A DNA stretch of 64,000 bases from an uncultured delta proteobacterium (GCA_963745025.1 CAVUWD010000019.1:1-64000); one strand, 5' to 3'; shown: positions 1-64,000, counted from the first letter of the stretch. The notes: a model not told the origin generated them from the letters alone. Made by a program: numbers and translations.

Positions 1-262
1 TCCCGGCCACACTTTGAGCAACGCATTGGCAGCCCCCGCCGTGGTCGGGCGGGCAAGCCTCTGAAGACCTAGTTGGCGATAGTCTCTTCGGGCCCCTTCC
101 CGCAAGGGAAACCCGGGGAGACCAGCAGACGAAGGCCTCCGCGACGATCGAGCTCGGACGCTGGCGCGTTTCTCTCTCCGGCCGTCGCGTCATGGCCGCG
201 GCCCTCAAGCTACGCGAAGTCGCCTACCGGAGCCTCTTTGCAGCCGCCGCTTGACCTCGAGA
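1..262 (+). mobile_element. Possible non-coding right end of an IS110/IS1111-family element (transposase would lie upstream of the window)
   Basis: No credible ORF; hairpins (e.g. ttccc-gcaa-gggaa); ends in gccgccgcttgac. Resemblance to IS110 right ends is from pattern memory only. Confidence 0.3.
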
Positions 263-322
263 CAGGATCTTCGCAAAACGCAAAGAAGCTACGAGAAAGA
301 ATCCCCACCGCGGGAGATCGCC

Positions 323-970
323 ATGAAGCTGTATTCGTTCGAAGAATCAGGCAACAGTTACAAGGTACGCCTGCTGCTCGCCTTCCTCGGCCTCGACTAC
401 GAGCGGGTCGACGTCGATCTGATGCAGGACGAACAGCATCAGGCGCCATTCCTCGCCGTCAATCCGCGCGGCGAAGTACCGGCGCTGGTCGACGGCCCGG
501 TCACGCTGTGCGACTCGGCCGCCATCATGCTCTATCTGGCAGCGCGCTACGGCCCGCGCCCGTGGTGGTCGGACGATGTGGTCGAACAGGCGCACATCAT
601 GGAATGGCTGGCCTTCGCCGCGAGCTGGGTGCAGTTTGGTGTGTTCACCGCGCGCGCGTTGGTCGCCTTCGGTATCTCGGCCAACGGCCTGCCGCACGAC
701 TACAAGGGCGAATCACTCGAAGCGGCGACCCGTCGCGGCCATCGTTCACTGGCGATCCTCGATCAGCATCTCGACACGCGCAATTGGTTGGCCTGCGCGC
801 GGCCGACCATCGCCGATATCGCGGTCTTTCCCTATATCGCGCTGGCACCGATGGGCAAGATCGCGCTCGACGGCTACCCCGCGGTGCTGGCGTGGATCGC
901 GCGCTTCAAGCGCCTGCCGCGCTTCGCTCCGATCGCCGGGCTCGACCAGCCCGGTTATCGCCAGGCTTAA
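323..970 (+). CDS. Glutathione S-transferase family protein
   Basis: SGNSYKVRLLL, NPRGEVPAL, DSAAIMLYLA and PTIADIA motifs; GGAG RBS before ATG 323. Confidence 0.92.
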   Translation: MKLYSFEESGNSYKVRLLLAFLGLDYERVDVDLMQDEQHQAPFLAVNPRGEVPALVDGPVTLCDSAAIMLYLAARYGPRPWWSDDVVEQAHIMEWLAFAASWVQFGVFTARALVAFGISANGLPHDYKGESLEAATRRGHRSLAILDQHLDTRNWLACARPTIADIAVFPYIALAPMGKIALDGYPAVLAWIARFKRLPRFAPIAGLDQPGYRQA

Positions 971-982
971 GCCGACCGGACC

Positions 983-1280
983 TCAGGCGTGTTCGGCCAC
1001 CTTGATCGGCACGCCGCGTCCGATGCCGAGGCATTCGGTTTCGTTGTGTTCAGCACGCGCGATCTCGAGCACGCCGAACGAATTGACCAGCGCCAACAGC
1101 GCGCGGGGCTCGACATCGCCATAGGTACGATTGAAGATGATTCCGTGGCCACCGGCGTGGACCACCGGATGCCGAAAGGGTCGAGTTCCTCGCGCGCGAT
1201 ATTGGTAATGAGATTGCCGAAATGATCGGTGGTGATGACCACGCCGACCCAATCACCCACCACCGCGGCTATCCTCCCGC
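983..1280 (-). pseudogene. C-terminal fragment of SAM hydroxide adenosyltransferase/chlorinase-fluorinase (DUF62) family, frameshifted and 5'-truncated
   Basis: DHFGNLITNI in one frame, RTYGDV...LALVNSFGVLEIA...LGIGRG in another; abuts the IS1380 remnant. Confidence 0.8.
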
Positions 1281-1995
1281 TTGAACGCGGACCTGGTTCA
1301 ACACGCGGCTGCGCGATCGCCCAGCCGACGCGTGATGCTCGACATCGACAGCTCCGAGAGCCCGGTCCATCGGAACGCAGGAGCAGTCCGCGTACAACGG
1401 TCACTTCGAGTCGGTGTGCTACCACCCACTCTTCGTCTTCAATCCCCAGCAATCCCCAGGGCGACTGTCTCGCAGCGAAGCTTCGCCCAGGAAACGTCCA
1501 TAGCGCCGGGGGAGGACGACGTTCTGCTGCCCATCATTGATCGGTACCGCAGGCGCGGGAAGCCGGTCGTGGTTCGGGCGGACGCCGCCTTCGCTATGCC
1601 GGCGCTCTACGAGACGTTAGAACGCCGAGGTGTGCGCTACGCGATCCGCCTGCCGGCCAATGACGTGTTGGAGCGGCTGATCGAGGATCTACTGACTCGG
1701 TCTCGGGGCCGATCGAGCCACACGCCCCTGGTCCGCTACCGCAACCTCCAGTACCAGGCGGCCTCCTGGGACCGCCCGCGCCGCGTGATTGCCAAGGTCG
1801 AGCATCATTTCGGGGAGCTGTTCCCTCGGGTCGGCTTCATCGTCACCACGTTGACCGGAACGAACCGGGCGGTCGTCCGTTTCTACAACCAGGGCGGGAC
1901 GGCAGAGCAGTGGATCAAGGAGGGGAAGACCACGACCCACTGGACCCGGCTCTCCTGCCATCGGTTCCGGGCCAACGAGGTGCGGTTGCTCCGGA
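1281..1995 (+). mobile_element. IS1380-family DDE transposase remnant (frameshifted, truncated at both ends)
   Basis: LDIDSSESPVH, CYHPLFVF, KLRPGNVHSA, RADAAFA, YQAASWDRPRRV, FYNQGGTAEQWIKEGK, FRANEVRL spread over several frames. Confidence 0.9.
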
Positions 1996-2064
1996 TAAGA
2001 CGTCATGCATATAGGTCGTGCGACACCGAGCGGTCGCTCGTGAAGCGACCGACATTTTGGGGAG

Positions 2065-3018
2065 ATGCAAATGCGGCCCAAGAGCCTTCTAAACGTAACG
2101 CTAGCTTTCTGGATGATGGTATCGGCGGAATGTCTCGACGCTCAAGAGCGAGGTTCCGCTGTTAACACGGTGCCCGCGGCAGCCTCCGGACCTCCAAATG
2201 CCTATGTGCAACCTTTTGGAGTGGGCTTGGCGCCTCCCGTCTACTTCGTAAATTTCCTGCTCCTCTACTGGTCGAATCCCGAAATTGCTGCCTACATGCC
2301 CGCCTACCGGGCAGCGCTTCCTCAAGAGGTCTACGAGTGCCTTCTCGAGCATCCCCTTGGCTGTCCTTACCCCGATATGGCGCGATATTTTGCGGAGCAG
2401 GCCCTCGGCCGTGGAGGAGGCAGCCGAAACAAGAACACTGTCTGGCCAGCGTCTTGCCAGACGGACCCCAGATGGCAAGCTCTCGCGCCACGTGAATACC
2501 GACGGACTGATCAGATCAACGAGCCATTAGGGACGAGAAACGCCGAGCAGCTCGCGCGGGTATTAGGCATCGATCAAGAGATGATCTTGACCGATGAAGA
2601 ATATGAATGTCTGATCGGAAGGCCGGGGCCTCTACATCCTTTCCGAGAACAAATTTTCCTTTGCTCAATCGAACTCACCAACTCGAAAGGCAATGCGGTC
2701 ATTCCCCTTTCGAGTTACGGACTGGCCCTCGATGCGCAAGGAGGCGTCCGCAGCCTCTGCGCGTCTCAGGGCGCGTCTGAGGCGGTGTGCCTCAAGGCCA
2801 ATGACATTTTCGCCGGGCCGTTGCAGGCGATTGCCGCAGAGTGCGGTTTCGAGGATAAGTTGAGGCGCCTGACAACCGAAACGCCGATGCTCGAGTTCAT
2901 TCGGCAAGGCGGCCAGTGTCAGCATGCGTGGGCTGGCGCTTGCGTCGCCGAAGCCGCTTGTCCAGGCAATGGCGCTCAATCCAACAATAGCTGTGCGCCC
3001 CCTCTCGCAACTCAATAG
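2065..3018 (+). CDS. Hypothetical, probably secreted, cysteine-rich protein
   Basis: 317-aa ORF, GGAG RBS, hydrophobic N-terminus, 13 Cys; family not recognised. Confidence 0.7.
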   Translation: MQMRPKSLLNVTLAFWMMVSAECLDAQERGSAVNTVPAAASGPPNAYVQPFGVGLAPPVYFVNFLLLYWSNPEIAAYMPAYRAALPQEVYECLLEHPLGCPYPDMARYFAEQALGRGGGSRNKNTVWPASCQTDPRWQALAPREYRRTDQINEPLGTRNAEQLARVLGIDQEMILTDEEYECLIGRPGPLHPFREQIFLCSIELTNSKGNAVIPLSSYGLALDAQGGVRSLCASQGASEAVCLKANDIFAGPLQAIAAECGFEDKLRRLTTETPMLEFIRQGGQCQHAWAGACVAEAACPGNGAQSNNSCAPPLATQ

Positions 3019-3459
3019 GCAAGTTGCCGGTTCAATGGCTCTCGACAGATGTTCCTTGTCGTCTGACGTAAAGGTCTTGTCATTCGGCAGCAGAGACATT
3101 CTCAGCGACCGCAATCCCCGGCTCTTCGGCATGGCTAGCCCGAGCGAGGCGCGCTCAACTGCCCGAAGTTAACGGGAAGAGCCGGCATACGCCGGGTATC
3201 GTGGCCGCAGGAGAAGCCGTTCACGGCCCGAGATCCCGTCGAATCGGGCGATAGAGCGAGAAGTGCCGATGGGTCCGCCAGATGACCTCCAGGTCACCCC
3301 ATACCGAATGGAAGCCGGGCAGGTCCTCCGCATGAAGCGCACGAATGAGCAGAGATCGAAGGTTATGTACATTTCGCCCCGGATATTGCGGCGATCCTCA
3401 ACCAGGGACGGCAAACGTGCTGCTCAAGAGTCTCGAGACGGATGGGGCGCGGACGCCGA

Positions 3460-3856
3460 TCGGGCCGCGACGAAAGCTCGGCTGAGGCGATTGATCGTGC
3501 TCGGCGAGGCCCTGCCGGTTCCGCAGGGGTGGGAGGCGGTGATCGAGAAGGCCAGCGGCGCGATGGTGGGGGACGTGGTGCTCCAGCCGGCGCCGTTTTG
3601 TCCCGGTGAGGTGGAGCTCGGCTACCACTTCGCCCGTCACGGACAGCATCGCGGCTTTGCCACCGAGGCGGCGCGCGCGCTGGAGGAGCATCCCTTTGCG
3701 GTGTCCTCGCTCCGGCGACTAGTCGCGGCCATCGCCCTCGGCAATGCCTCCTCGCTCAAGCTGGCGGCGCGGCTCGGCATGCGGAAGGTCGACGAGGTGA
3801 TGCACGCCGGCCTCCGGCACGACCTGTTCGAGGTCGATAGGCAGAGCCGGTTCTGA
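3460..3856 (+). pseudogene. GNAT (RimJ/RimL-like) acetyltransferase, N-terminally truncated
   Basis: VELGYHFARHGQHRGFATEAARAL and NASSLKLAARLGM motifs; upstream part of the ORF is non-homologous; start approximate. Confidence 0.7.
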
Positions 3857-3908
3857 CTAACCCACCCCCGCTTCTCCCTGAGGGGCCTTCGAGGGAACCG
3901 CCTCCCGC

Positions 3909-4222
3909 TGTCCGTAACACTTGAAAAGGTCCGCCTCATAAACAGTTAAAGATGTCCGTTTTGTTCGGATCCTGATCATCTGGGTTTATGCGGCTTTGCT
4001 CTTTGGTTGGGTGGGGAGGGGTCCCCCGTTGGAGTCGTACCGGCCGAGGAGTTGCCCCTGGTAGCTGACAGCGAGGGTTCGGTCGGAGAATTCATGGACG
4101 GTGACGGGGCAACGAACGAAGTGCAGGCGGCTGCGCGTCGAAGAGAGCTGAAGGATCCGGTTTTGAAAGATCACGGTGTTGTCGTTGCGGACAACGCGGT
4201 CGTGCTTGATCGAGAGCAACAG
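3909..4222 (-). mobile_element. IS1202/ISNCY-type element remnant: transposase C-terminus plus one terminal repeat
   Basis: RVVRNDNTVIFQNRILQL...VTVHEFSDRTLAVSYQGQLLGRY tail; terminus TGT at 3909 followed by two imperfect 19-bp repeats (taacacttgaaaaggtccg 3915-3933, aaacagttaaagatgtccg 3940-3958). Confidence 0.75.
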
Positions 4223-4737
4223 GGCTCTGTGAAGCAGCGCATCACGCGAGTCGACCCGACCATCCGCTCAACCCCTACTTCGTACGACTGTGCGCCAGGC
4301 GAGGCTACAAGCTGGTGTCGAACGTGGACCACCCTTCGAGCACAAGATCGTTCGCGCCTACCGACTCAAGGCGAGCAGCCAGTAAGCAACTGAGTGGTGC
4401 ACCGCTCAAACCAAGGTGAACCGTGCTCAAGATCGAGCAGGAGACCCCGGTTACGTCAGTGGGCTCGAGCCCATGAAGTTGTATGGGGCTCTGCTCGCAG
4501 TACTGAAACATGGGGCGTATCGACCCCGAATGGGTGAATGGTGAGCGACGGCTTCGCTGCGGGCGCAGGCGAGGCCAAACCTAGAGAGGAGGGCCACAAC
4601 GCGGTCAGGACACTGAGGAACGCGGGACCCTGCCCAGCGCGGCGCCTGGCTCGATGCCAGGGCTCGCGCCGCTCGAAGAAGAAGTGTGTCTCGCTTCGCG
4701 CCGGAGCCCCGGTAACCGCGAACCTTGACGCTGGCGA

Positions 4738-5007
4738 TCAGGCTTCGCGAGGCTTCGCCGTCCCACCTCCGACCACGCCGGCGAGCGTCTCGCCCGTCGA
4801 GCGGAGGTGATCGCGCAGATCCTCGCGGAGCTCGGCTCCTGGTTTCGGTGCCAGAAACAGCGCCACGGTTGCCCCGATCAAAGCGCCAGCGCCGAGCAGG
4901 GCCAAGGAGCCGAGTAGCGATTCCGATGGCGAACGCTCGGGTTCAGCTCGAAAGAGCCCGGCGAGATCCTGCGCGGATAAACGATCGGTCAAGTCGCGAA
5001 GATTCAT
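4738..5007 (-). CDS. YtxH-like small protein
   Basis: GAGALIGATVALFLAPKPGAELREDL motif; GGAGG RBS. Confidence 0.8.
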   Translation of the reverse strand: MNLRDLTDRLSAQDLAGLFRAEPERSPSESLLGSLALLGAGALIGATVALFLAPKPGAELREDLRDHLRSTGETLAGVVGGGTAKPREA

Positions 5008-5330
5008 CGTAAGTCCTCCGTGCCTCGCTTCAAGGCTTCTCGAGCTTTTTCTCGCCGACGACCCATCGTTAGCCAATCGACGAGAACCTGTTCCGCGTGG
5101 TTGGCAAGAGCGACACCAAGCCCGAGCTGCAGCGTGCGGGTCAGCACGCCGACGGTCAGGCCCCCGCCGAGCACGTAGCCAACCCCGCCCGCGACCGCCA
5201 AGGTCAGCGCGGGGCGCTCTTTCAGGCGCAATTGTAGCCCGGCCTCGAGCTCGCCGACGAGGTCAGCGAAGCTCGGCTTGGAGGCCGACTCGCGTGACGG
5301 GACGACTCGAGTCGAAGCGCTCACGTCCAC
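5004..5330 (-). CDS. Small membrane-anchored hypothetical protein (ElaB/DUF883-like P-x-x-L-A-V-A-G-G-V-G-Y motif)
   Basis: ERPALTLAVAGGVGYVLGGG; overlaps neighbours in operon fashion; start uncertain. Confidence 0.6.
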   Translation of the reverse strand: MDVSASTRVVPSRESASKPSFADLVGELEAGLQLRLKERPALTLAVAGGVGYVLGGGLTVGVLTRTLQLGLGVALANHAEQVLVDWLTMGRRREKAREALKRGTEDLR

Positions 5331-5497
5331 GTTCCTAAAGACTTGGAGATGATGCGGCCGGCCGCGTAGCCTGCGGCGACCATGAAGGCGAGAGAAAGCA
5401 ACGGATGATCGTCGACGAAGGCCTGAATCTGCTTCGCCGGATCGAGCTCTCCCATGGAAGTTGTGAATTTGCGACGATCGCTCGTTTCTTCGGTCAT
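5321..5497 (-). CDS. Small ElaB/YqjD (DUF883 C-terminal)-like protein
   Basis: FVDDHPLLSLAFMVAAGYAAGRII; GAGGAG RBS. Confidence 0.65.
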   Translation of the reverse strand: MTEETSDRRKFTTSMGELDPAKQIQAFVDDHPLLSLAFMVAAGYAAGRIISKSLGTWT

Positions 5498-5528
5498 CGT
5501 AGTGCTCCTCTGCGAGACGTTCGCCCGC

Positions 5529-5729
5529 TCAGCGCCGGAGGCCGAGGAAGAGACCGACCGTGAACCCGGCATAGAGCCACACCCAGCGTCCGGTCTCGAC
5601 GACTCCGTTCGCCTGGCTCTGTGCGGCGGCCGCGAGCTCGCCGACCGCTTCTTTGAGCTCTTCTGCACTGTTCGCGGCGGCCTCGCGAAGCCGTTCCTTT
5701 TCTTCCTCGATCGGATCGTCCACGCTCAT
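5529..5729 (-). CDS. Small coiled-coil protein with C-terminal membrane anchor (DUF3618/YqjK-like)
   Basis: Acidic helix, then WVWLYAGFTVGLFLGLRR; translationally coupled to the upstream gene. Confidence 0.6.
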   Translation of the reverse strand: MSVDDPIEEEKERLREAAANSAEELKEAVGELAAAAQSQANGVVETGRWVWLYAGFTVGLFLGLRR

Positions 5730-6103
5730 GCTCCGCTCTTTTGCAATGGGGATGGGCCTCCCTTGCCATTGGGTTTGGGCGCCGCGAGCTGGCGAGCTGC
5801 CGTGATCGCGAAGACGCCGACACCCAAATTGACTGCCGCAAGCACTGCGAGGATTCCCGACAGAGACGTGGTCGCCTGAAGGAACACGGCCAGCGAAGCG
5901 TTGATGCAAAGCCAGCCGCAGAAAAAAACTCCCGCCGCGATAACCGCGACGACCGCCGCCTCGATTCCCCGGCTCACCCCTTCTTTGGCCTCGAGGAGCA
6001 GGAGATCGAGCCGGTCGACGACGAGCTGCTGACTAGCCGAAAGTACGCGCTCGACTGCAGTCGTCATCGACGGCTGCTCGGGGATGGCAGGATCCGGGAC
6101 CAT
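5726..6103 (-). CDS. YqjE/phage-holin-family-like two-TM membrane protein
   Basis: LVVDRLDLLLLEAKE followed by two TM helices, the typical YqjE/holin_3_6 layout. Confidence 0.7.
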   Translation of the reverse strand: MVPDPAIPEQPSMTTAVERVLSASQQLVVDRLDLLLLEAKEGVSRGIEAAVVAVIAAGVFFCGWLCINASLAVFLQATTSLSGILAVLAAVNLGVGVFAITAARQLAAPKPNGKGGPSPLQKSGA

Positions 6104-6465
6104 GGTTGAACGCGGCAGAATGGCCGCTGCCGCACTGAACACTCGGCGACGACGACGGTCGCGACGCCGTCTGCGACGGGCTGTTGAAAGCATTGAACCC
6201 GCAAGATGCCTTCCAGGATCAAAGATTGTGCCCTGCTCGAAGACTGCCACTCGGCCGGAGGATAGCCGCTTATTAGCGCCCGAAGTGACGTAAGGCCTCA
6301 ATCTCCGACGCTGCCCAAACACGAGGCGCCCCGTTTCTACGGCTCCGGATTGGTGGACGTGTCGAAAGGTCGCGAGAATTTTTTGCTACGCCACGAAATC
6401 TTTTTTGACGTTGCGTGTTTGAACCCAGCAGAGGCAGACCAGGCGGAAGCGCCCTTGGGCGTCCT

Positions 6466-8289
6466 ATGAAAGTTCGGGAGGGGGCGGGATGGGTGCTGCT
6501 CTTCGGCACGGTCGCTCTGCGCGTGCCGGAGGCGACGGCACTTCAACTCGACGAGCTCGATGCTCGCGAATGGCACGTGAAGCGAGTCGAGATCCATGGC
6601 AACGAGCAGTTCTCGACGGGAATGCTCCAAGCCGAAGTCGTCACCCAGCCGAGGCCCTGGTATACGCCGTGGAGGGCGCCCGCGGTCTTCGATCCCAGCA
6701 CATTCCAGAAGGACCTCGAGCGGCTTCGGCGCTTCTACGAGTCTCACGGCTACTTCGAGGCCCGTATCGTCTATGACCTCGAGGTGAAGGCACTCGGCGC
6801 CGGCGACTTCGTGACGGCCGCAATCTGGATCGAGGAGAACGATCTCGTGCGGGTCGGCAACGTGGAAGCGGGCAGCAAAGGCGGCGCGGAACTGCCGCTG
6901 CCGGAAACGCTGCCGATTCGGCCTGGGCAGCCGTTCACCGAGGACGATTATCAGGCCGCAGATCGGGCGCTCAAAGAGTTCTTCCTGAAGCGCGGCTACG
7001 CCCACGTCGACGTGGCGCGGAGCGCGAAGGTCGACCTCGCGAGTCATCGAGCCGACGTCTCCTACGTCATCGATACCGGCCCCGAATGCACCTTCAACGG
7101 CTCGAGAGTCGAGGGCACGAAGAACGTCGATCCAGCGATCGTGCTCCGCGAGCGCGAGTGGCACGAAGGCGACCGCTTCTCGATCGACCGCGTGCGCGAG
7201 ACCCGCGAGAACCTTTTGAAGCGCGATTTGTTCAACGCTGTCGAGATCGGCTGGAAAGCCGAAGACAAGCCTTCGCAGGTGCCGATGATTCTCAAGGTCG
7301 AGGAAAAGCCGCCGCGCGAGATCAGGTTCTCGGTCGGCTTCGGAACCGACGACCACTACCGGGTTCAGATCCGCTGGCAGCACAACAACTGGCTCGGTGA
7401 CGGGCGGCAGCTCGGCATCATGCTCAAATATTCCTCGATCACCAGCACCGCGGGCGTGCTGTTCGTGCAGCCACACTTCTTGGTGCCGCACATGAGGGGT
7501 ATCATCGAGCTTCTTCAGGATCGGGAGGACGAAGACAACTACACGCTCGACGCCTCGCAACTGCATCCGCGCCTCGAGCCGCGCATCACTCGCGACCTCT
7601 CGGCCTACTTTGGTCTACGCGTGGAGCGCGACAAGCTGACGAGCATCGACCAGGCGACGGTCAACGCCCTCGGCGGCGAGGTGAAGAGCGGCCTGCTGCT
7701 CGTCGGCCCGTCCCTCGGCCTGCGTTGGAATACCACGACCGACCCGTTGAATCCGCAAAGTGGCGAGGTCGTCTCGCTCGGGTTGGACGAGGCGGGGCCA
7801 AGCGGCGACTTCGACTTCTACACGATTGCAGGCGAGGCGAAGAAGTATCAGCCATTCGTCTGGAAGACGATTCTCGCCGGACGCGCCAAGCTCGGCTTCG
7901 CAACGCCGATCGGCGCCGAAGAGAATCTGCCGCTCTTCGAGCGGCTCTATGCCGGCGGCGAGCAGAGCGTTCGCGGTTACGGACGGAGGCGCCTCGGGCC
8001 GCGCGACAGCGACAACAATCCGATCGGCGGCCTCTCGTCCGCCGAGGCGTCCATCGAGCTACGCCACAAGATCTGGGGACCGCTCGGCGGCGCGATCTTC
8101 TTCGACGCCGGACAGGTCTCGCTCAACCGCTTCGACCCACCGGTGGACGATCTCAAGTTCGGCACGGGCATCGCCTTTACGTACGCGACGCCGGTCGGGC
8201 CAATGCGGTTCGATCTCGGCTTCCCTCTGGAACGGCCGCCGGGGGATTCGTCCTGGCAGCTCTACTTCTCGATCGGGCAGTTCTACTGA
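6466..8289 (+). CDS. TamA/BamA (Omp85) family outer-membrane protein
   Basis: Signal peptide, POTRA repeats (DLERLRRFYESHGYFEA), YAGGEQSVRGY, TPVGPMRFDLG, terminal FSIGQFY. Confidence 0.92.
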   Translation: MKVREGAGWVLLFGTVALRVPEATALQLDELDAREWHVKRVEIHGNEQFSTGMLQAEVVTQPRPWYTPWRAPAVFDPSTFQKDLERLRRFYESHGYFEARIVYDLEVKALGAGDFVTAAIWIEENDLVRVGNVEAGSKGGAELPLPETLPIRPGQPFTEDDYQAADRALKEFFLKRGYAHVDVARSAKVDLASHRADVSYVIDTGPECTFNGSRVEGTKNVDPAIVLREREWHEGDRFSIDRVRETRENLLKRDLFNAVEIGWKAEDKPSQVPMILKVEEKPPREIRFSVGFGTDDHYRVQIRWQHNNWLGDGRQLGIMLKYSSITSTAGVLFVQPHFLVPHMRGIIELLQDREDEDNYTLDASQLHPRLEPRITRDLSAYFGLRVERDKLTSIDQATVNALGGEVKSGLLLVGPSLGLRWNTTTDPLNPQSGEVVSLGLDEAGPSGDFDFYTIAGEAKKYQPFVWKTILAGRAKLGFATPIGAEENLPLFERLYAGGEQSVRGYGRRRLGPRDSDNNPIGGLSSAEASIELRHKIWGPLGGAIFFDAGQVSLNRFDPPVDDLKFGTGIAFTYATPVGPMRFDLGFPLERPPGDSSWQLYFSIGQFY

Positions 8290-11200
8290 TGAGCCGCACA
8301 AGGATTCCGAGACTTCTCCTTCGCGGCGTGCTGGCGCTCGGCCTTCTGCTCGTGACCCTGCTCGCCGGCCTCTACGCATTCACGTTCACCGACACCTTCC
8401 GCGAGCTCGCACGCGAGCAAGCGCTCGCGTTGCTGCACGGATCCTTCCGCGGCGAGGTGGGCGTAGAGCGCATCGAGGGATCGGTCTGGGGGGATCTCCG
8501 GCTCGAGACCGTGTCGCTTCGCTACGACGGCATCGAGGTCGTGCGCATTCCCGAGGTGACGCTTCGCTATGCGCTGCTGCCGCTTCTGCGCGGCCGACTC
8601 GAGATCGCCCGTATCGGGCTCCGCTCACCGGCGATCGATCTGCGTGGCGACGAGCGCGGACAGTGGAACCTCGCGGACGCGCTCCAGCCGCCGCCAGACG
8701 CGCCGCCGTCCTCGGGCGGCGGATTCCCGCTCTTGATCGCGTCGCTCGAGCTTGCAGAGGGGCGCATTTCGGTCACCCCGTGCCGCGGGTCGGGGACTTG
8801 CTTCCTCGACGGGGTCGCGCTCGACGCCGCAATCGGCGTCGAAGCCGCCGGCATCGACGCCGACGTGCGTCGGCTCTCACTCCGACTCGCTGCCGAGGGC
8901 CTGCCGCTCGCCTGGCTCGACGCGTCGGTTCGTTACCGCGGCTCGCAGAGCCCGGCGCGCGCCGAGGTCCGTCGGCTCACGCTCTCGACCGAGTCGTCGC
9001 GGATCGGCCTTCACGGCGCAGTCGCGAGCCCGGAGAACCCGCGCGAGCTGTCGACCGACGCCACGCTGACAATCGCCACGCTCGCTCGGAGCGACGTCGC
9101 CGTCTTCGCGCCGCAGTGGACGCTCGACCAAGCCATCACGGGCGCGCTTCGCCTGAGCGGCCGGGCCAACGACTTGCGTGCCCATCTCGAGCTCGCCGCG
9201 GGGCAGGCGCGAGTCCGAGGCGACGTCCACGCCGACGCAGTCTCGGCGACTCCGGCGGCCGACGGCGAGATCGAAATCCTTGATCTGGACCTCGGCCGGG
9301 CCGTGCAAGGTGCAGGAGCCGGGGGGATCGCTGAGCTGCGAGCGCACGGCTCAGTTCGCGGAACGGCGCTCGCGGGAGCTCGGGGCGATGCCCACCTCGA
9401 GATCCGCGGCACGTCCTACGGTGAGTGGCGGCTCGGCGACCTCGACACCACGGCGAGCCTCGCCGGTGAGCGCGCCTCGGTGGAAGGAGATCTCCGCGGC
9501 GAGTCCGGGAAGGCGAGCTGGAAGGCAGCCGCGAAGCTGTCGGGCGACGAACGTTTCGAGGCGACCGTCGCCGTCGATCATCTCGACCCCAAGCGCTTCG
9601 CGCGCGGCGTGGAAAGCGGCGATCTGACGCTACGCGCCTCGGCGGAAGGCAGCGGCTTCGCTCTCGACCGCCAGCGGAGCCACGTGCTCGTCCGCCTCGA
9701 ACGCTCGCGCCTCGGCAAGCTGATCGTCGAGGGAGGGCGCGCCGACTTGAGAATCGCCGACCGGCGCCTGCAGATAGCCGAGCTCGCGATCGACGCCCCG
9801 GACGCGTCCATCCGCGGGAACGGCGACGTCGCCTTGGACGCACGAGCGCAAGGAGAAGCTCACGTCCAGGCGAAGCTCGCCAACCTCGCTCCGTGGCTGG
9901 CGCTCGCCCGCCTGGACGGCCGCGGCGGGATCGACCTCGACGCAAGCGTCCGTGGCGCGCCGACCGATCTCACCGCCAAGGGCAAGCTCGTGGCGACAGC
10001 GGTCGGCGTTTCGCAATCGTCGATCGAGCGAGGCGTGCTTGATTTCGATTTCAGTGGTCTCGGCGGGACGTCACCGGCTGGAAGACTGGCAGCTTCGATC
10101 AGGGGCGTGCGCTCCGCCGTGAGCCTGCGTTCCGCCAACCTCGAAGCCGGCCTGTCCACGGCTCGCGGGGCCAACTCGCAACCGCGGCTCCAGGCCGACA
10201 CCGCGCTCGCGGTACAGGACCTGACCGGTCGGAACCACCGCATGGGGCTCCGCATCGGATATGAGGCAGCGGCCCTGAACGCCACGATCACCGAGCTTCA
10301 CCTCGAGCCGCCCGAGGGAAGCCTCGACCTCCGCCATCCGGCCGTCGTCGCGGTGCGCGGCGGCGCGATCACGCTCGACGGCCTCGACCTCGCCGGTAAA
10401 GGGCCGACCGTGGCCGCCTCGGCACGCCTGTCGCGCTCGGGCAACCAGCGACTACAGGTCGCCATCGACCGTCTGCCCCTCGAATGGTTGCGTGCGTTCT
10501 CGGCAAGCGCTCCGGAGATGAGTGGTGCAATCACCGCACACATCGGCCTGGATGGGACCGCCGCTGCACCACACATCGCGGTCACCATGCAGGCAAGGGA
10601 CCTGCGGATTGCCGGTCAACCCTATGCCGGTCTCCGCGCAGCGCTCGAATACCGCCAGCCGGCCGCAGCCATGGACCTTCGTTTCGATCAGGACGAGAAG
10701 CACGCCCTCACCGCAACCGCGCGGCTTCCGCTCGATCTCCGCTGGGATCCCGCAGCCCTCGTTCGGGTCAGCGGAGACCTCGACGTCGCCGCACGTTCCA
10801 ACGGCCTGAGCCTCGCCTTCTTGAATGCGGTTTCGCCGCGTACGCTCCAGCGGGTCTCCGGTGAGATCGTCCTCGACGTCGAGAGTCACGGCCCGATCGA
10901 GCGCCCGGCCCCGCACGGCACGGTCGCACTGCGTGGCGGCACGGTGGCGGTTCCACCGCTCGGCCTGGAGGTCGACGCCGCTACCGCAGAGCTGAGCGTC
11001 GCTCCCGATGCGATCCGCATCACCAAGTTATCGGCGGCCGCCGCCGACGGGCGGCTCGACGGCGGCGGAACGATCTCGCTTGCGGGCTATGCGCCCGATC
11101 GTCTCGATCTCCGCCTCGCGGTCGATCGCTGGCCGGCGATCGCCACGAGCCGCTATCGCTCCGACCTCTCGGGCGAAATCTTCTGCCGCGGGACGGCCGC

Positions 11201-12101
11201 GTCCCCCGACGTCACCGGCAAGATCGAGGTGCTGTGGGGTGTGCTCCGCCCGGATCTCGATTTCCTGACCAAAGCACCGAGCAAACGCGATCCGACGATT
11301 CACGTCGTGTCGGCGACCGCCGCTGAACCCTCGACGAGCGAGGAACACCCGGCGCCCCCGCCGAGCGCAGGCTCGGACACGTACAAGAACCTCGCGCTCG
11401 ACGTGACGCTGATCATCCATCGCAACACGTGGATCAATCATTTGAATGCTTCGACGGAATTGCAGGGACAGGTACGCGCCGAGAAGAAGGCCGGCGGAGA
11501 CCTCCGCCTATCGGGAGCGATCGAAACCGTCCGCGGGTGGATGGTGTTCCAGGGCCGCCGCTTCATGCTCTCGCACGGCGTCATCAGCTTGACCGGCGGG
11601 CCCGAAATCGATCCGTCGCTCGATGTCATAGCCGACTATAAGCGCGGCGAGTACACCGTCCACGTAGTGATCGGCGGCACGGCAAGCGCGCCCTCGCTGA
11701 AGCTCGAGAGCGAGCCTTCGCTCTCGCAGGCCGACATCTTGTCGGTGCTCGTCTTCGGCAAGCCGGCGAAGGAACTCAACGAAGCACAACGCGCCGACAT
11801 GAAGCAGCGCGCAGGGCAGATCGCAACTTCCTACGCCGTGAGTGAGGTTGGACAGTCCATCACGGAGGCCCTCGGCCTTACGGGGCGAGGAGTGCAGGTG
11901 GAGGAGGTGTCTGCGGAGCGTGTCGCCCTAGGCGCGTACGTTTCCGACAGGACCTACGTCACCGTCGGGCAAAGCGTGGCCGGGAAGCAAGGTCAGCAGG
12001 CCTCCGTCGAGTACGAGCTCACGCGGAGCTGGGGTGTGGCGACTTCGACGACTTCGGACGGTGCTAGCGGTGCGGACGTCATCTGGAAGAAGCGCTACTG
12101 A
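8289..12101 (+). CDS. tamB: Translocation/assembly module TamB family protein
   Basis: ATG overlaps the TamA stop; N-terminal TM, long beta-rich body, DUF490 C-terminus (LESEPSLSQADILSVLVFGK...GADVIWKKRY). Confidence 0.88.
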   Translation: MSRTRIPRLLLRGVLALGLLLVTLLAGLYAFTFTDTFRELAREQALALLHGSFRGEVGVERIEGSVWGDLRLETVSLRYDGIEVVRIPEVTLRYALLPLLRGRLEIARIGLRSPAIDLRGDERGQWNLADALQPPPDAPPSSGGGFPLLIASLELAEGRISVTPCRGSGTCFLDGVALDAAIGVEAAGIDADVRRLSLRLAAEGLPLAWLDASVRYRGSQSPARAEVRRLTLSTESSRIGLHGAVASPENPRELSTDATLTIATLARSDVAVFAPQWTLDQAITGALRLSGRANDLRAHLELAAGQARVRGDVHADAVSATPAADGEIEILDLDLGRAVQGAGAGGIAELRAHGSVRGTALAGARGDAHLEIRGTSYGEWRLGDLDTTASLAGERASVEGDLRGESGKASWKAAAKLSGDERFEATVAVDHLDPKRFARGVESGDLTLRASAEGSGFALDRQRSHVLVRLERSRLGKLIVEGGRADLRIADRRLQIAELAIDAPDASIRGNGDVALDARAQGEAHVQAKLANLAPWLALARLDGRGGIDLDASVRGAPTDLTAKGKLVATAVGVSQSSIERGVLDFDFSGLGGTSPAGRLAASIRGVRSAVSLRSANLEAGLSTARGANSQPRLQADTALAVQDLTGRNHRMGLRIGYEAAALNATITELHLEPPEGSLDLRHPAVVAVRGGAITLDGLDLAGKGPTVAASARLSRSGNQRLQVAIDRLPLEWLRAFSASAPEMSGAITAHIGLDGTAAAPHIAVTMQARDLRIAGQPYAGLRAALEYRQPAAAMDLRFDQDEKHALTATARLPLDLRWDPAALVRVSGDLDVAARSNGLSLAFLNAVSPRTLQRVSGEIVLDVESHGPIERPAPHGTVALRGGTVAVPPLGLEVDAATAELSVAPDAIRITKLSAAAADGRLDGGGTISLAGYAPDRLDLRLAVDRWPAIATSRYRSDLSGEIFCRGTAASPDVTGKIEVLWGVLRPDLDFLTKAPSKRDPTIHVVSATAAEPSTSEEHPAPPPSAGSDTYKNLALDVTLIIHRNTWINHLNASTELQGQVRAEKKAGGDLRLSGAIETVRGWMVFQGRRFMLSHGVISLTGGPEIDPSLDVIADYKRGEYTVHVVIGGTASAPSLKLESEPSLSQADILSVLVFGKPAKELNEAQRADMKQRAGQIATSYAVSEVGQSITEALGLTGRGVQVEEVSAERVALGAYVSDRTYVTVGQSVAGKQGQQASVEYELTRSWGVATSTTSDGASGADVIWKKRY

Positions 12102-12214
12102 ACCGCCATCGCGGGCCTGATCATTCCGTGAAGCGTCACATTTGCGCCGAAGAACAAACTTCGTCGCATCGATTTCGTCCCAACCCGATTCCAAGTTACG
12201 AAAATCGTTGAGTT

Positions 12215-13061
12215 CACTAGGCGTATAGTGCGCCGCGTTGAGCAAGACGTTGGTCACCGCTTGGATGAGCCGCGTCTCGTCGGCGTCCACCCAGATCGCG
12301 TCCTGCGGCAATTCGATCCGGAGAACGTGCTCCTTGCGTTCGATGAGCGGCTGAGCGTTCTCCACCGCCTTCGCCAAGACGTCGTGGAGCCGTAGACACT
12401 CTATTTGCAGCGCGAGCATTCCGCGTGTGATCCGCGATACATCCACCAGATCGTCGACGAGCCGCACGATGTACGAGACCTGACGGTCGATGATGTCACG
12501 CGCGTGCTGGAGCTTCGGGTCGCTCGACCCGATCAGGCGCATGATCTGAACGGCACTTCGTACCGAAGCGAGCGAGTTGCGCAGCTCGTGGCCGAGCAGC
12601 GCGAGGAACTCGTCTTTGGCGCGGTTCGCGGCCTCCGCCTCGCTCCTCGCTCGCGAAAGGGAGGCCTCGACCTCTGCGCGGGCCTGAATTTCCCGAGCAA
12701 GCCGTTCCTCGCGAGCGCGCGCCTCCATCCCATACACCTCCGCTCGCCGTCGCGCGCGATGGAGGGCCTCGTTGAGGGTCGAGAGGAAGATGTTGACCGC
12801 CGTGAAAAGCGTGACAGCGACGAGGTCGCCTGGGTTGCGGAAGTCTAGAGTGCGGGGGGTAGCGAGCGACACAAGAGCCGTCCCCGTGAGCGTAGCAACA
12901 AGTCCAGGTCCAAGGCCGCCAAACCAGCCCGCAAACGCGACCGCCGGGTAGAACGTAATGAAGGGAACCTTGACACCGAAGATCGGGATGAGCTCATCCC
13001 GCGCGAGTGCCGCTAAGAGCACAGCGAGGATCGCGGCCCCGTATGCTGAGAGGCGATTCAT
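12215..13061 (-). pseudogene. Sensor histidine kinase (DUF4118-type TM domain + HisKA), ATPase domain truncated after the N-box
   Basis: AKDEFLALLGHELRN H-box and NVLLNAAHYTP N-box; no G1/F/G2 boxes; ORF runs on as non-homologous sequence into the tamB antisense strand. Confidence 0.8.
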
Positions 13062-13502
13062 AGCAGGAGCGATACCACCTCTGCGCCGAATGCCCTTGGC
13101 TCGTCAAACAGACGATCCCTTTTTTGAAACCACAGAATCGCGGACGACCTCGGTACCTCGCATGCGCCCGCACTCGTGCGATTCAAGCCGCCCTCGCCCC
13201 CTCGGTTGACGCCCCATCGGTATAGCGCAAATGCGCGAGCGCCAGTCAGTAAGCGGGCGCGGCTGAGTCCTCTCCTCTTCAGCTATGGCGACGGGCGGCG
13301 CGCTTCATACGGCCGGCCAGCGTGCGAAGCCGGGACCATTCCAATGTAGCGCGATTGTAGGCGCACATTTCGTATCTTACGTCGTCGTTGACTCGGGAGC
13401 GAAATCACTAGACAAGGTCCGATCGGGGCCCAGTGAATTCATTCGCCGCGACGGTCAATTCACCAGCGGCCGTCAGTCGGCAGCCAGCGAGAAGGAGAGA
13501 CA

Positions 13503-13925
13503 ATGCCAAAAAGGCGGAAGAGCGTAGTGGAGAACGTGCTTGGTTTTGTTGCTCAAGCGAGGGCAGCTGCCAGTAAGGCGCTCTCGAACCTCCGAGGAGA
13601 GATCGTCGCGACGAGGAAGCACCTGGAAACGCTCATTGCCGAGGAGCGGAGTTTCCGGCTGGATCTCTTCGGCACCGGTGGACCGGCGAGACCGCGTGGG
13701 GGTGGTAAGAAGGTCGGCCGACCAGCAGGTAGGCCGGCTGCCGCGGGGAAGCCTCGAAGGAAGGGACCACCGAAGGCCGATACGTACTTCAAGAAGTTGC
13801 CGGGGAAGTTTACTATCGATGACGTTCGAAAACTTGCCGGCAAGGCTACCGGGATCAGCTTGGCGCAATGGGCCCGAGCGAAGAAGGTCAGGAAGACCGC
13901 GAGCGGGTATCAGAAGGTGGCGTAG
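13503..13925 (+). CDS. Basic hypothetical protein, candidate nucleoid-associated DNA-binding protein
   Basis: AAGGAG RBS; K/R-rich; coiled-coil N-terminus, GRPAGRP linker, compact C-terminal domain. Confidence 0.75.
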   Translation: MPKRRKSVVENVLGFVAQARAAASKALSNLRGEIVATRKHLETLIAEERSFRLDLFGTGGPARPRGGGKKVGRPAGRPAAAGKPRRKGPPKADTYFKKLPGKFTIDDVRKLAGKATGISLAQWARAKKVRKTASGYQKVA

Positions 13926-14057
13926 CGGCGGCTCGATATGGATCATTGAGGATGGCGTACATGAAGCGCGCTGTTGCCATGGAAAGGGCAAGAAGCATGT
14001 CTGTCGGCGCCGCTCTCGGCGAAGTCACGCTCGGTCGTACAACACTGCTGAGAGCAC

Positions 14058-14088
14058 AGTCGTCATAACGGTCGATCTCGGACGCCGG
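14058..14088 (+). repeat. dif/Xer-like 28-bp site, copy 1 (AGTCGTCATAA CGGTCG ATCTCGGACGC)
   Basis: 27/28 identical to the copy at 37066; identity ends 3 bp past the 28-bp core. Confidence 0.6.
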
Positions 14089-14106
14089 GGACTCGAGCCG
14101 GCCGCC

Positions 14107-14547
14107 TCAGAGGAATTTTTCCCTGGTGTGCAGGCGGGTCAGGTGAATCTTCTTCATCTTCCACGCCGCGCCTTCCTTGACGTACTCCTCGTGATAATGA
14201 CCCCAGCCCTCGAAATGGCAGGTTGGCAGCATGACGTAGTCGAACATCGCCCAGATGCCACGCGCCGTGGTTGCGCTGGTCAACTCGAGCTCGGGCATGA
14301 AGCCCTGGTGAATCGATTTCGCACCCGTCATCAGCGTGCTGGCACCCTTGACGAGTTCGGCACGCCCTTCCAAACCGACATCGACGGGCTGCTCGGGATT
14401 GGCGCGCGGCGCGCCCTCGTAGAACGCCGACACATCGGCGGTGAAGCAATCCGCCCAGGCTTCCCATTGCTGGGTATCCATGAGACGGAAATAACGCGCC
14501 TTGAGCTGCCGGATCGCTTCCAGATCATTCATCTGATCGATGGTCAT
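14107..14547 (-). CDS. NTF2/SnoaL_4 family protein (BaiE/LinA-like dehydratase fold)
   Basis: DLEAIRQLKARYFRLMD, ARGIWAMFD, GWGHYHEEY motifs. Confidence 0.88.
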   Translation of the reverse strand: MTIDQMNDLEAIRQLKARYFRLMDTQQWEAWADCFTADVSAFYEGAPRANPEQPVDVGLEGRAELVKGASTLMTGAKSIHQGFMPELELTSATTARGIWAMFDYVMLPTCHFEGWGHYHEEYVKEGAAWKMKKIHLTRLHTREKFL

Positions 14548-14807
14548 CGTTGCTCTCCCGTGAGATTGGGTGGCCGGTTAGAGGAACGCCGCGACGATAG
14601 GCCACCTGCGCATTCGCTGCAAGCGCGCGGACGCGATCAGCGCGTGGACACGTTAAGCGCCTCGTGGGACGGTCAAATTAGCAGTGCGTGACGCAGTTGC
14701 GCTGCGATGGCATTTCGACAAGGCACAATCTCTCCGAGCCGTGGGCATGGTCAGATTTGCTTGCTCGACTACACCGTGGCCGCGGAAGAACGCTGGAGGA
14801 GAGGAAC

Positions 14808-15818
14808 ATGCGACAAGGACTGCTTTTCTACGGGAATCTTTCGCTCGCTGATAGCGTCGCGGTCGGCCGCGCGGCGGAGGAGGGGGGCTTCGACTCGCTG
14901 CACTACGTCGAGGCCTACCGGAGTCCCTTTGTTGCGTTGGCGGCGCTCGCGAACGCGACCCGCCGCGTCCGGCTCGGAAGCTACATCGCGAATGCCTACG
15001 CACACAGTCCGTTCGGAATGGGCATAGCCGCGCTCGACCTGGACGAGCTCTCGGGCGGTCGCTTCGTTCTGGGAGTGGGCAGCGGCAATCAGCATCTGAA
15101 CAAACTCGCCCTGGGCGTCGGCCGTGGCGACGTGCATACGAAGCTTCGAGAGTTCGTCGAGGTCGTCCGTCGCATGGTGAGCGCACCAGAGGGAGAACAG
15201 ATCGCGTTCCAGGGGAAGATTCACAGTATGCGCTGGCGGCAGACGTTGCGGCCTTTTCGAGAGCGCATTCCTGTCCACCTCGCGGCGATCTTCCCAAAGA
15301 TGATTGACGTCGCGGCAACGGTGGCCGACGGGGTCGCGCTTGGAGTGCTCGCTTCACCGGAATACGTGCGAGACATCGTCCGGCCACGCATCCGGCGAAC
15401 AGCCGAGGCCGCGGGGCGAGATCCCGGCACGATCGAGATTCCGATGGGTGCGGTCGTCGCGGTTGACGATGATCGCGCGCGAGCGCGCGATGCAGTCCGA
15501 GCGGCGATTGCGAGCTTCTTCCATCCAATGCCACATCCCTACTACGAATTCCTGCTTCGCGAGCAGGGCTACTCCAAGGTCGCGGACGCGGCGAAGCGCC
15601 TTATGCCGGAAGGGCGCGCGGCGGCAGTGATGGAGATGATTGACGACGAGCTGGTCGACCGGCTCGCTCTTGCCGGAACCCCTCCCGAGATCTCGACGCG
15701 CCTTGAGGACTACCGAGGTCTCGTCGACGAGGTCATCTACCTGAATGTCGGCGGGAAGGGCGCCGCGAATGCCCTCGAGGCGTACCAGCCGCTGTTCGCG
15801 ATCCGGGCGCCCCGGTGA
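14808..15818 (+). CDS. LLM-class flavin/F420-dependent oxidoreductase (Mer-like)
   Basis: AEEGGFDS, ATRRVRLGS, LDELSGGRFVLGVGSG, DRLALAGTP. Confidence 0.9.
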   Translation: MRQGLLFYGNLSLADSVAVGRAAEEGGFDSLHYVEAYRSPFVALAALANATRRVRLGSYIANAYAHSPFGMGIAALDLDELSGGRFVLGVGSGNQHLNKLALGVGRGDVHTKLREFVEVVRRMVSAPEGEQIAFQGKIHSMRWRQTLRPFRERIPVHLAAIFPKMIDVAATVADGVALGVLASPEYVRDIVRPRIRRTAEAAGRDPGTIEIPMGAVVAVDDDRARARDAVRAAIASFFHPMPHPYYEFLLREQGYSKVADAAKRLMPEGRAAAVMEMIDDELVDRLALAGTPPEISTRLEDYRGLVDEVIYLNVGGKGAANALEAYQPLFAIRAPR

Positions 15819-16032
15819 GAGACCCGGCCCGTCGGCCGCGATCCGAACGGTCCTCGGTCCCCGGTGTCACCTGCCGCGACCATCGGCCGCGGAGTAGATC
15901 CCTTCGCGGTTGCGATGCAAGCGAGGCACGGAGTCGGTTGGTAAGCGGCCGAAGGCCGATGGTATACGGCGCCGATGCTCACCGCGCATGCTGCGCGAGA
16001 AGGACGTCGCCGACGCGATGTTCTGAGATTGA

Positions 16033-18275
<2,243 letters not shown>

Positions 18276-18503
18276 GGGCGAACCTGGCGGGAACGGCAAT
18301 GCCGCTCAAGGATGTCTTTCTGCAGCACCCCGCCTGCCGCTACATCATGTTCGGCGACGGCGCGGTAGAATTACCCGGGCCAGATAATCGGCCATCCTAG
18401 CTCATGATCGCGCGCGAAATCTTCAATTCTTGGCAACTTCTCCTCGCGTCGCGGATCGGACGCCTTGAGGCTCGCAGATCAAGTAGTAGTTATTAGGCAT
18501 CAG

Positions 18504-19041
18504 ATGAACCTGTTCTGGGAGACAAGGCGGCTGGCCCAGGCACGTGAGGACCATCTCACGTGCTTCATCGCCGCAGGCGCTTGAAGTCGATACGGCGTTC
18601 CGCGCGGCGTATGGATCCCTCGTGCTCAGACAGCTCGCCATTGCCGGCGTCACACCCCAGATTGCCTCGGTACAGACCCAGGTCCCGTTCCCTGAACAGC
18701 GCTGTTGCCCTGACATGATGCTGGTCTTGGCGGACAAGCGACGCGTGCTGTGCGAGCACAAGATCGACGCGCCTGAGACGCCGCTGTCTACGCCCGAGGG
18801 CGATCCAGCAATGCAGCTGGAGCGCTACCTTGAACTGCCCGATGTCGACGCGGTCGCCTACTTTCGTGCCGCTCTGTCAGCGCCGGCGCGGAGCATACTC
18901 TCGCACGAGCGCTACCTGCGTCCCGAATCCGCTCCTCATTTTCTGTGGCGAGACCTGTACGAACCGCTGGCGCACGGTGAGCACGCGCTGTCGTCATGGC
19001 TTCGAGAAGGTTTCGAGAGACTCGGCTTCACGCCACCATGA
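18504..19041 (+). pseudogene. PD-(D/E)XK nuclease-like protein, frameshift near 18575, probably 3'-truncated
   Basis: MNLFWETRRLAQAREDHLTCFIAA joins in the +1 frame to ALEVD...CCPDMMLV...VLCEHKID...QLERY. Confidence 0.6.
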
Positions 19042-19049
19042 CCGAGGTC

Positions 19050-19199
19050 GTGTATGCGGGGTCGTTGCGCGCGATACCCGACGACGGCAAACCGACGTTG
19101 AAGGGCATGGAGGTCGTGCTCGATGCCGCAGCGAAAGAAAATCTCAAAGCGAAAAGCATGACGGTGTAACAGCTGTTGGATCTGCGGTTCGTTCCCTGA
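19050..19199 (+). pseudogene. C-terminal remnant of an ABC substrate-binding (SsuA/NMT1-like) protein with internal stop
   Basis: DGKPTLKGMEVVLDAAAKENLKAKSMTV*QLLDLRFV resembles tails of this family. Confidence 0.4.
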
Positions 19200-19228
19200 G
19201 CCCTGCAGCGTGTGGATCGTGGACAAAG

Positions 19229-20083
19229 ATGCATCCGTGGATATCAGGTAAAGTTTGGGTTGTGGCAATCTGTCTGGTCTCCGGTCTTCGAGTGCTTGCA
19301 TCCGCCCAGCGAGAGCCTATCGAAATTATCGAAGACAACAGTTTTTTGATCGAAGAAGCCTACAACCAAGAGCCGGGCGTGGTGCAGCATATCTTCCAAT
19401 CCGCCTACAGCAGTGACCCGAGGCAGCGCGGTTGGACCTTTGCCTTCACCCAGGAATGGCCGATGTACGGGCAGGATCATCAGTTTTCTTACACCATCCC
19501 TGGCTATCACCTGATCGATGAAGGAGATCGCCAATACGGGGTCGGGGATGTCCTGCTAAATTACCGCTACCAAGCGCTCGAAGAAGGGCCCGGCAAGCCT
19601 GCGTTCTCGCCGAGATTTAGCTTGATTATACCGACCGGTAGCCGCGATAAAGGCACAGGCAACGGTGTGGTTGGTTATCAGTGGAGCCTGCCGTTTAGCA
19701 AGAAAGTTGCGTCCCGGCTCGCTTTGCACGCCAACTTGGGTATCACTTATCTGCCCGACGTTCGTTCGCCGATGAACGACGGGCAACTCTCGCCGAAGCG
19801 ATCGCTGGTCTCGTCTTGGGTCGGAGGCAGCGCAATCTATGCGCTCTTGCCCCGACTCCATTTAATGTTGGAATGGCTTGGTTACATCCAAGATAACATC
19901 AATGGCTCTGGTAGGGCGGTGCGTACCTTCAATCCCGTCTTATCGCCTGGATTCCGCGCAGCGGTTGTCAACGACGAAGATTTGCAAATCGTAGCTGGCG
20001 CCGGGGTACCCATCGGTCTCAACGGGCAGGCCAACAATATTGCAGCGTTTTTATATTTTTCTGTGGAACATAGATTGTTTTGA
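19229..20083 (+). CDS. Outer-membrane beta-barrel 'transporter' family protein (MetA-pathway/phenol-degradation-like)
   Basis: Signal peptide, IEDNSFLIEEAYNQEPGVVQHI, GVGDVLLNYRYQ, IPTGS, terminal Phe; visibly lower GC than its neighbours. Confidence 0.75.
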   Translation: MHPWISGKVWVVAICLVSGLRVLASAQREPIEIIEDNSFLIEEAYNQEPGVVQHIFQSAYSSDPRQRGWTFAFTQEWPMYGQDHQFSYTIPGYHLIDEGDRQYGVGDVLLNYRYQALEEGPGKPAFSPRFSLIIPTGSRDKGTGNGVVGYQWSLPFSKKVASRLALHANLGITYLPDVRSPMNDGQLSPKRSLVSSWVGGSAIYALLPRLHLMLEWLGYIQDNINGSGRAVRTFNPVLSPGFRAAVVNDEDLQIVAGAGVPIGLNGQANNIAAFLYFSVEHRLF

Positions 20084-20252
20084 CGGACCCTCAGGCACAT
20101 GCGTAACTCGCTATCGGCGGAAGGATTAGGAATCGTATCAGTCTCATGTTTGTTTGTTATCAAACCACTAATCATCAAAGATTTCTCTCCCGTTGTCGCG
20201 GTACAGCCCGATCATATCATCCACTGACATCCCGGCGGCCAGGCCCAGCTGC

Positions 20253-20579
20253 ATGGTCGCCGTTCGGTTCGACGGTCGCCTCGTGAACTACGACCGGCCC
20301 GACCTGGACGAGCTTGTGCTCGCCTATGCCTCCTCGATCCACAAGGCGCAGGGCAGCGAGTACCCGTGCGTGCTGCTACCGATTCACACCCAGCACTACG
20401 TGATGCTGCAGCGGAACCTGCTCTACACCGGGATGACCCGGGGCCGCCGGCTCGTGGTGCTCATTGGCACCCGGCGCGCGCTGGCGATCGCGGTGAAGAA
20501 CGACCGCATCGAGTCCAGGTTCACTCAGCTGGCGAGCCAGCTGGGGAGCCGACAACCGAAGAATATAGTAGGTATTTGA
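20253..20579 (+). pseudogene. C-terminal fragment of a RecD2-like SF1B helicase
   Basis: LAYASSIHKAQGSEY and RNLLYTGMTRGR (motifs V/VI); no N-terminal part. Confidence 0.88.
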
Positions 20580-21087
20580 GCAAGAGCGAACCCGTCGAAG
20601 AGATATCCGGTGAAGGCTCGCTTTTCTCAGGCGTTCCCGTGTCCATGTCCTCCCCGGAGGACGCCCTACTTCTCGAGGAAGCGTGAGGGTCGCGATCTCC
20701 TCACGAAACCCCAGATCTCCGCCTCGAGCGTAGCCGTTGCGGTCAGCAGAGGCGCAATGTCCGACTGGAGCCACGGAGCAAGCGAGAGCTCGCCTACCCG
20801 AGCGATGAAACTCTGCACGTCGATGCCTATACTCTCCATGGCTGGCCTCCATCTCCTTTGCGGCTTTGACCGCGCCTTTAACTTGTGGAGCTCTTTAGCT
20901 ACCACGCTGGAGTGGTGGCCAGCCGCTTCATCCCATCTGTCCTCTGGTTTTCGACTCGAAGCAAAGGAAGACCGGCGCGAAGGCCAAGGCTTGGCGGTGC
21001 ACCGCGCGGGTCTGGTGCGGGAGTTCAAGGAGAAGCAGCCGGCGGCGTACGAGACGGTTTTCGGCAAGTAAATTAAGGAGGAGCAGC

Positions 21088-21534
21088 ATGGGTCAAACAA
21101 AGGCGACGGGTTCGATCGTGGACTTCTTCGAGCGGGACCACCGGGAGATCGATGCGATCCTCTCGGGTGTGGACTTCGACTCTCCGCAGAAGGGACTGCC
21201 GCTCTTCGAGGAGTTCGACCGCAGGCTGGAACGCCACATCAAATGGGAGGAGGAGCTCCTGTTTCCCGCCGTCGGCGCGGCGAGCCCGGGCTTGGAGCAG
21301 GGGCCGCTCTTCGTGATGCGCGAGGAGCACAAGCGCATCAGGGCGGAGAAGGCGGCCGCGTTGGCCGCGCTGCGTGCCGCAGACGGATTAGGGGCGAAGA
21401 CGCATGCGGGGCGAATGGTCGAGATCCTTGGCCAGCACAATATGAAGGAAGAGCGCATCCTTTATCCCGCATGCGACGAGGTCCTCACCGCGCAGGACCG
21501 GCTCAGGATCCTGACCGAGGTGCGCTCCCGATGA
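21088..21534 (+). CDS. Hemerythrin/HHE domain protein
   Basis: DHREID, HIKWEEELLFP, MREEH, HNMKEERILYP; strong AAGGAGG RBS. Confidence 0.92.
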   Translation: MGQTKATGSIVDFFERDHREIDAILSGVDFDSPQKGLPLFEEFDRRLERHIKWEEELLFPAVGAASPGLEQGPLFVMREEHKRIRAEKAAALAALRAADGLGAKTHAGRMVEILGQHNMKEERILYPACDEVLTAQDRLRILTEVRSR

Positions 21535-21571
21535 CCGAATAGAGGCCCATGAGATATCCAGAGCAAGGGGA

Positions 21572-22150
21572 TCAGCCGAGGAAGGGTAAGCGGAGGGCCG
21601 CGAGCAGAGAAGGCGGCGAGGCGATGTCGGATAGCCCGACCTCGATGGCAACGGCCGAGGAGTTCGCGCGGTAGGTTCCGAGCACGCGGTCCCAGATCGT
21701 GAAGATCGTTCCGAAGTTACTGTCGAGCTCCAAGCGAAGGCGCGAATGGTGGAGACGGTGGAGAGCCGGAGTAACGCAGACGTCGGCGAGACGCTCCTCC
21801 AGTTTCCAAGGCAGGTCGATATTCCCGTGCTCGAAGAGGTTTGCCAGCATGAAGAGGGCCTCGAAGGCGGCGACGCCGATGACCGGCGCTCCGACAAGCG
21901 CGATCGCGGTCAGCCGAATCGGCAGCGAGAGCAAGAGCTCTCCGGGATGAAAGCGAAGCCCCGTCGATACGGTGAAGCTCGCGTCCGAATGGTGCACTCG
22001 GTGAAACCGCCAGAGGAACCGGAGGCGGTGATTGGCTCGGTGCCAGGCGTAGGAGACGAGGTCGAGCGCGAGGATCGTCACGAGAATGGCGAGCCCCAGG
22101 GGCACCGACAGGAGGTTCACGAGGTAGAGGTAGTAACCTTCGACCGTTGT
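21572..22150 (-). pseudogene. Sterol desaturase/fatty-acid hydroxylase family, N-terminus missing
   Basis: YAWHRANH, WRFHRVHHSD, RFHPGE, HRLHHS, NFG motifs; 5' region non-homologous. Confidence 0.8.
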
Positions 22151-22387
22151 TACGTACTTGGGGTTCTCGGGAACTGTACGGCGAGCGCCGTCACCCGAGC
22201 CCCTCGCGCCGTTGGCTCCGGCTGAGCAGCCACCGCTCCTTCTCATCGTGGGAAAATTATGCGCGCGGAAGAGCGTTGTTCGTCGCGGTCTCTACCGGAG
22301 ACTGCATAGGGGAGACATACCGTCCGCATCTCGCGTGTCCGGACGGCAGGAAGCGAAAGTAGTCGGTGGGCCGGCGCGAACCGCCGG

Positions 22388-23239
22388 TCAGCTCGCGCTC
22401 GTCGCGGGCAACGCACCGGCCTCACGGGGCGGCGGGAACGTCGCCGGCAGGCCCGGCGCCTCGACCTGGAACAGCACGTGGCCCCGGGCGATCCCACGGA
22501 GCCGGAACGGGCCCAGCTCGCGGAATCTCACCCCGGCCGGCGCGGCGCCGTCCATCGCCTCGTGCGCCTGATCGGAGATCAGGATCTGTCCGCCGTGAGC
22601 GGCCGAGCAGATGCGATTCGCCGTGTGCACGGGGAGGCCGACGTAGCTCCCCTCGGTGAGTTTCAGCGTACCGCTGTGGATGCCGGCGCGAACGAGGACC
22701 TTGATGCCGCCCGGCCACCTCCGTTCGCGGAGCGTCCGCTGGATCGCGAGCGCGGCCTGCACCGCATCGGAGGCCCGAGGGAAGGCCGCGAAGAACTCGT
22801 CGGCCCGCGCGTCGACCTCCGCGCCTCCCGCGGAGCCGACGGCATCCCGCATCAAGGACCGCACGTCGTTGAGGATGTCGATGTAGCCGTCTCCGAGCAT
22901 CTCCAGGAGTCCCGTGGAGGCCTCGATGTCGGTGAACAGGAGCGTGACGAGGCCGGTCGGGAGTTTCGGCGTCTTCGCCGACGATCCCGCTCGGGGCCGC
23001 ATTTGCCGCGTCATGAAACCGATCGGGACGATGCCGTACTTCCGCGCCGCGAGGAGGAGTCTCTTGAACGCCTCCGCGCGGGCGTCGTCGTCCTCGAACT
23101 GCACCTGGTTGAACCGGGCGAGCGCTGCCCGCACGTGGCCCTCATCGTTGATGGGCAGACGCCGGCTCCCCTTCCGATCGATGTACGCGAACGCACGGTC
23201 GGGAAGCTCCCTTCGCTCTCTCGCACTTAGCGTGGGCAT
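22388..23239 (-). CDS. Class III adenylate/guanylate cyclase fused to an N-terminal DUF6582-like domain
   Basis: LPDRAFAY...RRLPINDEGHVRAALARFNQ, then TLLFTDIEAST, ADEFFAAF, RAGIHSG, ANRICSAAHGGQILIS; AGGAG RBS. Confidence 0.85.
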   Translation of the reverse strand: MPTLSARERRELPDRAFAYIDRKGSRRLPINDEGHVRAALARFNQVQFEDDDARAEAFKRLLLAARKYGIVPIGFMTRQMRPRAGSSAKTPKLPTGLVTLLFTDIEASTGLLEMLGDGYIDILNDVRSLMRDAVGSAGGAEVDARADEFFAAFPRASDAVQAALAIQRTLRERRWPGGIKVLVRAGIHSGTLKLTEGSYVGLPVHTANRICSAAHGGQILISDQAHEAMDGAAPAGVRFRELGPFRLRGIARGHVLFQVEAPGLPATFPPPREAGALPATSAS

Positions 23240-23337
23240 GCGTGCTCCTGGTTTCGTCGCGACCGAACACGGTATGCGACGCTGTACACGAACAACGAGA
23301 AGCTGCGAGACGTGCTCGCAACCCCTCGTCTTTTCTA

Positions 23338-23375
23338 CTCCCTGGGCCGGACTCGAACCAGCGACCATCCGGTTA
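23338..23375 (-). other. 3' half of a tRNA (Asn-like), att-site remnant
   Basis: Reverse strand TAACCGGATGGTCGCTGGTTCGAGTCCGGCCCAGGGAG = anticodon 3' arm, T-arm, acceptor 3' strand, G discriminator; no 5' half. Confidence 0.75.
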
Positions 23376-23504
23376 TCGTGTCGTTCTCGGTTGAAGCCGG
23401 CACTGTGACGTGGGCGGGCCGCATGGTCGCGGGCAGAGGGCCTTGCGCGATCCGGATACGCTGCCCCCGCTTCAGCCCCATTACTCTCCCGGCACCCGGC
23501 GACC

Positions 23505-23738
23505 TGTGCCATCGTGACCTGCCCGCCGTACGAGCTCCTGGCGAAGATCCACAACCGGATGCCCGTGATCTTGCCGCCTGGTGCGTGCGATCGGTGGCTG
23601 GATCCCATGGCGGGCGAGACTGAGCTGCGCGGGCTCCTCGTCCCCCTTCCCGCGGAGGACTTGGATGCCTACGAGGTCTCCACGCTCGTCAACTCGCCGC
23701 GCAACGATTCGCCGGAGTGCGTGAGGCCGATCGGGTAG
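23505..23738 (+). pseudogene. C-terminal fragment of SOS-response-associated peptidase (SRAP/YedK)
   Basis: IHNRMPVIL, WLDP, VSTLVNSPRNDSPEC. Confidence 0.88.
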
Positions 23739-23916
23739 ACGCACGCCGCCGCAACACCCCAAGGCAGCTCCGCTTCATCGATCGCTTCCGAGATCGTCAC
23801 GCTCTCGAGCAGGACAGACCATCTTCATCGATACCCTCGTGGTCGCTATGCTCCTGCCGTAGCCGCAGAGGAGGAAATAGAACCTGCACTTATCCGCACA
23901 CGCCCGTGCCCTGGGT

Positions 23917-24381
23917 GTGAAGTCAATCGCCGTACTGGAAGCCTCAAAAGGCCTCCTGGTGCTCCTGGTCGGCTTCGGGTTGCTGCGGCTGCTCCATCAT
24001 GACCTACAGAAGATCGCCGAAGAAATCGTGCGCTGGGGTCACCTGAATCCGGCGCGGCACTACCCTCGCATTTTCGTTGAAGCCGCGTCGCGGACCAGCG
24101 ATGCGCGCCTCAAGACACTCGCGGCGCTGGCGTTCGTCTATTCCATCGTCCGGTTCGTTGAAGCGTATGGGCTGTGGCACATACGCGGGTGGGCGGAGTG
24201 GTTCGCGATCATTTCCGGGGCGATTTACGTACCGCTCGAGATCTTCGAGATTGCCAGGCGTGCTACTGCGTTCCGAGCAGTAGTGCTGCTGCTGAATGTC
24301 GCGATCGTGGCGTACCTGCTCTACGTGCGGCTCACTGAGACCGAACAGCTGTCGCAACCGCAACGGCGCGAGAGCACCTGA
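23917..24381 (+). CDS. DUF2127 membrane protein
   Basis: IAVLEASKG, EAYGLW, WAEWFAII, YVPLEIFE, NVAIVAYL. Confidence 0.88.
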   Translation: MKSIAVLEASKGLLVLLVGFGLLRLLHHDLQKIAEEIVRWGHLNPARHYPRIFVEAASRTSDARLKTLAALAFVYSIVRFVEAYGLWHIRGWAEWFAIISGAIYVPLEIFEIARRATAFRAVVLLLNVAIVAYLLYVRLTETEQLSQPQRREST

Positions 24382-24505
24382 CATCTACACGTCCTTGCTT
24401 CTCGGATACGTCAGCCCATCTTCATCGACATGCTCGTGGTGGCTGGTCCTCTATGGTCGCGCCGCCGCCGGCCAATCCCTAAGCGCGGTGAAGCCCGCTC
24501 TCGCC

Positions 24506-25198
24506 TCAGCGTGACGCGATCACCACGTGCTCCTGAGCGAGGAAGAATCGCAGCAGGTGCATGTCGAACATCTTCGGGCCGTCGGTTTGCAACTCCTTAC
24601 CTGCGGGTGTGTCGAAGGCCGCGGCGAGTCCCGCGGCGCTGTCGAACCAGAGCTGCGCGACACCATCGTGGCGCGGCTCGGCGTAGAGGTAGGCTTCATC
24701 GATCAGGTGCGATTGGACGTAGCGCCGAACCCCCGGCAGCTCGATCGCCAGCGCGCCGTGGACGTCGATCCAGTACTTGCGAAAGTCCGCAAGCGCCATC
24801 CCGGGCTTCCGCTTGAGCTGCCAAACGCCCTTCACCAAGCTGCCGCCGGTCGGGCCGTCCAGGATGACGTGGTCCTCCGTGACCATCCATTCGACGCGGG
24901 TCAGATCGATGAAGTTGAGCTCGTCTGCCAGAGCTCCCTCGAGGTACTCCGAGCTCTCGCGCAGAGCTGCGAACGCATCGAGCCCTTCGAGGAGCACTTC
25001 CGCGACTCGGTCGTAGGGCGATACGTGTTCATCGTAGGCCGAGTTACTTCGAGCCGTGTCGATGCGATGGCTCTGCACGTAGCGGCGCAACTGTGGAATC
25101 TTCACGACGATCGGGGCGTGGACTTCGCGCCAGTAGCGGTGGAACGCGACCTCGTCCATCTCGGGTTTGCGGGTGATGAAGTAGTGAACGTGAATCAT
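24506..25198 (-). CDS. Tandem EthD-domain protein
   Basis: Two repeats of RKPxM...F..YW..VH...P.xRRYVQSH...D.VA. Confidence 0.88.
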   Translation of the reverse strand: MIHVHYFITRKPEMDEVAFHRYWREVHAPIVVKIPQLRRYVQSHRIDTARSNSAYDEHVSPYDRVAEVLLEGLDAFAALRESSEYLEGALADELNFIDLTRVEWMVTEDHVILDGPTGGSLVKGVWQLKRKPGMALADFRKYWIDVHGALAIELPGVRRYVQSHLIDEAYLYAEPRHDGVAQLWFDSAAGLAAAFDTPAGKELQTDGPKMFDMHLLRFFLAQEHVVIASR

Positions 25199-25399
25199 CG
25201 TTGAGCCCTCCTGGCTGCGTTCCTGCAGCGGCAGACTAGGGTCGCGCAACGCATCGGCGCAAGCATTTTTAGACGCGCGCCGGATCGGCAGGGGCCGATC
25301 GTCTCGCCACGGATGCGCGGGGGCCGGTGATCGCCTGCACGTCGGCCCGCGCACCATCCCGAACCGGGGATGGGGGACCAGGTCGACGAGGCTGTAGCC

Positions 25400-25473
25400 C
25401 TCGGCGATTCGAGCGTCGCGTCGTCGTAAAGCGTGCCGCCGAAATCGAACAACACGGCGCGCAGGTGAGTCAC
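25400..25473 (-). pseudogene. N-terminal stub of a HAD-family hydrolase
   Basis: GTG start, LRAVLFDFGGTLYD (HAD motif I), then lost. Confidence 0.55.
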
Positions 25474-25535
25474 TGGGGAGTCCTCCGTCTCGGCGGCGCG
25501 GGCCGAGCGGTGCACGTGCACCAAAGGGCCCGCGG

Positions 25536-25973
25536 TCAGAACGCCATCTTCGTGTAGTCGACGCTCAACCAGCGCTCCGGCGTCACCGTGACCAGCAGAT
25601 AGGCCGCGCGTTCGTTGGCCGTCGCCTGCAGGTACATGTCGCCCATCTGTTCGCCGAGATAGCGGTACGCCATGCTGCGGATGTCGCGCTCGAAGTCGGG
25701 TTCTCCGAAGATCGCACGCCCCTCGACGCTGACGTACTTGTACGGTGGTGTCTCGGTTTGCACGCAGACGCTGACGCGTCCGGCGCGCCGAAGAAGTTGC
25801 GCCTTGCGTGATCCGCCCGCCGTCACGAAGCGGATAGGCCCGCCCGGCGTGTAGCTGTACCACACCGGCACGGTGAGCGGGCCGCGGTCGGAGGTGTCGG
25901 CGATGCCGATGATCGCCACGCGGGTGTCCGCCAGGAATGCTTCCCGTTCCGCCTTCCTCATTGCTAGCGACAT
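25536..25973 (-). CDS. Pyridoxamine 5'-phosphate oxidase-like (PPOX/F420-binding) protein
   Basis: EREAFLA, PLTVPVWY, SRKA, PPYKYVSVEG, SVDY. Confidence 0.88.
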   Translation of the reverse strand: MSLAMRKAEREAFLADTRVAIIGIADTSDRGPLTVPVWYSYTPGGPIRFVTAGGSRKAQLLRRAGRVSVCVQTETPPYKYVSVEGRAIFGEPDFERDIRSMAYRYLGEQMGDMYLQATANERAAYLLVTVTPERWLSVDYTKMAF

Positions 25974-26075
25974 GGTCCCTCCTGTGTCGTCGTGTCAGCG
26001 GCCGCGCGAGAAGCACGGTACGCGTCTCCCACCAGCGTCGGCGGTCGGTCGAAGGGCTGTGTCCGGGTGCCTGGG

Positions 26076-26200
26076 GTTGTTGCAGTCGCGGAGGAAGAGC
26101 GCACCGGGGAGCTGCTCACTACGGCGAGATCCCGATTCGATCTACGATCGTTGATGCGCTGATCCGGAAGCTCGGTGGGCGGGGCCGAGCACTACGGGAA
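26076..26200 (+). mobile_element. IS110-family transposase internal fragment
   Basis: VAVAEEERTGE / HYGEIP...VDALIRKLG...LR (frameshifted), the segment that follows the first catalytic Asp in IS110 transposases. Confidence 0.55.
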
Positions 26201-26356
26201 GTCGCTTGCAACGATTGGCTCCCCACGCGCCACTTCCCATCATGGCCCGGAGCGCGAGCGCTCCAACAAGAGGCCGGAGATACGACTGCAGTCAGAACTC
26301 TCCGTCATCGCCCCGCTCTCGATTCGCTCTTCCGGGAGGAGTCCAGATACGCCCTG

Positions 26357-26743
26357 TTAGCCAGCGCGGCGCCCTGTGCCGAGGCTATAGGCGATGAAGG
26401 CTCCGAGCAGCACGACAGCGCCAGCCCATACACGCATTACGTTCGCGCCTTCCGCCAAGTACCAGTCGAGGATGGCGTTGGCGCGCTCTGAACCGATGAA
26501 GGGGGTGAAGATGCCTCCCACGACGATCAAAAGGCCGAGAATCCGGAGAGTCCGAGGTGTGCGTGACTCGGATGCAGCAACGAAGAGGCCCAGGCCGATC
26601 GCGACGCGAAGGGCACCCACGACGTAAAGCCCGGATGGAGTGAGTAGATATCGAGCAGCCGATAGGACTCCCGCCGGAGCCACAGCAACGGCCGCCCCGA
26701 CCGAGACAAAGAAGAGAGCAATCAGAAATCCCAGGAACTTCAT
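26357..26743 (-). CDS. Four-TM hypothetical membrane protein
   Basis: 128-aa hydrophobic ORF with GAGGAG RBS. Confidence 0.8.
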   Translation of the reverse strand: MKFLGFLIALFFVSVGAAVAVAPAGVLSAARYLLTPSGLYVVGALRVAIGLGLFVAASESRTPRTLRILGLLIVVGGIFTPFIGSERANAILDWYLAEGANVMRVWAGAVVLLGAFIAYSLGTGRRAG

Positions 26744-26794
26744 CCTCTCCTCGCGCTGCCTAGACAGAATGGCTGTCGGCTGAAGTGAGAGGAC

Positions 26795-26947
26795 CTGCCT
26801 CTTGCAGGCCGTGGGCTATGTTCGCGCTTGGACGAACCGGCTCTCGAGCACAGAGCCACAGTGCAAGAAGGCAGCTCCATGGCAAAGCGTAGCACGACGG
26901 CGGGACTCGATGTCCACAAGGAATCGATCGACGTGTCGATCGTGTAG
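26795..26947 (+). mobile_element. IS110-family left end and first 22 codons of the transposase
   Basis: ATG 26879: MAKRSTTAGLDVHKESIDVSIV* (GLDVHK DEDD motif I); non-coding leader upstream. Confidence 0.7.
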
Positions 26948-27055
26948 AGCGGGTCGGCGCGGCGCTGGGAGAGCGGTTGGAGTCGGAGGCGAGGGGTCTC
27001 GAGGATCGCGACGGCCATGCCGAGCTTGCACTTCTGCAGGGCCATCGCAGCGCGC

Positions 27056-27328
27056 TCAGTACTCGGCGAAGGCATCGTCGGGATAGCAGTACAGCCACCG
27101 CTCGCCGGGCTCGGCTGAGGCGATCACCGGGTGACCGCTGGCGCCTGCGTGCTTGCTGGCGTGCCGGTTCGGCGAGCTGTCGCAGCAGCGCGTGCCGCCG
27201 CACTCCTGACAGGTCCTGAGGTGTACCCAGCGGGAGCCGATGCGAACGCACTCCTCGCACTCGCGCCGATCGGCGTGCTTCACGGTTTCGATCGCCTCGA
27301 GGTGGGTGCAGGTCGGATCGGGCATCAT
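27056..27328 (-). CDS. UBP-type zinc-finger protein
   Basis: CTHL, CEEC, WVHLRTCQECG, CCDSSPNRHASKH, EPGERWLYCY. Confidence 0.92.
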   Translation of the reverse strand: MMPDPTCTHLEAIETVKHADRRECEECVRIGSRWVHLRTCQECGGTRCCDSSPNRHASKHAGASGHPVIASAEPGERWLYCYPDDAFAEY

Positions 27329-28299
27329 CTCTCTCCTTGCGCCGCGAGCGCGCGCACGACGCCGGGGACGCCCATGGGACACTCGAGCGCCTGGCGGTCC
27401 CAGCCGCCGAGGCCGGCGGCCGCGTCGTAGGTACTCTGCAGGAACGCGAGCAGCACGTCGTCGGGCGAGGCCGCGGTGCGCACCGCGTCGTAGGGAAGGA
27501 TGAACTCGCGCAGCTCCGGGTGGAAGAAGGCCCCGGTCGGCGCGACCGGCGCCGCGTCATATCCTTCCGGCGCGGGGTACGCGTAGGAGTAGAAGGCCGC
27601 GTGCGCGATCAGCCCGCCGCCGGGCCAGAACCCGGTGCTGCTCACCTCGTGCGAGTACGCCTCGCGGGTCACCGCGTCGGGCAGGCCCGGAACGCCGCCC
27701 GGATGCAGCGGCGCGCGCCGTCCCGAGAACCGCGTCACCGCCAGGTCGAAGCTGCCCCAGAACAGGTGGACCGGGCTGACCTTGCCGACGAAGCCGGTGC
27801 GGAAGCGCGCCAGCACGCGGTCGACCTGGACGAGTGCGCGCCAGAAGCGCCGCGCCTGCTCGAGATCGAACGCCCGCGCCGCGTGGTCCTCGCGGAACGG
27901 GACCGGATCGGCCACCTCGTTCGGCACGCCGTGGATGGTCACCGGCAGGTCGAGCTCGGCCAGCTGCGCGAGGAGGGCGTCGTGGAAGCCGGCCACCGGC
28001 CGGGCGACGAGCGGCAGGCGCCGCTCCGCGCCGTCGGTGGTGCGGATCGCGACCGCGCCGCCCACGAGGTCCAGCTCGATCTCGAAGGACCGCGACCCGT
28101 GCGGCACGAGCGAGGTGGTCAGCCCACGCGCGGTGACGTACAGCGTCGCGTGCCACGAGTGGTTGATCCACGGCGTGAGGGCGAGGCGCACCTTGCCGAC
28201 GATCTGACAGTAGAGCTGCAGGGTGGCGCAGGTCTCGCGCCACTCGTCGAAGGGCAGGGCGGGCCAGACCTCGTCCGCGCGGGTTTCGGATGCCGTCAT
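27325..28299 (-). CDS. DUF5996 family protein
   Basis: WPALP, QIVGKVRL, NHSWH, SPVHLFWGSFDLAVTRFSGR, EAYSHE, FYSYAYP, FLQSTY. Confidence 0.9.
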   Translation of the reverse strand: MTASETRADEVWPALPFDEWRETCATLQLYCQIVGKVRLALTPWINHSWHATLYVTARGLTTSLVPHGSRSFEIELDLVGGAVAIRTTDGAERRLPLVARPVAGFHDALLAQLAELDLPVTIHGVPNEVADPVPFREDHAARAFDLEQARRFWRALVQVDRVLARFRTGFVGKVSPVHLFWGSFDLAVTRFSGRRAPLHPGGVPGLPDAVTREAYSHEVSSTGFWPGGGLIAHAAFYSYAYPAPEGYDAAPVAPTGAFFHPELREFILPYDAVRTAASPDDVLLAFLQSTYDAAAGLGGWDRQALECPMGVPGVVRALAAQGER

Positions 28300-28546
28300 C
28301 GATGCTCCTCCGATCGGTCGGGGCGGCAAACCGGCAAGCCCGATCACGGCGAGATGCCGCCTGTGCGGGCGTCATGGTACACCGGTTGCCGCTTGCGGGC
28401 GAGGTCGGAAAACGAGGCCTGCTGCCGCTCTGCTACCACACCAGGACCAACCACCCCGAACCAGGAGCACCTGGCGTCATTCGAAATCCTCGTCCGTTGG
28501 GGGAGTTGGTTGCTCCTGGTTGTTCTCGGTTGGGTCTTGCAGAGAA

Positions 28547-28590
28547 TTCGTAAGCAGCAGGTCGCCGGTTCGATTCCGGCGGGTGGCCCC
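28547..28590 (+). other. 3' half of tRNA-Thr(CGT)-like, att-site remnant
   Basis: TTCGTAA GCAGC AGGTC GCCGG TTCGATT CCGGC GGGTGGC; no D-arm or 5' acceptor strand upstream. Confidence 0.75.
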
Positions 28591-28800
28591 TTCCGAGGGC
28601 CCAGCCGGTGCTCCCCGCATCATTTCCCTATGCGCTGGCGGCCGCGGATCGAGAAGGGGAAGCAGGTAGACGATAGATGGCGACGACGGAGCTACTCTGA
28701 CCTCCAGTTAGTTGCGCTGCCGAGAATCACAGTCCGTCGCGGCGCTCAACCCTGCGCAATCCGTTCGCGAAACGGTGGGCTGCGATGGGAAGCAGGCCAT

Positions 28801-30018
28801 TCAAGCGCGCATGACCCGCCCGAGCGTGGTCCCTTGCACGAGCAGCGAGAACACCACGACCGCGTAGGTGACGGCGATCAGCACCGACCGCGATGGATCC
28901 TCGGGAAGCGAGAGCGCGAGCGCGATCGAGATGCCGCCACGGAGACCGCCCCAGGTGAGGACTCGAACCGAGTTATCGGGCAGCCGCCGTGGCCGGAGTA
29001 GCCGAAACGCGCAGCTCACCGTGAGCCAGCGAGCCAGCAGCGTCAGCGGGATCGCTCCGAGCGCGGCCGCGACGTTGCGAGGGGAGAAGGGGACGATCAG
29101 CACCTCGAGGCCGATCAGAACGAAGAGCACGACGTTGAGGATCTGATCGACGACCTCCCAGAAGACGTCGAGGTGCTCGCGAGTCCGCCCCGACATCGCG
29201 AAGAGCCGCCCTTGGTTTCCGATCAGCAAGCCGGCGACCGCGATGGCGATCATTCCCGAGGTGTGCAGCGCGGATGCGAGCGCATACCCGCCGCTGACGA
29301 GGGCGATCGTCAGCAGGATCTCCAGCTGATACTCGTCCACGGTCTTCAACAAGCGATAGGTGATCCAACCAGCCGCCAGACCGAGCGCGACTCCGCCGAC
29401 CATCTCCTTCAGGAAAATCAGCGCCACGCCGCCGACCGTCGGCGCCGCGCCGGTCGCGATCTCGGTGAGCGTCAGGAACACGACCACGCCGACGCCGTCG
29501 TTGAACAACGACTCGCCGGCCACCGTGACCTCCAGGCTCTTCGGTACCCCGACGATCTTCAGGAGTCCGAGAACGGCGATCGGATCGGTCGGGGAGATCA
29601 GCGCGCCGAAGAGGAGGGCATGCACCCAGTCGATCTCAATGCCGAGGGCGCGGAAAAGGCAAAAGGTGAAGCCACCGACGAGAAACGTCGAGCCGACGAC
29701 CCCGAGCGTGGCGAGCGTCGCCACTTCGAGCCCCTGCAAGGCAAGCTCGTTCAGCTCGATGTGGAGCGCCCCGGCGAACAGCAAGTAGCCGACCAGACCG
29801 AACATCAGTGTGTGCTCGAAGTGCACGCCGGCCAGAAGGTGGTCGGCCTTGTCCCGCAGGGGAATCCCGAGCGCCTCGGCGATGATCAGCAGCAGCGAGG
29901 CCATGAGGGCGACCAGCATCACGCCGATGGTGGTCGGCAGCCCGACGAAGCGATAGTTCAGGTAGCTGAAAAGCCCCGCCAGCGTGAGCACGATCGCGAT
30001 CAGGTTCCAGAGGCTCAT
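28801..30018 (-). CDS. CPA1 (NhaP-type) sodium:proton antiporter
   Basis: LLFAGAL, ISPTDPIAV, GESLFNDG, TWGGLRGGISIALAL. Confidence 0.93.
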   Translation of the reverse strand: MSLWNLIAIVLTLAGLFSYLNYRFVGLPTTIGVMLVALMASLLLIIAEALGIPLRDKADHLLAGVHFEHTLMFGLVGYLLFAGALHIELNELALQGLEVATLATLGVVGSTFLVGGFTFCLFRALGIEIDWVHALLFGALISPTDPIAVLGLLKIVGVPKSLEVTVAGESLFNDGVGVVVFLTLTEIATGAAPTVGGVALIFLKEMVGGVALGLAAGWITYRLLKTVDEYQLEILLTIALVSGGYALASALHTSGMIAIAVAGLLIGNQGRLFAMSGRTREHLDVFWEVVDQILNVVLFVLIGLEVLIVPFSPRNVAAALGAIPLTLLARWLTVSCAFRLLRPRRLPDNSVRVLTWGGLRGGISIALALSLPEDPSRSVLIAVTYAVVVFSLLVQGTTLGRVMRA

Positions 30019-30268
30019 TTGGGCGGTCGGATCAGATTGCTACGTGGCGGAAGTGCCGCGGTTGCCGAATCTCTCGAGCGTCACGGGCGCGAGCCCGAGT
30101 TTCTGCAAGATCGACATCGGCAGAAGGAATTGTGCCGCCGCACCGCGGAGGCGTCCCCTTGATAGTCGTTTCGGGAAGTGGCCGCCAGAGCGCGGTCCCG
30201 CACGTCGCTTGATCGCCGACATGCCCGAGCATATGGTGCCTCTTCGTCTTGGCGAGAGGAGGAGACTC

Positions 30269-30823
30269 ATGAGTCGGATCTTCGGAGAAATGCGTCAAAT
30301 CGCGTTCGTCGTGCGGGACCTCGACAAGGCGCTTCGCTACTGGACCGAGACGCTCGGCGTCGGCCCATTCTACTTGATGCGCGATCTCGTGCCGGAGAGC
30401 TACCGCTACCGCGGGAAGCCGGCACCAGCACCGCGGATCACGCTGGCCCTCGGCTATTCCGGCGAGTTCCAGGTCGAGCTCATCCAGCAGCACGACGATC
30501 GGCCGAGCGCCTATCGCGACTATCTCGAATCCGGCCGCGAGGGCTTCCAGCACGTCTCGTCGTGGATGACCCGCGCCGAGTACGACCCGGCGGTTGCCGC
30601 CATCCTCCGCTCGGGCGTGGAGCTGGCGCACGAGGGCGCGATCCCGGGAAGCGGCATCCGCTTCGTGTACTTCGCGACCGACTCCGCCCCGGGCGGCCTC
30701 GTCTACGAGATCTCGGAGGCGAAGGAGCCGCCGATCTACGAGATCATGATGATGATCCGCGACGCGGCGCGCAGCTGGGACGGCCGGAATCCGATTCGCG
30801 ACTTCCCGTCGCCGAGCCGATAG
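30269..30823 (+). CDS. VOC/glyoxalase family protein
   Basis: QIAFVVRDLDKA, LGVGPF, VELIQ, GFQHV. Confidence 0.88.
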   Translation: MSRIFGEMRQIAFVVRDLDKALRYWTETLGVGPFYLMRDLVPESYRYRGKPAPAPRITLALGYSGEFQVELIQQHDDRPSAYRDYLESGREGFQHVSSWMTRAEYDPAVAAILRSGVELAHEGAIPGSGIRFVYFATDSAPGGLVYEISEAKEPPIYEIMMMIRDAARSWDGRNPIRDFPSPSR

Positions 30824-30974
30824 GGCCTTGGCCCTGAGCCGCCGCGGCCGCGCTGCGAGCGTTGGCTCACCGCATTCGCCCGAACGTACGCGACCGCGTG
30901 CGCGCTTCGCGAGTCGCTGCGCAGCAGCGGGATCGATCACCCGTCCGAGCGCATCTCTTTCCCCGTGAGCGCGC

Positions 30975-31772
30975 TCAGCCGCGGCGACTCGGCGATCCCT
31001 TCGGCGTGAACATCGACCCTGCCATCCGCGCGAGCACGCTGCGCGGTGTAAGCCGTGTCGAGCCGATCAGCGCCTTGTTCATCCAGCCCGGGACGAGCGT
31101 GCGCTTGCCGCTTTTCGCCGCCGCGATTGCCTGCCGCACGACTGCCTTTGCGCTCATGTAGGTAAACTTCGGAACGTTCTCGCCCACCTCTGCGACTTGC
31201 TGGAACTCGGTCTTCGTCGCACCCGGGCAAAGCGCGAGCACGCGGACGCCCGTGCCGGCGAGCTCGGCGGCGAGTGCCTCCGAGAAGCTCAAAACGAACG
31301 CCTTGGTCGCGCTGTAGGTGGCCATGTAGGGCGTCGGTACCCAGGAGCCAACCGAGCCGAGGTTGACGATGTGCCCGGAGCGGCGCTCGACCATGCCAGG
31401 CAGGCAAAGACGCGTGAGCGCGACCAGCGCGGCGACGTTGAGCTGGATCTCCTCGATCTCACGCGCGAGCGGCAGGCTCGCGAAAAAACCGTTGGTGCCG
31501 AAGCCCGCATTGTTCACCAGCCAATCGAGCGTGATGCCGTGGATCTGCACCTCCTGCCAGACCTCGAGCGGCGCTTCCGGACGACTCAGATCCTTGACGA
31601 TGACACGACAACCTACCGATGCCTCGCTCTCGATCTCCGCGCGGATCTCCTCGAGCCGATCGGCGCGCCGCGCGACCAGCACCACGTTCATACCTTCGCG
31701 TGCGAGCTGGCGCGCGAACTCGGCGCCGATCCCGCTCGAGGCGCCGGTGATCAGTGCGGTGCCTTGGCTCAT
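30975..31772 (-). CDS. Short-chain dehydrogenase/reductase
   Basis: TGASSGIG, NNAG, YSATK. Confidence 0.93.
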   Translation of the reverse strand: MSQGTALITGASSGIGAEFARQLAREGMNVVLVARRADRLEEIRAEIESEASVGCRVIVKDLSRPEAPLEVWQEVQIHGITLDWLVNNAGFGTNGFFASLPLAREIEEIQLNVAALVALTRLCLPGMVERRSGHIVNLGSVGSWVPTPYMATYSATKAFVLSFSEALAAELAGTGVRVLALCPGATKTEFQQVAEVGENVPKFTYMSAKAVVRQAIAAAKSGKRTLVPGWMNKALIGSTRLTPRSVLARMAGSMFTPKGSPSRRG

Positions 31773-31890
31773 GGTCCTTCCTCCCGAACGGGCGAGAGGG
31801 TCTCATCGCCCGGCTCGCGGATCAAGGCGTCGCCGGCCGAGTTCCACGCGGGCAGGGCTTCTGTCATACTTAAGCGTTGGGCCTCGATCC

Positions 31891-32997
31891 GTGACTCGCA
31901 ACATCAAAGAGCTCTCGCTCGAAGAGCTCGCCGGCTGGCTCTCCTTGCGGGGAGAGCCGCCTTACCGAGCGAAGCAGATCTTCCAGTGGCTCTACCGGAA
32001 TGGCGTCGCCTCGTTCGCCGCGATGAGCGACCTTTCGAAGAAGCTGCGAGCCGCGCTGGAGAGCTCCTTCACGATCTCCCGGCCTCGGGTCGCTCGTCTC
32101 GCCCGCGCCGCCGACGGCACGCGCAAGTTTCTCTTCGAGCTCGCCGACGGGAGCCGCATCGAGAGCGTGCTGATCCCGGCGGAGCTCGGCGAGCGGTTGA
32201 CGCTCTGTATCTCCTCGCAGGTCGGCTGCGGGATGGGCTGCGCCTTCTGCGCGACGGCGACGCTCGGGCTCAAGCGGGGGCTCGATGCTCACGAGATCGT
32301 CGATCAGGTTCTCGAGGCGCGGCGCGTGCTCGCCGATGCCGCACAGTCCGGCGAGCCGCAGTCGACGATCACCAACATCGTCTTCATGGGCATGGGCGAG
32401 CCGCTCCACAATTACCACGAGGTCGTGCGCGCGGTCGGCGTCTTGACCGCGGACTGGGGCGTTGGGTTCTCGCCCCGCCGGATCACCGTGTCGACCGTGG
32501 GCCTCGTCCCGCAGATGACGCGGCTGCTCGGCGACACGAGGGTCAATCTCGCGGTGTCGCTCTCGGGTACGACCGACGAGGTCCGGAGCCACCTCATGCC
32601 GATCAACCGCAAGTACCGGCTGGCGACCCTCCTCGACGCCTGTCGGGGGCTGCCGCTGCCGCGGCGCAAACGGATCACCTTCGAGTACGTGATGCTCTCG
32701 GGAAGAAACGATTCGTTGGAGGATGCCCACCGCCTGGCGACGCTCTTGCGTGGCATTCCCTCGAAGGTGAACCTGATTCCGTTCAACCCCTTTCCGGGTA
32801 GCGGATTTGCGTCGACGGAGCTGCCGGCGATCCAGGCCTTTCGCGCCGCTCTGCTGCGCCAGGGCGTGCACACGACGATTCGCGAAAGCCGCGGGCGTGA
32901 CATTCAGGCGGCCTGCGGGCAGCTGGCGGGGGACGTTTCAGCGGGCGGGGACGCTCCTTACCTTCGAAACTTTGCTCCGAAGGCGGCGCCAGGCTGA
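31891..32997 (+). CDS. rlmN: 23S rRNA/tRNA A2 methyltransferase RlmN
   Basis: CISSQVGCGMGCAFC, MGMGEPL, VNLIPFN, AACGQL. Confidence 0.95.
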   Translation: MTRNIKELSLEELAGWLSLRGEPPYRAKQIFQWLYRNGVASFAAMSDLSKKLRAALESSFTISRPRVARLARAADGTRKFLFELADGSRIESVLIPAELGERLTLCISSQVGCGMGCAFCATATLGLKRGLDAHEIVDQVLEARRVLADAAQSGEPQSTITNIVFMGMGEPLHNYHEVVRAVGVLTADWGVGFSPRRITVSTVGLVPQMTRLLGDTRVNLAVSLSGTTDEVRSHLMPINRKYRLATLLDACRGLPLPRRKRITFEYVMLSGRNDSLEDAHRLATLLRGIPSKVNLIPFNPFPGSGFASTELPAIQAFRAALLRQGVHTTIRESRGRDIQAACGQLAGDVSAGGDAPYLRNFAPKAAPG

Positions 32998-33026
32998 GCA
33001 AAGTTTCGAAGGTAAGGAACGTCCCC
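32947..33026. repeat. 80-bp palindrome with 31-bp arms (REP/MITE-like)
   Basis: ggggacgctccttaccttcgaaactttgctc ... gagcaaagtttcgaaggtaaggaacgtcccc, 1 mismatch, 18-nt loop. Confidence 0.85.
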
Positions 33027-33070
33027 ATACGGTTGCATCGCTCGGCCGCGTCCCCTAGATGGTCCCGGGA

Positions 33071-33985
33071 ATGGCAGTCGCCAAGAGGAGAGGCGCGGCA
33101 AGCCGGCGCCAGACGGGCACGCCTTCCGTGCGCCTCGGCGTGATCGGCGGGAGCGGGCTCTATCAGATGCCCGGGCTCGACGGCGCGCAGGAGGTCTCGG
33201 TGCGCACGCCTTTCGGCGCGCCCTCGGATGCGCTCGTCGTGGGCAAGCTGGGTGGCGTCGGCGTCGCCTTCTTGCCGCGCCACGGCCGTGGTCATCGCAT
33301 CCTTCCGAGCGAGATCAACTTTCGCGCCAACGTGTGCGCGCTGAAGCAGCTCGGCGCCGAGTTTCTGCTCTCCGTCGGGGCGGTCGGCAGTTTGAAGCAG
33401 GAGCTTCGCCCCGGGGACATCGTCGTTCCCGACCAGTTCATCGACCGCACGCACGGGCGAGCGAGCACGTTCTTCGGAGACGGCGTGGTCGCACACGTCG
33501 GCCTGGCCGATCCGGTCTGTCCGGTGCTGTCGCGACTCGTGGTCGTGGCCGCGCTCGCGACGGGCGATTCGACGGTCCACGAGCGCGGCACCTACGTCTG
33601 CATGGAGGGCCCGCAGTTCTCGACGCGAGCGGAATCGATGCTGCATCGGCAGTGGCACGCCGACGTGATCGGCATGACGAACGTGCAGGAGGCGAAGCTC
33701 GCGCGCGAGGCGGAGATGTGCTTCGCCTCCGTCTCGCTGGTGAGCGATTACGACTGCTGGAACGTGGGCGCCGGAGACGTGGACATCGCCGAGGTGCTGC
33801 GCATTCTCCAGGAGAGCACGGAGCGCGCGCAGCGGATCGTCGGCACGATCGTCGATCAGCTGCCCGCCGAGCGCGCGTGCGTTTGTGCTTCGGCGCTCGC
33901 GCAGGCCATCATCACCGATCGGGCGCGGATTCCGGCGAGCGCGCGAGCGCGCCTGCGGCCGATCGCCGGTCGATACCTGGAGTGA
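33071..33985 (+). CDS. mtnP: S-methyl-5'-thioadenosine phosphorylase
   Basis: GVIGGSG, TPFGAPSD, RHGRGH, EGPQFSTRAES, GMT, DYDCW; start could be 33059. Confidence 0.92.
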   Translation: MAVAKRRGAASRRQTGTPSVRLGVIGGSGLYQMPGLDGAQEVSVRTPFGAPSDALVVGKLGGVGVAFLPRHGRGHRILPSEINFRANVCALKQLGAEFLLSVGAVGSLKQELRPGDIVVPDQFIDRTHGRASTFFGDGVVAHVGLADPVCPVLSRLVVVAALATGDSTVHERGTYVCMEGPQFSTRAESMLHRQWHADVIGMTNVQEAKLAREAEMCFASVSLVSDYDCWNVGAGDVDIAEVLRILQESTERAQRIVGTIVDQLPAERACVCASALAQAIITDRARIPASARARLRPIAGRYLE

Positions 33986-34016
33986 TGCGGAGCCACCGGG
34001 TGAGGGGGAGAAACAT

Positions 34017-34917
34017 TTGAAGATCGTCGTGGTCGGCTCGGTGGCGTTCGACAACGTCGAGACGCCCTTCGGCAAGGTGGAGAACGTGATCGGCGGCTCG
34101 GCGACCTTCTTTTCGGTGGCCGCGAGCTTCTTCGCGCCCGTCGCCGTGGTCGCGGTCGTCGGGGAAGACTTCCCGAAGGCGGAGCTCGCATTCTTGCGCT
34201 CGCGCGGCATCGATACGGCGGGGATCGAGATCGCCGAGGGACGCACGTTCCGCTGGACCGGCCGCTATCACGAGGACATGAATCTACGCGACACGCTCGA
34301 CCTCCAGCTCAACGTGTTCGCCGAGTTCCAGCCGAAGCTCGCCCGAGTCGTACCGCGCTGCCGAGATCTGCTTCCTCAGCAACATCCATCCGAGCCTCCA
34401 GCAGAGCGTGTTGCGGCAGCTCGACCGACCCGAGCTCGTCGGCGCCGACACCATGACGCACTGGATCCAGGACACCCGCGGCGACCTCGAGGCGCTGCTC
34501 CGCCACGTCGAAGTCCTCACCGTGAACGACGAGGAAGCGCGCATGCTCTCGGGCGAGCGCAACATCGTCGCCGCGGCGCGGAAGATCCTCGCCATGGGGC
34601 CGAAGAGCCTGCTCATCAAGCGTGGCGAGTACGGCGTGCTGCACTTCTCCCCCGATTCGGTCTTCGCCGTGCCCGCCTTTCCTCTGGAACAGGTCTTCGA
34701 TCCGACGGGCGCGGGCGACGCGTTTGCCGGCGGCTTCGTCGGCGCGCTCGCCAAGTGCGGCGATTTCTCGCCGTCGAGCGTGCGCCGGGCGATCGTCTAC
34801 GGCAGCGTGATGGCGTCCTTCGTGGTCGAGGACTTCAGCTTGAAGCGGCTGCGGAAGCTCAGCAGCGAGGACGTGGAGCACCGCTATCGGCAGTTCGTCG
34901 CGCTGACGGAGTTCTGA
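34017..34917 (+). CDS. PfkB-family sugar/nucleoside kinase (apparent frameshifts near 34345-34365)
   Basis: VVGSVAFD, GGSA, VNDEEA, DPTGAGDAFAGG. Confidence 0.9.
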
Positions 34918-34926
34918 GGAACCCGG

Positions 34927-35868
34927 TTGCAGCTCTCTGTCGTCTTTCCCGTCTACAACGAGGCCGGCAACGTCGAAGCGCTCGTCGACGACGTGGTTCG
35001 TGCCTGCGATCCACTCGGGCGGGAGTACGAGATCGTCGTCGTCGATGACGGCAGCGACGACGGCACCTCCGACGTGCTTCGCCGGCTCAAGACCCGTGTG
35101 CCGCGCTTGCGGGTGATTCTCTTCCGGCGAAACTTCGGTCAGACGGCTGCCCTGCAGGCGGGGATCTCCCACGCCCGCGGCGACGTCCTCGTCACCATGG
35201 ACGGTGACGGCGAGAACGACCCCGCCGACATTCCGAAGCTCCTTCAGGCGCTCGCGGCGGGAGTCGACATGGTCTGCGGCTGGCGGCAAGGGCGCTGGCA
35301 AGGCGCGCTGCTCACACGGCGCCTGCCGAGCGAGGTGGCCAACCGGCTGATCGGCTACTCGACCGGCGTTCGCCTTCACGACTACGGCTGCCAGTTCAAG
35401 GCGCTTCGCCGTGAGCTCGCGTCGAGTCTCAAGCTCTACGGCGAGATGCACCGCTTCGTGCCGGTGCTGGCTCATGACGTCGGCGCATCGATCGTCGAGG
35501 TGCCGGTCGGTTACCGTCCGCGCCGCTACGGCACCTCCAAGTACGGGCTCTCGCGCATGGTACGGGTGATTCTCGATCTCATCACGGTGAAGTTCCTGTC
35601 GAGCTTCAAGACGCGGCCGATCCAGGTCTTCGGCCTCTGGGGTTTGATCGCTGTGGTGCTCGGCCTCGTATGGACGGTCTGGCTCGTCGTCGAGCGGCAG
35701 GTCTACGGGGTGCCAATGGGCAATCGGCCGCAGCTCTTTCTCGCCGTGCTGCTGACGTTCACGGGCATGCAGTTCATCACCCTCGGGCTTCTCGGCGAGA
35801 TGCTCTCGCGCACGTATCACGAGAGCCAGAACAAGCCGACCTACGTGATCCGCGAGATTCTCGAGTGA
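34927..35868 (+). CDS. GT2 polyprenol-phosphate glycosyltransferase (ArnC/GtrB-like)
   Basis: PVYNE, DDGSDD, RNFGQTAA, MDGD, HDYGC, two C-terminal TMs. Confidence 0.92.
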   Translation: MQLSVVFPVYNEAGNVEALVDDVVRACDPLGREYEIVVVDDGSDDGTSDVLRRLKTRVPRLRVILFRRNFGQTAALQAGISHARGDVLVTMDGDGENDPADIPKLLQALAAGVDMVCGWRQGRWQGALLTRRLPSEVANRLIGYSTGVRLHDYGCQFKALRRELASSLKLYGEMHRFVPVLAHDVGASIVEVPVGYRPRRYGTSKYGLSRMVRVILDLITVKFLSSFKTRPIQVFGLWGLIAVVLGLVWTVWLVVERQVYGVPMGNRPQLFLAVLLTFTGMQFITLGLLGEMLSRTYHESQNKPTYVIREILE

Positions 35869-36020
35869 ACCTCGAAGATCGCGTGAGGACGAGGGACTCT
35901 GATCTTCCCTGAACGGAATCTCCCAGTGTCGGAAGTCACGAGAGCCGAAACGAGCCGACCGACCGTCTGCCTCTCCCCACCGGGGAGAGGGGATGCGTGG
36001 TGCCCAATTCTTCGAGCAAG

Positions 36021-36890
36021 ATGAAGTTCCTGCGCTACTGGGCGAAGGCTTCCGCGAAGGCCACGGCGCCGGACGGCCGGACGCTCGCGTTCGCTTGCTG
36101 GCGCGGGTCGGACCGGAGCCTCGACGATGCGCAGACCTCGGCGCGCATGGCGGCGGAAGAGGTCGCCGCGCGCGCCGCGCAAAGCGGCGAGCCGACGCGC
36201 GGGTACCTGTACGGCGAGCGCCCCATCCGTGAAGAGGTCGTGCGCGAGCTCGCCTCGGGCGACGGCGGTCCAGCCGCGGTGATCACGCGGAACTCCTTCG
36301 GCTGTCTCGTCCTCAACACGGCGCGCGTGCTGTTCGTCGACGTCGATCTACCGCCCGCCCGCCTGGCTGCGTCCGCGGGCGGCTGGCTCGCGCGGCTTCT
36401 CGGCCGGCGCGGGCAGGGATCGAACGATGGCGCCGAAGCGCAAGCGTTCGAGCGCCTCGATGCCTGGGTACGGGCGCATCCGGGAGTGGGGTTCCGAGCC
36501 TATCGGACGCGCGCGGGTCTGCGTTATCTCGGAACGAGCGGTGTCTTCGAACCGGCGAGCGCGGCCGCGGAAGCCCTGCTCGAGGCGCTCGGGTGCGATC
36601 CGCTGTACGTCCGTCTTTGCCGTGCGCAACGGAGCTTCCGCGCGCGGCTCACGCCCAAGCCGTGGCGCTGCGGCGTCGTCAGGCCTCCGTCGCGTTTCCC
36701 GCACGAGAGTGCGGAGCGGGAAGAGGCGTTTCGCCGATGGCTCGAGCGCTACGAGGCTCTGTCTGGGCGCTTTGCCACCTGTGCGTACGTCTCGACCTTC
36801 GGCGTGGAGCGCGTGCACGAGGAGGTCGAGCCGATCCTTCGTTTCCACGACGAAGCCACGCGGACGGCCTCGGGCCTCGCGCTAGCGTGA
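36021..36890 (+). CDS. Hypothetical protein with DxD motif (possible primase-polymerase-like fold)
   Basis: 290-codon ORF; RNSFGCLVLN, VLFVDVD, YRTRAGLR, CDPLY, FRARLTPKPWR. Confidence 0.75.
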   Translation: MKFLRYWAKASAKATAPDGRTLAFACWRGSDRSLDDAQTSARMAAEEVAARAAQSGEPTRGYLYGERPIREEVVRELASGDGGPAAVITRNSFGCLVLNTARVLFVDVDLPPARLAASAGGWLARLLGRRGQGSNDGAEAQAFERLDAWVRAHPGVGFRAYRTRAGLRYLGTSGVFEPASAAAEALLEALGCDPLYVRLCRAQRSFRARLTPKPWRCGVVRPPSRFPHESAEREEAFRRWLERYEALSGRFATCAYVSTFGVERVHEEVEPILRFHDEATRTASGLALA

Positions 36891-36980
36891 CGCGAGGTAC
36901 TTCTTCCGGCGCACCCACTTGGCGAGCGCCTGCTCGCTGTCGATGAGCTCTACACCTTCCCTCTGCAGCGCGTCGAGCGC
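36788..36980 (+). repeat. Left copy of a diverged direct repeat (convergent gene-junction duplication)
   Basis: Aligns with 42007-42267; holds the intact 3' end of the hypothetical gene and an orphan 3' end of the cysteine hydrolase. Confidence 0.9.
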
Positions 36981-37044
36981 AGCGACTTCCGTAATTCCAG
37001 GATTCGTCAGCCGCGCGTATGGAGTTCCCGTGTCCGAAGCCGCG

Positions 37045-37128
37045 GATGAGCGGCGCAAGCGGCCGAGTTGTCATAACGGTCGATCTCGGACGCCGGCATT
37101 TCCCCATCTCTGCCCGCTTTGACGGGGA
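37045..37128 (+). repeat. dif/Xer-like repeat, copy 2 (core AGTTGTCATAA CGGTCG ATCTCGGACGC, 37066-37093)
   Basis: Core plus conserved tail cggcatttccccatctctgcccgctttgacggg shared with copies 3 and 4. Confidence 0.7.
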
Positions 37129-37477
37129 CAAAGCGGCAGCCGAGCCCAGCGGCACCCGGCGTGACGGCACGGGCGCGGACCCTGCCAGGGTCCTGGCAGG
37201 AACCAGCCAAATCTCGTCCGCAGCTGACGTCTTGCCGGGCTCATAGGACCACGAGGAGATCTACCTTCGCGGCGCTCCTCTCGAGCCCGACATGAACGCG
37301 AGCGATTCCACGCACGTGACGACTCTCCCCGATCTAAGCGACGATGTCGCGATGCAACCGGCGGGCGTCGGCGGCCTGGACGATCTCGAGCTCTTCCGCG
37401 TAACGGCGGTGTCACCGTGCCGGGCCAGGTAGATGATGGGAGGTGCCTCGGTCAGCAGGGCAAAATCGGAGTTCTCC

Positions 37478-38824
37478 CTAGAGGGCAAGGCTGATCTCCG
37501 CGGCCAACACCGCTGCGCTTCCGATGTTGCTGAAGCCGTTCGGGTGGATGATGTACTGAAAGTCGGGGGTGACATAGAGCCAGGGGCTGATCTGAAACCT
37601 GTGGTTCGCCTCGACCACCGTCTCGGCTCCCTGCCCCGGAAGATGATCACTGAAAATGCCGCTGATCATGCCCAAGGCGGTCACGTCACGATCGCGACCG
37701 CCAAGAAGACCGTGGTATAGAAAGCCTCCCGCGGCCTGCACGGTTTGCGGATTGATGCTCTCCTGGGGAGCGACGAACACCGCTGCCCAGACGCTTGGTC
37801 CCTTCGGCCGATCCTTGGGGGTCGCTGCGTGCTTGATATACGGGTGCTTCGCACGGGTCGCATAGGTCGCACTGGCGCGCAAATACTCGAGTCCCTGGTA
37901 CTCCAGCCATTCGCTGCGATAGAGCATCTGATCGACGTAGAAATAGAGGCCATAGTTTCCACGCTGCGTGTGCGCTGGGTTGTCGAGTGTAGAAAACCTG
38001 CTGCTCTCGAAATAGCCGCCTACGGTGGCGCTCCCCGGCAGGCCGTTCTCCTCGCGGCTCTGATGATGCTGGTAGGTCATCTGAGCGATTGCCATTTGTC
38101 CCTTCGACGTGTCGAGACTGAAGTCAGTGCCGTTCTTGCTCGGGTCCGCGACCGTCGGGTCGGCATTGTACCCGCCGGCGATGAACCCCCACTCCTTGGT
38201 GGGCTGATAGAACGCCCGTGCGCCCCATGCCGCCGCCTGGCTCCCCGGGAAGAAGATGTTGGCCGAAATGCTGCTCAGATTGTCGTTGATGCCGGCATTG
38301 ACGTAGTAGCCCCACAAGGGAGAGGTCGCAAAGACATCCCCCGCAGTGAGCCGGCCGGCCTGGAGGGTCACCGTCTCGTCAAACAGGGATTGCGACAGAC
38401 TCAGTTGTCCCAGGTACAGGTCGCCTGGGGTAAAGGCCTCCTGCACGTCGAAGAGGTTGCCGATGTCGTCCGACGACACGCTTCGTCCCGAATCCCAGAA
38501 GCCGTTCGCGGTGAACGACGCGCCCCTGAGGCCAACGAGGCGCTCGAAGTCCAATGCCAGGCCGGTGGCAAGAAACCCGGCATAGCTGGATCCCCGTTTC
38601 TCGCCACCCGACACGTTCCCAGCAAGGTCCGCGGTATAATTGGACGAGAACGTTACGCCCTTGCCTTCGAGCTCGTCGCGAACGCCGTGCCAGTTGCCCG
38701 TAGCGGTCCGTTGCTTCAACCACGACCCGAGCGGCGAGTCTTCGTCGGCCATGCTCAGCTGGGCGATCGCCGTTGAGATGGCACAGGTTACGGCGATCAG
38801 GATGATACGTTTCGATAGCATCAT
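37478..38824 (-). CDS. Carbohydrate-selective porin (OprB family)
   Basis: Signal peptide, TGNWHGVRDELEGKG, GNVSGG, PDFQYIIHP. Confidence 0.88.
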   Translation of the reverse strand: MMLSKRIILIAVTCAISTAIAQLSMADEDSPLGSWLKQRTATGNWHGVRDELEGKGVTFSSNYTADLAGNVSGGEKRGSSYAGFLATGLALDFERLVGLRGASFTANGFWDSGRSVSSDDIGNLFDVQEAFTPGDLYLGQLSLSQSLFDETVTLQAGRLTAGDVFATSPLWGYYVNAGINDNLSSISANIFFPGSQAAAWGARAFYQPTKEWGFIAGGYNADPTVADPSKNGTDFSLDTSKGQMAIAQMTYQHHQSREENGLPGSATVGGYFESSRFSTLDNPAHTQRGNYGLYFYVDQMLYRSEWLEYQGLEYLRASATYATRAKHPYIKHAATPKDRPKGPSVWAAVFVAPQESINPQTVQAAGGFLYHGLLGGRDRDVTALGMISGIFSDHLPGQGAETVVEANHRFQISPWLYVTPDFQYIIHPNGFSNIGSAAVLAAEISLAL

Positions 38825-39177
38825 TCTCGCCGGCGCTCCTCGCTCCTGAGTTTTCAAAAGCGGTACTTGCCAGAACGGCATTTACTCACCGGCCGCCTTC
38901 CCGTAACCACGCAGCGCGGCGAGATCTGCCTGGCTCGTCGCACCGGTCACGCCCCGGCGGGATCCGGCGAGGTTCATCGAGCCCGTCAGAGCTCCACGTC
39001 CACCACGGCGCGCGCATCGTCTCCAAGCACCTGCACGAGGCGGGTATAGACGGCGTCTACGAGAGGGTCGACGACAGCCACTCCCAACGGCCACATGGAC
39101 GTCTCGCTGCCGTTCCTCTACGGCGCGCTGAAGCCTTGCGGCGGTCGGCAGGGCGCCAAGAGCGCTTCGGCCGCGCC

Positions 39178-39558
39178 TCAGCTCTGCGGCGATCCCTTCA
39201 CGTAACCCATGGCCTCGACGATGCGTCCGCCGCGCACCCGCATCAGGTTCACACCCCGCACGGAGTCGCTCTCCCTCTCGCCCCACCGAAATCGCCAGCG
39301 GATGATCGCGCGCTCCCCGGCAACCTCCACGTCCTCGAGGTCAAAGTGCGTCCCGGGCGTGGTCGCGATCTCCCGCCAGAGCGCCACGCAGGCCTCCCGT
39401 CCCACGTACCGTGAGCCGTTCGGTGCGGGTGTCGTGTTCTCGATGACGCAGTCGGCCGCGACCAGCTCCGAGAGGTCCGAGGGATCATGGCGCTGAAACA
39501 CGTCATTGAACCGCCCGATCACCTCCACGGTGTCACTCTGCTGCTTGCTCGTGCTCAT
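39178..39558 (-). CDS. NTF2/SnoaL-like protein
   Basis: FNDVFQRHD, CVIENT, RGVNLMRVRGGRIVEAMGYVK. Confidence 0.88.
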   Translation of the reverse strand: MSTSKQQSDTVEVIGRFNDVFQRHDPSDLSELVAADCVIENTTPAPNGSRYVGREACVALWREIATTPGTHFDLEDVEVAGERAIIRWRFRWGERESDSVRGVNLMRVRGGRIVEAMGYVKGSPQS

Positions 39559-39643
39559 AGCTCCGCTCCTCTCGCGTCGGAGTCTGACCGCCGCTGCGAT
39601 CAGCTTTCGTTTGGGAATGCCGCTAGCCCCGCGAACGATTGAG

Positions 39644-39730
39644 TATAGCGGCCACGAGAGCCGGGGAGCTACATCACCTTCGATCTCGGACGCCGGCGCT
39701 TCCCCGTCTCGTGCCCGCTTTGACGGGTCG
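39644..39730 (+). repeat. dif/Xer-like repeat, copy 3 (core GAGCTACATCA CCTTCG ATCTCGGACGC, 39666-39693)
   Basis: Direct repeat of 40471-40556 over about 85 bp. Confidence 0.7.
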
Positions 39731-39821
39731 ACGAGGAGCTTGCATCAGCGGAGCCCGACCAGTACTCAGCAGGGCATCCGGGGCGCGTTGCGTCTCGAGA
39801 CCGCCGCTGGAAGGAGCTCTC

Positions 39822-40502
39822 ATGTTGAAGATCTACGGTGCGCTGCTCTCACCGTTCGTGCGCAAGGTGCGCGTCGTGCTCGCCGAGAAGCAGCTGCAGT
39901 ACGAGCTCGTGCCGAGCAATCCTTTCGAGAAGTCGCCGGAGCTCCTCAAGCGGAGCCCGCTCGGCCGCATTCCCGCCTTCGAGGACGAGCAGGGCCGCAC
40001 GCTCGCCGACAGCACGGTCGTCGTCGAGTACCTGGAGGAGCGCTTTCCAAGCCTGGCGCTCTTTCCCAAGGATCCCTACGAGCGCGCGCGGGTCCGTTGG
40101 TTCGACGAGTACGCCGACGGCGGCATGGGCCCGAGCCTGACCGGCAAGATCTTCTTCCAGCGCGTGATCAGCGCCAAGTTGATGCGGAAGGTGCCCGACG
40201 AGACGGTGGTCGCGACCGCCATCGCCGAGCTGCCCAACTACCTCGCCTACCTCGAGAAGGAGCTCGGCACGAACGACTATCTGGTCGCCAATACCTTCAC
40301 CCTCGCCGACATCAGCGTCGCCTGCCAGTTCATCAATCTGCGTCACGCGGGGGTCGAGATCGACGCCGGGAAGTACCCGAGCCTGGCCGCCTGGTTCGCA
40401 CGCGTGACGAGCCGGCCGTCGCTGAAGGCGCTGATCGAGCAGGACCGGGGGTTTCTGGCGAAGCTCGAGGATAGCGGCGACAAGGGCCGGAAAGCTACAT
40501 GA
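39822..40502 (+). CDS. Glutathione S-transferase family protein
   Basis: SPFVRKVR, SPLGRIP, DSTVVVEYLE, FTLADI; AAGGAG RBS; stop codon lies inside repeat copy 4. Confidence 0.92.
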   Translation: MLKIYGALLSPFVRKVRVVLAEKQLQYELVPSNPFEKSPELLKRSPLGRIPAFEDEQGRTLADSTVVVEYLEERFPSLALFPKDPYERARVRWFDEYADGGMGPSLTGKIFFQRVISAKLMRKVPDETVVATAIAELPNYLAYLEKELGTNDYLVANTFTLADISVACQFINLRHAGVEIDAGKYPSLAAWFARVTSRPSLKALIEQDRGFLAKLEDSGDKGRKAT

Positions 40503-40556
40503 CGGTCGATCTCGGACGCCGGCACTTCCCCATGTTTGTCCGCTTTGACCGGTCGC
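40471..40556 (+). repeat. dif/Xer-like repeat, copy 4 (core AAGCTACATGA CGGTCG ATCTCGGACGC, 40492-40519)
   Basis: Same motif and tail as copies 2 and 3. Confidence 0.7.
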
Positions 40557-40600
40557 ACAGCGCCACCGCATTTACAGACAAGCGATCGAGGTAAGCAACG

Positions 40601-40999
40601 ATGAATCATCTGGAAACCACGAAGCACATGTACGAGGCGTTTGCCCGCGGCGACGTGCCCGCCATCCTGGCGTGTCTGCACGAAGACGTTGAATGGGAAT
40701 ACGGCGTCATCTCTCACGACGTGCCGTGGTACCAGGCGCGGCGCGGGCGCAGTGAGGTGATGGGCTTCTTCGAAAGCCTGGCAGCATTGACCTGGCACAA
40801 GTTCGAGCCCAAGTCGTTTCTCGCTGCGGACGATCTGGTAGTCGTGCTGATCGATGCCGACTATACCGTCACCGCCACCGGCGGCCGCGTGGTCTACGAG
40901 GACGCCATCATGCTCTGGCGCTTCGACGATCAGGGACTGGTGCGGCGCTTCGCCCATCGCGTCGATACCCACCAGGCCTGGCTCGCCTGTCGGCGCTGA
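40601..40999 (+). CDS. NTF2/SnoaL-like protein
   Basis: YEAFARGDVPAIL, DVEWE, WRFDDQG, HRVDT. Confidence 0.9.
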   Translation: MNHLETTKHMYEAFARGDVPAILACLHEDVEWEYGVISHDVPWYQARRGRSEVMGFFESLAALTWHKFEPKSFLAADDLVVVLIDADYTVTATGGRVVYEDAIMLWRFDDQGLVRRFAHRVDTHQAWLACRR

Positions 41000-41183
41000 A
41001 GATTCATGGCGTGGCCGCACTGCACGGCCTCAACCTGCGACGCGAGCGGCACCGCACCTTCCAGACCCTAGCCTTAGTCGCATGAGCATTGAACGGCGTT
41101 GCCACTTACAACATGTTGGTTTTCACATTTCCCTGAACCGTTATACTCGGGTCGCGTTCGCCCGAGATGCCTCGGAGGTCGCC

Positions 41184-41858
41184 ATGTCCGAAGTGCGCAC
41201 GCCGCTCGACGTTCCCCTGACCCGAGAGCAGATTCAGCAGTTCTACTCGATGGTGGCGCCGGCCTACGACGGCCAGACGGCCCGCTTCGAGGCGGAGCCG
41301 AAGGCGCTGGCGATCGGCAAGCTGGCGCGAAAGCCGGGTGAGAGGCTCCTGGAGGTCGCGGTTGGCACCGGCGGCGGCATGCTGGAGGTGACGCGCGCGA
41401 GCGGGGCGGAAGGCGTCGTGGGCATCGACGTGGCGCCGGGCATGCTCGCCTTCACGCGAAAGCGGCTCGCCGAAGCCGGGATCGGGCCGGTCCCGCTCCT
41501 TCTCGCCGACGCGCGTTACCTGCCGTTCAAGGCAGCGACGTTCGACTGCCTCCTCAACAGCTACATGCTCGACCTCATCCCGAACGCGGACACAAGCAAG
41601 GTGCTGGCCGAGTTCCGCCGCGTCCTGAAGCCGGGCGGCCGGATCGTGCTCGCCAACCTGACGGAGGGAGAAGGCGAAGACGCGGCCTTCTCCGAAGGCT
41701 GGAAGGAGAGGTTCCAGGCGAACCCGCTGCAGGTTGGCGGCTGCCGGCCGGTGCTCATCCGGCCCTTCCTGGAGTCCGAGGGCTTCGTGGACATCGTGCG
41801 CGAGTACCGAGGCGGCCAGAGCTGGCCGACGGAGGTCGTGACGGCGAAAGCGCCTTAG
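41184..41858 (+). CDS. Class I SAM-dependent methyltransferase (UbiE-like)
   Basis: LLEVAVGTG, GIDVAPGML, DARYLPF, RRVLKPGG; GGAGG RBS. Confidence 0.9.
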   Translation: MSEVRTPLDVPLTREQIQQFYSMVAPAYDGQTARFEAEPKALAIGKLARKPGERLLEVAVGTGGGMLEVTRASGAEGVVGIDVAPGMLAFTRKRLAEAGIGPVPLLLADARYLPFKAATFDCLLNSYMLDLIPNADTSKVLAEFRRVLKPGGRIVLANLTEGEGEDAAFSEGWKERFQANPLQVGGCRPVLIRPFLESEGFVDIVREYRGGQSWPTEVVTAKAP

Positions 41859-42006
41859 GTGAGCAGCCGAAGAGGCCGACTTTCGCTCCACACAGAAGCG
41901 CGCCAGAGTCCGCGCAGCCACTGACGGGGTTTGCGCTCTCACTGTCGTTCTGCCCAGCTTCCATACGACCCTGCGGCGAGATCTGGGGTCTTTCGTCGAT
42001 CGTTCT

Positions 42007-42267
42007 CGTCTCGACCGTTGGCGCGGAGGACGTGCACGGGGAGGTCGAGCCGATTCTCCGACTCCACGACGAGGCCACGCGGGCGGCCTCGGGGCTCGCG
42101 CTGGGAGCGTGCGCCACGGATCGCGCCCGTTGGGCGCGCTCAAAGGGGATGCAACATCCTGCCGAGCTAGCGTGACGCGAGGTACTTCTTCCGGCGCACC
42201 CACTCGGAGAGCGCCTGCTCGCTGTCGATGAGCTCCGCACCCTTCCGCCGAAGCGCCTCCAGGGCGC
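42007..42267 (+). repeat. Right copy of the diverged direct repeat (with a ~60-bp spacer between the two gene tails)
   Basis: Orphan tail VSTVGAEDVHGEVEPILRLHDEATRAASGLAL, plus the intact cysteine hydrolase 3' end. Confidence 0.9.
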
Positions 42268-42790
42268 GAGCACGGCGGGCATCGGTCGCGGCGGCGACCG
42301 CATTGCGAACCACCTTCACCTTGTAGCCGCGGTTCATCGCGGCTTCGGCGGTGTAGTAAACGGAAGCATCCGCGAAGACGCCGGCGAGCACGAGATGATC
42401 GACCGCGTGCGAACGCAGGAATTGGTCGAGCTCCGGATTGGAGAACGCGTCGGCCCGGTCTTTCCGAAAAACCGGTCCGCTCGGCTGCAGGAGGCGCGAG
42501 TCGAGCTCGCCGCCCGCCGGAGATTCGCTCCGCACGTAGACGAGCTCCACGCCGAGGGACCGGGCGTTCTCGACGAGGGGGTTCGTCGCTGCGAGCATCG
42601 GAGCGACCTGGCTTTGCGCGACGGACAGCCGACCCCGGGGCTCGAGGAATTCCTTCTGCACGTCGACGACGACCAGCGCGACCTGCGGACGGTCGTAGAT
42701 CGGAATGCGTTCCCCAGTGGTGGCTCGCTCGCAGCCGCCGAGCGCGAGGGCCAAGAAGCAGGCGGCGAGGGGAGCTCGCTTCAGTTTCAC
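42167..42790 (-). CDS. Isochorismatase/cysteine hydrolase family lipoprotein
   Basis: Lipobox LGGC; ALVVVDVQ, FRKDRADAFSNPEL, GVFADASV. Confidence 0.88.
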   Translation of the reverse strand: MKLKRAPLAACFLALALGGCERATTGERIPIYDRPQVALVVVDVQKEFLEPRGRLSVAQSQVAPMLAATNPLVENARSLGVELVYVRSESPAGGELDSRLLQPSGPVFRKDRADAFSNPELDQFLRSHAVDHLVLAGVFADASVYYTAEAAMNRGYKVKVVRNAVAAATDARRARALEALRRKGAELIDSEQALSEWVRRKKYLASR

Positions 42791-42836
42791 GACGCCATTA
42801 GGTAGGATCCCCGTCAGGCGAGGTCAAACCCGAGAG

Positions 42837-43064
42837 ATGCCTCTGTTCGAGTACGAATGCCGAGGATGCGGCGCCCGCTTCGAGGAGCTGGTCCGTCGCT
42901 CTGAGGTGGTGACGTGCCCATCCTGCCGCGGCGGGAACGTCGTCAAGCTGCTGTCGAGCTTCGCGGTCGGGGGCGGGGCGGGCGAACGTTCGGCTGCCCC
43001 TGCGGAGCCCGGGCCCTGCGGGGCCTGTGGTGCGGCCGTTCGAGGATCCTGCGCGGTCGAGTAG
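42837..43064 (+). CDS. FmdB-family zinc-ribbon protein
   Basis: MPLFEYECRGCG...CPSC...KLLSSF. Confidence 0.9.
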   Translation: MPLFEYECRGCGARFEELVRRSEVVTCPSCRGGNVVKLLSSFAVGGGAGERSAAPAEPGPCGACGAAVRGSCAVE

Positions 43065-43080
43065 GGCACACGTGGCGCGG

Positions 43081-44169
43081 ATGCGCCTCGGCATCGACGT
43101 CCGCAAGCTGGGTGACGGCGGCATCGGAGAGTACATCCGGGAGACGCTGATCGCGGAGCGCGAGGCTCGTCCGGACCTGGAAATCATCGCCTTCGGGTCA
43201 CCCGGCGCGCATGCGCTCCTGCCGCTCGATCGGATCGAGTGGGTTCCGGTCGCGGCAGGAAAGTACTCGATCGCAGAGCATTTCACGCTGCCGGCCGCAA
43301 CCCGTGGTCGAGCGATCGATGTCTTCCATGCCCCTCACTACGTTTTGCCGTTGGCGCTACCGATCCCCGCCGTCGTAACCGTGCACGACCTCATCCACGT
43401 GCTCTTTCCTCGCTCGCCGCTCCACCGCCTCTACGCGCGCTTCATGATCGGCTCGGCATGTCGCCGCGCCCGACGAATCATCACCGTCTCGGAAGCCACG
43501 GCGCGCGATCTTCGCGAGCGGCTCGGGGTCCCGCGGGAGAAGATCCGTGTCGTCTGGAACGGCGTGGCGCCGCGATTTCGGCCGCTGCCGCCGACGGAGA
43601 CCGACCGAGCGCTCGACTCGCTCCGCCTCGAACGGCCGTATGTGCTCTTCGTCGGCAACTGCCTGCCGCACAAGAACGTCGACACGCTCGTTCGCGCTTG
43701 GGATCGCTTGCCCGAACCGCGCCCGGCGCTCGTCCTGTGCGGCGGCGGCTTCGACCGGTCGCACGCCGTCCGTGCGGCGATCGCCGCTGCCCGCGGCGGC
43801 GAACGCGTTCGCATGATCGACCGAATCGATCGTGACGGACTCGTCGCCCTTTACAACGGCGCGGAGCTCCTTGCCACGACGTCGCTCTACGAGGGATTCT
43901 GCTTGCCGGTCGTCGAGGCGTTCGCCTGCGGTACACCGGTCCTCGCAGCCGGCGACGGCGCTCTGCCGGAGATCGCCGGCGATGCGGCGATCCGGGTCTC
44001 GCCGCATCGCGTTGACACGATCGCCTCCGAAATGTATCGGCTGCTGACCGATCGGGAGCTTCGCAAGGGGCTCGTGGAGAGGGGCAAGGAGCAGGCGGCG
44101 CGCTTTTCCTGGGCGGAGGCGGCCAAGAAGACCCTCTCGGTGTACGAGGAGGTTCGAGCGGACCCTTGA
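43081..44169 (+). CDS. GT4 glycosyltransferase
   Basis: VVTVHDL, PHKN, YEGFCLPVVEAFACG. Confidence 0.92.
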   Translation: MRLGIDVRKLGDGGIGEYIRETLIAEREARPDLEIIAFGSPGAHALLPLDRIEWVPVAAGKYSIAEHFTLPAATRGRAIDVFHAPHYVLPLALPIPAVVTVHDLIHVLFPRSPLHRLYARFMIGSACRRARRIITVSEATARDLRERLGVPREKIRVVWNGVAPRFRPLPPTETDRALDSLRLERPYVLFVGNCLPHKNVDTLVRAWDRLPEPRPALVLCGGGFDRSHAVRAAIAAARGGERVRMIDRIDRDGLVALYNGAELLATTSLYEGFCLPVVEAFACGTPVLAAGDGALPEIAGDAAIRVSPHRVDTIASEMYRLLTDRELRKGLVERGKEQAARFSWAEAAKKTLSVYEEVRADP

Positions 44170-45278
44170 AGATAGCCCTGGTTCACGACTGGCTTACGGG
44201 GATGCGGGGTGGAGAGAAGTGTCTGGAAGCCGCCTGCGAGCTCTTTCCCGACGCCGACATCTTCACTCTGCTCCATCGCAAGGGAACGGTCAGCGCGGCG
44301 ATCGAGCGCCACCGCATCATCACCTCCTTCCTGCAGAGGGTTCCCGAAGTTCACCGCTACTATCGCTACCTCCTGCCGCTCTACCCGACCGCGATCGAAC
44401 GCTTCGATCTTTCCGGCTACGATCTCGTGCTCAGCATGAGCCATGCGGTCGCCAAGGGTGCGATTCCGCCACCCGGGGCGGAGCACGCGTGTTATTGCTT
44501 CTCGCCGATGCGCTACGTCTGGGACCTCTACGACGACTATTTCGGTAGGACGCCGAGGCCGATCGAGTTTTTCATCTCCTTCACGGCCTCGCGGCTACGC
44601 ACCTGGGACGTCTGCGCCACGGCGCGCGTCGATCGTATCGCGGCGATCTCTCGCCACGTCGAGCGGAGGGTGGCACGCTACTACCGGCGCGAGGCGACCG
44701 TCATCTATCCCCCCGTGGAAGACGCCTATTTCGAGGAACGCTTGCCGAGTCAGAAGGGCGACTACTTCCTGATCGTCTCCTCGCTCGTTCCCTACAAGCG
44801 GCTCGACGTCGCCCTCGATGCCTTCCGTCGCTCGGGCGATCCGCTCTGGATCGTCGGCAGCGGGCCGGAAGAGCGGCGGCTGAAGGCGCTGGCACCGCCG
44901 GCCGCGCGCTTTCTCGGATGGCAACCGGCCGAGCGCCTCCCCGACCTCTACCGCAACTCCCGGGCGCTCGTCTTTCCGGGCATCGAAGATTTCGGCATCG
45001 CTCCTCTCGAATGCCAGGCGATGGGGCGGCCGGTCATCGCGCTCGGCGCCGGCGGACTCTGCGAGACCGTGCGTCCGGTCGGCAACGGCGCCGAACCGAC
45101 CGGAGTTCTCTACCGCAACCCGGCGGCCGACGGGCTCCTCGAGGGGCTCGAGACGTTCCGTAGACACGAGGCGGACTTCTCCCCCGAGCGGCTACGGCGC
45201 CACGCCGCCGCCTTCCGACGAGAACGATTCCTCGATGAGCTGCGCGGCTTCGCCGCCCCGGGGATACGCGCTTGCTGA
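44166..45278 (+). CDS. GT4 glycosyltransferase
   Basis: VHDWLTGMRGGEK, PMRYVWD, EDFGIAPLE. Confidence 0.92.
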   Translation: MKIALVHDWLTGMRGGEKCLEAACELFPDADIFTLLHRKGTVSAAIERHRIITSFLQRVPEVHRYYRYLLPLYPTAIERFDLSGYDLVLSMSHAVAKGAIPPPGAEHACYCFSPMRYVWDLYDDYFGRTPRPIEFFISFTASRLRTWDVCATARVDRIAAISRHVERRVARYYRREATVIYPPVEDAYFEERLPSQKGDYFLIVSSLVPYKRLDVALDAFRRSGDPLWIVGSGPEERRLKALAPPAARFLGWQPAERLPDLYRNSRALVFPGIEDFGIAPLECQAMGRPVIALGAGGLCETVRPVGNGAEPTGVLYRNPAADGLLEGLETFRRHEADFSPERLRRHAAAFRRERFLDELRGFAAPGIRAC

Positions 45279-46681
45279 AACAGCATCATCAGGTCTTCCA
45301 GGGCCTCTTCTTCTTTGCCGACATGCTGGTCGTGTCGGCCGCCTGGGTGCTCGCCTACTACCTGCGTTTCGAATGGGGACCGATCCCCGCGCCGAAGGGC
45401 ACGCCACCCATGGCGAACTACCTACCGATGGCGCTCTTCGTGTGGGTCATCTGGGGTGTGACGCTTCGCTTGTTCGGCCTCTACCACGTGACCCGCGGCA
45501 CGCAGGCGATTCACGAGGCGATCCGCGTTGCGCAAGCCTCCACGCTCTCCGTTCTGGTCTTCATGTCGGTGGCGTTTCTCTTCTGGGAGAAGGACTACTC
45601 GTTCTCGCGCGGCGTCTTCTTCTACTTCTGGGTGCTGGCGGTCGTGATGCTGGTCGCCGAGCGGCTGCTGCTCCGTGAGGTCCTCGGTCTGTTCCGCGCG
45701 CGCGGCTACAACCAGCGCCACGTGCTCATCATCGGCTCGGGAGATCTCGCGCAGAGCGTGGCGCGGAAGATCGCCGAGCACCCGGGGCTCGGTTTCACGA
45801 TTCGCGGATTTCTCGCCGAGCGTGCGGAGGAGATCGGCCGGGAGATCGACGGTGCGCGGGTGATCGGCTCCTACGCCGACGTGCAGGCGATCCTCGAGCA
45901 GAACGGCATCGATCAGGTGCTGATCGCGCTGCCGCTCGACTCGATCGGGTATCTCGAAGAGATCCTCAAGCGGATCGGTCCGTCGATGGTCGACATCAAG
46001 GTGATTCCCGACATCTACAAGTTCATCAGCCTGCGCGGCGGCATCGAAGACTTCGACGGCATGCCGGTGATCAGCCTGCTCGACACGCCGCTCCGCGGCT
46101 GGAACGACGTGCTGAAGCGCTGCGTCGACGTCGTGCTCGCGGCGACCCTGATCGCGCTGATGTCGCCGCTCTTCGTGCTGATCGCCGTCGCCATCAAGCT
46201 CGCCTCGCGAGGCCCGGTCTTCTACCGCCAGGAGCGAATGAGCCTCGACGGGCGCACTTTTCTCGTCTGGAAGTTCCGCACCATGACGGTCGATGCCGAA
46301 GCGGAGACCGGCGCGGTGTGGGCTTCGCCGGTCGATCCGAGGCGCACGACGCTCGGAAAATGGCTGCGGCGCACGAGCCTCGACGAGCTGCCCCAGCTCT
46401 TCAACGTCCTGCGCGGTGAGATGAGCCTGGTGGGGCCGCGACCGGAGCGGCCGGTCTTCATCGCGCAGTTCCGGCAGAAGATCCCGAACTACATGCTGCG
46501 ACACAAGGTGCGCGCCGGGATGACCGGCTGGGCTCAGGTGCACGGGCTGCGCGGCAACACCTCGGTCGAGCAGCGCATCCGCTACGACCTCTATTACATC
46601 GAAAACTGGTCGCTGTTGCTCGACTTCAAGATCTTGCTGCTGACGTTGTTCCGGGGATTCAACAATCCGAATGCGTATTAG
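45272..46681 (+). CDS. Undecaprenyl-phosphate glucose phosphotransferase (WcaJ-like)
   Basis: Four N-terminal TMs, KR..D, KFRTM, SLDELPQL, MSLVGPRPE, GMTGWAQV. Confidence 0.93.
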   Translation: MLKQHHQVFQGLFFFADMLVVSAAWVLAYYLRFEWGPIPAPKGTPPMANYLPMALFVWVIWGVTLRLFGLYHVTRGTQAIHEAIRVAQASTLSVLVFMSVAFLFWEKDYSFSRGVFFYFWVLAVVMLVAERLLLREVLGLFRARGYNQRHVLIIGSGDLAQSVARKIAEHPGLGFTIRGFLAERAEEIGREIDGARVIGSYADVQAILEQNGIDQVLIALPLDSIGYLEEILKRIGPSMVDIKVIPDIYKFISLRGGIEDFDGMPVISLLDTPLRGWNDVLKRCVDVVLAATLIALMSPLFVLIAVAIKLASRGPVFYRQERMSLDGRTFLVWKFRTMTVDAEAETGAVWASPVDPRRTTLGKWLRRTSLDELPQLFNVLRGEMSLVGPRPERPVFIAQFRQKIPNYMLRHKVRAGMTGWAQVHGLRGNTSVEQRIRYDLYYIENWSLLLDFKILLLTLFRGFNNPNAY

Positions 46682-46761
46682 AAGCCGGCTTCCGGACATT
46701 GGCGGAGCGAGTCTTTTGCGGTAGCCGGTAGTCGGAAGTCGGTAGCCTCCAGGAGCCATTC

Positions 46762-48091
46762 ATGAAGGTCTGCGTCGTCGGAACCGGCTACGTCGGCCTC
46801 GTCGCCGGCACCTGCTTCGCCGAGAGCGGCAACGACGTCATCTGCGTCGACAACGACGCAGCGAAGATCGGCGCTCTTGCGGGAAGGCAAGTCTCCGATC
46901 TACGAGCCGGCCTCGAGGAGCTGATCCGGCGCAACGTCGACGGAAGGGCGGCTCGTCGTTCAGCACCGACCTTGCCGCGGCGGTCGCAGAAGCGCTCGTC
47001 TGCTTCATCGCCGTCGGCACGCCGCGAGCGAGCGACGGCGCCGCCGATCTCGCCGCCGTGCTCGGCGTGGCGCGCGAGATCGGGCGGGCGATGGACGGCT
47101 ACCGCGATCGTGGTCACCAAGAGCACGGTGCCGGTCGGCACCGCGGACCGGGTGCGCGCAGGCCGTCGGCGCCGTCACGGCGCACCCGTTCGACGTGGTC
47201 TCGAACCCCGAGTTCCTGAAGGAAGGCGCGGCGATCGACGACTTCATGAAGCCCGACCGCGTCGTGATCGGCACCGAGCGCCGAACGCGATCGAGATCAT
47301 GCGGGAGCTCTACGAGCCGTTCGTGCGCACCGGGAACCCGATCCTCGTCATGGACAACCGCGAGCGCCGAGATGACGAAGTACGCCGCCAATGCGCTTCT
47401 CGCGACGCGCATCTCGTTCATGAACGAGATCGCGAACCTGTGCGAGCGCGTCGGCGCCGACGTCGATCAGGTGCGCCGCGGCATCGGCTCCGACCGCCGC
47501 ATCGGCCAGCACTTCCTCTTCCCCGGCGTCGGCTACGGCGGCTCGTGCTTCCCGAAGGACGTGCAGGCGATGATCCACACGGCGCGACGAGCACGGCATC
47601 GAGTTCCCGCTGCTGCAGCGCGGTCGAGGACGTGAACGACGCGCAGAAGCGACGGCTCGTCGACAAGGTGATGGCCGAGCTTCGGCGAGAGCCTACGGGG
47701 CAAGACGTTCGCGATCTGGGGGCTCTCGTTCAAGCCACGCACCGACGACATGCGCGAGGCGCCGTCGCTCACGATCGTCGAGGGCCTTCTCGACGCGCGG
47801 CGCGACGGTGCGCGTCCACGATCCCGAGGCGCTGGGCGAGGCGCGGACGCTCTTCGGCGAGCGCGTGAGCTATCATCGCGATCAACTACGACGCGCTCGA
47901 GGGCGCCGACGCGCTGCTCATCGTCACCGAGTGGAACGAGTTCCGGCGGCCCGACTTCGCGCGCATGAAGCGGCTCCTGCAGGGCGCCCGTCATCTTCGA
48001 CGGCCGCAACCTCTACGAGCCCGAGGTCATGCGCGAGCACGGCTTCACCTACCTCCCGATCGGCCGCGCGCCGGTGCGTGCGGCGAGGTAG
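46762..48091 (+). CDS. ugd: UDP-glucose 6-dehydrogenase (multiple apparent frameshifts)
   Basis: [42 protein letters not shown] across frames. Confidence 0.9.
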
Positions 48092-48100
48092 GCCGGACCG

Positions 48101-49041
<941 letters not shown>

Positions 49042-49057
49042 TGGGGATGGCTTCACC

Positions 49058-51841
<2,784 letters not shown>

Positions 51842-51871
<30 letters not shown>

Positions 51872-52066
51872 AACGGTAGCGCCGGTACAGACGGCACTCG
51901 TGACCAACGGGAACGATGAGTGGGAGGCGCAAAGCGCCTTTCTTGGCGATGTTGAAGGTGGAGAGCTGAAACGGTAGCGCCGGTACGGACGGTACTCGTG
52001 ACCAACGGGAACGATGAGTGGGAGGCGAAAGCGCCATTCTTGGCAATTTTGAAAGTCGAGAGCTGA
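51842..52066 (+). repeat. Tandem 97-98-bp units reiterating the last 30 bp of lepA (three tail copies)
   Basis: ttcttggcgatgttgaaggtggagagctga at 51842 and 51940; variant ttcttggcaattttgaaagtcgagagctga at 52037; near-identical spacers. Confidence 0.92.
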
Positions 52067-52281
52067 GACGGGAGCAACCATGCGATCGGCACCTCGCGAT
52101 CAACGGGAGCCACGGGAGGCATTCCCGGCCATGCGCAAGGTGGACAGCTGAGCCAGGGGACGTTGCGGCATTATCGGAATCGTTGACGGCGAAGATTCGC
52201 TGGCGCTCTCGACGATTCCGATAGCCCCACAAAGTCCCCTTACGCCTCCGGCGTGAATCGTTTAAGATTCCCCTCATCGCC

Positions 52282-52965
52282 ATGCCCCCCGAATCCCAGC
52301 GCGCCGTCTTCGCCCCGGAGACGAACCGCGGCCCGGCGGCCGGCGCGAGCGCGCCTCCGCGGGGGCGGAAGTCCGTCATCCGCGAATATGGCGAAGCGCT
52401 CGCGGTCGCGCTGCTGCTCGCGCTTTTCATCCGCAGCTTCGTGGTACAGGCGTTCAAGATCCCCTCGGGCTCGATGATCCCGACGTTGCTGATCGGCGAT
52501 CACATCCTGGTGAACAAGTTCGTGTACGGCGTTCGGCTACCCTACTTCGGCACCGATATCGTGCCGATCGGCAAGCCCCGGCGCGGAGACGTGGTCGTCT
52601 TCATCTACCCGCAGGACGAGGACAAGGACTTCATCAAGCGGGTGGTGGGTGTCGAGGGCGACACCATCGAAGTGCGCGACAAGCGACTCTACGTCAACGG
52701 CGAGACGGTCGCCGATCCGCACGCGCACTTCGCCGAGGGCGAGGAGGGCCGGGCGGTCGCGCCGCGCGACAACTACGGGCCCTTCAAGGTGCCGCCGGGC
52801 TACATCTTCGTGATGGGCGACAATCGCGACCGAAGCTACGACAGCCGCTTCTGGGGGCCGGTGGCGCTCGACAAGGTCAAGGGCAAGGCCTTCCTGATCT
52901 ACTGGTCGTGGGACGGTGGAGGTCGCTGGGCTCGCTGGGAACGAATCGGCGAGTTGATCTACTGA
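52282..52965 (+). CDS. lepB: Signal peptidase I
   Basis: IPSGSM, FIKRVVG, GDNRDRSYDSR; follows lepA. Confidence 0.95.
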   Translation: MPPESQRAVFAPETNRGPAAGASAPPRGRKSVIREYGEALAVALLLALFIRSFVVQAFKIPSGSMIPTLLIGDHILVNKFVYGVRLPYFGTDIVPIGKPRRGDVVVFIYPQDEDKDFIKRVVGVEGDTIEVRDKRLYVNGETVADPHAHFAEGEEGRAVAPRDNYGPFKVPPGYIFVMGDNRDRSYDSRFWGPVALDKVKGKAFLIYWSWDGGGRWARWERIGELIY

Positions 52966-53106
52966 AACGAACGAGCACACTACGCGAATGAGCGCTTGAC
53001 CGAGGCGCCGGCCGAACGATGCGGTCGACGAAGCCGATGCGAAGCGCTTCGACAGGATGTAGCTGGCTTGTCGAGCGTACTCACTTGTGGTCGAAACCTC
53101 AGAGTC

Positions 53107-54675
53107 ATGAGTAGACGGCTCGTGCTCTCGACGGTTTTCGCTCTAGCCGCCCTGCAGCTTTCCGCGCACGCCGCGTCCGTCGCCAAGGACACGGGCCAGG
53201 TGCTCGTCTCGCCGCCCGGATACACGCTGATCCACCGGATGCCGGCGCCGGATTTCAAGCCGACGGCAGTTTATCTTTGGCTCGACGTGCTGCTCGAAGC
53301 GTCGGGCCGCGACGCGGACCGCAACAGTCCCCGCCCAACGATCCTATCGCGTACCATGGCGATCGTCCTGACCTCGATGTACGACGCGTGGGCGGCATAC
53401 GACGACGTCGCCGTCGGCACCCGCCTGGGTGACCGCCTGCGCCGGCCGCCTGCCGAGCGCTCGCAGGCCGCCAAAGAAGAGGCGATCGCCTATGCGGCGT
53501 ATCGTTCGCTGCTGTTCGTGTATCCGGAAGACGCGGCATGGATTCGCGATCAGTTCCGCAGACGAGGCTTCGATCCCGACGACGCCTCAACCGACGTAGC
53601 GACGCCGGAGGGTATCGGCAATACCGCCGCCAACGCCATCATCGAATACCGCCGCCACGACGGTGCCAATCAGACGGGCGACGAGCCGGGCGGCAACGGC
53701 AAGCCGTACGCGGATTACACCGGCTACGCGCCGAAGAACACGCCCGGCCACGTCGTGGACCCGATCCGTTGGATGCCGATCCCATTCTCCGACGGAAACG
53801 GGGGCACCGTTTCGCCCGGGTTCCTCACGCCGCAGTGGGGCAGGGTGAGGCCGTTCGCGCTCGAGCACCCGGACCAGTTCCGTCCCCCCGAGCCGCCGAA
53901 ATGGGGTTCCGAGACCCTGAACCGCGACATCGAGGAAGTCGTGCGTGTCAACGCCGATCTCACGCTCGAGCAGAAGACGGTCGTCGAGTTCATGCGCGAG
54001 GGTCCGCACTCCACTGGGCAGTCCGGCCACTGGCTGCAGTTCGCCGAGGACGTATCGCGTCGCGACCACCACACGCTCGATCAGGACGTGAAGCTGTTTT
54101 TCGCCGTGAGCAGCGTGGTCGCGGACGCGTTCATTGCCTGTTGGGAGGCCAAGCGCTACTACGACACGAGCCGTCCGTACTGGTGGGCGCGCATGTACTA
54201 CAAGGGGAAGCAGATCGATGGCTGGGCGGGGCCGGGCAAAGGTGTGGTGCGGATGGTCGGAGAAAACTGGCGGCCGTACTCGCCGGACGTTTTTCTGACG
54301 CCGCCCTTTCCCGGATACACATCGGGTCACGCGACCGCTAGCGGGGCCGCTTCGCGAATCCTCGAACTCTTTACCGGCAGCGACCGCTATGGCGCCGTGG
54401 CAATCCAGCAAGCGGGCTACATGACCGAGCCAGACGTCGCGACTGCGCAGATGCAGGCGCGCAATGGCCGACCGGCGATCGATGTGCCCGCCTCCAAGGA
54501 AGTGCGTCTGTCGCTGCCGACCTTCACCGCTACCGCCGAGATGGCGGCCATCTCGCGGATGTGGGGCGGCTATCACGTCCGCACCGACAATGAGGAGGGC
54601 CTGATTCTCGGGCGGCGCATCGCGGCATACTGCTGGCCGAAGTACCAGGCCTACTTCAACGGCACGGCGCGGTAA
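53107..54675 (+). CDS. Secreted vanadium-dependent haloperoxidase/PAP2 family protein
   Basis: Signal peptide; KRYYDTSRP, PPFPGYTSGH, SRMWGGYH vanadate/phosphate-binding motifs. Confidence 0.88.
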   Translation: MSRRLVLSTVFALAALQLSAHAASVAKDTGQVLVSPPGYTLIHRMPAPDFKPTAVYLWLDVLLEASGRDADRNSPRPTILSRTMAIVLTSMYDAWAAYDDVAVGTRLGDRLRRPPAERSQAAKEEAIAYAAYRSLLFVYPEDAAWIRDQFRRRGFDPDDASTDVATPEGIGNTAANAIIEYRRHDGANQTGDEPGGNGKPYADYTGYAPKNTPGHVVDPIRWMPIPFSDGNGGTVSPGFLTPQWGRVRPFALEHPDQFRPPEPPKWGSETLNRDIEEVVRVNADLTLEQKTVVEFMREGPHSTGQSGHWLQFAEDVSRRDHHTLDQDVKLFFAVSSVVADAFIACWEAKRYYDTSRPYWWARMYYKGKQIDGWAGPGKGVVRMVGENWRPYSPDVFLTPPFPGYTSGHATASGAASRILELFTGSDRYGAVAIQQAGYMTEPDVATAQMQARNGRPAIDVPASKEVRLSLPTFTATAEMAAISRMWGGYHVRTDNEEGLILGRRIAAYCWPKYQAYFNGTAR

Positions 54676-54859
54676 CGGGTTGACGAGCCCTCGGAGCCGC
54701 GCGAGTCGCCAGATACGGCCCCGCGATCCATTCGGCGCTCGCGAACGCGGCCGAGCCGGGTGCAGGGTGGGCGAGCGGTTGCCCGCTCGGCCGGCGCCCA
54801 TCCGCACTTGACTCCATCTCGGGCGAACCGCCACGCTGCTCCGGCAGGAGGGATCCCGA

Positions 54860-55291
54860 ATGACGCTCCGGTTTCCAAGCAGGATCATCATCGGCTGGAT
54901 GGGGATCGCCGCGGCGTTGATCGTCGCGCCCACGGCCGGCGCCTATCTCTCCTCGACCTGGTACGAGGACGCGAGCGGCTACGAAGAAGCGGTGCGCCAG
55001 CAGAAGGTCTTGCACGCGCCGATGCTCGTCTACTTCCGCACCGACTGGTGCCCGCACTGTCGCGCCTTCGATCAGCTGGTCGAGGACCAGAAGGTGCGTT
55101 CGCAGCTTCGCCCGTACATCAAGGTGCGCGTCAATCCCGAGCACGGCAAGGCCGAGAGGGAGCTCTTCGAGGAGCGCTTCGGCGCCGAGGGCTATCCGGC
55201 GCTCTTTTTCCAGGACTCGGAGACGGCTTCGCCCTCGCGCATCTCCGCCAAAGGGCCGGCGGATCGGTTCGTGGCGCAGTTTGCGCGCTGA
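54860..55291 (+). CDS. Exported thioredoxin-family protein
   Basis: N-terminal hydrophobic segment, FRTDWCPHC, GYP. Confidence 0.85.
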   Translation: MTLRFPSRIIIGWMGIAAALIVAPTAGAYLSSTWYEDASGYEEAVRQQKVLHAPMLVYFRTDWCPHCRAFDQLVEDQKVRSQLRPYIKVRVNPEHGKAERELFEERFGAEGYPALFFQDSETASPSRISAKGPADRFVAQFAR

Positions 55292-55391
55292 AGGAGGGCT
55301 GCCGGCTGCCGACGACCGGCGACCCCGAAAGACGCGACAGCTCCTTTGCGGAAGCTGGCAGCCGTCTTTTCTTGCGTCTCTTTCTTCCGCA

Positions 55392-55420
55392 TTGACATCG
55401 GGCGTCGCGCCCCCTATTAG
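55392..55420 (+). promoter_or_regulatory. Putative sigma70 promoter of the pyr operon
   Basis: TTGACA-17 bp-TATTAG just upstream of the PyrR leader. Confidence 0.55.
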
Positions 55421-55429
55421 CGACGCAGA

Positions 55430-55461
55430 GCCTTTAAGCTGGTCCCGCGAGATCAGGAAGG
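55430..55461 (+). promoter_or_regulatory. PyrR-binding RNA loop
   Basis: CCTTTAA...GGTCCCGCGAGATCAGGAAGG fits the CUUUAA/GUCCnGnGAG consensus; directly upstream of pyrR. Confidence 0.85.
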
Positions 55462-55492
55462 TGAGATGAAGACCGCAGTCAACACTGGCACG

Positions 55493-55527
55493 ACGCCTCC
55501 TCGAAGTGACGGGGGGCGTTTTTTTTT
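55493..55527 (+). terminator. Attenuator terminator of the pyr leader
   Basis: acgcctcc...ggggggcgt stem followed by a T9 tract. Confidence 0.85.
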
Positions 55528-55548
55528 CGCGCGCGCGGGGCTCCGCCA

Positions 55549-56115
55549 ATGAGTAGCCGGAAGCCCGCGGCTAAGATCGTGACGGTGATGGACGCCGACG
55601 CCATACGGCGCGCCATCACCCGCATCGCGCACGAGATCCTCGAGCGCAACAAGGGCACGGACGGCCTCGCGCTCGTCGGCATCCGCTCGCGCGGCGTGCA
55701 CATCGCCGAGCGCATCGCCGACGCGCGATGCGCGGCGATCGAGGCGCGACCGACGTCGCCCGTCGGCGTCGTCGACATCACGCTCTACCGCGACGACCTC
55801 GACGCGCGGCGTGCAGAACCCCGCTGGTGCAGAGGCACCGACATCCCGTTCGCCGATCGAGGGCAAGCGCATCGTGCTGGTCGACGACGTGCTCTATCAC
55901 CGGGCGCACGATCCGCGCCGCGATGGACGCGCTCATGGACTTCGGCCGGCCCGCAGTCGATCCAGCTCGCGGTGCTGGTCGATCGCGGCCACCGCGAGCT
56001 GCCGATCCGCGCCGACTACGTGGGCAAGAACCTGCCGACCTCGCGACGCGAGCAGTCCGTGCAGGTCCGGCTCGCCGAGGCGGACGGCGTCGACGAGGTC
56101 GTGATCGAGGGCTGA
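55549..56115 (+). CDS. pyrR: Bifunctional pyr regulator/uracil phosphoribosyltransferase (apparent frameshifts)
   Basis: RIAHEILERN, DITLYRDD, LVDDVL, DRGHRELPIRADYVGKN. Confidence 0.95.
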   Translation: MSSRKPAAKIVTVMDADAIRRAITRIAHEILERNKGTDGLALVGIRSRGVHIAERIADARCAAIEARPTSPVGVVDITLYRDDLDARRAEPRWCRGTDIPFADRGQAHRAGRRRALSPGARSAPRWTRSWTSAGPQSIQLAVLVDRGHRELPIRADYVGKNLPTSRREQSVQVRLAEADGVDEVVIEG

Positions 56116-56126
56116 GGAGGGCGACC

Positions 56127-57139
56127 ATGGCGTTCACGCAGCGTCACCTGCTCGGCCTCGAAGGGCGTGCCGGCGGACGAGATCAACGCGATCCTCGACA
56201 CCGCAGCCTCCTTCAAGGAGATCTCGGAGCGCGACATCAAGAAGGTGCCGACGCTGCGCGGCAAGACCGTCGTCAACCTGTTCTACGAGGCGAGCACGCG
56301 CACGCGGACCTCGTTCGAGATCGCCGCCAAGCGGCTCTCGGCCGACACCATCAACATCACCGCCTCGACGTCGAGCGCGCAGCAAGGGCGAGACGCTCGC
56401 CGACACGGCGCGCAACCTCGAGGCGATGCGGCCCGACGCGATCGTCATCCGCCACCGTCCTCGGGCGCGCGCGCACCTGCTCGCGCGCGCACGTCGAGCT
56501 GCCCGATCATCAACGCCGGCGACGGCAGCCACGAGCACCCGACGCAGGCGCTGCTCGACCTGCTGCACGATCCGCGAGCAGCAGGGACGAGATCGCCGGG
56601 CTCGACGGTCGCCATCGTCGGCGACATCCTGCACAGCCGCGTCGCGCGCTCGAACCTGCACGCGCCTGCCGCACGCTCGGCGCGACGCGTGCGCCTGGTC
56701 GGCCCGCCGACGCTCCTGCCCGCGAGTTCGCGCAGCTCGGCGTCGCGAGCTCCATCACGACCTCGCGGCGAGGCGTGCGCGACGCCGACGTCATCATGAT
56801 GCTGCGCATCCAGCGCGAGCGGCAGGGCGCCAACTTCTTCCCGTCGCTCGACGAGTACTCGCGCTACTTCTGCCTCGACCGCGGACGCGCGTCGCCGCCG
56901 CCAAGCCGCGACGTCGATCATCCTGCATCCCGGGCCGATCAACCGCGGCATCGAGATCTCGAGCGACGGTCGCCGACGGGCCCGTACTCGGTGATCATGG
57001 ACCAGGTGACCAACGGCGTGGCGGTGCGCATGGCGCTGCTCTACCTGCTCGTCGCGCGCAGCAAGGCCGAGGACGCGAGCGACGCCGAGGCGACGAGGCG
57101 CGAGGAGCCGCGGCGCCGGCGGACGGAGGACGGGCGTGA
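56127..57139 (+). CDS. pyrB: Aspartate carbamoyltransferase catalytic subunit (apparent frameshifts)
   Basis: [48 protein letters not shown]. Confidence 0.95.
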
Positions 57140-58500
57140 GCGCGATCGGCTGGTCGATCGCGGGCGGCACGGCTCGTCGATCCGGCGGCCGGCATCGACG
57201 CGCCCCCGGGACCTCCTGCTCGACGACGGCGTCGATCGCGCGGTCGAGGCGCCCGGGACGTTTCGCTCGACGGCGGACGCGCGCGCGCATCGACGCGCGC
57301 GGGCTGCTCGTCGTGCCCGGCCTCGTCGACATGCACGTCCACCTCCGCGAGCCGGGCTACGAGTACAAGGAGACGATCGCGACCGGCGACGGCGGCGGCG
57401 CGTCGCCGGCGGCTTCACCGTCGGTCGCCTGCATGGCCAACACCAATCCGGTGAACGACAGCGCCGCGGTGACGCGGTTCATCCTCGAGCGGGCGCGGAT
57501 GCGCGGGCTGCGCCCGCGTCTACCCGATCGGCGCGCTCTCGGTCGGGCTCGCGCGGCGAGCGGCTCGCCGAGATCGGCGAGATGCACGCGCGCCGGGATC
57601 GTCGCGGTCTCCGACGACGGCCAGCCCGGTCGATGGACGCCGGGCTCATGCGCCGCGCGCTCGAGTACAGCGCGCATGTTCGACCTCCCGGTGATCGCGC
57701 ACGAGGAGGATCGCGACCTCGCCGCCGGCGGCGTCGATGACACGAGGGGCGTGACGTCGCTCCGGCTCGGCCTGCAAGGGCATGCCCGGCGGCGGCCGAG
57801 GAGGTGATGGTCGCGCGCGACGTCGCGCTCGCTGAGCCTGACCGGCGGCCGCCTGCACATCGCGCACGCTGAGCACGCGCGGGCGCCGTCGCGCTGGTCC
57901 GCGACGGCCAAGGCGCGGCGGGCTCGCCGTCACCGCCGAGGCCACGCCGCATCACCTCTTCGCTCACCGACGAGGCCGTCGACGACTACGACACGCAACG
58001 CCAAGATGGCGCCGCCGCTGCGCACGCGCGGCCGACGTCGAGGCGCTGCGGCGCGGCGCTCGCCGACGGCACGATCGACGCGATCGCCACCGACCACGCC
58101 CCGCACCACCGCGACGAGAAGGACGTCGAGTTCGACAGCGCGGCGAACGGCATCGTCGGCCTCGAGACGGCGCTGCCGCTCGCGCTGCGGCTGGTCACCG
58201 ACGGGCGTTCTCGACCTGCCGACGCTCGTCGCGCCGCTGACGTCGGGGCCGGCGCGCGATCCTCGGCCTCGCGGCGGGCACGCTCGCGCGCGGGGGCGGC
58301 GGCCGACGTGACGCTCGTCGATCCCGGAGCGGCGCTGGCGGGTGGACGCGCGGAGCTTCCGCTCGAAGAGCACGGAACACGCCGTTCGACGGCTGGGAGA
58401 TGACGCGGGCGCGCCGTCGCACGTGCTCGTGGGCGGGCGGCTCGTGCACGACGAGCGGCCCCCGGCGCGCCGGCCCTGCGCAGCGCGGAGTGAGCGATGA
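57136..58500 (+). CDS. pyrC: Dihydroorotase (apparent frameshifts)
   Basis: [40 protein letters not shown]. Confidence 0.92.
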
Positions 58501-59669
58501 GCGATCGACGAGGCGACGACCGGCCCGCCATCCTGGCCCTCGCCGACGGCACCGTGTTCCGCGGCCGCGCCTTCGGCGCGCGCGGCGAGGCGACGGGCGA
58601 GATCGTCTTCAACACCAGCATGACCGGCTACCAGGAGATCCTGACCGACCCGTCGTACGAGGGGCAGCTCGTCGCGCATGACGTACCCCGAGATCGGCAA
58701 CGTCGGCGTGAACCGCGAGGACGTCGAGTCGCGGCGGCCGTTCGTGCGCGGCTTCGTCGTCACGCGAGTACCGGCGAGACGCCGTCGCAACTGGCGCGCG
58801 CGAGGAGAGCCTCGGCGACTACCTCGCGCGCCACGGCATCCCCGGCATCGAGGGCATCGACACGCGCGCGCTCGTCCGCCACCTCCGCGACCACGGTGCG
58901 CAGGAGGCGGTGCTCTCGAGCGTCGATCTCGACGCCGATCGGCTGGTGCGCAAGGCCAAGGACGCTCCGGCCTGGTCGGCCGCGACCTCGTGCGCGAGGT
59001 GACGTGCGCCGAGCCGTACGACTGGACCGAGGGGCCGCTGGGACCTCGGCGAACGGCTACGTGCGCGGACGAGGTCGCCGCGAGCGCGGCGGAAGCCGCT
59101 TCGACGTCGTCGCCTACGACTACGGCATCAAGTGCAACATCCTCCGCAACCTCGTCGGCGTCGGCTGCCGCGTGCGCGTCGTGCCGGCGCGCCACGCCGG
59201 CGGAGGACGTGCTCGCGCTGCAAGCCCGACGGCGTCTTCCTCTCGAACGGCCCGGGCGATCCCGACGCCGTCGCCGGCGCGCTCGAGAACGTGGCCGCGC
59301 TCGCTCGGCAAGGTGCCGATCTTCGGCATCTGCCTCGGCCACCAGATCCTCGGCCTCGCGCTCGGCGGCAAGACCTACAAGCTCAAGTTCGGCCACCACG
59401 GCGGCAACCAGCCGGTGAAGGACCTGACGACGGGCAAGGTCGAGATCACCGCGCAGAACCACGGCTTCGCCGTCGACGTCGACTCGCTCGCCGGCCGCGC
59501 CGAGCTGACGCACGTGAACCTGAACGACCAGCACCGTCGAGGGCCTCGCGCGTGCCGAGGCAGCCGAGCGTTCTCGGTGCAGTACCACCCCGAAGCCTCG
59601 CCGGGCCCGCACGACGCGCGCTATCTCTTCCAGCGCTTCGTCGACCTAATGGACAAGGGGGAGATGTGA
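58497..59669 (+). CDS. carA: Carbamoyl-phosphate synthase small subunit (apparent frameshifts)
   Basis: [42 protein letters not shown]. Confidence 0.96.
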
Positions 59670-59719
59670 AAAGATGTAGGGCCACAGTCTTCGCCACGAG
59701 CGTTCCGAGATTGCGAAGC

Positions 59720-59883
59720 GCTGGATTTTCCGGTTGGCCCGTACTCGGGTCGACCGGAAAATCCAGCCACCGCGCGCAGGCGCGGAAAGCAATAAACCAA
59801 CCCGTGGGTTATTGCGTTCCGCGCTCCGCGCGGTTGCGGTCGGTTGTGATCGACCCGAGTACGGGCCGATCACAACCGACCGC
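59720..59883. repeat. Three abutting hairpins in the carA-carB spacer (REP/BIME-like or structured RNA)
   Basis: Stems at 59720-59767, ~59769-59834 and 59836-59883; the outer two carry the same 18-mer in opposite orientation. Confidence 0.75.
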
Positions 59884-59961
59884 GCTCTCCGTCTGCCCGA
59901 AGCATTCGGGGCGAAGACTGAGGCAGTAGGAAGCAACGCCGAGACTGCTCACCAAGCATCC

Positions 59962-63253
<3,292 letters not shown>

Positions 63254-63321
63254 TCGGCGGTCGTGCGGTTCCGTATAGATTCGAACGAGCGGCCGGAATA
63301 TCCCTGACGAGAAGAGGAACC

Positions 63322-64000
63322 ATGGAGGCTCGCAGCGTTTCCGCGGTCGATCAGCTGCTGCGCATCGTCGAGCCGCCGCTGCGCTACCTCGCCACTGCAC
63401 ATCCGAGGCGGCTCGCGCCGAACGCGCTGCCGACCGCGAGGATCTTCGAGCTCATCGACCGGGCGGCAGAAGAAGGCAGGGCAGATCGGGGGGCGCTCGA
63501 ACGACTGCGCGCGCTGGTGGCCGACTTCCCGCTCGACGCCGAAGACGTGCGGCATCGGCGCGCCGCGGAGGGGCTGCGCGAGATCGAGCGTCTGAAGCAG
63601 TCGCCCGTGCCCGCCACGCTTTATGCGGCGACGGACGGCGACCTCGGTCCGGCGCTCGCGCTGCTCGCGGCGTCGGCGCAGTTCGTGAAAGGCGTCGGCC
63701 CGAAGCGGGCGGAGCAGCTCGCACGCTTCGGCATCGCCACGGTCGAGGACGTTCTCTATCACCTGCCGTTCCGCTACGAGGACCGCCGCTCGCTGACGCC
63801 GATCGCGCAGCTCGTGCCGGGATCGGAAGCCACCGTCGCCGGCGAGGTCGTCGCCGTCGGCACCTCCTACGCCGGCCGGCGCCGGCGGCGCGTCCTCGAG
63901 GCGAAGGCGAGCGACGGCGGCGCGGTACTGACGCTCACGTGGTTCCATCAGATCGGCTACTTCGAGCAGAAGCTGAAGGCCGGTACGCGAGTCGTTCTCC
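63322..64000 (+). CDS. recG: ATP-dependent DNA helicase RecG, 5' part (runs off the window)
   Basis: FVKGVGPKRAEQLARFGIATVEDVLYHLPFRYEDRR and wedge-domain start, read directly from sequence. Confidence 0.88.
   Translation, partial: MEARSVSAVDQLLRIVEPPLRYLATAHPRRLAPNALPTARIFELIDRAAEEGRADRGALERLRALVADFPLDAEDVRHRRAAEGLREIERLKQSPVPATLYAATDGDLGPALALLAASAQFVKGVGPKRAEQLARFGIATVEDVLYHLPFRYEDRRSLTPIAQLVPGSEATVAGEVVAVGTSYAGRRRRRVLEAKASDGGAVLTLTWFHQIGYFEQKLKAGTRVVL

Follow-up and report, generated by a model that had tools for sequence, protein, structure and literature searches.

The question raised by this locus is what the three short repeats are that lie, all on the same strand, between unrelated genes in a 5-kb part of the genome of an uncultured delta proteobacterium, and whether they could serve as recombination sites for the genes between them. 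The window analyzed here is a 64,000-nt stretch of this genome. The first-pass annotation had read the repeats as three dif-like sites with a 28-bp core, which split the cargo into OprB and SnoaL, GST, and SnoaL and methyltransferase genes, and the sequence, profile, and Pfam data supported this partition, with three element copies placed by profile on the + strand (Table 1). A repeat search of the window returned a three-copy family at 37072-37126, 39672-39726, and 40498-40552, and a 65-nt alignment of copies 2 and 3 had 85% identity. The 16-mer CGATCTCGGACGCCGG occurs exactly four times in the window, always on the + strand (14073, 37081, 39681, and 40507). When up to three mismatches were allowed, 12 matches were found in the window versus 6.3 expected, which makes this count uninformative, while in the whole genome at up to two mismatches there were 79 matches versus 8 for the reversed control. 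Copy 2 is located in a divergent region, between the SnoaL gene on the - strand and the GST gene on the + strand. The GST reading frame enters the left arm of copy 3, and its stop codon TGA, at 40500-40502, falls within the element. The window also holds three further family members beyond these copies.

Table 1. Features of the inserted block, its surroundings, and the other family members (positions in the 64,000-nt window)
Feature	Position	Strand	Remarks
Truncated member	3352-3399	-	left arm, XerD-type arm, central region, half of XerC-type arm
Further full element copy	6258-6343	+	left arm of one subfamily; core and right arm of the major subfamily
Core-only member GTCGTCATAACGGTCGATCTCGGACGCCGG	14059-14092	+	16/22 to dif; no recognizable arms
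Gene A, left neighbor of insertion	35997-36890	+	297 aa; no Pfam match
Duplicated target, left copy	36788-36980		3′ end of gene A (+) and 3′ fragment of gene B (-)
Inserted 5.3-kb block of three modules	36981-42293		from comparison with G006, G001, and run contigs
Element copy 1	37046-37127	+	divergent left arm, core 37066-37093, right arm
OprB-family porin gene, module 1	37478-38881	-	Pfam
SnoaL_2 gene, module 1	39178-39558	-	Pfam
Element copy 2	39641-39727	+	core 39666-39693; central region CCTTCG on +
Glutathione S-transferase gene, module 2	39822-40502	+	Pfam
Element copy 3	40467-40552	+	core 40492-40519
SnoaL_2 gene, module 3	40601-40999	+	Pfam
Class I SAM methyltransferase gene, module 3	41184-41858	+	Pfam
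Duplicated target, right copy	42007-42265		A′ fragment, ~60 extra nt, 3′ end of intact gene B
Gene B, right neighbor of insertion	42167-42790	-	isochorismatase family; Pfam

The whole-genome search that had been proposed together with this reading showed that the family is spread genome-wide, with 92-96 copies on 19 of the 20 contigs of the 5.6-Mb draft (G000). The profile defined an asymmetric element of ~85-95 nt, which agrees with the earlier estimate of an ~85-90-bp conserved context, and which consists of a left arm of ~25 nt, a 28-bp (28-29-bp) core, and a right arm of ~33-45 nt. On the + strand, the core is built of a XerD-type arm, a central region of 6-7 bp, and a XerC-type arm. The related genomes contained 47 (the congener G001), 15 (G006), 9 (G002), 9 (G007), 2 (G003), 1 (G004), and 0 (G005) elements, while almost no copies were found outside the host's family. 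The element was also present on 30 metagenome contigs, and viral contigs gave only five pattern matches, one of them a weak partial profile match. The major subfamily comprises 31 near-identical copies in G000. The one-armed copies formed 11 left-only and 11 right-only rows, two of which are probably near-full. The ends of many partial copies vary in position, and these copies may simply be truncated.

The similarity of the core to dif was judged against the host's own site. The host dif, ACGTCCGATAA-GATATA-TTATGTAAACT, is the one canonical site of the genome and was located in an intergenic region of another contig (G000:C16:507608-507635). Its 20-nt center is identical and single-copy in G000, G001, G006, and G007, which represent three genera, and its flanks are unrelated. 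The host encodes a XerC, which passed the NCBIfam equivalog TIGR02224 (337.9 bits versus the cut-off of 335.15), and a second recombinase with its best score as XerD, which at 311.4 bits was below the cut-off of 329.6, and which passed that of the tyrosine-recombinase subfamily PRK00283. The core of copy 1, read on the minus strand as GCGTCCGAGAT-CGACCG-TTATGACAACT, matches the dif arms in 8/11 and 9/11 positions (17/22), and hand counts for copies 2 and 3 gave 14/22 and 15/22. When the genome was scanned with the host dif arms and a spacer of 6 or 7, all 11 sites with 17/22 matches and 17 of the 23 sites with 16/22 matches belonged to the element family, while a Markov-1 simulated genome, used as a control, gave 0 and 5 sites, respectively. 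Hence, the element cores are the most dif-like sequences of this genome after dif itself, and the description of the core as dif-like holds against the host's own site.

The internal organization of the core is also that of a dif site, for which two inverse arms of ~11 bp around a center of 6-8 bp would be expected. Among 67 non-redundant copies the information per column was high in columns 31-36 (ACRTAA), low in the next four (37-40), and high again in columns 41-53 (CGATMTCNGACGC, i.e., (CG)ATMTCNGACGC), which is a pattern of arm, variable center, and arm, with the outer half of the XerD-type arm weakly conserved. The invariant right arm, which had looked odd in the first-pass annotation, has its outer seven bases, CGTCCGA, in common with the host XerC arm. 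Two features count against the Xer reading: the innermost bases of the XerC-type arm are GAT or TAT versus TAA in dif, and the major subfamily requires a 7-bp spacer. Additionally, conservation along the element peaks at its two termini, GAGGATAG and CCCGYTTYKACGG, and a model with nothing but a 28-bp Xer site leaves these peaks unaccounted for.

The same sites and the same cassette logic could be served by a dedicated recombinase instead of host XerCD, to which we assign a small probability. A candidate is a 191-aa Xer-like tyrosine recombinase, consisting of the catalytic domain only, encoded beside a DnaN-like gene in a 2.9-kb repeated module (C17:42762-45674, C11:266473-263542, and C6:498249-500892; the C11 copy is 94.7% identical, with the recombinase frameshifted). 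Elements are found ~290 bp (C11) and ~1.8 kb (C17) from this module, but no element lies within 12 kb of the C6 copy, and there is no element or core-like site at the module borders. The recombinase was found in G000, G001, and G006, and as a fragment in G002 (96, 47, 15, and 9 elements), and was not found in G003, G004, G005, and G007 (2, 1, 0, and 9 elements). This correlation is weak, because it comes from just eight related, incomplete genomes, and G007 has nine elements, yet no match to the recombinase. The match of the cores to host dif in both arms fits the host enzymes.

The conservation of the termini bears on another alternative, in which the ~90-nt unit is mobile but non-autonomous, a repeat of the MITE, REP, or PATE-like kind, with an enzyme moving it by its conserved termini, the dif-like center as a passenger, target mimic, or coincidence, and the arrays resulting from preferential insertion into variable regions. 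Both element boundaries are sharp, the large subfamily of near-identical copies includes some at contig ends, truncated genes adjoin the outer right end, and three contig joints, from three runs, all begin where copy 1 ends on its right, at 37127. The right end also has short and long variants, since in roughly half of the representatives ACGG is followed by an additional GGCGCAYAAG, which the others lack and which points to a second breakpoint there. On the other hand, neither terminal inverted repeats nor target duplications were visible in the aligned copies and flanks. The two ends, GAGGATAG... and ...YTTYKACGG, lack complementarity, and none of 31 aligned copies has a visibly duplicated flank, which does not fit a MITE or IS end. 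No transposase was consistently adjacent to the elements, and IS110-family genes were not beside them, with the exception of one weak fragment. REP/BIME with RAYT and IS200/IS605 PATE did not fit either, as the two Y1_Tnp matches (C13:188500 and C11:419866) were far from any element, no TnpB match was found, and RNAalifold gave no consensus hairpin in the element. No pair of empty and filled sites differing by the element alone was found, and the chance that a random 85-nt repeat would hold a site with at least 16/22 matches to dif was roughly estimated as 5e-5. We regard a mobile repeat as unlikely.

That the element acts in cis on gene expression, as a promoter, leader, small RNA, or 3′ stabilizer, and not in recombination, is very improbable. 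Genes on the + strand begin 95 nt downstream of copy 2 and 49 nt downstream of copy 3, the right end has a TTGAC motif close by, and most elements are intergenic. However, copy 1 has no downstream + strand gene, no consistent orientation to neighboring genes was seen (in crude gene calls, uncounted), and the neighboring genes are functionally unrelated. Rfam gave no match, either at the gathering threshold or at E values of up to 1, and there was no consensus fold. A regulatory role would also leave the dif match, the partial copies, and the breaks of synteny unaccounted for.

The distribution of the elements is that of arrays. There were 45 adjacent pairs within 10 kb versus 13 expected (maximum 23 in 500 placements), and the same orientation was shared by 38 of these pairs. 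Between the sites lie genes of unrelated kinds, many of them truncated. The halves of the element are re-assorted, as a single type of right arm occurs with at least four distinct left halves, and in pairs with one half in common the switch points fell in columns 28-42 or 52-55; these pairs are not independent, and conservation of the core in every copy forces part of this peak. In an orthologous comparison of G000 and G001, the similarity continued through the left arm, the XerD-type arm, and the central region, and stopped at the XerC-type arm. At C8:142803 to 141638, a core with a right arm is followed by 1041 bp and then by a left arm with a core, with a 39-nt core in both, a layout which a circle would be expected to leave on integrating at a site that has only a core. 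At least one truncated paralogous gene (C6:480501, compared with C13) directly abuts the outer right end of an element, with no gap or overlap, and a core crossover could not give rise to such a junction. Excision joints between sites were also looked for, and no joint between two site cores was present among the contigs of four public runs, which says little, because contigs drop rare variants.

The comparison with relatives showed that the 5.3-kb block of three modules is an insertion. It is absent in G006, where genes A and B are adjacent, and contigs of the public runs X1 and X4 join 36980 directly to 42294, while the congener G001 has a different 9.2-kb insert in its place. Thus, the cargo between the sites varies and is not syntenic in relatives. 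No core-like site was found at the block borders; the block is bounded instead by imperfect direct repeats of 193 bp, 86-87% identical, which are the duplicated target. Because of these borders, repeated Xer-mediated integration, as originally proposed, is not demonstrated at this locus. Most likely, the block would have come in as a single circle that also bore a homeologous copy of the A/B gene junction, and would have entered by recombination inside the 193-bp homology. These long homeologous repeats, the many degenerate or truncated copies, and the lack of site-to-site joints among the run contigs are also what would be seen if the family were an inactive relic, which once spread and no longer recombines, with arrays arising from ordinary homologous recombination between repeats. 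We consider this to have only a slim chance of being correct, as the near-identical copies in G000, and similar copies in G001, in G006, and on many metagenome contigs, indicate recent spread, and the core is strongly conserved across divergent subfamilies.

Among known systems, two papers describe in Acinetobacter multiple extra 28-bp dif-like sites in addition to the main dif, multi-module linear arrays in which small modules that encode no recombinase lie between these sites, and rearrangements between sites with identical or near-identical spacers, for which host XerCD is assumed (PMC13141974, PMC12907356). According to one abstract of 2026, only Acinetobacter has the dif module system. 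The extra dif-like sites and the recombinase-free module arrays reported here resemble those modules (pdif on Rep_3/OrfX plasmids and chromosomal "dif module islands"). In Acinetobacter C and D modules, the bounding sites alternate in orientation. In contrast, the sites described here are mostly direct repeats (23 of 25 neighbor pairs within 3 kb), with the core embedded in a conserved element with specific arms, dozens of copies over a draft genome of an uncultured soil/sediment lineage instead of Rep_3/OrfX plasmids, and metabolic cargo instead of resistance genes.

IMEXs, such as CTX-phi, VGJ-phi, TLC-phi, and the gonococcal island, integrate at chromosomal dif. They share with this family a dif-like site on integrase-free DNA, the use of host XerCD (which is proposed here), and arrays in direct orientation. 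Unlike them, the sites are dispersed, without accompanying phage or plasmid genes, and the elements nearest to dif on C16, at 455999 and 627662, are more than 50 kb away; hence, the suggestion of IMEXs fails in the strict sense, because none of the sites is at dif. In the cer and psi sites, the Xer core, whose central region measures 6-8 bp, is accompanied by accessory sequence of ~160-190 bp on the XerC side, which binds PepA with ArgR or ArcA; there is one site per plasmid, and intervening DNA between direct repeats is deleted. The element is similar in its Xer-type core, accessory sequence, and direct repeats, with a comparable action presumed, and different in its arms of 25-45 nt on both sides and its many chromosomal copies.

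Integron arrays are likewise built of short same-orientation modules (here 0.7-3 kb between many neighbors), with one site of ~60-140 nt per module, into which the stop codon of a gene may fall, as for GST. There are, however, no RYYYAAC/GTTRRRY inverse cores, and the arrays are scattered and do not form a single array beside intI/attI. RNAalifold on 27 representatives predicted 0 pairs, and integron-integrase models scored far under their cut-offs for all 10 recombinase genes tested, of 22 matches. These results do not fit an attC/IntI system, and the first-pass annotation had already placed attC second. The Xer/dif-type site family in direct-repeat module arrays is a new form akin to Acinetobacter dif modules and IMEXs, with XerCD as the presumed catalyst.

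A genome-wide family which mimics dif, arranged in same-direction arrays between swappable modules, looks like an integron-like cassette system that borrows host Xer. We somewhat favor the explanation that the three sites belong to a lineage-specific Xer/dif-type family, lie as direct repeats between modules, and take part in shuffling by XerCD. Host XerC and XerD would bind the core, two direct sites with compatible central regions would recombine, and the module between them would leave as a circle with one hybrid site. The circle could re-enter at any other family site, and occasionally at a core-like pseudo-site, and in this way modules would be shuffled and arrays built without a dedicated integrase nearby. 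The exchange at cer/psi and in CTX-type IMEXs is FtsK-independent and XerC-first, and the conserved arms may be accessory sequences permitting the same. The most promising pair in the window is sites 1 and 3, whose central regions (CGGTCG) and XerC-type arms are identical, while the central region of copy 2 is unlike theirs in 2 of 6 positions.

A wider interpretation, which we advance tentatively and hold with more doubt than confidence, is that the family of this uncultured soil/sediment bacterium possesses a chromosome-wide, integrase-free analogue of the integron, in which XerCD moves modules of 1-3 genes as circles among ~100 sites, creating variable islands and driving the expansion of some gene families. 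If this is true, the ~100 dif-mimicking sites with their accessory arms would allow a module to re-insert at any other site, and the variable islands of these genomes, together with some of their gene-family expansions, would stem from Xer module exchange.

The three dif-like sites of the window lie in the same direction, and the three-copy repeat described by the first-pass annotation was recovered by a repeat search, in which copies 2 and 3 showed 85% identity across 65 nt. Its account of the cargo was borne out by Pfam, which placed an OprB porin and SnoaL_2 (-) in module 1, a GST in module 2, and SnoaL_2 and a class I methyltransferase (+) in module 3. The 5.3-kb block formed by these modules interrupts a glycosyltransferase/sugar-transferase cluster. 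The invariant 16-mer of the core has four exact matches in the window and no more, each on the + strand; the fourth is at 14073. At up to three mismatches the 12 matches found versus 6.3 expected were uninformative. The window gave no Rfam match at gathering scores, and 36900-40700 gave none at E values up to 1. The positions of these and other features are collected in the table.

Coordinates of the sites, genes and repeats (contigs are those of the genome under study)
Feature	Location	Strand	Basis or remark
Copy 1, element	window 37046-37127	+	repeat search, 37072-37126
Copy 2, element	window 39641-39727	+	repeat search, 39672-39726
Copy 3, element	window 40467-40552	+	repeat search, 40498-40552
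Further full element	window 6258-6343	+	profile
Core-only member	window 14059-14092	+	profile / core search
Left arm with partial core	window 3352-3399	-	profile / core search
Gene A	window 35997-36890	+	
Gene B (isochorismatase)	window 42167-42790	-	
Block of three modules	window 36981-42293		
Flanking direct repeats	window 36788-36980, 42007-42265		
dif candidate	C16:507608-507635		canonical word search
XerC gene	C14:117646-118647		
XerD-like gene	C20, about 234980-235906		
~150-nt repeat	window 28424-28565		
~150-nt repeat	C6:53540-53720, C8:141382-141495, C8:149552-149696, C16:452497-452643		
436-aa integrase gene	C8:100220-101530		
DnaN-like + recombinase module	C17:42762-45674, C11:263542-266473, C6:498249-500892		outside window
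Cyclase paralogues	C17:1174-6254, C17:63443-68744, C3:1868-5251, C13:470250-473606, C6:516359-519115		
IS110-family domain	C8:156891, C12:73056, C16:891103		

The sites are members of a repeat family found throughout the assembly (5.65 Mb, 20 contigs; the window corresponds to C19:1-64000), where the 16-mer with up to two mismatches gave 79 matches, versus eight for the reversed control. Successive rounds of an nhmmer profile on the genome gave 48, 77 and then 92 matches, and the count was 96 with a sequence-only covariance model. When the copies are aligned, an asymmetric, sharply bordered element of about 85 nt emerges, which begins with GAGGATAG... and ends with ...CCCGYTTYKACGG. From the left end it consists of GAGGATAGC, a variable stretch including A(Y)AAG and GCCNGA, ACRTAA, 5-7 variable bases, (CG)ATMTCNGACGC, 10-40 variable bases, and CCCG-YTTYKA-CGG at the right end, beyond which about 12 of 27 representatives carry an extra GGCGCAYAAG. 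The major subfamily consists of 31 near-identical copies, several at contig ends, and their flanks are unrelated on either side. The information per column, calculated for 67 non-redundant copies, dips in four central columns and is high on both sides of them, in the inner XerD-type arm and throughout the XerC-type arm; the highest values, above the core, are those of the two element termini. A putative right-end mini-hairpin, CCCG-YTTYKA-CGGG, is invariant across copies, and RNAalifold gave no consensus structure for 27 diverse copies. A left-arm hairpin drawn by eye (CCAGG/CCTGG, CGGC/GCCG) was dropped, because its register was not constant between subfamilies. That the repeat is a regulatory element appears very improbable.

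The distribution of the element was determined with the covariance model in 41 genomes. The congener (G001) has 47 copies, and the other members of the family have 15 (G006), nine (G002 and G007), two (G003), one (G004) or none (G005), the family genomes being 65-84% complete. In other families of the class weak matches, and nothing stronger, were found in three of 33 genomes. A strict 29-base pattern retrieved from JGI metagenomes 30 contigs with 41 profile matches, several of these contigs being duplicates of one another. In the species collection a degenerate pattern (at least 99 matching stretches) found mostly chance singletons; seven profile matches, in 6 of 80 loci scanned, were confined to two MAGs with the title "uncultured delta proteobacterium". 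Among viral contigs there were five pattern matches, one with a weak partial profile match, and none was convincing.

A search with the canonical dif word returned a single intergenic site, ACGTCCGATAA-GATATA-TTATGTAAACT. Its 20-nt centre is single-copy and identical in the genome under study, G001, G006 and G007, with unrelated flanks in each; the remaining four family genomes, all incomplete, did not yield it. On these sequence grounds the site is taken as the chromosomal dif. The XerC gene scored 337.9 bits in NCBIfam (cut-off 335.15), and XerD was the best model for a second recombinase, at 311 bits, which is under the equivalog and over the subfamily cut-off. Read on the minus strand, the core of copy 1, GCGTCCGAGAT-CGACCG-TTATGACAACT, matches the host dif at 8 of 11 positions of the XerC-type arm and 9 of 11 of the XerD-type arm, while hand counts gave 14/22 for copy 2 and 15/22 for copy 3. 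The right arm, earlier called invariant but non-canonical, has its outer seven bases, CGTCCGA, in common with the host XerC arm.

In a genome-wide scan for dif arms (both strands, spacer of 6 or 7) only dif itself matched at 22/22. All 11 sites matching at 17/22 were element cores, as were 17 of the 23 sites at 16/22; in an equally large Markov-1 genome the numbers of such sites were zero and five, respectively. Judging by the simulated rate, an arbitrary repeat of 85 nt would hold a site of at least 16/22 with an estimated probability of roughly 5e-5. Because the copies share one ancestor, this dif-likeness counts as one event, not ninety. The core of the major subfamily fits a 7-bp spacer, GCGTCGGATAT-TGAGGCT-TTACGTCAACT.

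Several observations point to recombination at the core. The one-sided profile matches comprised 11 rows with left arm and core and 11 rows with core and right arm, although two of these are probably near-full copies with indels. On C8, in element orientation, a right-only copy, 1041 bp with one 256-aa ORF, and a left-only copy follow each other, and 39 nt of core are common to both copies. Such an arrangement would result if a circle bearing one full site had integrated at a core-only site. The 256-aa gene was also considered as proof of cassette transfer and rejected: it is 94% identical to a G006 locus, the homology ends before the sites, and G006 is site-free there. The right-arm type TACGGATTCCTCCTTACCGCCCGCTTTTACGG occurs with four or more distinct left halves in this genome and in metagenome contigs. 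In pairs with one half in common, which are not independent, the switch occurs at columns 28-42 or 52-55. Its exact point is hidden because the core is conserved in all copies, and the pairwise switch-point histogram, confounded in both ways, was used only qualitatively. At an orthologous locus (G001:C1 versus C16:873 kb) the left arm, XerD-type arm and central region are similar, and the similarity stops at the expected start of the XerC-type arm.

The elements are also clustered, with 45 neighbouring pairs within 10 kb versus 13 expected, and 23 of 25 neighbours within 3 kb are co-oriented. Element-rich contigs carry between the elements an unrelated mix of genes with many fragments, including luciferase-like monooxygenases, SDRs, methyltransferases and a large cyclase/AAA/TPR paralogue family, and two-sided synteny of element flanks with this genome is rare in relatives. 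Contigs of four public runs contained neither a core-to-core joint nor a circle junction, parts lacking coverage carrying no weight, and they also showed several short-sided joints (21-24 nt) and "go-back" joints. We regard it as highly improbable that the sites are inactive relics.

Other data concern the element ends. At C6:480501 a 5'-truncated paralogue, whose intact gene is on C13, is fused precisely at an element's outer right border. Right ends of both lengths, short and long, occur side by side in the family, and three contig joints from three runs all begin where copy 1 ends on the right (37127), one with CGCACAA directly after it. Together with the terminus conservation, which exceeds that of the core, these data suggest that something also happens at, or selects for, element ends. 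They would fit a mobile repeat driven from its termini and are a misfit to a plain Xer model. However, no terminal inverted repeats, target duplications or adjacent transposases were found in the aligned copies, flanks and neighbouring genes, and IS110, Y1 and TnpB showed no association with the elements in this genome. The lack of these features, of Y1/TnpB partners and of a consensus hairpin makes the mobile repeat a weak explanation, which we consider unlikely. Neither attC features nor, among 10 recombinase genes compared (of 22 matches), an IntI were found; hence the sites are not integrons, nor are they strict IMEXs, because none is at dif. On balance, we lean towards assigning the three sites to a family of Xer-type sites with module arrays. 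The site anatomy and the genome behaviour support the Xer/dif-type reading, while the acting enzyme and excision are predicted from sequence. A variant of this mechanism with a dedicated recombinase is distinctly unlikely.

The 5.3-kb block is flanked by imperfect direct repeats with 86-87% identity, each of which holds the 3' ends of gene A (297 aa, without family) and of the convergent isochorismatase gene B. About 60 nt of the right repeat (42103-42162) are missing from the left one, and a contig of run X2 skips 42099-42166. In G006, A adjoins B and the insert is absent; in G003, G004 and G007 both genes are missing and the flanking glycosyltransferase genes are adjacent. The same A/B junction in G001 holds a different 9.2-kb insert with an exosortase-like gene and unknown genes, without an integrase; it contains a decayed element resembling copy 1 and is flanked by a 39-bp perfect repeat. 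In contigs of X1 and X4, runs from different studies, 36980 is joined to 42294 with 28 other letters between, which is an empty site. Across sites 2 and 3, other X1 contigs have their modules in the same order as the window. A core weight matrix found no core-like site at the block borders. The block could have arrived as a circle of three modules together with a homeologous piece of the A/B junction, recombination within this homology being the route of entry. Module 3 contains a second small variable spot: between its SnoaL and methyltransferase genes an X1 contig has 286 other letters in place of 121 nt (41020-41142).

Other repeats occur in the same genome. In a second family (about 150 nt), two CTGCTACC words are followed by a long inverted repeat, GAACCAGGAGCAAC...GTTGCTCCTGGTT; this family is present at 10 places beyond the query and at many in G001 and G006, often 120-450 nt from an 85-nt element, and one copy adjoins the 436-aa integrase gene. 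Another repeat, a 2.9-kb module, carries a small ORF together with genes for a DnaN (beta-clamp)-like protein of 451-499 aa and for a tyrosine recombinase of 191 aa. The latter is a catalytic domain only, with Xer models as best matches, and its presence in family genomes roughly tracks element copy number. The module borders have no elements or sites, and the module is followed by 70 conserved nt that resemble a terminator, a hairpin with a T run behind it. A 1.1-kb unit with an element at its end (C6:53816-54927) is 96% identical to the G001 locus L251 (G001:C15:373-1482) in a different context, and on its left it is bordered by a fragment resembling a tRNA 3' end, GGGTTCAAATCCCGTCGCA, which suggests that tRNA-targeting integrative elements may use the same regions. 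Members of an expanded paralogue family of about 1100 aa (double zinc ribbon, adenylate/guanylate cyclase, AAA_16, TPR) adjoin elements in several places, with 80-84% identity among their 5' regions across about 400 bp, beginning 4 nt from one element. The three IS110-family transposase matches, none adjoining an 85-nt element, are probably copies of one IS because their scores are identical.

The closest known system is the dif module system of Acinetobacter (PMC13141974, PMC12907356), whose plasmids and, lately, one chromosome are so far essentially the sole documented case of Xer-dependent module shuffling; one abstract, from 2026, calls it unique to Acinetobacter. The two systems have in common numerous additional dif-like sites, modules that lack a recombinase, and module islands; exchange between like-spacer sites is described for Acinetobacter and proposed here. 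Unlike in Acinetobacter, where orientation alternates, the present sites are direct, each core is set in a conserved 85-95-nt element with arms, and the sites are spread chromosome-wide in an unrelated uncultured environmental host with metabolic cargo. The titles and abstracts examined describe no such site family outside Acinetobacter. The present family follows the same module-shuffling logic in an unrelated lineage. The 28-bp core, with or without arms, is a testable substrate for how Xer recombination is licensed off dif. Should the sites be active, integron-like shuffling by way of the hijacked universal dimer-resolution machinery would be more general than thought, and would account for much of the accessory-genome structure of this group.
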